From Botryllus schlosseri (lineage: Eukaryota): DNA of 64,000 bases. Below are positions 1 to 64,000 of this stretch, piece by piece. The stretch lies in assembly GCA_051294905.1 (NCBI GenBank), contig CM119371.1, positions 13,208,001 to 13,272,000 on the forward strand, in the 5' to 3' direction. The notes beneath the pieces were generated by a model. It did not search any database, was not told where the DNA came from, and saw only the letters and a list, made by a program, of their open reading frames with translations. Within the stretch, counting starts at the first letter, position 1. Each line of letters begins with the position of its first letter. A program made the position numbers and the translations under genes.

Positions 1-642
1 AAGAATTTAAACCAGAGATGTAATGTTGATGTGATAAATTGTAATACATGAAAAACGTTTACAGTGCAAAACCTACCAAGGTTCGTTTGTGAATGTGAAC
101 CTCTAATTTCACGTTCACGCCATCCCTAATAAATCTACGTTCTGAACTTCTCAATAAGCGTCCATATTCATGCATTTTGGAAATGAGACATAAAATTCCA
201 ATATCTGTCGCGGACTGGCAGGAAACTTGCCACTGACCGGCGGTTGTGAACCGCTGCTATACAGTGCATTAGCACGTCTGACCCTGTGAGACGCGCGAAA
301 ACTGGCGTCAAATTCAGCTTCCTTTCTCTGAACAGTTAACAATCATCATATATCTTTGATAACAGCTCGATTAGCATGAGGCACGAAGATAGGTAAATAT
401 CATCATTAAAGACTCACATTGGCAAGTTACTGTAAATGCTAATTTTTCGCCTTTAGGGACTCTTAGGGAGTGGCTCTTAAACATTTTATACCGCGACCCA
501 AATCATAGTTATAGTTGAACCTCGTGACGCAGGCTTCGCAATTGGTAAGGGATGGATTTTTAATGTCAGTATGCTTCGTTTTCGGGCATGTAGCACGACG
601 CTTAGACAACCCAGCAGTTGCTGGCAATGTAATCCTGTAAAA

Positions 643-1651
643 CAGGGGTCACCAACACGCGGCCCGCGAGGTCGTATTTTGCGGCCCGCGACTTGATTTG
701 AGATTTCGGAAGAAAGCTCAGAAAACCATTTTGAAATCCTGAAATTGACTACAGTTTCAGCATACTGTTGTTGTTTTTGATTCAAAATAAGCTATTCTGT
801 GTCCAACATCACTATTCGTCACTAGCTAAAACGGCTTTGGCGATAGCAACAGCACTCCATCGATTGAGAATAATCAGCTGATATGAGCGTGCTGGGCATA
901 TTGCCTTGACGTGCAATGGCCCAAGCACTGCCAAGGCCGAGACGCTTAGAAAACGGCATAGGGCAGTGGTTCTCAAACTAGGGGGCGTGCCCCTCTTGTT
1001 GGGGCGTGAAAGCATCTGAAGGAGGCGCGAAGCTGCGGTCAACTGAAAAAAATTTCGCGCTGTGCGCGATTGACATTAAATTCAGTTTTTGTGTATAGTC
1101 CGGTATTCATATTATAGAATTCCCTCATCAACAGTCATAACCTTCCATGCGATCAAACTATCCATTGGGATTGCCGGCATTCTGGTTGCATTTTGTGACA
1201 TGACGATAAAGGGGAGCGAAATTTTTCAGTATCATAAAGCGGGGCGTGTCTAAAGAAGTTTGAAAACCACTGGCCAGTCACTTAGGGCTTCCCCACAAGA
1301 TCAATCTTTACGTGAAGATGGTCTTTCAACTGAAGTAACGTATCTCGCTAGCCCCAATATCGATATTCCTTAGTCGCTGAAAAGCGTTTCTAGGTATAGT
1401 GCACAGCTCAGAGTTCAAAATAAAATGAAATTGATGATAATGATTTTCGTTGTATTTGTATTCCTTTATTAAAATATTACTTTTTTTGTGGTCACAATGC
1501 CCATCGCCTATGTTAGTTATCACGGTGTTGTACTGACGTACAGTTTTAAAACGTGGTTGCCTAGTTTATATCGATATTGAATTCACGCGGCCCGCGGCCG
1601 CTACGAAATTTGAAAAGTGGCCCGCGATCCGTTTTGAGTTGGCGACCACTG
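643..1651. mobile_element. hAT-type MITE with a nested MITE at 964-1272
   Basis: TIRs caggggtcaccaac / gttggcgaccactg, GGCCCGCG subterminal motifs, decayed TSD ctgtaaaa/ctttgaaa; inner TIRs cagtggttctcaaact / agtttgaaaaccactg. Confidence 0.7.
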
Positions 1652-3014
1652 CTTTGAAACATGCCGTGTGTCACACACGATTTCAAATTGCAATGCATTA
1701 TTTTCTCTGTGGATCGCATTTGTACTGAGGGGCTCAGACTGCAAGGACGGGAATATTGGAAGCCGACCTCTTCGACGGCCCGACATATCACTTTCTAAAG
1801 TTTGAGCCAATCGGAACGGTGGATTGCGAGAAGCGAGAAGAATTTTTGTTTGTTGCACGAAAATCAACAAATATTACATGGGTTTAGTGTACACATCAGA
1901 AGCCACGGTGTTGGGTACTATGACCAATAAGACGAGCAAGACACGCATAAAATATGGCTTGATCGTGTAAATGTGCCGACCTTAGTATTACACAAAGTGA
2001 TACGAATTTATGATAAGATGCCCGACGGGTTTCTCTGGAAATTACCGTTTAATACATTTGAGATGCTTTAGTGCAGATGTGTGCAACTAATAGGTGCGGG
2101 CCTATGAGTCACATTCATTTCGAGGCCAAGCCCATCTGCATGGGGAACATGAAGACGCAAATATTTTACCAACATACTGCTGGGAAATTGCGGTGTCAAA
2201 ATGATGGGTGGCAACAAAACCGTAGCCACAATGACCAAAACTTTGTAGCCAAAACTTTCTATATTGATATGGAAGATCGTTGAAATGGCCGACAGTCGTC
2301 CCCGAATAGTCCCGTCCTTGCAATCTGAGTAGACATTTTTAGTAGTACAAACGCGACATTCAGAGGAAGATAATTCTCCTAATTTGAAATCGCGTGCGTC
2401 AAACGTGCATCGTAGAGGTGTGTTGCGTACAATTGTAGTATGCGTGTTTTCTGTGTCATACATGCCCGTATAATCGTATCATACTAATGTTAAATTTGTA
2501 TTCTTTTTGATGTGTGAGGCTTGGGTCGCGAGATGCCACTAAAACCTTTGTGTCTATCAGAAAGCATGTGCCACTCGCAGAAACTACGGTTTAGTTTGCA
2601 TAGGAGTGTTAGATGGTTCTGATAAAGACGTGGCCATCCAAGAACCAAAAGTTTTTGTACAAAACCCAACGACTTATTTGACCGAAAAGGATTTTAGTGC
2701 ACTATAGTGGAAATGAAAAAGAGGAAAGAGAATTGTATTTTTAAAGAGACACTTGGTGGCCTAAACCGGTAGCCATACTTGTTGAGCACCCGAAGAAAAA
2801 ATTGATCAGTTTCCCCATTTTCTTTTTGTATAACAATTTTCGGTTGGTTTGTGCGAATGTTTTTTCGTCACAAAAAGTGCGAATGGTGCTCCAAAAGGTT
2901 GAAAAGCATTGGGTTAACTGAATTCGAAATATAGAATGAATCATTACACTCTAAGAGTAAAAATGGCAAGTACACAGAGTCGGCAATATATAACAACGCA
3001 CAAATACTTTACAG

Positions 3015-3855
3015 GATAAATGAATTCGGCCATAAATATCCGAATAACGATACAATAGCCTACTAATGAAGTATTACCAGGGTATTGACATGTTCTTTCC
3101 GACATGGAGGGGATCTATTGTTGCGGATATATAATGGTCGATTCATGAACGTTTACATAAAAAAGAGAGCGACCACGAGCAGCTATGGAAAGCTGTTTGC
3201 TATTATTATGTTCGGCACACTCGGGGTAGTTTAAGAGGTGCTGTTGGATGGCATAATTATGTGCTGTTATCTGATCATAGAAACGCATGGTATCGAGCGA
3301 GTATGATTTTGAGTAAGATGTGCAATCACTCTGCGGTGTCCTAGTTTCACGTGGAAGAATGACGAACCATTAGTAGCAAACGCGGAGATGTGCATCCTAA
3401 ATACCGTCTGTGGCATCGTCACGTTTATCGGTAAATTATGTTATTCCGAGTAATCGCAGGCGAGGAAATGAGCTGCGTAGCCTACTTTGTAAAGCCAGGC
3501 ATGAACCGAAGCCAGATTGGATATCTGGCCAGATTTTCTCATTTTAGGCCGAAGCCGGTTCGAAGCCGGATCAGTACTTTTTCTTATACGGCCGAAGTCG
3601 GATAGGCGCCGTATCAGTAATTTTCACTAAGAGGATAGCCTTACATTCCTCCACCCTCGAATCAGTGGTTTAAGTGAAATGTTAATGGAAATAAACCACA
3701 TGCTAAGTCCAAGTTGGCATAATTATTACCAGACAAGGGTTGTGCTTGATCTTCGAGTTTTTAATTTCCTCTTTGCATTGTCTGGAGGCGCCAGATACAC
3801 GGACGTCTATAAAAATTGATGTTGAAGGGGGGAAAGGCTTAAAACCAATGGATTA
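3015..3855 (+). pseudogene. Decayed 7TM fragment resembling GABA-B-type class C GPCR (TM3-TM5 region)
   Basis: One frame at 3016-3430 reads VLTCSFRHGGDLLLRIYNGRFMNVYIKKRATTSSYGKLFAIIMFGTLGVV*EVLLDGIIMCCYLII...DEPLVANAEMCILNTVCGIVTFI with 5 stops. A phase-1 splice (3431 GT to 3713 AG) continues VGIIITRQGLCLIFEFLISSLH. Family similarity recognised by eye only. Confidence 0.4.
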
Positions 3856-4423
3856 ACGTTCAACTATGAATGTCTCGGTCGGTCAGAGTTTAAAAGAAAA
3901 AGGAAAACATAACTCTGCGGATTTCAATATCATGAAAAGTTAACGTACGGTATTAGTTAATGCGAAACGATGACTAAATAACCCATACGAATAATATAAT
4001 CATATTTATGCCCAAAGCTTTTCGACTGATACTTATCATGGATATCAATAAATAAATATATGTATATACTATCCAAATATATTCGGAGTTTCTGCACTGT
4101 TTCTGTAACCGTAATGCCTATATTTATGTGTGCTTTGCTTTTTGATACAATATCATTTGATCTTCAGAAGCCCCGCTCGTGCATAAGAAATGGCCGGAAA
4201 GGAAGTCGTTTCCTAGTGCAATCGATCGAATCATCTGGAAGAACATCAAGAAAGAAAAATAACAGAGCTGGCCATACACATTTTTGATGTTATTTATTGT
4301 GCATGTTTCTAGTCCCTCGTCAATTTTATTTCGTTTGTCTACGCCCTGTATAGTCTATATCCATAAGTTATTATAATATTAGAAGTGTTGTGTTTGTTGT
4401 GATTCGTAAAGGTCCATTTAAGT

Positions 4424-4859
4424 CAGTTGTTACCAACCGGTGGGGCATTGGGTGGTTTCTGGTGGGGAATAGACGCATTTGTTAAACATTATATACAGGG
4501 CAGTCTACATATTTACGGAGACACATTCGCGATTACCGTTACCAGTTAACTGATCTGGAATGTATGCATCGAAAATTATAAATTGAAAGTGTCCTCGGAC
4601 GACGCCTAAATGTTCTATCTTTTTGGGGAATTCGTCTTCCCTTTCTCAGAAAAGGATTTAAATGCCACGAAAAATGCTATTTTTCAAAATCACCAGTTTT
4701 CTTGGAGGCTTCAGAATTTATAAAAAGTGACCTCTTTTTAGGATCTCAAAATATGGTCACCTTATTTTAAAGGGTATATAGGAATTTTGTGTAGTGGGAA
4801 ATGAAGACTCCGAATAAATGTGCAGTGGGGAATGAAGATAAAAAGGTTGGGAACCACTG
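4424..4859. mobile_element. hAT (Charlie/Buster-like) MITE
   Basis: TIRs cagttgttaccaacc / ggttgggaaccactg; TSD atttaagt/atttaaat. Confidence 0.75.
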
Positions 4860-6674
4860 ATTTAAATTATGGCGGTTCCGGTACACAGGTACATATACCT
4901 ACTATTATTGACGTAGTTGATTTAGACCAGTGGTTCTTAACCTTGGCTCTACAGCCCCACATGAGGTGATATTGATTTTAAAGGGGGCGAATACACGCAG
5001 AGGTCGATCCGGGAGCACTGGGTCCAGGGGCTAAATTCGGTTCGCTGAAGAGAAATGGCTTTGCAGTACTCGGTGCAGCTGTTGTCGACATTGGCTCATG
5101 TGATTATAAAGTAGAACAATAGTTCTATTCATCCCTGATTTCTTGATGCAAATGTACTTCAGACAAAGTTTGTCAAATATCTAAATTTTTCGTCGTTTTT
5201 CGTATGAAATATACCAAATCTGTTTGCAACATGTTTCCATGAATGCAGTTATATTAAGTGTAATTCAGCTAAAATTAATTACTTTTAGATGGCATAGCCT
5301 ATTCTCCCTTAAAACACTCCCATCATGCTGTATAGGGATATTTTCTACCAAATGTATCGAACTTTGTATCTTGCAGAGTACAGCGTCTCGAAATCGGATA
5401 TCGAGGTACAAAGAATGCTATCCCTTTGTACATTAGACATACTTTGAAGTTTCTTTAATTTTTCTTTCTTCCTACCTTGGTCGAGTATGACCTGCCCAAT
5501 TCAGAGCTTTCCAGAGGAACCAGTCATATTGCAGTAGTCACTTTTCCACTAGTCTCGCTTAATGGCGATAGTACCAAACACACTGACCTTGGATACGTGC
5601 AAAATAACCCCAGAAGACCGCATCAGGTGTGAAGAAATTTTTGTTGTTGCAAGAAGAAGTCGAATACCTAGGTGTTAGAGGTGTATCAAGGCACCTCTCC
5701 GCCACGTTATCCGCGTAAGCATTGTCGACATACAAATCGGCAGCTGTGGAATCAAAATAAAGAATATCGGCCTGGTGTAAATGACCATTGTAGTTGAAGA
5801 ACGACATGAATACCACGAGACAGCAACATGGTGCTATAAGAGTTATTTTGAAAATGTACATGGGGTGCGAGAAATGTTTTTGAAAGCCGGAGGACTACGA
5901 GCGTAAAAACGGTAACGAAACACTAATTTGCAGTCTTACAAAGTTAATGCGGGGTAACTATACAGAACATCTGATAGAGCGATAGGCCTACTGGCAAAAG
6001 CAATAAGCGAATTGTATTTATTGTTCTGTTTGTGATAGCTAGTGAGAGAGCTGACACAGTTTTTTCTTTCGAGTTCTTTGAATCTTGGTCGAGAGTGAGT
6101 CGAAGGCAAACGCGAAAATTAATAACACCTATTTTTATAGACACGTATGCACATTGAACACCTCACCATCCCCATGAATGATCTTAACAACCTGATATGC
6201 CGGAGACATTGTGACTGTAATCATGGCGGTTGTATATTGTTAGACTAGCTAGATATTATCGAAAAGAAGAAAAAAATCACTACAGTTTGATTTTCCGAAT
6301 TAACGACAATAGAATTGGTTTTAGTAAACAACTAAGCAAATATAGTGAGACAGATGTGGTCCGGATTCTTCATCACTGTAAATATCCGCATTCGGGTCGT
6401 TGTTCGCCAGTTGCGCAGTCCTGCATCATCATATCATTCAAAACATGTATCATGACATTATAGTCACAACCTCATTCATGGAATGGAGATAATCACGAAG
6501 AAGAAATCGACAGATTTGTCACACACATCTATATGATTGTGTTGACAATTTTGAAATTATTCTGGATTGAGCGTCAATGGCCCTTTTTACTTATTTGTGA
6601 TCGCATGGAATGTACAACATGAAATGAACTCATTAAGTAATTCGTAGGGATATGACCTCAAATGAGTAGTAGGG

Positions 6675-7628
6675 GAGATGTGGTACCGATGGATCAAAAA
6701 TTGGAAAATAATCGCTGGCCCCAAAATGTTCAGCCGAAAACAGCAGATCTTTTGCTGGCTCAGCACTTTGATACAAGCTCTACCTATCCCGCACATATAC
6801 ATGAAAATCCGTCTTTTCGAAAAATATTTATGGACGTTCAAAATTTGTTGCTCGAACGTGTCATCGGTCCCCACCCGGTGGGTCCAATGGCACACGACCC
6901 GGGGACCTATGACACATATACCTAAAAAACTCAGATGTTACAACTTTTCTTGCTCAGTATTATAATCTAAGCTACAGCAAGCCAAAGAAGAATGTTTGAG
7001 GGCAACCGTCAAAAAATAGAATAAATATTACCTCAAATGTTGTCATAAAATCACGTTTCGATTTAGGCTCGGACTTATAAATTTGAGGGTACATGCATAT
7101 TGCCCGAAAATCGACAGTGTGACTTCCAAATACCTCGTTTAAGCGATAAAACATCATATGCAATTATTACATAAAGATTTTCTGTACGTAGGCAAGTTTC
7201 ATTTGATTCATGATTAGTATGCTTGATTATTTTGCTTGATTTGGCTATTGCATCATCGGTCCCCACCCTATGAATTTTATGGATGAATCGAAAAAAATTC
7301 CACTCAAGGAAAGTATTGAAAAAATAATAGGTGCCATTAAATAGCCTGATACAAGCCCTACACTCCACAATAAAAATGATTGCTGGTTTGTTCGTGTTGA
7401 AGGTTACAAAGAAAAATGCATATGTCGATCTAAATTTACTTTACACCCCCCAAAACAAAAAACATCTGTGAGAGACCCCATTGCTCGCGCACGTCGAATT
7501 TTTTTGCATGTGAGGAAAGATTTTGCCAGCATGCAATTGTAGACAAGTTCACGGAGTGTAATCATGGAATTATCAGAGAGAATTTTCAAAGTATTTTCGG
7601 TCCCAGTGATCCATCGGTACCACATCTC
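6675..7628. mobile_element. Non-autonomous TIR element, superfamily unassigned
   Basis: Perfect 22-bp inverted repeat GAGATGTGGTACCGATGGATCA at 6675 and 7607-7628; internal copies of tcatcggtccccaccc. Confidence 0.75.
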
Positions 7629-8306
7629 TACACTAATTCCCGACTCGACTCGAAGCTTAATATACGCCCAAAACTATAGTAATGATTAGATGAACAAGTT
7701 CAATATGAGAAGGTAAATGCGGCTGAATATCAGGATTTGGCGCATGAGATCTCGATTGTAAATGAAATGGGAATATCGCAAATTGGCTGCAGGATCGTTT
7801 ATGGTTGGTTTGGAGCAATCGTACGCTCTCGAGTTTTTCGTGATTTTTGCACGAAACTAAAGCTGAAAGTGGTTCAAGATGGTAACTCACTAGGGAAAAT
7901 AAAGCAATGTCTTACGATTTACCACCAACATTGGTAGCAGACTAATATCAGCTTACATTGTTATCATCATGCACAATGCGACATTAGCGATTTGGCAAAG
8001 ATTCGTCTTCCGGGTCAATATTGGCCTTAACTTCACGATAAATAGTGTCCATTTCATTGAACAATGAGTCACAGATTAGCAAATATTTGTAATGAGCATT
8101 GCCTCGGCTTGCTGCAGCTACGGAATCTCGCAGTGATGCAGAGTACGCTAGCAGATTGGTAGTTATTTAAATTCAAAATACTGTCGGTATCAAAGGGTCA
8201 TGGGAAGTGAAATTAAAGGTAAGAGCCACTGCTATTTTGCATCCGCGACGTGTGCATGACGCATGAAAATATAGGCACCGAGGTCACAATGTTCTATACG
8301 TTTCAG

Positions 8307-8383
8307 AGCTAAAAACAGAGTCATCGCCTTTACTATGGACGTGGTCGCTGATCATGGCCATATCATTGGCAAGAATTGGAAGT
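8307..8383 (+). CDS. MFS transporter exon (first identified; start of TM1)
   Basis: tttcag acceptor, gtgagt donor; LKTESSPLLWTWSLIMAISLARIGS joins in frame to GLFISIHGPT. Confidence 0.75.
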
Positions 8384-11300
8384 GTGAGTTACCAGTATTA
8401 TTATTAAAAATATGCAATTTCGATACATATATTCCTACTGTTCCCTACTCTTTTGATCAGGGCTTTAGATATCCGTATTAATTGAGGACTCAAAGTGAAG
8501 TACATGTTATTGTTACTACTACACGTTTTATCAATATATTACTATTGTTTATTACTACTACTGGTGGCCACAAAGAGACATTTTATCCCTACATATTTGA
8601 TAGCATAGGTTTACCCGAGGTGTCAGTAGCGAGATAACGTCGTGGTGCGTTGCACATCTGCGAGACCAATGGGTTGCGGGTTCTAGCTCGGCGGAGGTCG
8701 ACTCCAGAGTTCCCATCTAAGTGTTGGAGGTTTGTCTAGGCTCTTCCTCGCCACCTGATCCGCGAAAGCGATGTCTTACAAAAGCGGAGAAGTGGGCCGT
8801 GGTACAAGTTCGTAAATACGGAATCATAATCAAGAGTATCGGACCGGTGTAGTCGAAACACCATGAATATCAAACGACAGCAACAACCTGATGTTTCAAT
8901 TTGAAGAGATCCGTCGTGCAATTTACAACAGTTGGTATATGCAAAACACCTAACGTACAGTGGGAATGTCATGGCGTGGATCAACTTCTTAGATCCGCTC
9001 AAGACACGCAATGCATAATGCGACACACAATAACAAATTTAACGTAATTAGTAGCTATGAAGTCGTACAAAGGATAACGTAGGGCTACTTTCTCTCAATC
9101 CTCATCCATTTTGAGCTGAAATCGTTTGTGGAAAAGAGCAAAACGAGATCGACAGAGATAAATAGTCCCGCGTGCATGGTAGGTGTATTCATCAGAGATT
9201 CGAATCAAAGCGCAGTTGAGATCATGTTCGAATTCTGTGGACATTCAATTTCAACGGTTTAATTGATATATCTGTCACTATATGAATTGCCTTTAATTCA
9301 ACATAGACCTTTGTACAGGGCCGTAACAGCACTTCGTCAGCCCCCCCCCCCCAAACAAAAAACGTTGGTCCTGGGCCCCCCATAGGGTGATAAACCTAAC
9401 TTCTGGGTATACGCTGTTTACCGCTACATATCATCCACATTAAGTGTCCGTTTAGTGAATCACCTTTTCTATCCTTAACGCGCGAAGCGCAAGATATTTC
9501 CAATATTCATGACTGAATCGGTCAATATTATCGGGAATTCCATGTATATTGCTATCAATTTGTTGTCCTCTCTGCTCACGTCATCAGATTTACCGGTAGA
9601 GCTGAGTGAAGTGTGTTGGAAAAGGTAGGACCCCTCAATAATAATTAAACATCTCAGGGTGTATTGTATACCCGTTAGGCAGGAACGAAACATCTACATT
9701 ATAGATGTACTGTTTAGTGAGCCAGCACTAATCGCACAAATTTTCGATAATTCATGATCAAATCGGTCAATAAGAACGGGAATACCATGTATATTGCTAT
9801 CAATTTGTTGTCCTCTCTGATCACGTAATCAGATTTGTCTTGGAAACAGTAGAGCCCGTAAATAATAATTAAACATCTTCGGGCGGGTAGACCCGTTGGT
9901 ATGACTTCGTTACATGATGTTATTTCGTCACCTCCTCTGTCTGCTATATCAAAGATCTAGAATCGCCCAAACGTACTAAACTGAAAGATCACACGATTTC
10001 AAATTGGTATTTCTTCACTGGCATATAATTTTCCCTGCGGGGTGGTATTTGTCTTGCGAGGTTCAGATTGCCAAGACAGGAACATTTAGGCGCCAGTCAT
10101 TTAGGCGCCTATGGACCATTAAACCTACGTGTATTCTGTATATAAAACGTAGTTTACGGTCAGCAGAACGGCGGTCCTTTTCGGCCCAGGTTTTCTCGCT
10201 GCCTATCGTTCTGGCACACTTCTTGCAGTCGCATGTTACATGGCCTAAGACTTTATACGTCTTGGTGCGTCGTGGCGAGGTAATGGCCAACGCCGATATG
10301 TCCATTTCTATAAATCTTGCGTATTCTTTTTTTTTGGGGGGGGGGAGAGTACTCAATATGCAAGATGCTTGGCAACTTGCATGAAATCGCGCCAAGCGCG
10401 AAAAGTTTTTGAAAAAGTTGCATAAATTTTCAAAAAATACTCCATAATTTTTCTAATTCACGAAATAATTTTGGGCCCCCTTCGAGCTCGCCCCCCCCCC
10501 AATTGGGGGGTTTGGGGCGCGGCAGTTACGGCCCTGCGTTTGTATCATGTTCGATAGATTTGAATGGAAATCGACGCCCCAAGAGTTCTGGCACAAATCC
10601 CGTTCCTTACTCACCTTATGGTAATATATACCCGTATTCGTCTAACAAGTAAATACTCCGTTATCTCGCGATTGTTGAATCAGATGCGACCTCAGGCAGT
10701 TCGTGTCTGACGTTCCTGTTTTCACATTGGATATTTGAACATAGTCACTAGGACCGCAATTTTACCATGTGTTATCATGATTCCGGTCCTGAGACAAATT
10801 CCGATAAAGGCAATCTGTTTTGTTTTCCGTTCAACCTGAAAATTGTACGACCGATCGAGAGATAATATTGAGTAACCGCTTTTATATCGGTGACTTGCAA
10901 GCAGAGGTGGTCAGTAACGAAGTCTATCCACTATTTCGGAGTAATCAAGTGGATTATGCCTGCTTTCACTATATTACTCAAGTGGTTATGTTTGAAGGCC
11001 TCTTTCAATTCTACTTGAACATTTGCCTATGTCTCCCAACCTATTTTCAACCCTTTTCGACTCCGCGCTCCCTTATCAAGCTCGCTACAAATTTGCGCCC
11101 CCTCCCTCCCCCCCCCCCCCACCGTTGTTCCGGAATTCTAAAAGAGAACATATAAGGAAACGAAAGGACGTTATTAATTTTTGTCATTGACGTTTTTGCA
11201 TCATATACACTGACTTATGATGTGCATATGCCCTGGACAAGGAAGGTACAGAAACAGCCTTGATAAGGCTTTCTAGGTCTTGCACCACCCCTCCATGCTA

Positions 11301-14300
11301 CCACGGTAATGCTGAATGACAAGCGGGAAGGCATGGGTACCAGTGTTACTAATCGGCTCTTTGATCTGACCCGGCCGAGGATTGAACTCACGAGCTACTG
11401 ATCAAGAAGCCGGACTCTTCACCATTACGCTATCTTGTATGTCGGATATGAAACGGGAAATCATATACAACTAAACTCATATCGCTTGAGTAATGACTAA
11501 AACAATGTCATTTTTTGACATGAATCCCGAAACACGCGTCTTCCCGTATAAATCGATGGGATTTTACCATTTTTCATACAAATTATGAGGAAGATCCTGA
11601 ACATCCCGTTGTTTACGTGCATTTCGGGCTGATTAGTTAAATATAAAGTTGTTCCAACATTTCTACCCTACCCTATCGCACCTCCTTACGCTGTCGCTCC
11701 TCACTCGCCATCTTCGTTATTTTCACCCCCTCCCCTGTTTCTCAATATCGCTCGCTGGGGGATATCGCCCACGTTGCAAACCCCTCATATAAGCTTTATA
11801 TTTCGGATATTGAAAGGTACAAGTTATTTTGTGTGTCACTGTGTCATTGAATGTATCTTGGATGATGGTATACATATATATATTGTGTCATTTCATTATA
11901 TTCGTCTTGAAATCTATAAAGTAGCACCACCCCCGAATAACTGCTACAACTATGCGACCGCTGAACTAAATCTACTTTTTGAAATTACTCTAGTAGAGTT
12001 CCAACGTTTCATTTTCTTGTTCTACTTGTGGTTTTGGCATATGTCGGTAATTGCTACTACTAGTTGTAACTAAGCAGACACTTATGACGCAACTTCTAAT
12101 TTTGATTGAGGTGAGTTGACTACTTTGACCACCTCTCAATACGAGGCTTGCCATAGGCATAGGGAATGTTAGCAATATCGGTGGTGGTCAGAAACTAAGT
12201 ACTTTCACCTTTGGAGATACTCACGAAGGTTTTGGTCACTTTCATAACTTGCTCAAGTATACTACGTCTTCTTCTATTAAAAAATAACATACTTGTAACG
12301 ATAAAAAAAAAGTAGAAACTGCACGGTATCGTTATGCGTTAGTCGCGAAGATTCATCTTGCCGTTTCGAAATTATAGCCACCTCCGATTAATTACTGAAA
12401 GTATGCCACCTATCGTCATTATCTAACATCCATTATAGACGACATGACGACATGCGAGTTGCAAATGGGTGTATAGGTGGGTATAGTAAATTTATCTCCC
12501 ATTTTCAGGGGCTGTTTATATCGATACACGGACCTACATTGCTGTCATTAGCTGACAATGTGAATCGAGACGTAGCGGCAGTATCATGGTTGTTTGCTGG
12601 TAGATCTGCTGGTGTGCTGGCGGGCGGTATCGCGACGGGATTCATTATGAAGCAAGGGAGGGCGGTCTACAGTTTCGGTAAGTTAGAGAGGAAGCTGCCG
12701 CATATGATAGAAAAGCTACGCTATCACCCAGAAAGTTCACTGAATTAAACCAGGTGTGTCCTCACTAGAGCCCGACCGATTATGGGTTCATCGATATCAC
12801 ACTTTGAAAGAATTATCGGTATCGGCCATTGGAGGTGGAAAATATCGGCAATTTTCGTGACGTCATAACATGGTGGTAGGAATTCTGAAAACTATAATCC
12901 TTGATGGTTAGACTGGGAATGTTACTGTATTTCATATAGCTTACGATTTCAAGGTGTCCAGTTGAAGTCTTTATGTTCGAGTATGACAATGGCTGTAAAG
13001 CTGTTGAAATAAATGCTATGAAGTTTTGACAATGCGCCTTTTGAGGTAGATTCCAATGTATTTGAATATTGGCTGAATATATCGTTGTTATCGGTTAAGG
13101 TGTTAAATATCGGTTTTATCGGTATCGACCAAAAAATCCTACATCGGTCCAGTCTTCACCTTTTTAACCTCTCGCCACCCTCTGAAAGGAATAAAATAAC
13201 TCACGGATCCCTCAGACTTAGAGTGTGTCCTACGTGTAATAATTTGGAAGCTGATGAATCCGACTCGAGTTATTATTTTTTGATGACTCGACCTGACTCG
13301 ATTAATTTTATTAAATAGACGGCTTTAGCAACTTCAAAATAACAGTACATGAGAGCCTTCATACCACGCAACACAGGTTGATGCAACATTTAGGTAAACT
13401 GTATACACAAGGTCCCCGTTGCCTGGGGTGTTATGAATGTTATGATCAAGTCGAGATCTTCGAGTCACAACTCCCAGGCATCTCGAGTCACCGCAATGTT
13501 GGCTCGAGTGATATCAAAAGTTTTGATTTTTTCCATGTATAAGGTCTGGTAACGCGCTCATTTAGATTGAATCGATTAAATTCAGTCGTCCCAAATGTTT
13601 CGGTTTTCAGTCAATTTCAAGTAGTGGTAGAGGTAACGACCAAAATTCCAATCGAGTGCGGGTAGAAGTTGTGCTTGCCGTATAAGCAACCTAAAACTAT
13701 CTCAAGTACACAATTAGAATGTGCTAGCTCAGAAGAATAATCTAATAAGTAATAGTTGTAGCATGTAGTCATAAATATTCACTCATGAGCTCTCCAAGCT
13801 GAAAACCGATATATGCCTATGCAGATGATACAGATAGCTTTCAACTCCCGTACCCCCGCAGAATATGAGTGAAACCGAGAGGTTGTACAGGATACTGCGC
13901 TAAGGTCTTCATGAAAACATATTGGTATACTGTTCATATATAGGTCTGTATATATTTCGCACGACACATGGCAAAAATTATGAACTTTACTCAACTTTTG
14001 TATGAAAATGAAATTTCTAATGTTTCGCATGCATAAAATGAGATCTCCAAAAGAATGATAGGAGATTTATAACAAAATTGAGGGGTGATGTCAAGCTCAG
14101 GCGGAGTCAGTGACAGATAATCACGAAACATTTTCAAATTTTACGGAAGATTTGGACCATATTACCGGTTTCAACTAAAGGCCAGATGGATTGCATATTT
14201 GCTACTACATTATATCAGCCTCAATCAAACTCACTCAAGAAATGCACAAGGTTGAAAAAATGTATGAGCTGCTCTAAACTATGGCTTATAATTAGGGCAA

Positions 14301-17300
14301 GTTTTTGCAACGTTTGCAACTTTTTTACAGCTTCCTAGATACTCAGAATCTATGTACTATGATGTTTTATAATGTTTAGAGGGATTTTATAGTGCAACTT
14401 TTTGCAGCTTTTTTCTATTTTTCATATCAATTTTGACTGCAACTTCTGTCAAATATTGCATAAAAATGTGAAGGAGTGATTTAAAAACTTGCTATAAACT
14501 ATTTCTAGTATGATTCTATTCCCTTTGATTTGTATAACAACGAGTTATATGATGGGTTAGCTGCATCTCACTGTGTTATCTATGACACAATGGCTTGCAA
14601 GCAAAAAGTTCCACAACCCCGCCATGCACGACCGTGTTAGAACAATATGTAAATAGATCGCTTTATTGATGCTGTCATTTAAATTGAAGGTAGTTTCCCA
14701 TTCCACGAAAGCCCAGGCGGGGGACCGCCGAAAATTACATTTCCGCTGGGTCAGCTTATTCAGCCTATAGATTTTGTTAAAGTCGCCAAGAGTGAGTTTC
14801 TCTGCAACGCCTTGGGTCAAGTTTGCAGACCTAGGGGCTTTGGGAGTGTGGTATTTGACTGGTTTTAGGGGGAAGGGGTTATAGGTATGCTGTTTGGCTT
14901 TTTGAGGAAAATTATTCCCGCATTCCGTAATTTTCTCGCTATGTGCCTGTAAAATGTAATTTCGTGCGTTAAATGGCAATAAAGTAATAAATTCGACAGC
15001 TCTGTAGGAATTAGGTTATACAACGGAACCTTTTGAGTATCTTATACCCTAATAATTCAATAAAAAATTATAAATGCAACTGTTGGTAAAAATAAATGTA
15101 ACAGTCTCGCGATTTTAGTGCAACAAAAACTTGCCCCACTTATAATCACTTGACTAATAATTAATAAATCTGAAAATTGCAGTTAGGAGTTCGCTTGGCT
15201 TCCGGATCTGTCGCCAAACTACGCTCACATCCAAAGTAGAGCTATGCCTTTTCAATCAGCACTGGAAAAAACTGAACTGGCGATAAACATATCATTCGTG
15301 TCAATATTCCACACTCTCCATTACTATATCATATGTATCTTTCACGATGAAAGTCCTATTCGCTAGCGTAATGCTAGATTTGAACACAAGGAGCATCTCT
15401 TTCATTTGACTAACACAGGGGTTCTCAACCTGGGGGGGCGCGGGAGGCTCCCACGGGGGCGCGAGAAATTGACGAAGTCAGTATAGGGGGGGGGGCGAGA
15501 AATTGACAAAGTCAGTATAAATTGTACGTGTCTGAACGTGTGTTTCATATCCATTATGAGAAGACGATTAATGAAGATGAAATTTATTCCATATTCAAGA
15601 AAGCTTGCAAAATACAAACTCTAGCAACCGCGCTCAACGGACTATAGTCTGATTTCAACTTCATTTGAGCAGATTTTTGATATTCTTTGGAGATATAGAG
15701 AGCAATTCCCACATGTAAGTCATTCATTGCTTCATAGCTTTCACAGTAGCCTAAAGCTTGTCGCACTGGGCAGCTGTTGTTAGTAGCTTGCGAACTGCGC
15801 TGCCTATGACAGACTTGATGCAACATAGGTTGCACGGTTTCGCGCTCAATCAGGCTATAAATCAATACAATTTTATTAATTTCCAAAACTGATCAAATTT
15901 AGCCTGGCAGGACAGAGCGACGCCTTGCTCTCTGCACTCACTACCAGCATCAGGATTAGTCTCAGGGTGACCTACCTTGAAATTAATTAATGGATGTCTT
16001 GTTCAATGTTTTTTTTTTGTTATTTTCAAACAAGTTTGGAGAAATTTGTCAGCAATGTAAAAAACTCAACAACTGGAAAGCAGGTTCAAAATAGACGTGA
16101 TATACCTTATGTATACTGTTAGATCAGGGGTGGGAAGCCTGCGGCCGTAGAAGGGAGTTTGAGCGGCCTTCGAAGCCTAATTCAATTAGTATGTTTTGGC
16201 GGCCGTAGACATGCAAATTGCAATTACGAATTCACTCCCGCGTTTTCGAGAGATTTTAATTAATCTTGAAATTTTCTTCGCCCTCCGCGCAATTCAACAA
16301 GACTTCATTTTTCGATTTTAATGCAGTAGCGCCCTTTTTAATCTGAGCTGGAATGGGAATTGGCAAGAAATAACAATTCGTTCACGGCCCTGAAAAATTT
16401 TCGCGCTGCGCGCGACAATATGCACCTCCCGGCAATTATTCATAACATTGCCACTCGCGATTTCGGTGCGTACAATAGGCCATTGTGAAAAGTAGAATAG
16501 TCCGGAGTTCACCGGGAATGGATATGGACAGTTTACCATAGGAATTTTGCGTCCAGATCGTTCATTGCGGCTATGCCCTGGAATGCGGCCTTACGCTACA
16601 TAAGCAATCGAAATGTGGCCATGATTATCAAAAACGTTGCCCACCTCTGTATTAGATGATGTGCTCTTTTTGACATGACGATAAATGCAAGGGGGGTCGG
16701 GTGGTGGGCGCGATTTTTTTTACCATCTCCAAGGGGGGCGCGTGTCAACAAAGGTTGAGAACCACTGGACTAACATAATAGCCTACTGCTACCTGATAAA
16801 CTGTAAATAGAGAAAAGTAAGAAAGTTACGAAATGTAGGAAAAAGTAGAATAGCAGAAACAACTTATACTTGAGTAAGGACTACAGGTAGCGTAATAACA
16901 CTCCTAGGATAATTCGAAAAAGTAGATGTAAATCGTTTCTGACCTTTTATACATTCAATTGCATGTTGAAGTTTGTGCCTTATGGGTGTATGTACTCCTG
17001 TCTCCAATAATCCGTGCAGGTGGACCTTCGGTGTAGATTCGAACGTAACGCGGATCTCGAGACTTCGATCCACCTTCTGTTTTCAATGATATATTGTCAT
17101 AGAACAGGGCCGGGCGACATACGGCCCGCGACGAGATTTTGAGAAGCCCGCAGCCAGTTTACGGTCTTGCGTGATAATGTGGCAAGCGGCCAATACAGTC
17201 AGCCGCAAACCCCCACTACATCCTTGCTACTGATATTCACGGGCAGTCTTAACTATAATGGGTTTCTGCGTCTGACATGCCGCCAGACTTCAAAATACTT

Positions 17301-20300
17301 GTTTACAACCTTGATCGAACACAGGTGTCTCATGGACTTCAAGAGCTATTGAAGTAGGCTACATTATGTTATTAAAATTATTGAATGCTATGATTTTTGT
17401 CCCTATATGCCTTAAACTTAAAGCTCACATTGAATACGATTTATTCCATGAATAGGTGGATAAATGCGCGATTGATTTATCGATTCAGGAACCCTGCCCG
17501 CCAGGTAGGCCTACTTCATTTTCCTGAATCAGCCTGGTCGACTGGAGAAGTTGCCCGCCCTTGTTGTAGAATGTACTTTTACAGTGTTTATGTACAATGT
17601 ACACAGTAGACCGCTGTGTCTATACACTCGCTGCGACCTTTATGACCGCTTAAAGGTTCTAGTAGGTCTTAAGTATTAAAACACCAGCAGGGTATTTATA
17701 GCAGGGGTGTCAAACTCAAATTGCGTCGCGGCCCGGATTCAAACCCGTATCACCACTGATTCCAAAATGATACCTCATGCTCTATCTCAGAGGTCTCAAA
17801 CTCAAATGTGCTCGCGGGCCAATTTCTTAGTTTTGATGACGCCGCGGGCCGCACCACCAATAATAGGGATATTCAACGCGAAATTTCGAAGTAGGCCTTG
17901 TTTGACGGCAACTTGAAGACAGGCATTCCACAAACATCATGAAAATGTAATTTACTATTGTACTATTCACGCTTGACACGGAAAAATCATATTTTCAAAT
18001 ATTTGAATAAAATTGTTTTATGGCGGGCATTATTTGATCAAATAATGAGTTATAGACATCATGAGAGAGGATGCACCATGAATTCATGACATCGTCAAAC
18101 TGTCGGGGTATATTGCAGCTAGTGGACCTTTGACGTGCCACAATTTTATGTAGAATATTTTAAAATCTATACTGAAGACTGATCTGATAGCAGAGCATTT
18201 GAGCGGTGTAGCCTAATCCGGGTTATGATATAGTCGTGATAAGTAGGCCATTGTTACTATGTCATCGCCAAAGTCAAATTAAATCAGCGTCAGATTTTGC
18301 CTTCGATTATTATTGGAACATATCAATAACAACTTGAATATTATCATTATTGAGCCATAGCAATAGCACTGTTTTTTAACCTTAGGGATCGTACCCCGCG
18401 TGCTTACAATAAGATTTCTCGTAGCACCTGGACATTTTTAACACAATTTCTGTTTGTACCTATATTAAAATTAGAAAGCCCATACACGTAAAATCGTGCG
18501 AAGCGCGAAGACCATTTTCCAGTTGAATAAATTGGCCAAGAAAATATTCCACAGCATATAGGCCTAATTCCACAATGCATCTCGTACCCCATGATGTGGT
18601 GCTCCGTATCCCCGAAGGGGTCTACGGACCCTGGTTAAGAACCCATGGAATAGAAATGTCCAATCGCCGATGAATTCATTGGTGTTACAGCTGTGGAGCG
18701 TACTACTACCTTACTCGCCACCGATGATAATAACATGGATAAAGAGATCGGACAACACCCAGCATGTAACCAACTATTCGTCACGGGGGTCACATAGTGC
18801 CGATGGTAGCCATACTGACCTGATTAGATAGCTATATATACCCTACGCAACGCAAGCGATGACCTTTTGATATATTACTATTCCCAATGACAGTTTCATA
18901 GATTGTTGCATCCGTAGGATTGCCAAGTCACCGTTCCGAGTCGCAAGTCCTTCTCCGATTTTAACGTTTGACTCGACTCAACTTGGGTAATTTTTATTTA
19001 ATCACCCAGTCAATCCGAAATCGAGTAATTTTACGGAAGATCGCACCAAACCAAATCACAATTTTCATTCACGAATCATCAACGGGTCATGTTTTATCAT
19101 CATGAACTAGAAATGTGACGTAATAGCTGATCTTCTACCGCATGGTAGCTATTAAAAGTGATGTGATAGTGTAGTTCGTTGAGATTTCAGTGCTTTATAG
19201 CAGTTTTGGGGTGAACTTCAAGTTCTTATATCTATAAAAGATATGTGGCACTGGAATATATTGTCGAATACTTGAAATTTCAAAATGCCGTCGCGGGCCG
19301 CACAAAATGCTCTCGCGGGCCGCCTGTTTGAGACATCTGCTCTATCTTTTCGCTTGAATACATTATTATCAAGTACGTATGGACGATATGATATTAGATG
19401 ATATTGTACCAAGGATCAGAGCGGATTTATTCTATCAAGTAGCAACACCTTTATTTGTCAACAATGGAATAGGACAAAAGACGATGATTGGCCGGTTGAA
19501 TACAGATATGAACCGTTAAAACAGTGGCGATAACGATGGTATTGTATAATTGGCATATTTCTTGCGTATGAGGAGTGAGGAATACAAGAGATTTAAATGT
19601 CAACGCGAAGCTTGGAATTCAGTTTAACATTATTGCTATTAATATTATTCGGGTTTGTCTGGAGTCTGGGGACCTTCGGAGTCGGAAGTGACACCGCTCT
19701 GCGACCACAGATGTTTGGCTTAAATTTTTGTATAAGTAATATATTCACCATGTAAATTGCGTATTTTGGTTCCCCATTGTCGTTTACGCTTCTTTGAATA
19801 ACTATATGTTTTAGTCCATTATACATATAACTCTGAACTGAGTATGCACTTTTTGCTTTCTCGAAATTGGGTGTAAATTTCTCCGACTTGTTTCTATAGT
19901 TTTAGCTAGAGTAAAACCACAACACAGCAGTCGGGTGGAAAGCATATCCTACATAAAATCTCATAATTTGTTACAAATGTGCTGGACAATATAAGTATAA
20001 TTCAATCTACTCGTAATTGCTTCGCGGGCCGGATAGGATAGGCTGTCGGGCCATATATTTGACACCCCTGATTTATAGCAAAACATTAGCGATCTTACCA
20101 AAATCAAGCCAAAACTCGCGGGCAAAGAAAACATGGTGTAAAAGAGCCAATTCCGTCTGGCAACAACGTAAAACAATAGTACTTTTTTAAGCACTTGACA
20201 TGTAAAGTTTTGTCACAGGTATCACGTGTTTCTTGCTCGCAATATGTATCACGGCGACTCCGTTCATAACTGATTTATGGCTCTTGGTGGTCGTGGTGTT

Positions 20301-23300
20301 ATTTGGTGGCGTGACCTTCGGATACCTCGACGCAGGTGATGGAAATAATAGTGATTTACAGTGACTCGTTAAATTACCATAACCCGTTTGCTATCTCCAA
20401 CAGGAATGCAAGCCTTAATTCTGCAGCTATGGGGAGAAAAAGACTCCAGGCCTCATATAGCGGCATACCATTTCACGATCGCTCTTGGAGCATTCTTTGC
20501 ACCATTACTAGGTAAGGTCATTACAGTTGCCTAAATTTCAACAATAAATTTGCAACCAGCGGCATCGCAGACAATTCACCTATATTTCTATGTACGTTCT
20601 AAAAGGCTTGGCGAGTGTGTTATGTCACCTTACTCTAACATCCCTCGGGTGAAAGACATTTGAATGTGATTATAGTGAATCATATCTGATATATAAATAA
20701 AAAATTGCATTTGAAGAGCTTCTTGGAGGTACAGAACTTCAATATACAATTGATTAGTATATTCATTTTGAAATGAACCCGAATAATTTTGACTGACACT
20801 CGTCAGGGGTAATCATCACCATTTGCATTAGCAAATAGTTTTCGTAAAGCAAGGATGATAATCCTATTTTTATCTTAACGTAAAATGCCGGTTATCTGTA
20901 CGAATTGCATCCATTTTACATTTTATGTCGACTTCAGGAATGGTGACGATATATTTTTTGATTACGTCGCAGTGTGTCTCGTCCAGTCCCATTATCGTTT
21001 TGATAGTTATTCGTACATTAACGATTCACTTTACAAAATGTGCGCTGAAGATAATACGAGTGTTCCTGATCCGGTTCGGATATAGGTGTGGAAGTACCTA
21101 TAAATTAAGTTGTGGATTATGTGTCGGGTATTGATCGAAATAGGCTTCGTGCAACACGACAGATATTCGGCTTTTTCATTGTTCTGTAACTTCATACTGT
21201 TTGGCCTCGTATCCCGAATAATTTTACGCTTCTGCTTCAAGCGCAACCATTCCTCGAGGAACAGGAGGATATCTGCCCCAGCGTAACTGAGGAATTATGC
21301 AGCCTCGACGACGAATCAACCACCGTCTTCATGACAACAGTATTAAATGTGAGTAATGTTTTATAGCATCATTTCATCTAAGTTTTGCCAATTCAGTCAT
21401 AGTTACTATACATCGGTGTCCAACTACAGAGCTGTGTATGTTAGAGTCACATTCAGAGGAGGTCGTTAATGAAGTACTTCGAGTTTCTACTTTTGGAGGT
21501 TATGCGAGTAGACTTTTAAGAGGATTTGTCATATTTTTCGGCTTTTTTAAAATTGCCCTCGGAGTACGCCCAAATGTCCTCTTTTTTTCGAATTTGCCCT
21601 CTTTTTAGAAAATTTTGGTTAAATGTATCTGAAAATTCAACTGAGATATCAGTACTCAAGTAACGGTCCGGTGGGTTTTTCGGGAATTGAGCCAGAAAGA
21701 TGACCTTTTTTTAGTCAACCAAGTACAAACTCGTAATAGATTTTCCAATTTTACGGATCTTACTCCGGTATTGTACGTCTGGAAATTTCTTAAAAGCGTC
21801 CTCTTTTCAGATTCCCAAAATATGACAACATACTACTACCACACCTACTGGAACAGTTTTTAAGGCAAAACTACGTAGCCTACATATTACAAACCTTGGA
21901 ATAATGTGAAAGCAGTTTTGCCATAACTCAACATCACTATTTACCAGTGAAATCTTCATAAAAACTACGTGCCTATATCACAGGGACTATAAATATGAAT
22001 TCGGACATTGTAAATATTTGTATTGACATTTCTAATTTTTAGTTAGTCTGAAAAATATATTTTGCCATTTGGAAGTCGCCATCGTCGATTATCTGCTTAG
22101 AAATCGCGACTATACTCGACCGGATCTTCACGTTTAAACTACTTACTTAATGTGTTTTCCCACCTTCAAATTTCGGCATTTTGTTCCCCAATTATATACC
22201 CGATCTTCTCATGTGTTCACTGCACTACAGCGATTTCGTTACGTAACGTCATTCGGATTTCATTTAAAAAAATCAATTTAAAACAAACATGTTTAAAACA
22301 CGGCCCTTGTTTAAAACAATTTTTTTTGTTTTCTTTTTCATGTCGTCAGACATACTTAATTGTGACGTTATCATGGAGTGACATTGACGGTTGAAAATAT
22401 AGGGTAACTATCGCTCCTTCGACGAAAAAGTCCTCCGAATACTGATATAAACAGACCAAACATATGTTTAATCGGGACTAAAGCGTAATGCCGCATTTTT
22501 TGGGTCAGAGGTCATCATCAGAAGAACACCCATTCAGTACCAATAATCTAGGGTTACCATATTTATGTGGAGCAAATACCGGACACTCACACTCACCCAC
22601 TAGCGGATTTTACAATGAGGGATGAACACATTGTCAGTCGATATGACGTCACACTAGCAAAGCTTCGCCTCTCGACTGTACAGTGTACACACTGGGTTGG
22701 AACATAGGTTATGAATTAGGACCTTATTGACCTTATTGGGTGCAAATCGTCCGAGGGCTTATACTACAAGTTTTTTCGAAAGTATTTACACCATTATGGC
22801 ATAAAATGCAATGTTATGAAAAACAGTATTTTGGACGGCATTATTTATTAAAGTGTTCTAAAACTCAATTTGTTTTAAAGGCAACCCTACACCTCATTGT
22901 CAAACAATTTCACTGTCCCTCTAAATCAGTGGTTCCCAACCTTTTTCCACCCACGTACCACTTCCAGGTTTTATGCAGTGCTCGCATACCACCTACAGAA
23001 GTTACGCGCCCCGAAAGCGGTCGTAAATGATGTTTTCACCATTTATGACGTCACAATCGCGTATTTGACTTACGCGCGGTGTAATAAAAATTCCATTAAA
23101 CTAGGCATTATCAGCCAGGCTGACGGGATGCATGAAATTGTTTTCTTTTCGCCACCAGTCACAAGAAGAGCAATATAATGAAATAACAACAAACAACAAA
23201 AGTCAATTTATTTAATGCGATGGCTGCATTTGTTTATTTTTCACTAGCTGGTCGACACGTGGCATACGTTTGCTCACAGCGCATCGAAAGTCATGAATGG

Positions 23301-26300
23301 GCGCAACACGTCGGTTTCGGTTTTCGTCTTGATAGTCATCAGGGATCGAAATCCTTTCATGCACTCACACGTATAAGGGAAAACTAGCAGCTGGGGAATA
23401 GTGTGAGAAGCTAGCGTCGAGTACGAGGAGGCCATGCTAAGCTAGAAGTTTATTGGAGAACAATCTTTGCGTTCAACCCCACCTGAGCTAATAATTCCCT
23501 TCGGTCGAAAAAAACTGAATCTACTCGCGTGCCACCTGGAAGACCTTCGCGTACAACAGGTTGGGAACCACTGCTCTAAATTTTCATCCCGTGTACATAG
23601 ATAGATGTTGTGTCGTAAGTTACTTTCATGCTTTACTTATGGATACTTCTTCTATCACACAATTGGTTTCAACGAAAATGGTCCTATGTATTATAGAACG
23701 AAACAATGACCACTGCAGATCCCGGATACCAAGTGAGCTCAATTATTTGGCCTTACGTTATCACGGGCGTATTTTTGGTGGTCGTCGCGATAGTCTTCCT
23801 GGTGCTGGGCTTTTATAAAGTTGAGCGTAGAGTGAGGTAAAATCCTAAAAATGTGGTGGAGAGAATCGGAAAATCACTTACTGTGACACTTTTTAAGAAA
23901 CATCAAGGGTGATATTACGGAGGAGCGTCAAGAAGAAAATATTTCCCAAGTCCTCGTCTTATTCGTGCTGATATGCTTCTATTACTTCTTCTGTGTCGCC
24001 GGCGAAACAGCGTATCAAAGCTATATTTACTCGGTCTCCATATGCTCAGGATTATGTTTTACGGTACGTGCAGTCATTTGACAACTATGGTTGCCATCTC
24101 ACTAATAGTATAGGCTTACCATACGTCCTCTTTTAAGAGGATTTGTCCTCTTTTTTGACTTTTTTGAAGGTGTCCTCGGAGGACGCCCTTTCGTCCTCTT
24201 TTTTGAGATTTTGTCCTCTTTTTGAAAATTTAGGTCAGATTTAGAGCAAATTGCGAGTGATATGCAGCAAATTAGCACAGAAGTGAAGCTCCGGCGGCGA
24301 GTGAAAAACGGTGATAATAGCTCTGAGCGAAAAGATGACCTTTTTTTGGTATTTTGAGCTCTGAGCGGAAAAGATGACCTTTTTATTTTTTAGTCATCCA
24401 CCTGGCAATGTCGAGTGACAAACGGTATTTTGAGAGCTCTGAGCGGGATGGATAACCTTTTTTTTATTTTTTATTTTTTAGTCAACCGATCACAAAGTGG
24501 GAAAAATTCACCGGTTTTTGAGAATTCTACTCCAGTTTTGCAAGTTGCAAATTTCTGAAAAAGAGTCCTCTTTTTAGATTTCCAAATTATGGTAAGCCTA
24601 CTAATAGTACCAATCTCTAGATTGAATTTGCAACACGCACTTCTACCTAATAGATCTCATATGTTCGTCATGGGTCAATCTAATTTGTAACTACAATCTG
24701 CATCTTAGGAACTCGGATTGAACGGCATGCTGGTTTCAGGATTGTTAACCAGTATATTGCACAATAATTCAAGTCTGTCGCAAGTATAAGTTTGGAAATA
24801 ATAATGCAGCCGTTGGTCCTTAGGTACCGTTTTTCAGCCCTTAAGGCGAGATTTACAATTCATTCAGGTCGAATTCGAGCATGGTACTTTCAGACATGTC
24901 GTACGTGTGACTCAATATCGGTACTAGTGCATTTCGACTGTCGACGTGTCATCGAACCACGATCGGTCGGTTACCTACCGTCTACAAAAAGCGTCACCAA
25001 CATCTTTGAAACCAACAGCTATTTCTTGGGTACTGGTTTATGCGATGGGCTATCATTTACTCCCGCCGTTTATCCGTGTTCAGTTGATTATCTTCACTGA
25101 TACATTCAGAGCCCTGGGCAGGGTTTCCGCCCCTTAACAGATAACTCTCACTCACCAAGAATCACACCAGCGATTGCGGGCTCAGTCGCGTTGCCGCACT
25201 GCATGCCTAAGCACCAATCTTCACGTCGAGACATGGGAATAATATCTGGATTTCCGTTAAGCCTAAGCTTGGGCGAAGTCGAGCAACGCCCCGATGGAAA
25301 ATTGCGTTCGTATGTTCCCGAGAGTTGACTGACTCACGTTCAACTGGCACTTATATTAAACTATTCTCCGCTTAGACTTTCAAATCTCTCATTTGAATAT
25401 TCGGTACTACAGCAGCGGGCGACTCTTCTGGTTCTCGCGGGCGACCAGCACCGCGTTGGTGACCCCTAAACTACTGAATAACTTGAATGAGTGGTACAAG
25501 TCAGAAAGATTCACTCATGAGCAATGTTCCCTCTAAGCTGCGCACGTGCGCAAATGCGCAGTGCTGACACGGTCTATGCGCACAGAAAATCTAAGCTGCG
25601 CACAAAAAATCCGAAGTGATGACCTTTTTTTTAGTCGTTACGCACTGTTGTCCAAGGGTCTGCGCAGTGAGTTGGTGAGTGTGCGCAGACTCCTCAAATA
25701 TTAGAGGGAACATTGCTCATGAGTATTCGCAAACCTGGTAGCTAAGCTAATGATCATGAGTGATCAACTTTGAATTACGACTCCGAGCAGACTGGGTCGC
25801 AGGACCGTAACTGCCGCACCCCAAACCCCCCAATTGGGGGGGGGCAAGCTCGAAGGAAGGCCCAAATTATTTCGTGAATTAGCATAAATTATAGACTATT
25901 TTTTGAAAATTTGCGCAACTATTTCCAAATTATTTCACGCCGGGCGTAATTTCAAGTTTACCAAATATCTTGATTATTGGGTACTTTTCCCCCAAGAAAA
26001 AATACGCAAGATTTTGAGAAATGGGCATATCAGCGTTGGCCATTACCGCGCCACGATGCGCCAACACATATAAAGTTTTAGGTCATGAAACATTAGGGTT
26101 ACCATATTTTAGAATCGGGAAAGGAGGATATTTTTTCAAAAATTTTCAAACTTGGAATACCGGAGGGAAATCTTGAAAAAATGGTAAATTTTTCTCACTT
26201 CGTGGTCGGTTGACTAAAAAAAAGGTTAACTTACTCGCTCAGCGCTCAAAATACAGGTTATTCTTCCACATTATCAGTTGGTTGATTAAAAAAAAAGTCA

Positions 26301-28512
26301 ACTTTCCGGCTCAGCTCCGGATATAGCTGCCAGAGCTACTTCAGTGCTCATTTACTATATATCAGTCGAATTTTAACCAAAATTCTCAAAAAAGAGGACA
26401 AAATCTAAAAAAGGAGGACATTTAGGCGTCCTCGGAGGACATTTTCAAAAACCTGAAGAACGAGGACAAATGCTCGTATGGTCTCCCTATGTAGCATGCG
26501 ACTCCAAGAAGTGTGCCAGAACGATCGGCATCGTGAAAACCTTGGCCGAAATGGACTGCCCTTATGCTGACAGAAAACTTCGTTATATATATATATACAA
26601 AATACATATAGGTTTAATTGTCCATAGGTGCTTAAATGACTGGCGCTGAATGTTGCGGTCTTGGCAACATGAACTTCACAAGACAAATACCATCTTCGCG
26701 GGAAAAATTATAAGCCAGCGAAGAAGTACCAATTTGAAATCGTGTGATCTTTTAGTTTAGTACAATTGGGCGATACTATATTTTTTGATGTAGCAGACAA
26801 GAGGTCACGAAAAAACATTATGTAACGAAGTCATACCAACAGATCCGCCCGCCCGAAGATGTTTATTTGTTTAAATATTATTTACGGGCCATACACTTTC
26901 CAAGGCACCTCACTCAGCTCTACTGGTAAATCTGATTACGTGAGCAGAGAGAACAATAAATTGATAGCAAGCAATATATATGCAATTCCCGATCCTATTG
27001 ACCAATTTCATCATGAATTGTCGAAGATTTTCGCGCTTCGCGGTGGCTCTACTAATCTATACAGCTATAATTTCGTGGCATGAGCAAACAACGTGATGGA
27101 GGGGGGCGGCTTATCACCCTATGGGAGCCCAAGACTCAGGTTTTTGTGGGCCTGACGAAGTGCTGTTTCGTTCCTACCAACGGGTATACATCCGAAGATG
27201 TTTAATGGGTATTGAGGGGTACTGCCTTTTCAAACACACCTCATTTAGCTCTACCGGTAAATCAGATTAAGTGAGCAGAGAGAGGATAAAAATTGATAGC
27301 AATCTATATGCAATTGCCGATCATATTGACCGATTCAATCATGAATCATGGAAATTTCTCGCGCTTCGCGCGTTTAGGCGAGAAAAGCCGACTCACTGAA
27401 CGGACATCCAATGTAGATGATAATTAGCGATAACCAGCGTATAGCGTGAAGGGGGTATGGGGGGCGAAGCCCCCCAGATGTTCGGTATATCACCCCATGG
27501 GGGGCCGATACCAACGTTTTGGAGGGGGGTGACGAAGTGCTTTTACGGCCCTGCTGGGTCGTACCTCATATGTTTGATTCCAATGAAAGTTGATCCCTAA
27601 TATCGCTACTCGATGTCCCTATATAGCTCCAGCGCTCATAAATGCCAAGCTCTCGGAGAGAGTAATACCTAATCCTGCCCATACAGTCAACAGCCCGAGT
27701 TGGAGTCGGGGTAAAATGCTGGTTCTTATTCATCGAGTATGTAAGGAGTTCATGATCCCATACTATATCTTATCATAACACGCCTAGCATGTCAACTGTA
27801 AATACTTGCGGATACGCGTTTACATTATCGAATGCTTCTTCATCAACACTTTCTTATCAATAGGTTCAAATATTTTTTTTATTTCCTTGAGAAGCCATAG
27901 TAATCAGTTTTTTTGGTACTGTTATTCAAATTTGTCTCTGCGTATGTATTCTATAATCTGTAAGATCTATATTTTGTCAAGGCCGCGGAAATTCACGAAT
28001 TTTCACTTTATGTCGTTTTACAGCCTAGTCAAGGTACATGGATCAACTCACTATATTGGCTTGGGTTCGGTTCCGGTAGACTGGCTGGCATATTCATCTT
28101 GAAGTTGCTGTCTCCTCGAAACGTAATTATCGGCGATCTGTGCGGCACTATTATAACGATGACAATCGTCAGCATATGGGGACAGCGCGTGGCCGGTATA
28201 ACGTGGGCGGTGACCTTCCTGTTCGGATTTTTCCAAGCCACCGTTTATCCGGCCGGAGTATCGTGGACTTCGCAGTACACTAACGTATCCGGCCATTACA
28301 TTTTCATTTTTTCTGCCGGCCAAGCACTTGGAAGCATGATACTGTTACCACTTGGTGGTTTCCTTTTTGAGTTGGATCCGTTCAGCGTCATGTATCTCAT
28401 TCTAGTTTCAACAATATCCAACGCGATATTCTTTGCCGCCATGTTGCTCCGCGTCAAAATTCAATACAAAGGCACGGATCGCGAGCACGCTCCGATAGAA
28501 ACTAAAATGTAG
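8307..28512 (+). CDS. Multi-exon MFS transporter, MFSD4/NaGLT1 (sodium-dependent glucose transporter 1)-like. Exons 8307-8383, 12509-12677, 20219-20335, 20404-20511, 21242-21348, 23697-23836, 23898-24063, 28024-28512; 5' end not located
   Basis: All junctions are AG/GT with compatible phases and give one open frame: ...LWTWSLIMAISLARIGS|GLFISIHGPTLLSLADNV...GRSAGVLAGG...YSF|GITCFLLAICITATPF...FGYLDA|GMQALILQLWGEKDSRPHIAAYHFTIALGAFFAPLL|AQPFL...|...WPYVITG...|...FFCVAGETAYQSYIYSVS...|PSQGTWINSLYWLGFGSGRLAGIF...ATVYPAGVSW...ETKM*. The GPTL, DxG...LWG...HF...GA..APL and YW..F..GR motifs are characteristic of MFSD4-type carriers. Confidence 0.88.
8629..8855 (+). mobile_element. tRNA-derived SINE family 1
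   Basis: Head gcgagataacgtcgtgg (A-box-like) ...gggttctagctc (B-box-like), then aggtcgactccag; copies at 50995-51230 (-) and about 49030-49125 (-). Confidence 0.7.
9316..10536. mobile_element. hAT-type MITE family A, copy 1
   Basis: TIR cagggccgtaac / gttacggccctg; TSD cctttgta/cgtttgta; internal tandem duplication of about 240 bp; homologous in inverted orientation to 25800-27553. Confidence 0.85.
10902..12137. mobile_element. hAT-type MITE (TACTT-repeat family) expanded by inner insertions including a SINE
   Basis: Ends cagaggtggtcagtaacgaag / gactactttgaccacctct match the compact copy at 37953-38218; TSD not preserved. Confidence 0.6.
11235..11434 (-). mobile_element. tRNA-derived SINE family 2
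   Basis: Reverse strand gatagcgtaatggtgaagagtccggcttcttgatcagtagctcgtgagttcaatcctcgg: A box TAGCGTAATGG and B box GAGTTCAATCC followed by a non-tRNA body; single copy in window. Confidence 0.6.
12509..12677 (+). CDS. MFS transporter exon (GPTL motif, TM1-TM2)
   Basis: ttttcag / gtaagt; GLFISIHGPTLLSLADNVNRDVAAVSWLFAGRSAGVLAGGIATGFIMKQGRAVYSF. Confidence 0.9.
12766..13151. mobile_element. hAT-type MITE with ATCGG subterminal repeats
   Basis: Starts tagagcccgaccgat, ends atcggtcca; TSD gtcctcac/gtcttcac. Confidence 0.65.
14293..15138. mobile_element. hAT-type MITE with GCAAC repeats
   Basis: TIR tagggcaagtttttg / caaaaacttgcccca; perfect TSD cttataat. Confidence 0.85.
15416..16767. mobile_element. 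hAT MITE with a nested MITE at 16125-16649
   Basis: Outer perfect TSD gactaaca, TIR caggggttctcaacct / aggttgagaaccactg; inner TSD tgttagat/tattagat. Confidence 0.85.
17105..17563. mobile_element. hAT-type MITE
   Basis: Ends cagggccgggcgac / gttgcccgcccttg; decayed TSD tcatagaa/ttgtagaa. Confidence 0.6.
17702..20070. mobile_element. hAT MITE containing a nested MITE at 17788-19339, which itself contains further insertions (about 18367-18647 and 18916-19050)
   Basis: Outer TIR caggggtgtcaaa / tttgacacccctg with perfect TSD atttatag; inner TIR cagaggtctcaaac / gtttgagacatctg with perfect TSD ctctatct. Confidence 0.9.
20219..20511 (+). CDS. MFS transporter, two exons (20219-20335 and 20404-20511) separated by a 68-nt intron
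   Basis: cacag/gtgatg and aacag/gtaagg; GITCFLLAICITATPFITDLWLLVVVVLFGGVTFGYLDA-GMQALILQLWGEKDSRPHIAAYHFTIALGAFFAPLL. Confidence 0.9.
21242..21348 (+). CDS. MFS transporter exon (acidic loop)
   Basis: ttcaag acceptor, gtgagt donor; AQPFLEEQEDICPSVTEELCSLDDESTTVFMTTVLN continues APLL in phase 1. Confidence 0.8.
22927..23573 (-). mobile_element. Charlie/Buster-type hAT deletion derivative retaining the transposase C-terminus
   Basis: Perfect TIR cagtggttcccaacc and perfect TSD ctctaaat; minus strand about 23212-23420 reads LLVFPYTCECMKGFRSLMTIKTK.RNRR...DFRCAVSKRMPRVDQLVKNKQMQPSH* (hAT dimerisation-domain tail, one frameshift). Confidence 0.88.
23697..24063 (+). CDS. MFS transporter, two exons (23697-23836 and 23898-24063) separated by a 61-nt intron
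   Basis: NETMTTADPGYQVSSIIWPYVITGVFLVVVAIVFLVLGFYKVERRVR-NIKGDITEERQEENISQVLVLFVLICFYYFFCVAGETAYQSYIYSVSICSGLCFT; phases 0/2/0 are consistent. Confidence 0.88.
24111..24600. mobile_element. MITE family B (TAGGGTTACCATA-type TIR, GTCCTCTTTT repeats); other copies or fragments at about 21500-21830, 26094-26489, 55354-55617, 60679-60984
   Basis: Perfect 13-bp TIR taggcttaccata / tatggtaagccta; flanking duplication ctaatagta. Confidence 0.85.
25522..25715. mobile_element. Short hAT-type MITE with TGCGCA repeats
   Basis: TIR caatgttccctctaa / ttagagggaacattg; perfect TSD ctcatgag. Confidence 0.9.
25800..27553. mobile_element. hAT-type MITE family A, copy 2, with a nested family-B MITE at 26094-26489
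   Basis: Perfect TSD ctgggtcg; TIR caggaccgtaa / ttacggccctg. Confidence 0.9.
28024..28512 (+). CDS. MFS transporter terminal exon (C-terminal TM helices, stop TAG)
   Basis: tttacag acceptor at 28023; extends track ORF 28099-28512 upstream; hydrophobic helices and the YW..F..GR motif. Confidence 0.9.
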   Translation, partial: PSQGTWINSLYWLGFGSGRLAGIFILKLLSPRNVIIGDLCGTIITMTIVSIWGQRVAGITWAVTFLFGFFQATVYPAGVSWTSQYTNVSGHYIFIFSAGQALGSMILLPLGGFLFELDPFSVMYLILVSTISNAIFFAAMLLRVKIQYKGTDREHAPIETKM

Positions 28513-28793
28513 CAACCTAAAAGTGCATTTTTGTTACAGCCTGGATTTGTGTATGCTAGCAGAGTTGTGGACTAATATATGTGCATGTGCATCGATGAAT
28601 ACTAAATGCTTATCGGTCTTTAATGATAATGCGTTGCAGTAGTTCGGGTAATTCGATATGGTTGTATGTTGATGCGCAATTTGCCCATGTATCTGGCTTG
28701 AAGGACAGCTAGTATTAGCTTACCACGTGTTCAGTATTGTAAAGCTGGCGATTTTATGTAGTATCGCTCGAGTAGCCTATATAGACAGTTCAG

Positions 28794-29352
28794 CAGAGTT
28801 GTAATGTCTCGAGTCGTGATTTTCGAGTCGTGATTATTTGGTAACTCGAATTGACTCGAGTCAAATTGTGTATTGACTCGACTTGTATTCGAGTCATTGC
28901 AATTGACTCGGACCAAGTCATTGCACATGACTCGGACCAAGTCATATGACTCGAGACTGGGTCTACCAAGAGAGGCATTTCATTGTAACTTCAAATAATA
29001 GTAAAGGTATCACGCTATTATTATATCGTCTATCAGTACTGGCACTTGAAAATGGTACCGGAAACTGTTGAACGTGGGGAAAATTAGTATATTATAAATG
29101 CGAAGCATTCCATATCACCGAGCCGAGTTGTAAAAAGTGGGTTTCACATGACATTAACTGAGAACTGAACAGTCAGCACATTGTCTTGGACTCAGACTCC
29201 AGTCAAAACACTAAGACTCGGACTCGACACTCCGCTCCGTGACTTGGACTAGGATCTGACTCGGTGGTGAATTGAAAATTACTCGAGTCAAAATTATATA
29301 AGTGAGATCAGCGACTGGTGATTCGCAACCTTGTGACTTGGTTACAAGCCTG
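28794..29352. mobile_element. hAT-type MITE with GACTCGAGTC subterminal repeats
   Basis: Ends cagagttgtaa / ttacaagcctg; perfect TSD cagttcag. Confidence 0.8.
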
Positions 29353-31224
29353 CAGTTCAGTCTTTCGATTCGAATTGACTCATGTTTACACAGCCGACAT
29401 TAAACGAAAGTGGAATGCATCGGCAATGAGCGCATCTGTGAATTGAAAATCCTCCTACCTCAGGATGGCAGGACGCGAGGTCTAGTATTGGCACAGTACG
29501 ACCGATGCCACAGATGCCCTAATTCTCCAGTCACACCAAGTCCTATCATTGGCAGCGTACTTGCCATGGCGAAGACGAACCGATTTACCGATCACCCCAA
29601 AAATATTAACTGCTATCATCGCCATCCTTAGCCATAGCACGTCTTTTACTGTCGCAAGACTTGGACAACGAGAAATATTGCAAGGCAAGTTGAAGTCCAG
29701 GCAGTGGGCTCAGGTTTTCCGGAGTAATTCTTTGTTGAGATGCTTCACAAGGAGCGTGAAACGAATTTTCGACAAAAAGCAGCATAGCACATATCATACA
29801 ACGTGACAATTAACCTACTCATCGGCAATGTCACGATTTATTCCTTTGCAATGGTCACGTGCTTATTTATCAGATATAAAGCAGTTGAAGTGCATATAAG
29901 TCGCATATGTTTGCCTGCGTACCTTCATTTAAATATTTATGAAGTTAATTCTAATAAATTACAAAAATATCCGCGGCACTCCTGAGAATCCCAGCCCGGT
30001 ACAATGATGTACCGATGCACACATTGTGGGAATCACTGCTGTACGGTGTGTGTAATGCGTACCTCACTGTGGATTTGTTCTTCGGAGTTTTACCTTTTCA
30101 TAACCTCCCTATTGGATCGGTGTTGCATAATGGTTACGTTTTTCGGACGATATGATTCACTTGAGATGAATCGGGCTGTCCTGCTATTAATCATTCAAAA
30201 AATATATATATTTCCTTCGGCTTTCATGCAACATGATCTTATCTCCAAGTCTAAAAACGTGATGCCTACTGTGGATAAGATTTTAGGTCTAGCCAAATCT
30301 GGCGGTGTCGTGATAGCTCGTAGTCTGTGCTCTCTACATGATAGCAGGTTTTATGAAACAGTGTTCGGTTGAGAGACGACTATATTCGGGGCGCGGAATA
30401 TAGATCGTTATCATTATAGAAAGTTGACGTGAGTATAACTATAGTGACATCGGCGTCTGGTGTTTGTTCCTATAGGCCGAAGATAGCTTGGCTATCAGCC
30501 TGCGCTATATGATAAACATACAATCGGTCAGTCGGACTTTCCTCTGCGCTCATAAGCTCTGCGCCAACTAGGGTTGCATTTAAAACAAAAATCAATTTAA
30601 AACAAACTTGTTTAAAACATGGCCCTTGTTTAAAACATGTTTTGTATTTTTTTTGTGTGTGTGTGTATTTTAGCAATCACGTCTCAAATCCTTAGTTGTG
30701 ACGTCACATTGAATTGATATTTGCAATTGAAAATATAGGATAAATATGGCTTCTCCGAACAGAAGGGCTTCCGACCACTGTCATAAACACACTGAAATCA
30801 TCTTGAACCAGGACTACATCAGTCGTGACAAATTCTATTTGAAGGTAGCATAAAGTTCCTAGTGGTACAGAATTCAAACATTTCAACGAACAATAAATTT
30901 ATATGCACAATTTATTAACTTCAAGCTTTTCTACAGATAATCATCGGGAGCGGTAGTTAAATATGGTAGCATGAACGTAGATCAACAAAAATGTAGCAGA
31001 TTCTGCACTCTAGATTCCAACATTACATTAAAACACAATATGAATTTTTTCCATCTCTCGAGATGCGTGATTGTCAAGGAAAATAGCGAGTAAATTAGCG
31101 AGGTATGTTTTTGCTTCAGTACCAAAAAGGTGAGCCAAAATGAGGTTATTCCTCCTGGTCCTCTATACTCCGGATGTTACGACATAAACGATCAGGAGTC
31201 ACAAGCTGAACAGTGTATCACCAT

Positions 31225-31895
31225 TGTGTCCTACAATGGTGGGAACACAAGCAAATCTCACGGCTCACTGCGATTGATTTACGTCACCGGCGCATTGATT
31301 ACGATGATATAAATTTTATTGTGCTCGTGGTCCTAGAACCCCCAAAATCAACCTCGAATTTTGATTGTAACGGAGTTTGGTATTGGGACACCGCAATGCC
31401 GTCTGGAATAAGCAGCCGCAGCTCTGAGAAAGAGAGCAGTGAGAGCGAGAGTGTGAACGCGCAACAATGGCCAATGCGCTCGCGGTTTGGGCTGTTTCTG
31501 ACTGACTTCCAGACGGCATTATTGGGTCACAACACTAAACTCTCTTACAATGCAAAATTCGAGACCGATTCTGGGCGGTTCTAGGACCACGGCACAATAA
31601 AATTTATATTTTCATAATCAGTACTCCGATAACTCCAACCCTAATATCCCCGTCCCCAACCCTAATATCCCCTCTCCGAACCCTAATTTTGGGTTACCCT
31701 AACCCCAACTTTCACCCTAACCCACCTCCAAGCCTAATATCCCCTCTTCCCCAACCATAATATCCCCCTCTCCTCCAACCCTAGTATCCCCCTTCCCCAA
31801 CCATATTCTTAGGATACCTTAACCCCAACTTTGACCCTAACCCACATCCAACCCTAATATCTTCGTCCCCCCAACCCGAATATCCGTCTCTCCAA
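31225..31895. repeat. Interspersed element with an internal 33-bp inverted repeat followed by a degenerate CCCTAA-rich array
   Basis: IR 31307-31340 / 31577-31609; array 31635-31890 of aaccctaatatcccc and accctaaccc units; the 5' part recurs at about 36421-36675. Confidence 0.75.
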
Positions 31896-32367
31896 AGGCA
31901 AAAAACAATTTATTTTGACGTTTGTAAATTCTTTGGTGTCATAAGAAACATTTGTTGGTGTCATGGTCTGGGCGTATATCGAAGAAGCGCTGACTTATTA
32001 CCCATTGTGTTTACTACAATCCTTACAATATTGGTTTCGCAGGATCTGGGCAATTTTTGAAAAGGAGAAAAAAATTAAGAGCCACTGGTCTACACCGTTG
32101 TATGGTAAAATAGCCGAATGACAGCACAACATCAATGAATTATTCCTATACCTCGTCGGGAATGCGTCAATGAGAGAATCATTATAATTCTGTAAAGAGT
32201 GCATAAAGGAATCATCTACCCAGTCGATCATCAGAGATGCGTATCGGTTAACTTCCGTATGTCATGTCGTTGGCATTCAACAGAAAGACATGTCAGTAAA
32301 CGAGCTCACTACGTGTGAGAAACCAATTATATAGGGTATCGGACCATGCTCACACACTATGACGGCT

Positions 32368-35300
32368 TCAACTCTGCTGTAGTGAAACATCTTCTTCTTT
32401 CGTATGCATTAACTCAGTGTTTACGCTGTAAAATATCTATCCGCAGAAAATGCGAAGAGCCATACAACATTTTCGTGTAAGATCATTGATTTCGTCGAGT
32501 TTAGAAACTTCGCAACTCTATTTGGTTTATTTGTAAAACGGAAAATACAGATGATATCATGAAATTGATCACGTGTCAATTGCATCAATTGAGCGCAAAG
32601 TTTTCTGCTCGAATTCTGAAATGAAACGCAGTCATTCTGCTCACATCATCCCAATTTTGTTGATATTAAACTGTTTACTCCTGTAAAAAATCTGCGCTGT
32701 TACATCTCCCACAGTTTGTGCTCCTCCCTGAAAACCAAATAATTCTGAAGGAATATTCCTTTTGTTGAATCAAATCAGCAAACTTTTAGACACGGACGAT
32801 AGATAATAGCCTTTCACGTGTTACTCTACACCAGCGGTTCCAACGTGGCCGATATCGCCACCCACTGGGCGATTTTGAAAAACAAGGGGGTGAGTGGGGG
32901 CGACAGGGGGCGAAAAAGTTGAAACGTCCAGAGATCGATATTTAATTAACACGGTCAAATAATGCACGTGAAGACGGCTTATTCTGCATATGACACGGAA
33001 GTTGACTGAAAAAATGTTCAACTCAAGTCGCCTAGGCCAAGGTAGATGTCTTATCTCAAAGACTACTCCAAGTCGTTTCGATAAATTCCTATCTTTTCAT
33101 TATATCGTAGTTACGTGGTGTTTGATATGATGAAAATAACGATAAACTGATACTCAACGGAAAGTGGATGTGTTAACAAGTTTTTCGAGACCTTTCTTTT
33201 CAGTCAATTCGCAAGTGATCAGAGTTTGGTGAATAAATTTCCCGTTTATAAATGCCCATTTTTTTCGGATCCGTAAATATGGTGGGCGAAAATTTGGCTC
33301 GAGGTTGATAAGGAGGCGATGAGTCAAAAAAGGTAAGAAAACACTGCTCTACACCGGACCAAACAGAAATAAACTTGTTGTAGCGGTTCCTAGCTCATTG
33401 TCGTATGAATGGAACAGATTTACTCTACAGGTGGGATAACGATATCCAGGTCGCGTTGTTTTTGACGTATGCCAAAAATACTAAATATTGCTTATTTTGG
33501 CATTTTTCAGATTTTATTTTTGGCAGTTTTCGCATTGTCTGGAATTCACATTTGTAAAGTCGAATTAAAGATGTAATACACTCTATAGTTTAACTTTTCA
33601 TATCAAATTAAAGCCACAAAACGTGCAGTACCACTGTGTGTCATCAAACAGCGAGCGTAAAAACCGAATGGACCACGGTGTTGGAGAGTCAATTCACCAA
33701 ATACAAAACCGATGGACTGCTTCTGCAATATCTAATCGGTATAGTCGATTCGATATGCGTGCGTAATTACCTGTATTCACACAGATCACAATAACACTTA
33801 TGCGGATAACAATTCCAAATCGTTGCTGACACGTTTGAATCACAGCCCTTCACTTGCATACCAGTGGTTACAAATCACGAGTGGCTTCAATATTTACTAA
33901 AATATGAAAAAATATCCAACGGGAAAACAGAAAAAAACAGGAAAGGACTGAATGTTTGCAAGCCTGTGTATGGTAGGAATTGATAGGGGTTACTTCTAGA
34001 CGACTGATGCATTTTACACTGTGTAAGTGTGTATGTTCGATTGTTCATTAATGAAACTATACCCCTATTGTCTATTGACATAGTCTGTCATTGATTGCAC
34101 CATATGCTGACATTTTCATTAACAAGTTGAAAGTAAATGGAATTATATATACGCATTGGCCTAAATGCAGCATGGGTCGCGCGTGTCGGCTACATGAGGT
34201 ACAAAATGCACGAGCGGTAACAATAGGAAAATGCCTAGTCATTGAGCTACATCCCCAATTGCTGGATATCATTTACTACCTGGGTTGATCAATCCACAGT
34301 ATATTGAAAATCCAGGTTTCAGTGCTCTACTTTTTCGCCTCGACCCGAAGATTTTCATTCGCACAACATCAGACGAGGCCAATATTAACCCGTTGCCCGC
34401 GAGAAGGTTTTGAGTGACCCGCGAGGTAATTCACGAAATTAGGTATAATTTCCCAAATTAATTAGCCGCGAAATTTATGGTGAATTCGCAAGGTCAACCA
34501 ACAATTTGATTAACATGACCGCGAAATTTGGGATGGCGATGACTAAAATATCAGTTCAGACATATTGGCGTAGCCAGGCGCCATCCACATTTATTTAGGT
34601 CTTCGTATATTACCATTAGGTAGAATATTTTTTGACTTCCTTTTATTTTTAGCACTTTGCGCGATTTATTGTCACTAGATTTCTTGCTTTTAGTATCGGT
34701 GCCCCTCCTGAAAATTAAAAAGACGCCTAATTTACATAATTGAGTCCGACCATATCCGCAATTATGAGAGAACGTGTCGTCCAACATGCGACTTCGTCTC
34801 CGCACTCGCAGAATGATCGTCGACGATTAAACCTTTGCACAAAATGATACACACATCTTCGCCGAAATCATCGACATTTAAGCGTCCAAGCGCCAAATAG
34901 TTCTGTCCTTGCCAAATGAGCCGATCGGTGTAGAGAGGCGACCCGCAATATATGCAAGTGGCATTGCTATTAGACGAATTCATTCATCACCTTTATGGAA
35001 TTTTCACGCTTAGCGCGGTAAATACATAAATGCACAATTGCACATTGACTTTTCATGACAATATTGTTACTGATTTTAATGCGTAGGCCTACTACTATAA
35101 GTATTGTTTTCACCGCTACCTAATGCGGTTCTCTCCAATCGGACGAATAAAAAAAGGTCATCAACATTCAAGGGGCCCGCGCAATGGTTTTGAAATTTCA
35201 TGTGGCCCTTTGGCCGAAAAGGTTAGCCGCCTCTGCACTACATATATCTCTATGACGGTAGACCGGTTCACGCACCTCAATTTAGAAATTTAGCTTTACA

Positions 35301-38300
35301 CAATTGTTTTGTCGCTTCATGCATACTCATTTCAATAGTTGGTGACATTTCCATCTTAAACTTTCATAAAAATCTATTTTTCAAAAAGCCTTGTTTTGGC
35401 AGTTTTAGCATTTGATTCTCGAAATGCAAAAAATAACACTGCCTGACGATATCCAATATGAAATAGATATAGATGTCATTCTATGTCCTGTCACGTTTTA
35501 GCAGTTTCGTATATGGTCTGCCAAACGAGTAGGATGATGTATCACAGGGGTTCTTAGAGTATATGGGTCGTGAAGGGTCTAAATTTAGGTCTCGACAGCG
35601 CGGAGTAGTCGTTTAATATGTATGTGATATTTGCTGGATTTATTGCAGTAAGACCTTTCTTTGCGCGTCGCGCTATCTCTTGCTGGTGGCTTATGTGAGT
35701 CTCAGCGCACAGTGTTGAGAACTGCAGTCAACAAGGCTTATAGTATTATAAACGATACGCGCAGAAAAATAGTTGCGCATGAACATGACTCCATTAAGAT
35801 ATATAATTACGTTACCAAATTTTACAAACTACCACCTACTTCAGCTCCCCGAATATCTGATCACGTGGGCTGAGAGTGGACTGAAAATTAATAGTGCTTT
35901 AAGCAAGAACATATATTATTAACAAAATTATTACATGACTTCTAAAAAATTTCGCGCTTCGAGCATCTAAAGAACTAATGCTCACTAATATTCAATAACA
36001 ATCATACTTGCAATTTCGGTTCGTAGTAAGTCAATAGAAACAAACAAATATGTTTTATGTTCCTAGTTCTGCCTATCCTTTTCGGAATCATTCGCTAAAC
36101 GCATGATACCAGACTTCATTCGCAACGGAAAAAGTGTGTGTATTTCTATACTGTTATTTCTAACTTGTCGCGTATGAGAATTGATCGTCAATGACAACAA
36201 ACGACTAAATCGCAACTGTAACTTGTAAAACGGTAAGATTTCGCGATATCTACTCACCTGTCATAAAAATCGATGTCGAATCTCTCCCGGATATTGGTAA
36301 TTTGTCGGCAAACTAAAATGAGAAATAATTTTTGAAGTATTCATATACTATAGCGAAAGCTGTATGCATCCTAATAATTATGCTCTGGGGCTGAACATAT
36401 TGCGTAACATCTGAACTTATTGTGTCCTACAATGATGAGGACACAAGCAAATCTCATGACTCACTGCGATTAGGTTACGTCATTCATTCCATTTGACCAA
36501 AGGCAATTTACGGCACTATTAAAACTGGCTTGTCAAGCGCGAATTTTTTAAAAATTGGTACCAATCAAAAGATACCGTGGTACCGGTTAAGAAGATATAA
36601 ATTTACTTCTGCTCGTGGCCCTGGAACCCCCCGCAATCAGCCTCGAATTTTGCATTGTAACGGAGTTTGGTATCAGATAGAGTTGTCGGGAGGTAGTGCT
36701 TTCGAAAATTTAGGGAATGTTATAATGATGATGCATCTTCGGTGAGACCATTGTTATTAGTCATTTTGATGCTGTTATTTCTAGACCTCCTGGCAGGATT
36801 GCAGATATAGTGGAAGATATTGGAATCGCCGAGACGTACCAGGAAAAGATTTATTTCGCGAGGAGCCAAGATTCCAAATGGGTATTTCTACATGGGTCGC
36901 ATCATTTTCCTCAGCTGTTCGCATCTAGTGTGGAGCACAGATTGTAAAGGGCGCTACTATATTAAAATCGAAAAATTAAAATTAAAAAAAATAAAATCTC
37001 TACAAAATTAGGGAGGCTTTTCGTAAATTTAATTTGCATGCCATGTCATAATAAAACCAATATAATTGACACTCGACCGCGCGTAGCGCGAAGAAAAATT
37101 TTGGATTAGCATAAATCTTCCCTATAATAATACATTTTTCTACATTGGTTTATGAAAGAATTTTCAGCACCCTTGAAGCCTTCAAAATTCCGGACATTTA
37201 AAAATATTACAACATTTCCTCCCAGACGCAGTTTAAACAGTGAAATTCCAGACATGTCCGGGAAAACCAGGACGTATTGCAACCCTACAGTAGGTATAAA
37301 ATTTCGACAGCATAAGCATTCCATCGCATCATGGGATGTAAATGATAGCTTCGTCATGGAAAAGTGATTATAATCTTTTGTAAATTCGAACACTCGTTTC
37401 CGAAAACGTCATGGCTTTGAGTCCTTACCCATATTATATTGCTCGTAGTTTAGCCGAAGAGCATTACGAAGAAGTTGTATCGGATAAGGTGATAACACTT
37501 TGCTCTATTAATGCGACAGATTTCACATACTCGGAAAGGGTCGTTCACACTTTCATTTGTGTGCCTTGAAGTCGACTTTTATCCAAATACACCAGCCAAG
37601 GCTGTGTCAACAAAAAGAGTTCGTGTATCATCTAAAAATAGAACATTGAACGCTCTCGTACTCGACATTTCATGCTGGTGTGCCACGATTGTTGACATAC
37701 GATGTTCTTTTGAATTCTCTACTAGTTGCTGACGATTACCCCTGACGAGTGTCAGCTGATAATATTAGGGTTCATTTCAATATGAATATACTATTCAAAT
37801 CTTATAATGAATTCAAACCAAAAATCGACAGATTCTCATGATCAAGCCATGTTTCCTGCGTGTCTCGCTTATTGTTATAGTACCTAACAAAGTGAGCATG
37901 GATATGTAAGACCTATCGCAGTATTTTTTGCAATAAATTCAACGGATATTACCAGAGGTGGTCAGTAACGAAGTACTTCTACGTTTTGAAGTACTTGAAG
38001 TAGATTTTTTCTACCAACACTACTTTTTAAGTAGTTATGATTTTAGACTACTTTTACTTCTACTTGACAGTTTTCAGTTTTGCAGGCACAAATAAGCGTA
38101 GAATACCTACTTACTTACTTACTTATGAACCACCACTTCTACTTCTACTTGAGTAGAAATTCCGGCGTTACTTCTACTTCTACTTAAGTAGCGACGGTGA
38201 CTACTTTGACCACCTCTGGATATTACACACATATTAATAGGTAGCTCCGGAACCGTGTCGACCCAAAATTATACCCTTTGCGGTCCATACTTTAACAACC

Positions 38301-41300
38301 CTTGAAGGGGTAAAATTGGCGTTACAGTAACTGGCGAATAAGAGTCTGTGATGATGGCATTTACTGCTATCCTCGTGCCTCGCCCTAATCGAACTGTTAT
38401 AACGAAAATATGATGATTGTTCAGCGAAAAGAAGCAGAAAGTCAATTTGACGTCATTTTTCTAGCCTCTCGCCGGCTCAGACGGGCTATAACAATGTCTG
38501 CCACAACATCGGCTTTCAAACCAGGTTTTTAGTTACGTAATAATTATAGTGCGAATATATCAATTCACTACGGCTTGTGAGAGACAAAATTATTGTCAAA
38601 GCTTAGATTAGTGGTACGTCGTAACTCAAACAAGTTTTTACAATTGCGTCGCAACTACAAAAGATTGGGAGAATTTGAACTTGTTATCAGGTTCATTTGA
38701 ATAATTCAATGTCAGAAAAATACCAAATATTTACGATTTTCATCCGCACTCATCCGGATTTTCATTAGCACCATTCGGAACTGTACCATCGCCTGTACCA
38801 CTCCACAGGTTGGTAAACCATGAATATACCTATTACAACTTATATAAAAGACCTGCAGCCAAACAATGACTTACATTCTAAAAATTCTAACTCAGTATCG
38901 AGATCATTTGCAATCTTCTGAGCTTTCTTCAATTCGTCTCCTTTCAACTTATCAACTGCTTTCATGTATATCAATGTTACTTTCTTGAAATTAGAGTTGT
39001 TGACCAGAGACCGAATCTCCTCGAATGAAGCACGAAATCCGTTCTCGAATATGCATCTCATATATTCGATCTGCAGTGGAAAATCATCATTAATATTATT
39101 GTGTATGATAATGATGCTCTCCGCAATTGTTGACCTTTTTACGACGGACTATGATTTCGTACTCAGATAGACTTGGTATTATAAATCATGAATTCCACAG
39201 CTGCGGGGGATAGCTATTGCCGGGCAATAACTTAATTTGTGTCGAGGACACTGGTATTGTTTTCAGAGTTCAATGAGAAATACGAGATAGAATGAATGGT
39301 GGGAGACGTACTTTGAAAATATGCGAATAATACCAGATGATAAATACTACCTTAATTTGCTGACAAGCTTCCTTTATCTTTCTGAAGGAATGCTCTCCCC
39401 ACACAATGAACATCGCATGGATATTGACATGAAAACCGGATATTTTCGTTCGGTGTTCCAAAATGCGTTGGTCAGCGTCACAATATGTCTGGCCATTCAC
39501 AGCAATATCCATGAGATCAACCTTGATGGAAATAAGGGATGCTAATCGGTTTCGTAACACGATATGATAATTTCACCCAATGAACTACTTCTGGACATCA
39601 ACACTGCCAACAAATCTATTATCGGGATCGTTGCTCAATAAAACGATAGGATATTAAACCTGCATATAAATATAACATTTAAAAAATAAAATAAATAATT
39701 TTACTTGATACTTTTCCAAAGAAGTTTCAATCAACGACCAATTGATATATTTTTCTTCGGTGCAATCAATCATATATCTTGCTTATCTGAACGCAAGTTC
39801 GGTTTTATGAGGCATGGTGACGCACAAACTTCAATAGCTATTCCTCTATTCCAGTGGTTCGCACTCTTTAGTATATGCGTACCACTAGTGGAACCTGATA
39901 CGCGGGAGCATCTCAAGTGGTACGCGAGTAACTTCATCGAACCTATGAGTTTAATAATTACAGAAAATGACATGGAGCGAGATTTCTGAGAATGTTCGAT
40001 GTAGCAATGACCTAATAGCACAGGGGTCACCAACGCGGTGCCCGCGGGCCCATGTAGGTACTAGGTATAGCCCGCGAGGACCAGATGAGTAGCCCGCGAG
40101 CCTGATCTAAGAACAGATCGAATACCAGTATTTACCAGTATTCGTCGGATTATTACCAGCGAGCTTTTTAAAAATATAGAATTGTAGATTGATTGATTTA
40201 TCTATTCTTGTTTAAATCACACTAACATGTAATTTACAAATGACAATACATATCGTCGCAGTTGCATCAAAGTAGCTTATGTTCAGTTTTGAAATTTTAA
40301 AGGTCCTGCCACACTTGCCCTGCCTCATGCTTCACTTGCCTCCCCTAACCGCACGTCACTGACCTATCACACACTGCAGTGATTAGGTACTTCTGTTTTC
40401 AAGTTGGGCTCCATCTTCGCATGTGAGCAGAAAAATATGGCGCACACTACGAATCCCCTATAATAGTGTTTCTTCACTAATATTCAATTGTGACGTAACA
40501 GTTTATTGACATGTATGGCTCTTTGGGAGTTACAATTGAAAATATTGGGCCAATGTGGCTCTTCGTTAGAAAAAGGTTCCCGTCCGGACGCAGAGTTGCA
40601 GTGTCAAGTTACATAACATAGTTCAGCGTACTAGTTGATAGAATGCAATGCCAGGCTTCCCACTGACTGATATAGAAACAGATAACATATTGTCCACGTC
40701 CAGTCTAAAGTTTGACATGATTTATTTCAAAATTTGAGTTAACTGTTGTTGTATTACACTGGTCAACCCACTTTTGTACGCTTTGATCAGACATTTGACT
40801 CCGACTAACTTTTGGGCGCTGAATTCAAAGATGACTTCTGTTTTGCTCCATCACGTCAAGGTTTTGGGTTAGGCACCCACAACATTGTCTCATAACCCAC
40901 ATAATAGCACGACTTTTAATATTTTGTGTTTATTGTATAAAACGTTTCAAAAATCACAAGCAGTCGAAAGTAAATCAATAGACTTAAAATAAACATTTGC
41001 GCTGCTTTATTTGACTGATTTAAACTGATATTGCTTCTACAGGACAAATAAAGTGCTAGTTTCCGGGTCTAAATTTACGCTAATAACCAATAATTCAGTA
41101 GGTTGTCTAGTTTGATCCTCGAGCAATAGTCAGCTAACATATGTAAGCTCCTATGTGATCTGGTGCCTTACTGCCATCATCTTAAGATGTTGGGGGACAT
41201 TTTCTCCTTGCCCATTTCTGACTATTTCGAGGTTTTAAGGGAAAATATTTAGATATTTTGGCTTTTTCTTAATGTCTGCTGTCCGACATCAACATATGGC

Positions 41301-44300
41301 CATGGCACATGTGTATCAGGGTTACATGTGCATCCTTGTTGTCTGACCACTAAGAAAACACAATATTTCAAAGCTTACACATATAATCCAATCGTGCTCT
41401 TGATATTGCATCAATTCAATGTTTCTGTATTATTCCCAATGTTTCGGTATAATTCACGAAGGCTGAATGTGCATTTGTTACAACTCCTAAGACGCAGTGT
41501 TGGGATCAAGTCACTACCTTCGAGTCACGAGTCATCTCGAGTCATTGCACATTTTGACTCGAGTCAAGTCAAGTCAATCAATTTTCGAAAGTGACTCGAG
41601 TCAAGTCAAGTCACTCGATTTTTGGAGGTGACTCGAGTCAAGTCGAGTCAAGTCAAGTCAAGTCACGAGTCAAGTCACAATTCAAGTCAAGTTGCCTTTT
41701 TGAAGTATGAGGCATGATTACGTCATTGCATTTTGCATGCTGTCTAAAATACAGATTGAGCGGTCATTGATTCTGAACCAATTAGCGAATATAAGGTAAA
41801 TATAAGCGCAATAAGGCGCTGTATCGCTCACATATACGTAGAACTGCTAAATTACGTAAGTGATTGAACAGCCTCAGTTTATAGTTACCAGCCAAAATAG
41901 AGAATAGAGAAACGAATTGACAAGATGCAATACATTATCATTTTACAAATTGATATGATACAATTCAAACCTACGCTAATGGCTGAGGACTATATCAACT
42001 GTATTTGAATTCAATTTCAATAAAACAAGAGCTTTAGTTCAGGAAAGAACAGAGAACAGAAATAGACATTTTGGTATTAAATTACTTTACTGTATTAGTT
42101 TACGACAACGTAATCTGCAAGTTTCGATCACTCCGTTTGCAGTCAATTTATGTGTGCGACAACAATGGAGGTTCAGTAAAGCGCACAATCACTGAAAGAT
42201 TGGTCACTCTCACGGGTTACACCAGCATTTAGCGAACAGTCCGGCCATATGCAAGATACAGGGATTTTTATCGACACCGATTACTTGATGACTTGAAATT
42301 GACTCGTGAATTTTGCTCCGAGTCACGAGTCAATCCACATTTTTGATACGCCGAGTCAAGTTAAGTCAAGTCATTTTAGCAAAGTGACTCGAGTCAAGTC
42401 AAGTCATACGAAAAAGGTGACTCGAGTCTGACTCGAGTCAAGTCATGACTCGAGTCATCCCAACACTGCTAAGACGTTGTCATTTTGGAGACTGCCACAC
42501 ATTAGGATTCTTTTTGAGCAACCTATAAGAATCTGTAATTCACTTGAATTATGAATCGGGATTCCTAACTCCTACAGTAATCCATGGTAACAGTATCACG
42601 GCAATACACAACGCTACCGAAAGTAGGCCTACGAAGATAAGGCTGTTTCTCCTGATCGATAGTGAGATACTTTCTCTACCTTGCCAAGTAATCTTTTCTC
42701 ACTTCGTAAGGATGTTAAAAGTTCCGAAGATTTCTATTCCAAGTCCGAAAGCTTATGTCAGATCAATAACTTATTCTGATAAACTACTCTACTTCCTGAA
42801 TCATCTTCGATTTCATCATCTTCATCATTAGCCTGCTATCCCTAAGATCTTCATCTTGATCCAAATTATCTAGCGTATAGGAGTTTCAAGTTACACTGGA
42901 TAAACTGAATGGGGCATTGGACCTATTGCTGATAGTGAATGTAATATTTATTTTTCTTGCCATATCCTGGAGTTTGCACCAAATATGTGTGTGAAATATC
43001 CTCGGATGATTGCATCCTCTAATCAAAAAAGGTTGCAGGCATCGGCCTATAGGTCAATACCAGTACCTTTTTTCTTGGCAATTCAATTGAGCTTTTGGCT
43101 GTATAACTTAATATGTGGTGAAAGTGTGGATTTTTATATGGTATCGAAAAGTAATATGGTATGTATGTTTCTTCATCTATCCTGCGATTATACACAATCG
43201 ATTCTTGCATACTGAAAATCACATCTTGGAACTTGTTATATTGTTTGACTATGTTTTACGCATTCGAACAACGAAAAATATACTTCCGGTGAAAGCAGAA
43301 GAAAGCCAAATAGTAGAACCTGACAAACGTGAGGCATATGGTAATAGTGAACCATAAGCTATAAGTTTAAAAATATAAACTTTCGTCACTAACCTTTTCC
43401 AATTTAGACTTCGATAATTCCGGTAACTCTTTTTTGTTGGCATATAGATGTTCAAGAAATTTAGCTTCGAACAATAATCCCAAATATAACACCGACGGGA
43501 GGTTGGGACTCACTTTAAATACTAGCGCGGATTCCTGTGATAAGCAAATGTTGTTAGTTACGTCAATAATCTCCTAACATCGAGATTGTTATTGCAGAAT
43601 ACCCTTTCAAGCATAACTTCTAGAACAGGGTGACCAATCTACGGCCGTAGTAGACCAATGATTTTGCGTCCGTTAGCACGTATATCAACAAGCAACATTC
43701 AATTCGAATTTACGACTTGACCCGCCAGCCGTCATGCAGGATAAATGGAATGAGCAAGATCAAGTTCGTCATTACTTGAATATATCTAAAAAATCGACAG
43801 TCAGTGATATTTTCGGGATATTTATATAACTTGAAAATAAAAATTTCGCACTTCGTGGAATAATTTTAGGTATCACCAGAAAATGAATCGCATTAGCGTC
43901 GCTGGCAACCGCCGAATAAATGGAATGATCAATGATGAAGTTCGTAATTACACGAAAATATTTCGCAAATTAACAGTCAATCCACAAAAGTATTGAGTAT
44001 TATTTTTGGAATATTTATTCAACTTGGAAAATTTTCGGGTATCAGGAAACAGGTAAACAAATCGCATTAGAGCTCGCTGGCAACCTCCAAAGATATTTCA
44101 ATAAATGTGCGAAGCAGCAGCATGCAGCCGCGACCTAAACTCATGTTAGAAGTTGCATATATTCTAAAGATGATGTAAAACTCCGGAAGGTTCAGGTTTG
44201 TGCGAACGCGAACCTTTTTGGACGGTTATGCGTGAACCCGTACGTGAACCTATGACGTCACGTGACGTCATATTGACAATTCCAATTATAAATTTCAGCG

Positions 44301-47300
44301 AAGTGATATATTAATGTACATTGTACATGTACACGACAGCCTACCTATCGACGACTCGGGCCACATTATGCCACAATGCTGACGTTTCAAACGTCACCAA
44401 ATGTATCAATTGGGGCAATCAAATGATAAAATAATCCATCGCTTTACACCCAATTTTGTCGCGGACTTGCAAGGGAATATAAACTTGCGCTTTAACGGTC
44501 CACGCCATACCGGACAATGTATTCGGCGTCTGACTATTGCTACATTGATGTTGAGCAGAGTGTAAAACGGGTTTCTTCCGATATTAGCCCTTCAACAAGT
44601 TATTCATTAGTCAACACCCCAATCGCGCGGATTTGGTTTTTATGATACAATAAACATATAAAATCAAGACGGTTCCCGTACGCCAGGTAGATTTTTATAT
44701 AAGAGAACGATGTCTTCTTTATACCAATTTCAGTGATTGTTTAAATAAGCATCATTGTCTGACTATCTACTTGTAGCGTATTTCGCTCTTGATGTCGTGT
44801 GATTGCGGATCAAGCTCAGAACAGACAGTCACTGAATATTCACGAACGGAAAGCTTGATATTTCGAGCAAACTTTTGAAACAAAGCAAGAAAATATTTTG
44901 AGATTGGCAAGCTACATGCTCGTTTAGTGTTGTTGTTTTATGCAGCTAGCGCCATAGTAACCCGAAGTTGATATGCAAAGAATTTCAACCAAAGATGTTG
45001 TAATGACGTAAAAATTGTAATTGTTTGTTTGTTTTGCTTTATCGACATAACAACAGTGGCGCTTTTCGCCTAGTAAGGCCATGTGCCCCACGACAGTAAT
45101 ATTTGTAATAATTCATTGTCTTTGATTTTTCGTCATCTTCCGGGCGACTTTTCACACTCGCACTCTTTCACATCGTTTTTCATGCGTCCGTGTGCATATC
45201 GAAGACCAATATCGAAGACCAAAAAGTCTGTACTGCCGACTTTTTGGCGCGGCTCACCTACATCTGGGCTTTTCAATGTACTGCGACTGCAGTGAGTTCA
45301 GCGATGAGGAGCCCAGCGATACCTCCGACACATAGAAGTTGGTCCGAACCGGGATTCGAACCACTGCCATTGGTGTCGTGACGCTGGTGCGTAACCAACT
45401 GCTCCACTAGCTTCCCCGAAAACATTGTAATTGAAAAGGTTCACAATGCAGAAACTACCAAGGTTCGTTTGTGCACCAGAACCTCTAAATTTTTTAGGTT
45501 CACACACAGAACGCTATTCACACCATTCCTAGTAAATTCCACTTTTGCTTCACTCTTGATGTGGCATGATTCCTGCGTTAGTGTCGACTACACCAGCAAC
45601 ATGTATCGCTAATCGCAGAGGTGGATTGTGGATGTGTACATTGGATCCGTATACCCGATGGCTTGATTTGGTCCCGAATATAGTAGGCTACATACAATTA
45701 TTAGATTATTAATTAGTCGAGCGATCACCTTACGCGATTCTAGCGTGAAATATTTCCAATAGTCAAGTCCTAAACCCTTAATACCGACCGATTTTCGAGG
45801 TCTTTCCTGTCCTTAAAACATGGGGCCGCCAGACAATGGCCACTTCTGAAAACGGTCGTTGGAGTTAAAACAAAAGGTTAAGAACCACTGGGATATAGCG
45901 TTCGGCTCTCGGTTGGTTTAATGTGGTCGAAAATAGGTTCGAATGGCTTTGTATACTGCAGGTAGCGGTGGAAATATCGAAGACCAATTTCATTCATCGG
46001 CATGGAATTGTTGCTACAGTTCAATAATTGTTATATCCAACCTTTACGTTGAAGTACCCTTCAAATTTAATGATGGGAAATCTCTCACTCTGGCAAATTA
46101 TATTGATGACATCTTTTTCGTTCTCCAATTCAATGTAATATCCTTCTGCAGTTAACACGAGAACCTGGATATTGTCGAGATGGAAAGTTTGAGATCGTGA
46201 ATACTATCGGTCATCGACCAAAACCGTGACGTCTTATCACAGATACATTGACGACATAGATTCCAAGACATCGGCAATACCGTAAATCGTAAATGGAACA
46301 TTTTTGAAAATACACCAGATAACGGAAGTGAAACATAGAACGGATTCATCGTTCTTCAACGGCTTCATCGGTCAATATAATAGCTTTACTACTTGTCTGC
46401 TGAATAATGTGATCAAACCCACTTCCCAATCCAATTTTCCAGATTGCGATCTAATCCGACTATGTCCAAGAAGTGAACGCACGGCTGTTGCTGTCGAATT
46501 GTTGCCTGTCAAACGTACTTCTTTCACCTGGAACGATGAACATGGTTTATGAAATGTTGAGAAGAGTTCAGTCCGACAGTCGGTGTGAAATCGAAATCAG
46601 CGGTCTCGACATCCAAAGTCACTGAGCCAGAATCCTATCTATTGTTGGATGATCTAGCCACAATTTAGTCGACATTACAATACGATATCTCGTAATCCGT
46701 GATTTTAGGAATCTTGTCTGTGCATAAAAATTTCCTGCCTGACTTATAACACTGAGCGATATGAAACGAATACGGCTCGTAGACTGGAAAACTGGACAAT
46801 ATGAACATGTTAGGTGTGAGCATGGGAACAAATAGCATGCGATGCTGAAGTATGCAATACTTCTGCATGTGAGATGAAGTTTGGGTCAATCATGTTTTTG
46901 TCAGAGCAAATAGGTCTCGTTCGAATCTGGACAACACTCATCACACATGAGTGGCGAATAGGTAGAAGTATGGTAAATGAACTCTTAATTTGTAAAATTT
47001 CAAGCCACAAATGCGGATATGGAGTCCACTATGGCAGATGCAGAGGGGGCCTTTCGTGCTTTAAATATAGGAAGCTCGTCACCAAACATATCTCCCTCAT
47101 GTTCGGCTGCCTTTTACACATGATGAGTAAATTTTCGTTCTCCGCGCATTGTGTATTGCTACTGCATCCGACACATGCATACATATTAATAATATTATTA
47201 ATAATAATTCAAGGCTTTTCAGTGGCGGTTATAGCCTTTTTCAGGCCTTGTGCACCGCGACATGGATACAGTTCAGTCATTGTCTTTTTCAGTATCTTCG

Positions 47301-50300
47301 ACTTCTTGCATCGTTCTTCAATCGCTTTGTAATCGTTCACTTTCATATCACTCTTCACTCTCCCATGCATTCAACTTCGGGTCTCGGATGCCGACTTTTG
47401 GCAGCGTACGTGGTATACTGTGTTTCTGGGCATTTTTTCAAGACGCTGTTAGTACAGTGGGATCATCGATGAGAAGCCCAGATAAACCTCCGAAACATAG
47501 AAATCAGCCCGCACAAGGATTCGAACCAACCACCATTGGTGACGCAGCGCAGGCGATTTACACACTGGAACACTCGCATCCCCATACATACATATAGATA
47601 TCAAACTCCTGAAATATTGCAACGGACGAACAATGAAGCATTACTGCTTATCGTGTGGCTGGTGGGATTGCTTCAAATGCCAATCGTTTCCGAAATGATC
47701 TCGACTATATTTAGTCAAATAACGGCTGAGCAGCGTATATATTTTTTGGATTAACTTATTATCAGGGCGATTTTTTTCACATTTGAAATAAAAAATAATT
47801 GACGCAATAATTAGGAATTATGACAGTTCTCGAAATTAAAAATCTTAATTTTGACACAATTTCGACCCCCAACGAACTAAACTAGTGAAATTACGCAAAA
47901 GAACACATCCAGCAGCAAAAGGTTTCAGTACGATGAAGGGTAGTTTTGGTAATTGGGTATATTGAAAACAACACATCGTTATCTAATTGAAGCAGAGCAT
48001 GAGTAACCGCAAAGGTTATGATAATTCAAGCCGTCGCTTCGGCAACTGTTGGACAGCATGCAGGCACAACTATCGTATTAACGATATAAATTTGAGTTGG
48101 TGGGATCAATTTCATATGCTAATGGAAGGATATTAGAAACAGTCTTAGTTTTTTACTTTCGTTTCTCTATAATTGTGCCTACGTAACTTATTTTTCAGTT
48201 CAAGCTTTCTTTTAGATACATTTCTCGTATCGGAAGACAAAATGGTGTCGCTTGGGCTCCTCTTCCCCCGCCGTTGCCTTTCTTACGGCGACAAAAAAGC
48301 CCAGTAAAAGAGCCGACGAAAGAAAGCACTCACAAGGAATGGAAAGAACTAGTAGAAAGGGCCGCGGCTTCCAAAAAAAAGATCAACATCGAAAAGAACT
48401 GTGACATCGGGCACTCTAGGCCGAGGTGGATGTTAGAGTAAAGGATCGCTACTGATGCGTGTCGTTCGACATCCTCCTATCTGCCCATGACATCGCATTG
48501 TGTCTTATCGCATTGTACATTGTGTGTGACTTGTTCAGATAAAAATAATAACCCAACGACGTTATGATGTTATGAATTCATTTTGGTTTGAATTAGGGTA
48601 TCGATCAAATGCTATTGTCGCACTGATTCCTAAAATCCGAATATTAACAATGTCAGAGCACCAGAACCCCCTCAAATTTGCCAACGAATGTGAAATTCGA
48701 CTTTGTTACGTTCAATGACAACGCAGAAAACAGTAGCGAGGTGAGGCACAGACGAATCTGACTCTCTCACTATTCGCTAACAATCGGATATTCGCAGCAC
48801 AGTGAAACACGCTATTGATTTCGGAAACCTGCAGTATTGTATACATCGTGGAATTACGACCGCCAATTCGTAAGGCGGAGCAAATACATTCCATTACTGA
48901 TGTAGCCGTAACCCATAATGTATTTTCCCTCCATTCCTACCTTAAATTGCGGTATGTAATAGCTACTTACACAGTCTGCGTTGTTTCTTTGTTTGTTGCA
49001 TTTATGATCTCTTCGAATACAACTGTCATTTATTACACCAGGCCGATATCCTACATCTTCCCCTTTCTAAGATTTTGTAAGACACATCTTTCGCGGATCA
49101 GATCCCGAGGCGGAGCCTATAGATTGCCTGCGTCTGAAGATGGCTAATGTGATAAGAAACAGGTCGCCATCTCAATCAGCTAAACTTTCGTTTATCCTTC
49201 CATAATTTTCGTCGAGCAATCTCTATTAAAATGTCTGAATATTTCACTAAAGGGACAAATTGAAATATGTATTATCGAATTGCAACGGCTATCAGGGTGC
49301 CGAGAAAACGCTTTCGCCCATCCGATTTTTTCGCTTCTGTTGTTATTACCATATTTGTATGTGTGAGCGTATCCTCATCAGGTACTTTACTTTACTTCAA
49401 CCCTTAAAATAGTCGGTTCAACATCAATACCACAGATATTTCGTCAAAGGAGCCATATTTACCCTACATTTTCAATTTTCAATGTCACTCCACTATGACG
49501 TCATAATTCGATATTCGTGATGCCATGGCTTGAAAAAAAACATGTGTTAAATGGGGCCTTGTTTTAATTTGATTTTTGTTTTAAATGCAACCCTATTGTA
49601 CGTGCGTGTGGGGGAAGGGGTCAGTGTCTCACCAGTCACAAACATCATCGCACGTCACTGCATCGTACGGGTAAGTTAGTCGACACGACGAAGCTTATCT
49701 GATCCTTGTGCTATCGGCATTTACGCATGTACTTAACCCTCATAAGTTAGAAAGTTACCTCTAAAGTTTGTATAATTTCCGACCACTTTTACTTTCCTGG
49801 CCAATTACACTCCTGACTGCTTGATAGTTGAGAGTATGGAAATCTTCCCATCATACACAAGCTTCTTTACATATGGTGATATTTAACGCGATTCGTTCTA
49901 ATTACACTACCAATTTCAATTATTTTTTTTCGGTTTGGGTTTTGACAACTGATTTTGGCTAATTTTGGGGCGTTGAATCCGAAAATGGTGTCAGATTTTC
50001 TCTATCACATCACGTTATTGAGATATGAAATATCCCTAATTAAAAAAAAAATTTGACTCCCATCTGTTTTCAAAACAAGGAATTCTGGTGCAATAAACAC
50101 TGTTTCATTTGCAATAATCCAGCTTTAATTAGCAAACAAGCATTCAATATTATAATTCAAACAATTTGCGCTGTCTTTATTAAAATTTCAAGCTTTTGAA
50201 TAAAGACAGGCATGCAAAAGAGCAACTCCCAAAGCTGGTACAAGCGTGACATTTTATCGCAATGAACAATGAAATAAGAGTATGAGAGTATCAAAACATC

Positions 50301-53300
50301 AAAACCGTTCTCGAAAAGCTGAAGTACCATGACCATGGCTGGCTCATCTGTCTAGATTTGACAATGGTGAACTTTTTGCTGGGGCAACAAAGTTACTACG
50401 CCGAATACCCATGTTTCCTATGCTACTAGGAGGCTAAGGATCAGCACTGGAACAAAGAAGAGTGGCCTTCAAGGCTCACCTTGACGCCTGGAGCGATTTT
50501 TTTTGACATGTAAAAAAAAGTCAAAATAAGGTCAAAATTTTAGCGTTAAGTCAAAAAATGTCAAAATTGTTTACAAAGACAAAATTTTTTGCAACCTGCA
50601 TTTCGTTTGTATTGTAGATTTTGCGCAATCGGTGATCTTATCGTTTGACAATTTACAGCTTGTAGCCTACTTTATAGCCTACCGTTGCAAACGGCGCATT
50701 GTCTGGTCATTGCGATCATATACAGTCAAATGAAACAAATTGGTTGACACGGTGTTATGCTCAACGTACCGCGATATCTTAAGTGAAGCAAGACTGCGTG
50801 GGCATTGCATAGTTCTTACAAAAATTGAGATGTACACCATTGTAAGAACGAACGAATACGGTGTGTCACCAGCAGTGTACGCACGCACAACTTCAGTGTT
50901 GTCAGCCAACAGCTGCTACAGTTGAACGTTCTTTCTCCATTCTTCTTGTTGCCGTTTGTATATTCATGGTGTTTGTCGACTAAAATGGTCATTTACACGA
51001 GGCCGATACTCCTTATTTTCGATTCCGTATCCGCCGAGTATCTGCCGACTTGTAACACGGCCCACTTCTATGCTTTTTGTAAGTCACCGCTTACGCGGAT
51101 GAGATGGCGAGGAGGAACCTAGATAAACCTTCATCACTTTGTTAGGAATTCTGGAGTCGACCTCGGTCGGACTAGAACCCACAACCCATTGGTGTTGTAG
51201 CTGTGGATTATCCCACTACGCTATCTCGCCACATCTCCATCCTTGGCCAGCTACTTAGTAAAGACAGATACTTTTTACCCGAGAATCAGGGATATCTAGA
51301 ACTAGATATTTAGATATCCCTGCCGAGAATGTAGGAAAGTATCTTTCGTGGTATTACAACAAATTTTAATTATTTTTACCAAACTACGTCATGTACTGGA
51401 ATTCATCATAGGGCCAGATTTTGTTAAAATAATATTTTGTTATGTAAAAATTTGTCAGTTTTTGAGTCAGAAAAGTTTTTTCAGGGAAAACTACTTCGTA
51501 AGGACAGACAGTTCAAACCAGTTCTACCATTTTTTGGGAAAACACCTAATTTGCATACGTTAGGTCAAAATTTGGTCAAGATTTAGTTTTTTTAAGTCAA
51601 AAAATGTCAAAATTTTGATTTTTTAGGTCAAAATCTTTCGTTTTTTAGGTAAAAAAAATCGCCCTAGTAATCAGTTTGTTGATATCAATAAGATCATCTT
51701 GCCTCCTCTTCACATCAAACTTGGTCTCATGAAACAATATGTAAAAGTTTTGGATCGTGAAGGGGAGTGTTTTAAGGATATATATATGTTATGATTTTCT
51801 AGTCTCAGTGAAGAGGAAAAAGAACTGGGATTTTCAATGGACCTGAAATTAGACAATCGTTAAAGGATTAAAATCTTGCATATAATCAATGCTGCCATTC
51901 GATGCTAGAGCTTGGAATGCTTTCGGTGCTGTTTTTTAGGAAACAGAAAAGCAGAAAATTATAAAGATCTCTTAAGGGAGCAACTGCTTAGTTTTGAAGA
52001 TTTATTGGCATGCAGGATGAGCATCAAAGTTAACGATTTGAAGAGATATGCGGATTAGTTTCCAGAACACCTTGGGAAAGTTAGTGAAGAACAGGATGAA
52101 CGTTTCCGCCAAGATATTAAAATTATGCAGGCACGTTATCAAGGTCGATGGAATTTATAGATTGATTTGTGTTTCTCACACCAGTGAGAATCCGGTACGA
52201 GCAAGGACAAGTACACAGTCGCCACCTGTACCTGGATTTTCATATGATAGCCGAATATTGCTGGAGTTGGAAAAGAAAAATTCCAGATGCTGCTCGTAAA
52301 ATAAAGTCCCTCAAAAGAGCATTTTTAAGCTTATAAGTGAAGAGTTCATATTTTATGAAAGCTCTTTTTGGATTGTTTCTGAACTCGCCATGCCCAAGGC
52401 CCTGTCTTCAGAATTTCTGCACTTCATTGGAATGTCTATGTGCATATTGTGTGAACTCTATGCTATAATTCAGATAATACCTTGTTACTTTCCTATCGAC
52501 ATGTTCGTCAGCATAATGTAGCTTTTGATTTTATTATGGTTGCTCTTTTGCATGCCTATTTTCTATTCCGGGGCAGAAAATTTTTATAGAGACAATGCCA
52601 ATTTGTGTGAATCTAATATAGAATGCTTGTTTGCTAATTAAAGCTGGATTATTGCAGGTAAACCAGTGTTTATTGCATCATAATTCCTTGTTTCGACAAC
52701 AGAGGGGGGTCAAAAATTGATTTTTTTTTAATTAGGGATATTTCATATCTCAAAAAGGTGATGTGATAGAGAAAATCTGAGGTCATTTTCGGATTCAGCA
52801 CCCGAAAATTAGCCAAAATCAGTTGTCAAAACCCAAACCTGAAATATTGTGTAGACCAGTGTTATTTAGCTTACACAGCCTATATATTAATTCTGCCACA
52901 TTATCATGTCATTCCTTTGTGACGTCTTCAAGCCCGCATGCCCGCACACGCACGAAAAAGTAGCGTTCAGCGCCTTTGACGGACCCCTGATAAATTACTG
53001 CTGCACTAACGCCTGTGAGTTCGTATTTACCTACCGCACGATATTCGATTGCAGTTCTTTTGTGCATAAGCTTACATGTATTCGATCTCTCAGACATCCC
53101 GTAATGATCGCCAAAAGTTCATCGTTGATTTCGCAGTACGACAAATTGAAGAAATTCAAATGTTTAGTCCTTGCCGCCAGCGATCCAACGATATGAGCTT
53201 CATCGCGACTCAACGAGATCTGAGATGCGTTAATCACGGAGAGTTGTTTGATAACCACGTCGTCGTCTGTTTCGTAAATTGCCGCATACAGTTCCATACG

Positions 53301-56300
53301 AACGTGACTGTCCTCATTCTTATCAAGTAGCAAATGAATCGATCGAGAAAGAACTTTTTGTTTCAGCCATCGATTTGAGACTGTCAGGCAAATAAATACA
53401 CTCACAAAATGTCGTTGAAAGCGGGTGAATATAGATACGTGTTACGCAGAGACATATCGGCAGGGATGAAAGGCATAATTGCCCAAATGTCTTCGACTCG
53501 GACGTCTGTTTTCACTTTGCGACTCAATAAATCCATGGCATCATGTCATTGTTGTAAAATATCGAATCTCGGCCTATCGCTCAAATTACCAAATGCTCTC
53601 GGCAGATTTTACCCATTACTACGATGCCAAGTGTGCGAAGACCATCAGTCACAAACTCAAAATGGATAAAGACTGACTTTTCCAACTTGAAAGGCGCCGC
53701 GGGTCATAATCTCTGAACAGGTATGAGCTATAGGCCTACGGTTTTACGGCGGTTTAACGGCACTGCGTCAATCAATGAACTGTTTTGCTATGAAACTTGG
53801 GTAATGTATAAATTTACTTTAAAACTGAAAAATTCAGATATCATGATGACGACTAGGGTTTTGATTTCATATATGAGCCACACCCGATGATTGTGAACGG
53901 TCAGCAGCAACTAAAAACTCTGTATTGGGTCAAATTTGTCGTCAGTTATATCAAGATCGTTTGAAAATGTTCGTCTGCCTGTGGTGAAATTGAGGACGAT
54001 TATTTTCTATTCCCTTTGTGACTTTGTTGAGATAAGGGACAAATTGCGTTGCCTATTCTAAAATGCTTCCGATCACGAAACTTCAGTTTAATGGCCTCTG
54101 ATCAAGTCCTGAACACGGATAATCTGTAACCTCTTGTAGCATAATACTGAGAACCGTATGTTTCGTTCTGAATGCAATAGTTGCAAAGCAGTTGATACAT
54201 CGGGTTCGGTCATTATACTCCGAAACAAAACAGTACCCGAGTGTCCATGAAATAGTCTGATTTATGGTCTGCTCCCGCATTTTTCATGTTGTAATAAATG
54301 AGCGCAACTTAAATTGAGGCCTGTACGGGTATTCGAATGCAATACGCAGTATGGATGCTAAAATACTGAGCGCCCAATAAGTCAGTGAAACGGCATCGCT
54401 GTTGGCGGATCGGTGATGGTTTATATCAGTGATTCTTAACCTTGTCTCCAGCGTCCCCCAGGTGGCGATTTGGATTTTGAAGGGGGCGGAAACGCTCAGT
54501 GGGCTAAAAGGGGGCGCTGGACTCAGGGGGCGGTATGGGGGCGGGGGACTGACGAAAAATGACATCGCAGTAGATGATGTAGTAAGGTCATATCATTATA
54601 TAGTGGAAAAATAGTTCTATATATATCCCTGAGTTTTCATTGCAAACTAACAATGAGGGCCGAGTTCAAGTTTCGCAAGTTTCGCAAGTTTCATGCGATT
54701 GATGAGTGCATCTATCGAATCGTAAGCCTAGTATTGGTATATCGCGGATATGACAGGCATCACTGTCATTATGTTGGATGATACATCAAAAGACAAGTTG
54801 AGTCCAATCATAGTTTGTCGAATCATAAAGCATTCAGTCCTCACGAAACTTACACACATGCGACAGACGAACGGTCGACTTTAGTTGAAAGCAGTGCTTT
54901 TCAACCTTTTTGAGCTCCATTCGCACTTTTTTTTTGAAAAATAATTTCATTCGCACCAGTCAGCCGAAATTTAGTACACGGAAAGAAAATGAAGAAACTT
55001 ATCCCTTTTGTATTCGAAGAGCTTGTTAGCTTCTTGGAGGTACAGAGCTTCATTATTTTGCATTCAGCGACTCCCTTGTTCTCAAGAAGTTCGTTGCATT
55101 TTCCGAGGGGTATTGTGCAGTGATTTCCTTGGAAGCTTAAAGGGCGAACCCAAGAACAATATTCACTCGCAACAATATCACTTTGCCACTAAATCCACAT
55201 GTTACGTCATCGCGATGTGAATGTGTTTGCATTTAGAACGCACAAAATAGTGAAACTGTACTTGAATCGTAGCATCAATATTGCGACTAGCACCTTTGAT
55301 TCATTTTTCTGACAACATTCGAAAAGATGCTTCGAGTACTAAGGTATGTTAGATAGGGTTACTATACGTCCTCATTTAGGAGGATTTGTCCTCCTTTTTC
55401 GGGTTTTTGAAAATGTCCTCCGAGGACGCCTAAATGTCCTCCTTTTTGTGATTTTGTCCTCTTTTAAGGAATTTGTCAAATTTATAGCAAAATTCGACTG
55501 AGATGCCGTAAATCAGAACCGAAGTGGCGCTCCGGAGGGTATTTCGGGAGCTGAGCCAAAGTTGACCTTTTTTTAATTTTAGTCCTCCTTTCCCAATTCC
55601 AAAATATGGTAACGCTAATGCTGGTCGATTGGAGGGTACGGTGGGCGTTAAAATCAGGAATACATTGCTATACAAACCCTCACAATCCGATTAATTGATA
55701 ACTGTATTTATGGATAAGCTTATAGGCTAATTCACTTCTAATCTATGCAGTACACAAATCAACATATCTTTCAATAACAACGTTCGGCATCCTTGTGTTG
55801 TCAAAGCCAACACTTTCACCTTCTTGAAAAATTATTACTCACATAAGATTCATGTGTTATATCGGCCCGGGTAGCCAACGGCGGAATGGCTCCTATAAGT
55901 CAATCGTACAATATTGGAAAACTGACTGAAATAATGCCAAATTATCTGTACTATCCCACATATCCTTATACATAAAGAGTAATAAGGTTCAACAGTCTAA
56001 TTAAGCTTAAATTAGGCTGCATAAGGAATATCGTAAGACATACGGCTTGGTGGATTTTATTTTGCTCTGCAGAGGGTGCTCACTGCTCACTGCTCATCTG
56101 CTCAAGCTAAACCTGTAGAGGTCGGAGTATTACAAAGTTTTTAGTACAAAGGCGGTACAAACACGAACTAGGCAAACTTTTCCTATGGATCAACAACCTT
56201 AGTGGAATCACCACTATGTTATATATAGGCATAAGCCTTTACGATCCAGGCCATTGCACTGGTCAGTAGGTAAACTGCCCAGTGACTTAATAATTCGATG

Positions 56301-59300
56301 TGATGTGAGATAAATATTCATTGGACGTAAGACACTAATTTGCCTACACTAATTTTATTTATAGCAGCCACTAATCCTTGGTTAGGTGCATGAGTAAACA
56401 ACACTTGTTATAGATCTAATGTGCTAATTGTTATAGCTGAAGAAACGCTAAATTCTACTGTTAACAAACATGAATGTGTGTTAAAATTCCAATATTTTTC
56501 ATTCAAATATGCCAAATGTCAACGTTGGCATCAGCTACTATTACCAACATTCCTACAAGGTCCGTATACAATATCAACACACGGTGGATGTTTCCGAGCA
56601 AGTGAGCAACTGATACCGATTGAACTCCTTCTTTTTTCCATGCAGTGACGTATTCCTCTTGCACGGAAATATTATCTCAAACTTTGCATTATGCACGCAT
56701 CGGGAGCGTTCCTCACTTGTGAACTAGAAAAGCCTAGCTACCAACAAGTTTTTAGAATTGCTTCCAAACGACAAAATTTACGTGCTCACTGTACTTAATA
56801 TCGTGTTTATTTGAATTATTCCACGTCGGAAAAAGTGAGAAACATGGACAATTTTCATTCGCACTCATCCGGATTTTTCATTCGCACCATTCGCACCACT
56901 CTTGCCGTTCGCACTCATCCGGGTTTTTCATTCGCACCATTCGCACCACGCCCGCCATTCGCACTGAAATTATTTTCATTCGCACTAGTGCGAACCGTCA
57001 CACAGGTTGAAAAGCACTGGTTGAAAGTATTTTTGATTTATTGATAGGCTGTGGCAAGTGAGAGACGTTCATTGTAGCAGCCTATCATACAGACGCATTA
57101 CGCAATCTTTCACCAGCAACTTGGCCTCCCTTTCTCACCCCTTGGCAATGATTCTCTCCGAAAATCTCATCATTCGGCATGGTAAGTTATGCGGATTAGG
57201 CAACTCCTGTATGGCGGATAGTTCCACTGCATTCGATCCTTCCAAATGAATGAATTATTTGGTCCTGGTTAACGTATACAGTAGGGATGGTGTGAACGTG
57301 AGGTTCACGTTTGCGTCCTGTGTGTGAACTTCGGAAATTTAGAGGTTCGCGTTCACAACAGAACCTTAGCAGGTTCTGCACGGTGACCCTTTTTCATATA
57401 TTACAATCTTCACGTCATTATAACATCTTTCGATCAAATTTATTGCATTTCAACTGCGGGCCACTCTATGCATGGCGCTGGCAGTATAAAAAATCAACAC
57501 TAAACGAGCATACACTTTGACAATCTCTAAAGTTTTACTTGCTTTGTTTCAAAGGTTTCCTCGAAATATCCAGCTTTCCGTTTGCGAAAATTTAGTGACT
57601 CTCTGCTGTGACCTTGACCCGCAATCACACAACATCACGAGCGAGATGTGTAGTTAGTGAATGATGCTTATTCAACTATATCAATGAGATTGATATCGTT
57701 TTCTAGCAGGCGTGCGGGGTCAAACTTGACTTCATATTTTTACTGTATCATTAAAACCAAATCCGTGCGATTGAGGTGTTGGCTACTGCTGTATAACTTG
57801 TTAATTGGGTAATATCGGCCGCAAGTATATAGAAACCCGTTTCACACTCTGCTCAATATCAATGTAGCAATACTCAGATGCTGAATTCATTGTCCGGTCT
57901 GGCCTCGACCGTTAAGGCGTAAGCTTATACTCCCTGGTAAGTCCTTGTCGAAATCGCTGGCTAAGCGACGAAAGATATTGATTTTATCGGAATATTATAT
58001 CCTTTGATTGCCTCAGTTGATACATTTAGCGACGTTTAAAACGCCAATATGTACTTCAGCATTATGTGGCCTGAGTCGTCGCTGGGTATCGTGTACACTG
58101 TACAGTAGGGCTGTTCAAAAATGACTTTTTTTCCTGAATGTTGTTGGCTACGTGATTAAATCGTTAGGTTGCCTTAAAAAACGACGCTCACGAAATTTGA
58201 ATTCATTCCAACCAATATTCGCTGGTTTCGTAGAGTTTGAAAATTTTGAATTTGCCCAAAAACGCAAAAAAATTTTTTTTTTCAAATTTTTCTGCCAACC
58301 CCATGAAATTGTTGGACTGTCTTCAAAAACTATGCAAAACAAATTTGACTTAATTCCAAGCCGTAGAAGTGGAGTTATTCTAGTTTTTCGATGATAATTC
58401 TTGGATTATCCACCGATCATGGATAATCCCAGAATTATCGAATAAAAACGGCCCTACTGTACAGTGTACACACTCGTGGCCGTTCTCTTTTTCATTTAAA
58501 GGTCCTGGAATCTACGATCATAAAGCTACGAAAGCCGATTCTCTGTCGCCAGAAGGAACGCCTCTACACTCTTGGAATATTTCATTAATGTTATGTGTTG
58601 TGTTTTCGGTTATTTATAACCGAATATGTACTCGTTAACATTTGTTTTGTACCGTTACTACCGTATCTAGCCCGTCTACTAGTTGTTTGTTTTTGTTATT
58701 ATTACGTCATACAGACAAAATAGTTCTTACATTTCGAATTTGATTCACCCCATCACTAACGTTCGCTACTGATGAGAGTTAGTCGAAAAGCTTTTAGCGA
58801 ATAAATTAACGTTAGTGTACACACTGTGTCACAATAATATAGGCTAGGGATTGGAATTGACAATATGACGTCACGAGGTTCACGTTCGCGTTCACACAGA
58901 ACCTTTGAAAAAGGTTCGAGTTCACACGAACCTGAACCTTTCAGAGGCTCACACCATCCCTAGTATACAGGACATGGATATGATCATTCAGCAGTAGCCT
59001 ACTTCAAGCGAATCCACCGGAATAATTATGTCACGACAAAAATGTCCTGCATGAAGGACGACGTACTACGACTGCATTTCTGAAAAAACGTACATCACCG
59101 AAAACAATATTATACGCCATGACTCACCTTCATGAAGATGATCCCGCGAGGTATCGTAAATGATACCGCACACGGATCTGCGGACAGCCAACCATCGCTC
59201 TTTGTGAAGGTGTTTATAGTTGAAGCTCATGAACTTTACAAGCGCCATTTCAGCTACAAAGTCCGCTGCAAGAAATTCGTGCAGACTTTGATAACAGAAA

Positions 59301-61169
59301 ACGAAACTGAAATCGCCCTCCAATTGATTGCAACAGATGAGTTTATTTCCAGTAACCTTTATCATGAGATCACGAACTTCCTCTTTTGAAATTTTAAACA
59401 TTCTCAAATCGTTTTCATTGAATACCATTCTTTCTTCTTTTACACCACGATAGGCTATCGCTTTCAATTTCTTGATAACTTCGACGATATCCGCAACTTT
59501 TTTAATGTTTTTCACGCCAATCAGAGTTGATATGATTTTTTGGTAAAGTCCTGTGACCGTCATAGGAGGGGATTTATTCGGATCATTGGCCATTATAACG
59601 GCGGTTGAGATCAGAAAGACAGGAACGGATAATAAATTGAGTAGCCATGGTGACATCCTGGCTATCTTTTCCCACACTTTATCCCCATCCGGACCTATCA
59701 TAAACACGAAGAGCTTCTGTGCGTCGTCTAACGTCAGACCAGAAAGCGTGATGATGTCGGCAGGTCGCGCTCCTGCGCGTAACTCCGAGATTTCAAATTC
59801 TCGCGAAGAGATGACGATCTTTGTATCCTTTAGTAGATTACGTGATAGAATATTGTACATGATCGTTGCTGCGTCGGTTAGGGTGGATGAATTTATGATA
59901 GTGTCGCTCCTGTTATTGATTTGCCACGAAGCCTGATCGAAACCGTTGAAGAATAAAAGTGATTCTGATTGATTGTTGAGCAACCACTGATATGCATGCT
60001 CTTCATCGACTTCATTCCAACAGAGGCCGCCGAATAGAAATTTAGATGGTTTCATTATTCCCATATCTTGTATGTCTTTTATTTCTATGTAATGTATCAA
60101 TTTGTATTTGAGCTGACAGGGGTCTGAAATGTATTCTGTATTGGAAAGTGAATGATCCAAGGCCCTTTTAGCGATTCTGCGAATGAGAGTTGTTTTCCCC
60201 GATCCCGCAGACCCAACTATGGCGGTGATTGAACTTTCATCCTTGATATATCGTTCAAAAACTTCATCAATCGTACTGAATTTTTGGTCATCAAGTTTTT
60301 GTTGCAATCCTACCTCCATCGTAAATTGATTTTTCACCAATTGCTTCTTTTGTCGCAAAAAACATTTTCTACTTACTGAGACCTCCGTGTTCCGCAACTT
60401 TTCACAATTGCATTTGTAATATTCTAAACCACTGACATGCCTCATCTGAGGATGAACTTCGAAATCCGGTTTCCTGAGGTTCTCGGCCCACATGTTTTCA
60501 AGAATTCTGTCCGCCGTCTTTCGCGATGCATTTTCGTTGATGTAACTAATCAGAGCTAAAGAAAGATAACATTGTTCTTGATTCGTCACAAATGACTAAT
60601 GAAAACGATAACATGTCATCTGTTGATTCTACTCTTTTCTTTGCGAACACTTCCATATCCATGACATTCACTATCTACTATGGCTAACATATTTTGGAAA
60701 GCTGAAAAAAGGACACTTGTTCAAAATTTTCAGCCTTGCAATACCGGAGGAAAATCCTGAAAAAATGGTAAATTTTTTGCACTTCGTGGTCGGTTGACTA
60801 AAAAAAGAGAAAAAGTCAGCTTTGCTGCTCGGCTCCCGCAATAGCCGGCCCAGCATTACTTCAGTGCTGATTTACTGTATCTCAATCCAATTTGCCCCTA
60901 TATTTAACTGAAATTCTCAAAAAAGAGGACAAAATATCAAAAAAGTGGACAAATCCTCTTAAACTAGAGCGTATGGTAACCCTACTATATGCATGGGGAC
61001 GATAACCAGGAGTGAGTGTGCCAATAGAGGGGCGAAGCACCAAAGCAGGGGTTACGACATGATGTGCGAAATTATACGATGTTCTGTCATATTCGCGAGA
61101 AGTTACTTTACTATGAAACGGATTGGTTGGCGAATGCGATTGTGAAACCTCAGAAGAATTATTGGGCAT
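32368..61169 (-). CDS. NACHT-domain (NLR-like) protein gene, about 900 aa. Firm exons 59128-60595 and 53076-53380; likely exons 46423-46527, 46042-46164, 43394-43534, 39351-39521, 38875-39070; tentative exons 61107-61169, 43260-43319, 36258-36312, 32368-32425
   Basis: NACHT motifs in the large exon; a phase-consistent AG/GT exon chain gives a stop-free frame ...DHLHE|VSNRWLKQ...RDRIH|VKEVRLTGNN...|VLVLTAEG...|ESALVFKV...|VDLMDIAV...|IEYMRCIF...LEFLE|FCRQITN...FYD|SVNTELMHTKEEDVSLQQS*. Small exons are manual predictions. Confidence 0.6.
32832..33346. mobile_element. hAT MITE
   Basis: Ends cagcggttcc / gaaaacactg; perfect TSD ctctacac; GGGCGA subterminal motifs. Confidence 0.8.
37953..38218. 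mobile_element. hAT-type MITE, TACTT-repeat family
   Basis: TIR cagaggtggtca / tgaccacctctg; perfect TSD gatattac. Confidence 0.9.
38875..39521 (-). CDS. NLR gene, two predicted exons (39351-39521 and 38875-39070)
   Basis: catcaag|VDLMDIAVNGQTYC...EACQQIK|gtagta and ctgcag|IEYMRCIFENGFRASFEEIRSLVNNSNFKKVTLIYMKAVDKLKGDELKKAQKIANDLDTELEFLE|gtaagt; both overlap protein-like track ORFs. Confidence 0.6.
40757..43250 (-). mobile_element. Older Chapaev3-like transposon relic, split by a hAT MITE
   Basis: TTA-CACTGGTCAAC terminus at 40757; minus-strand remnants GYGKKNKYYIHY, SSELLTSLRSEKRLL, VYCRD..GLL*ELGI, YQEHDWIICVSFEILCFL and HMLADYC, in the expected order. Confidence 0.65.
41495..42468. mobile_element. 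Young hAT-type MITE with AGTCA/GACTCGAGTC arrays, inserted in the Chapaev3 relic
   Basis: TIR cagtgttgggat / atcccaacactg; perfect TSD ctaagacg. Confidence 0.9.
43394..43534 (-). CDS. NLR gene predicted exon
   Basis: tcacag|ESALVFKVSPNLPSVLYLGLLFEAKFLEHLYANKKELPELSKSKLEK|gttagt; 141 nt, phase 0-0. Confidence 0.5.
43741..44090. repeat. Diverged tandem duplication of a unit of about 175 bp
   Basis: ataaatggaatga...aatcgcattag..tcgctggcaacc occurs twice (43741 and 43916). Confidence 0.7.
44170..45510. mobile_element. Degenerate copy of the GAACC/GGTTCAC hAT-type family; also at 57282-58962 and at the window start (about 40-130)
   Basis: Inverted homology to 57300-58950 over several hundred bp; a SINE is nested at about 45130-45412. 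Confidence 0.65.
45130..45412 (-). mobile_element. tRNA-derived SINE family 3 (second copy about 47340-47570)
   Basis: Reverse strand gctagtggagcagttggttacgcaccagcgtcacgacaccaatggcagtggttcgaatcccgg; body shared with 47340-47570. Confidence 0.7.
46042..46527 (-). CDS. NLR gene, two predicted exons (46423-46527 and 46042-46164)
   Basis: ttccag|VKEVRLTGNNSTATAVRSLL (LRR pattern LxxLxLxxN) and atccag|VLVLTAEGYYIELENEKDVINIICQSERFPIIKFEGYFNVK; both phase 0-0; donor choice uncertain. Confidence 0.6.
50995..51230 (-). mobile_element. tRNA-derived SINE family 1
   Basis: Reverse strand ggcgagatagcgtagtgg...gggttctagtcc gaccgaggtcgactccag; homologous to 8629-8855. Confidence 0.75.
51287..51322. mobile_element. 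36-bp minimal TIR element
   Basis: 12-bp perfect TIR cagggatatcta / tagatatccctg, 12-bp core, perfect 8-bp TSD ccgagaat. Confidence 0.85.
53076..53380 (-). CDS. NLR gene exon: HD2 end and first leucine-rich repeats
   Basis: MELYAAIYE...INASQISLSRDEAHIVGSLAARTKHLNFFNLSYCEINDELLAII fits the ribonuclease-inhibitor-type LxxLxLxxCxI pattern; phase-1 acceptor tgacag matches the NACHT exon donor; gtaagc donor. Confidence 0.85.
54892..57019. mobile_element. 2.1-kb non-autonomous hAT element with ATTCGCAC subterminal repeats
   Basis: Perfect 16-bp TIR cagtgcttttcaacct; perfect TSD gttgaaag; nested family-B MITE at 55354-55617. Confidence 0.88.
57282..58962. mobile_element. hAT-type element (TAGGGATG TIR) with a nested MITE at 58106-58456
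   Basis: TIR tagggatggtgtga / tcacaccatcccta with perfect TSD gtatacag; inner TIR tagggctgtt / aacggcccta with perfect TSD ctgtacag. Confidence 0.9.
59128..60595 (-). CDS. NACHT NTPase exon (NBD, HD1, winged helix)
   Basis: 507-aa ORF: Walker A AIVGSAGSGKTTL, Walker B-like SLLFFNGFDQ, sensor-1 IVISSRE, LSGLT, LLSVPVFL (GxP-like), WH FVFCYQSLHEFLAA; acceptor tttcattag, donor gtgagt at 59127. Confidence 0.92.
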
Positions 61170-64000
61170 TTCAATATTCAACTTGACGGTGTAAAGTCTG
61201 GAAGTAATATAAAAAATCAAGATCGAGATACTTCTACTTTATCAACTCGTGACTATCTACCGATAATAAAGTCACTATCGCTCGCATCTGGCAGAAAATG
61301 TCAACAATCATCAACTATTCAACTGAATGTTAAATATACTTTGCGAGTGGGGCTGTGTACAACATAATCTTCAATCAATCTAGAGGGAATCTATACATGG
61401 ACTATGGACTTCAAAACATCGCGCCAAATATATCGATATTCACAAATAATGGCTCTGAACCTTCTCGCAAACAAAAATGACACTTTGAAAAGGTTCCTAG
61501 CCGGCCATAGTCAAATAACTGCATTTGTATCTGCCATTCGCGAAATATTGCATTCAACTTTTCCGCACACAAAGCATAAAACATACTGTAAGCATTGGCA
61601 GTTTGGGTGAATAGTCATCGATTACACCTTTTCTCTGGTAAATAAGAGGATTTGGATTCAATCTGTTCTGGCCGCGACGTTTCGTCATTGAACAATATGT
61701 CAATCACTGGGTGAAGCTATCGCGCTAAATAGCTGTAATATTTCCAAAACATAAAATCCCAAGGGGCATTAGCACCAGTCTGCACCTCCTGGTTACGTTC
61801 ATGTTTATGCTGTTATGTTATTTGATGATTAGCAGCTTTTTGAAGTGCACGGAGTCATAGGCGCCGACTTTTTTTTTTACGAGGTGGCCTCATAACTGTT
61901 CCATATCGATGACGTCATCGTCGCACTAAAACGCACTTTACTACATGCTGCTGGTTTACGTGCAGCGTTAAATTATTCGTGTGGCGTTTTAATACCGGCC
62001 CTGTGATCGTTATTATCAAACCATGCAGTCGAGTTATTACGGTAAATGGAATCTTAAAACGGTACGAGTACGATCGTACGAAAATATAACTGCGCTACTA
62101 GTCTGTCCGACGGAATGCACCGAACCGAAATCAGAATTTACGTCACTGAGAGTTTGGTGTTGTATCAATGTTATTCACGCGTAATGTGCTGTGGTGTGAG
62201 TAACTAAATACGCTACGCCCTGGCCTGGCAAGTTCGCAATTAACACATGACAACTCTTGAACATGCGATTTCAAGCAGACAATAATGATGATGACGCGAA
62301 ATCGCGCAGCCAATCAAGAGTTGTCTATTGCGATTGCTCGCTTCGCGTTGATTACCTCGCATCGCGGCAATTGTTTGCAGATTAAAATAGCGATTTTGGC
62401 GGCATTGTTACATTTCCGCTTTACGTTCGTGAAGTATTTTGGGAGTACATCGGTCAATTCATAAATTCAATTTGCATGTCGATGGCCGCCAACACATACT
62501 AATTGACTTACGTGTTGACAACTGCACAAATTTCCTTCTACGGCCGCTGGTTGGCTACCCCTGGGCTAGAACTAATTGCACTTCCGTGCGCATGTCGCGA
62601 TCTTATCAATAGAAATTCACCGGCTACCAAATGTCCAATAGTTTAATATTCGATATTGTTGTTCTCAATACGAGTACATCCAGAAATCAAGTTGATCGGA
62701 ATAAAGAAGGTTGCCTGTTCAAACGAATCGAATAAAATCAGAATTTGTGCCACCCAGAATCTCGTTATGCATCAATATTTGACAATGGCATGGCATCGCC
62801 TACTGCACGTTAATAACGAAAGGAACACTGAGAAATGACTTCGTGCAAATGTATCAAGTCGAAAACAAAAAATATGGATGGTTGCAAACGAGAAAGCGTG
62901 TGTTCTAATCAGTATCGCTACGAATGGGTTTTGCGTTTGATATAGTATTGAGAAGTATTAGTCGCGTCAATTGTTTACTCATTATATCGGTGTTTTATTG
63001 CTGCATTTTCTGATTTATCTCACTGGCAAAGCCTTCTTAGAGAAACGAATATGCGCAGAAATTACGAAAATACGATTACGAAGACTATCGCACGAAGCTA
63101 GCTAGCTTAAGAATGGTTTTGTAAACGAATGTGGGCGCACATCATTTAGATTTTAGAAAAGCAGATCGTCTATTTGGGCGGATGGTCGGGAGAGGAGATC
63201 TAGGATGGTGTTCATGTTGACGATTTTACGCGTATGATAAGCTTGCCAATTAGTCCGGAAGTGCTGTCAATTATAGAGTCCCTGATCTCTGGTGAACAAT
63301 TAAATACGCGCTCGTATTACGCAGCCTCAATGACAGTTTTGGCAAATCAAAATGTCCCAACTTGACGGCACTGATTTCAGGTGGTTCAGACCTGTGTAGT
63401 TTTTTAGAGCTCAATCCATGATACACATCTTCTGATAGTTACGTTCAAGTATTAGCGGGAATCAATTACGCACGTTAAAGTCTCTTTGCAGCGATTCGAT
63501 GTTATCCAGTTTTGCGATGTGGCTCTTTAATTAATGTAACATAAAACGATCACCAATTAGCGTAAACTCGACCGCATTGTCTCCAAACCAGCGAGAGATA
63601 GAAGCCAAAGCATGCTAGGTCCGAGACGCGATAGGTAAGCCAGCAATGGTATCTTTCGCACCAGGCCTATCGCAGATGCTCAATGCTCATTGCTCATGTA
63701 TATGCCAGCGATGACATCGTGTACGCCAGGCCGAAGCTGCCAATACAGATGCGATTGCGCAGGCAAGCGATGGTTTAGTGTGAGCTGAGCCTATTGCAGA
63801 TCTAGGCTTGTTCGAGACGCGATAAATCGGGCTAGCGACGATTGCCACGCTCACGGGAATGAATGACCTAATTTCGCGACCATTTCAGCGGGAGATCGTC
63901 AAAGAATCTTCTTACTAATTGACAACATGCTTCTCGTAAACCGGCCCCGCGGAACAATGATAATACAATTATTGAATTGCAACTGGATATTAGAGTTAGA

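Follow-up and report, generated by a model that had tools for sequence, protein, structure and literature searches.

A NACHT-LRR (NLR) gene copy on the minus strand of Botryllus schlosseri contig CM119371.1, within the 64,000-nucleotide stretch of DNA analyzed here (the window), is explained best, and with moderate confidence, as a paralog whose nucleotide switch is disabled and which has been kept, under relaxed yet persisting constraint, for a reduced or altered role. Loss of switch residues together with weakened constraint often befalls copies in such families and does not make this one a new kind of receptor.

Structure of the NACHT exon and the remainder of the gene

Sequence and translation both show a minus-strand open frame at 59066-60595 that runs for 509 codons with no stops, and the central exon of the copy lies in this frame. 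The features on which the analysis draws are as follows.

59128..60595, minus strand: stop-free exon encoding NACHT, HD1 and WHD (489 codons plus 1 base; product P0001, 489 residues)
60596..60597, minus strand: putative 3' splice acceptor AG, predicted from sequence; it belongs to the TAG that bounds the open frame on its upstream side
59122..59127, minus strand: predicted 5' splice donor (GTGAGT), leaving the exon in phase 1
60188..60214, minus strand: Walker A motif (P-loop) GSAGSGKTT, intact, conforming to GxxxxGK[ST], with Gly at the first position where the family has Ala
59933..59959, minus strand: Walker B region LLFFNGFDQ, with Asn217 (AAC, 59945-59947) for the Mg-coordinating Asp and Phe219 for the family Leu
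59801..59803, minus strand: sensor-1 Arg (in ISSRE), retained; all 87 copies have SRE or ARE, R265 being invariant in alignment A1
59264..59299, minus strand: WHD patch FCYQSLHEFLAA, with Tyr435 (TAT, 59291-59293) for the sensor-2-like His and His439 for the conserved Gln
53076..53380, minus strand: next conserved coding exon (end of HD2 and first LRR), open; acceptor AG at 53381-53382, donor GTAAGC from 53075
46396..46527 (approximate), minus strand: LRR-type exon (VKEVRLTGNNSTATAVRSLL...), open; ORF 46372-46596; collinear in three of the six paralog regions compared

The open frame begins at the homologous point in most paralogs as well. At its other end the NACHT exon leaves a single G and exon 2 opens with TC, giving an in-frame GTC codon, and the donor phase of the NACHT exon agrees with exon 2. 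No hallmark of a pseudogene (in-frame stop, frameshift or broken splice site) was present in the three exons seen, where donor, acceptor and phase are intact; an earlier note on this DNA had described a stop-free exon with clean splice signals, and at the sequence level this description held, with AG at 60596-60597, GTGAGT from 59127 and the phase restored. Pfam NACHT PF05729 matched residues 124-296 of P0001 with 58.7 bits (gathering cut-off 26.7, E 8.4e-16), and the agreement of exon, motifs and NACHT domain is far beyond chance.

Exon 53076-53380 falls within open frame 53031-53441 and lines up with all 6 paralog regions in collinear order. Its homologues, which follow NACHT exons, number no fewer than 138 in this genome, and pieces homologous to the LRR-type exon were located at at least 112 places. 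The two downstream open exons, a putative C-terminal LRR region, look LRR-like and are collinear with paralogs; Pfam gave no LRR match on exon 2, and no transcript connecting the exons was seen in the two RNA runs sampled. Neither the start codon nor any 5' exon was located when 60596-64000 was compared by tblastx with six paralog regions, or when the upstream regions of the paralogs were compared with each other; a Met at the start of the exon occurs in some paralogs and is not conserved. Upstream tblastx matches were repeat-like, lay in all frames and were not taken as exons. Flank matches were likewise rejected as exons and read as repeats because they were scattered over all six frames in either orientation. 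The C-terminal halves of the Styela clava proteins gave no tblastn match in the window past the NACHT exon, and no partner gene adjoining the copy was seen in the window.

Membership in a large lineage-specific family

As placed by its sequence, the copy is an old singleton paralog in a very large lineage-specific NLR family, of which at least 87 copies were scored among 211 candidates in the 495-Mb genome. It shares 43-67% identity with the 86 other copies (E values 1e-118 to 1e-203; 49-68% in a further comparison), and this high identity and a shared exon structure place it in the DGLDQ-type tunicate NACHT-LRR expansion. Its nearest named relatives are proteins of the ascidian Styela clava, at 30-33% identity, and no orthologue was found by protein homologue searches and a full HMMER scan of representatives, which gave a best match of 46% identity. 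The tree put the copy inside a 28-copy clade on the third-longest terminal branch, near nodes that are weakly supported (bootstrap 66 and 92), and the locus stands as a singleton apart from the family clusters. At columns conserved in at least 95% of copies the copy departs from the consensus in 18 of 128, the highest count of the 87 (median 2, next-highest 11), a measure that favors long singleton branches.

Loss of nucleotide-switch residues

Among the claims of the earlier note, the intact P-loop at 60188-60214 was confirmed and the Asn codon in Walker B and the Tyr codon in the WHD were exactly as claimed; the Walker A Lys itself is retained in 140 of 141 public rows. Walker B of the copy, LLFF-N-G-F-D-Q, departs from hhhhD[GAS]hDE, which one report gives as the defining NACHT signature (bioRxiv 10.1101/2022.07.19.500537). 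The DE ending that the earlier note took as the norm does not apply here, as the norm of this family is hhhFDGLDQ, with a final Gln and not Glu, in 86 of 86 paralogs and in Styela clava too; because Gln is the family norm, the final Gln of LLFFNGFDQ is no lesion of this copy. The Asn, by comparison, occurs in this copy only, all 86 others reading DGLDQ, and among the public representatives Walker B has Asp in 151 of 153 rows and Asn in none. The WHD patch of NLRs, in the NAIP-like STAND subfamily, is FxHxxQEhxA with a sensor-2-like His (PMC2323615), whereas the copy reads F-C-Y-Q-S-L-H-E-F-L-A-A, in which His has become Tyr, Gln has become His and the remainder is kept. WHD His is present in 84 of the 86 other same-genome copies (the remaining 2 have Asn) and in 134 of 145 public rows, and only this copy of the 87 has both Walker B Asn and WHD Tyr, so that the possibility allowed for in the earlier note, of N and Y being usual in the clade, fails on these counts. 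Three further changes in the same motifs, L219F, Q439H and A128G, are also unique to this copy. The codon context of the Asp to Asn change, TTC-GAC to TTC-AAC, makes it a CpG transition; since CpG transitions are the likeliest type of mutation, it needs no selective explanation.

The AF2 model of P0001 (pLDDT 78.9, pTM 0.78) places residue 217 at the close of beta-strand 212-217 and residue 435 directly ahead of the WHD helix 436-448, and the family profile aligns both motifs to NLRP3 LFLMDGFDE and FIHMTFQEFFAA (E 3e-30). Foldseek searches with the model gave an NBD-HD1-WHD fold like that of solved NLRs, resembling ADP-bound NOD2, NLRP3 and NLRC4; the top match and best solved relative was rabbit NOD2-ADP (E 5e-18, TM 0.68 normalized to the query), whose LLTFDGFDE aligns to LLFFNGFDQ, and NLRP3 and NLRC4 matched at E 1e-15 and E 2e-13. 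As aligned and as modeled, the two substituted columns are the functional Walker B and sensor-2 columns.

A copy with this predicted NOD2/NLRP3-like fold, which keeps the P-loop and the sensor-1 Arg and has lost the Walker B Asp and the sensor-2-like WH His, would probably still bind nucleotide and would hydrolyze it very poorly, by analogy with mutants of NLRP3, NLRC4 and bacterial NACHT proteins. For NLRP3 the recorded ATP turnover is 0.19x for D302A, 0.22x for E306Q, 0.17x for H522D and 0.86x for H522R (PMC9633759). The ADP latch that secures the closed state would, on the same analogy, be absent. Given poor hydrolysis and a missing latch, the copy would no longer be a sensor cycled between ATP and ADP and may instead have a reduced or altered role as a non-cycling partner, a regulator or a decoy.

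Relaxed constraint or early decay

Codon maximum likelihood analysis of 30 copies and 473 codons, under our own model with a single omega per branch, gave an omega of 0.636 for this terminal branch versus a background of 0.317, and the two-ratio model was favored over the one-ratio model (2dlnL 15.5, p 8e-5). Fixing the branch omega at 1 was worse by 5.85 (p 0.016), which puts the value marginally below 1 under our own model and on a weakly supported tree. Pairwise NG86 comparisons with 17 core copies gave 0.37 for this copy, and four copies of equal depth gave 0.20-0.27. The differences from the most-probable ancestor (42 synonymous and 127 non-synonymous codons) were rejected as an estimate of dN/dS because synonymous change is undercounted relative to maximum likelihood, and were kept for the spread over subdomains: the 127 inferred amino-acid changes on the branch are dispersed across all subdomains with no focus on the pocket. 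With dN/dS approximately doubled yet below 1, and with frame and splice signals preserved, a kept protein fits better than a long-dead pseudogene.

It is possible, though less likely, that the copy is already non-functional and unexpressed and is in early decay, its frame not yet struck by a stop or an indel. In two bulk RNA-seq runs, partly sampled (approximately 6.9 million records of one and 9.2 million of the other, some 6% and 12% respectively) and without a paralog control, not one RNA read fell on any of these exons, the depth being 0 in the bins 59342-60675, 53339-54005 and 46002-46668. Early decay would also suit the record number of departures at conserved columns, the doubled omega, a D-to-N change of the CpG type and a locus remote from the family clusters, and pseudogenes do arise in this family, 5 of the 87 copies having in-frame stops in the aligned stretch. 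The reading depends on when constraint would have ended. On a branch with a dS of 0.233, neutrality over the last 10-15% is compatible with an open frame, the simulated chance of staying stop-free being 0.14-0.25, and it falls to 0.04 if 25% of the branch was neutral. For a change from 0.32 to 1 alone to yield an omega of 0.64, however, approximately 47% of the branch must have been neutral; with 47-50% neutral, and indels ignored, the frame stayed open in only about 0.003 of the simulations. Further against early decay are the rejection of an omega of 1, the intact splice signals and exon phase, the two additional open exons, and the stop-bearing copies of the family, whose omega (0.23-0.28) is not raised; the visible pseudogenes of the family are therefore young and do not resemble this copy. 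An untranscribed gene with a dN/dS near 1 had been named in the earlier note as the outcome that would speak against it: the two partly sampled runs agree with the first half of that outcome, while a dN/dS of 0.64 does not agree with the second.

Possible altered function and the reality of the two codons

In the branch scan, 3 of 57 branches had a significantly raised omega, and these were exactly the three His-less copies, with L022 reaching 4.39 (p 0.022 against 1). WHD-His loss arose at least twice in this genome, once here and once in the L022/L025 pair, and among public relatives a degenerate extended Walker B was present in 4 of 10 His-less versus 8 of 123 His-bearing proteins (Fisher p 0.006, with relatedness uncontrolled). 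A wider proposal, which we put forward tentatively and hold to be rather unlikely, is that nucleotide-switch loss is a recurrent retained state in NLR expansions rather than decay alone, and that NLRs lacking the switch make up, in an invertebrate chordate, a functional class comparable to the sensor NLRs of plants: partners, decoys or regulators that do not depend on nucleotide.

The raised omega and the co-occurrence of the two losses would also suit a neofunctionalized, pre-activated NLR, in which H to Y and D to N lock an open state that is signaling-competent or partner-dependent and was positively selected, and the literature records hyperactivity of NLRC4 H443L/P and of the equivalent bacterial NACHT mutants (bioRxiv 10.1101/2022.07.19.500537) and more ASC specks with NLRP3 E306Q (PMC9633759). 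We nevertheless consider this quite unlikely, as most NLRP3 Walker B and sensor-2 mutants in the latter study do not signal (PMC9633759), and as an omega below 1 and changes spread evenly over the subdomains leave no signal of positive selection on the branch; moreover, a constitutively active receptor of the death type would usually be counter-selected, and RNA depth was zero in the two partly sampled runs. The earlier note had offered a hydrolysis-dead, pre-activated or decoy receptor or a decaying paralog; a disabled switch and relaxed constraint stand, and the sequence cannot choose among pre-activated, decoy and decaying.

Across 59192-60764, a Logan contig that derives from a run of the probable source sample shows neither a difference nor a gap at depth 13, and four runs of this sample contain 0.98 of the sampled words; run X5, of an independent individual, has a word depth of 9-14 over the exon, and the pieces 59627-59925 and 60451-60768, among those listed, span neither codon. 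Because the contig is identical to the assembly across both codons, AAC and TAT stand in reads-derived sequence from the same probable source sample and a consensus error at both codons, which the earlier note had allowed for, is unlikely. That AAC and TAT are assembly or sequencing errors, or that N and Y are normal for the clade, is accordingly highly improbable: a single transition does suffice for each change and the reads-derived confirmation comes only from the probable source sample, but D and H are the clade norm, and since the same exon carries so many inferred amino-acid changes the two codons belong to its general divergence.

Significance

Large invertebrate NLR expansions are mostly uncharacterized, and the share of their members that are working, ATP-switched sensors is unclear. 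The switch-disabled paralog described here provides a clean, datable case of a member that has neither Mg ligand nor ADP latch left and still has its frame, and, with the L022/L025 pair, it suggests that loss of the WHD His marks a change of selective regime. If expressed, such copies are natural switch mutants for testing the dependence of NLRs on nucleotide cycling; if unexpressed, this copy records the order of NLR decay. Either way the result is incremental and reveals no new system, natural NLRs without these residues being already known (NLRX1, CIITA, NLRP6).

Comparison with known NLRs

A literature search on tunicate NLR expansions turned up, going by its results, nothing about tunicate NACHT domains with degenerate motifs. 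The copy has the same large NACHT exon, following exon and LRR exon type as its own DGLDQ family, which is shared with Styela clava (e.g., P0002), and differs from it in that it alone has Walker B Asn and WHD Tyr, in its singleton locus and in its omega (0.64 versus 0.32). P0002 carries the NCBI name 'NACHT, LRR and PYD domains-containing protein 1a allele 5-like'. In plants, the sensor NLRs of sensor/helper pairs have degenerate P-loop or MHD motifs and act through a partner; they are NB-ARC proteins, another STAND subfamily, and their likeness to this copy is one of concept only.

The vertebrate proteins NLRP3, NOD2 and NLRC4 (7alv, 5irm, 4kxf) have the NBD-HD1-WHD fold in common with the copy, with alignable P-loop, sensor-1 Arg and FxHxxQEhxA patch. 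Identity is 12-17%, Walker B is N-G-F-D-Q in the copy and D-G-x-D-E in theirs, and the copy has Tyr for the WHD His, His for the patch Gln and few detected LRR exons. The same kind of departure is present in functional NLRs: human NOD5/NLRX1 reads LFVLHGLEH, and so is also without the Walker B Asp, and it has no WH His (PMC2323615, Table 2 and text), CIITA, NALP6 (NLRP6), NALP8 (NLRP8) and NAIP are likewise without the WH His (PMC2323615), and NLRP6 naturally has an acidic residue there, according to a further study (PMC9633759). These are, however, conserved orthologous genes with known roles and with no specific sequence relationship to this copy past the NACHT fold, whereas the copy is a single divergent product of a recent mass expansion and has a raised dN/dS.

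Motifs and Structure of the Target Exon

Re-reading of the sequence confirmed what the earlier note had described, namely an open NACHT exon with splice signals, an intact Walker A, AAC in Walker B and TAT in the winged-helix (WHD) motif. The minus-strand frame 60595-59066 is free of stops over 509 codons, and the following features were read from the sequence (window coordinates).

Features of the target gene
59128-60595, (-), target exon, translated to 489 residues (P0001)
60188-60214, (-), Walker A GSAGSGKTT
59945-59947, (-), Asn codon AAC of Walker B LLFFNGFDQ
59291-59293, (-), Tyr codon TAT of WHD patch FCYQSLHEFLAA
60596-60597, (-), putative acceptor AG directly 5' of target exon
from 59127, (-), putative donor GTGAGT directly 3' of target exon
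53381-53382, (-), acceptor AG of downstream exon, preceded by a pyrimidine tract
53075, (-), donor GTAAGC of downstream exon
~46396-46527, (-), open LRR-type exon, collinear with paralogs, at least 112 genome homologs

P0001 matched Pfam NACHT at 58.7 bits (cut-off 26.7; E 8.4e-16), and among solved sequences rabbit NOD2 is the nearest, with LLTFDGFDE opposite LLFFNGFDQ. The profile of A1, our alignment of 54 family sequences, matched human NLRP3 at E 3e-30, with lDGlDq opposite MDGFDE and fFchqslqEflaA opposite FIHMTFQEFFAA. In an AlphaFold2 model of the target built on A1 (pLDDT 78.9, pTM 0.78), residue 217 closes strand 212-217 and residue 435 directly precedes helix 436-448; by this model, the two residues stand where the Walker B Asp and the sensor-2-like His would be expected. 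The best Foldseek match of the model was ADP-bound NOD2 (E 5e-18), with NLRP3 and NLRC4 next in rank.

The target exon ends in phase 1 with G and the next open exon, ~5.7 kb downstream, begins with TC, which together give GTC and restore the frame. Homologs of this downstream exon occur at no fewer than 138 genomic sites, usually 1-2 kb 3' of NACHT exons and in one case 5.5 kb. All three exons seen (NACHT, next exon, LRR-type) are intact; comparison of the upstream flank with six paralog regions, and of paralog upstream regions with each other, yielded no 5' exon or start codon. The intron at 59128-53380 spans ~5.7 kb vs. ~1.0-2.1 kb in five of the six paralog regions and 5.5 kb in the sixth, the extra length being supplied by repeat insertions. 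Very high-copy repeats occupy introns and flanks of the gene (48003-48669, 50671-51337, 57341-59341, and 60676-61342), with summed DNA-run word depths of 25,000-150,000 and with RNA reads from either strand. Loose ends at 48253 resemble a tRNA in its 3' portion (GGTTCGATTCCC), suggestive of a tRNA-derived SINE.

Comparison with Paralogs and Public Relatives

The window occupies C1:13208001-13272000 of the 495-Mb assembly (G000). A six-frame search of this assembly with P0001 scored 87 matches (43-100% identity) of 211 candidates, and all 87 were aligned. Walker B reads DGLDQ in all 86 copies other than the target, and the WHD patch carries His in 84 of these 86, with Asn in the remaining two (L022 and L025). 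NGFDQ with WHD Tyr was confined to the target among the 87 copies, as were Phe for Leu within Walker B and His for Gln in ...QSLQEF.... Since every paralog reads DGLDQ, Gln in place of the usual final Glu is the family norm and not a lesion. Two Styela clava relatives read FFFDGLDQ and FFSHQILQE at the respective motifs.

A full scan of 1.84 billion representatives with HMMER returned 360 matches, the best 150 of which, together with proteins from earlier homology searches, formed an alignment of 158 proteins. Among these best 150 and added relatives, the Walker B Asp was present in 151/153 rows (Ser 1, Glu 1, Asn 0), the WHD His in 134/145 (Tyr 4; Pro, Glu, Thr, Gln, Asn, Phe, and Arg 1 each) and the DGLDQ-type Gln in 89/154, Styela clava included. 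These residue counts, in the genome's own copies and in public rows alike, show that N and Y are not normal for the clade; the pair is unique among all sequences examined. A weak Death-domain match was seen at the N-terminus of the public representative P0015 (1184 aa; 23.9 bits vs. a cut-off of 22.6), and no N-terminal effector domain was recognizable in the other nine long relatives scanned.

Selection on the Target Branch

The target is a singleton that splits off early within a 28-copy clade. Its terminal branch, at 0.37 substitutions per site vs. a median of 0.09, is the third longest in the protein tree of the 87 copies. Codon models (our own GY-type likelihood code, F3x4, fixed IQ-TREE topology, 30 copies, 473 codons) gave omega 0.327 for one ratio (lnL -18498.10), 0.317 for background and 0.636 for the target branch under two ratios (lnL -18490.37), and lnL -18493.29 with the target branch fixed at 1. 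Two ratios were better than one (2dlnL 15.5, p 8e-5), and fixing the target branch at 1 was worse (2dlnL 5.85, p 0.016). Pairwise NG86 comparisons with 17 core copies pointed the same way, with a ratio of 0.37 for the target and ratios of 0.20-0.27 for four copies of comparable depth.

When 57 branches were scanned as foreground one at a time, omega was significantly raised on only three (L025, 1.67; L022, 4.39; target, 0.63), and these are precisely the copies that lack the WHD His. L022 and L025 jointly gave 1.42 (2dlnL 46.9 vs. background), not significantly above 1 (p 0.13). These two copies (G000:C10:12429940-12431412 and G000:C10:12594168-12595631, 164 kb apart) form a second His-less lineage, sharing His to Asn and, two residues on, Ser to Cys. 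The stop-bearing copies L011, L014, L026, and L030 had ordinary terminal-branch omega (0.23-0.28), which suggests that the family's obvious pseudogenes are young; each of the four is a very young pseudogene, a null allele or a sequencing error.

We put the chance that the target is still a maintained gene at about even. That it is already dead is a less probable but serious alternative, favored by an Asp-to-Asn change that is a CpG transition (TTC-GAC to TTC-AAC), by 127 inferred amino-acid changes distributed across all subdomains, and by departures at 18 of 128 columns conserved at 95% or more, the highest number among the copies (median 2, second-highest 11), in a count biased toward long singleton branches. 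RNA depth was also zero over all three exons in two bulk RNA-seq runs, of which ~6.9 million (6%) and ~9.2 million (12%) of the records were read, without a paralog control; the earlier note had paired lack of transcription with dN/dS near 1, and the zero depth is in line with this while the omega of 0.636 is not. If the target branch (dS 0.233, dN 0.148) owed this omega to a change from 0.32 to complete neutrality, ~47% of its length would be neutral; when that much neutral substitution was simulated on a paralog exon of 1,425 nt, ignoring indels, the frame stayed open in only 4 of 1,500 replicates (0.003), so that a long-dead pseudogene is disfavored. A recent death fits better, with the frame open in 0.04, 0.14, and 0.25 of replicates at 25, 15, and 10% neutral, respectively. 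A selected, pre-activated form seems improbable. That both substitutions are artefacts is very unlikely: 0.98 of the exon's sampled words were present in four runs from a single sample, probably the assembly source, and one of these runs yielded a Logan contig that spans both codons (59192-60764) with 0 differences and 0 gaps, making a consensus error unlikely. In X5, a run from another sample, word depth over the exon was 9-14, with the pieces shown lying outside both codons.

Nucleotide Switch and Comparison with Known NLRs

In PMC9633759, ATP turnover relative to wild-type NLRP3 was 0.19x for D302A, 0.22x for E306Q (with more ASC specks), 0.17x for H522D, and 0.86x for H522R, and most such mutants lost signaling. 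The preprint bioRxiv 10.1101/2022.07.19.500537 describes a WHD His that touches ADP and stabilizes the inactive state, activation of NLRC4 by H443L/P and of bacterial NACHT proteins by equivalent mutants, and D[GAS]hDE as the signature that defines NACHT. Gln221 (codon 59933-59935) lies at the E306 position, as does Gln throughout the DGLDQ family; given the turnover of E306Q, the whole clade may hydrolyze slowly. By analogy with these NLRP3, NLRC4, and bacterial mutants, the target would most likely still bind nucleotide through its intact P-loop, with hydrolysis slower still than in its DGLDQ relatives and with no ADP latch. Such a non-cycling NLR may be inert or constitutively open, or it may act as a regulator or decoy. 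The earlier interpretation is partly supported: a paralog whose nucleotide switch is probably disabled and whose constraint is relaxed without being lost is retained, while DE as the Walker B norm does not hold in this family.

This kind of NLR is already known. Human NOD5/NLRX1 lacks the winged-helix His, as does the target, and its Walker B reads LFVLHGLEH where the target has LLFFNGFDQ (PMC2323615, Table 2 and text); CIITA, NALP6, NALP8, and NAIP also lack the His (PMC2323615). In the 133 public relatives whose alignment covered both motifs, the extended Walker B was degenerate in 4 of 10 His-less vs. 8 of 123 His-bearing proteins (Fisher p 0.006), by our own criteria, with relatedness uncontrolled and with predicted proteins that may include pseudogenes. 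Together with the known His-less NLRs, this co-loss makes the target a further instance of a recurring double degeneration.
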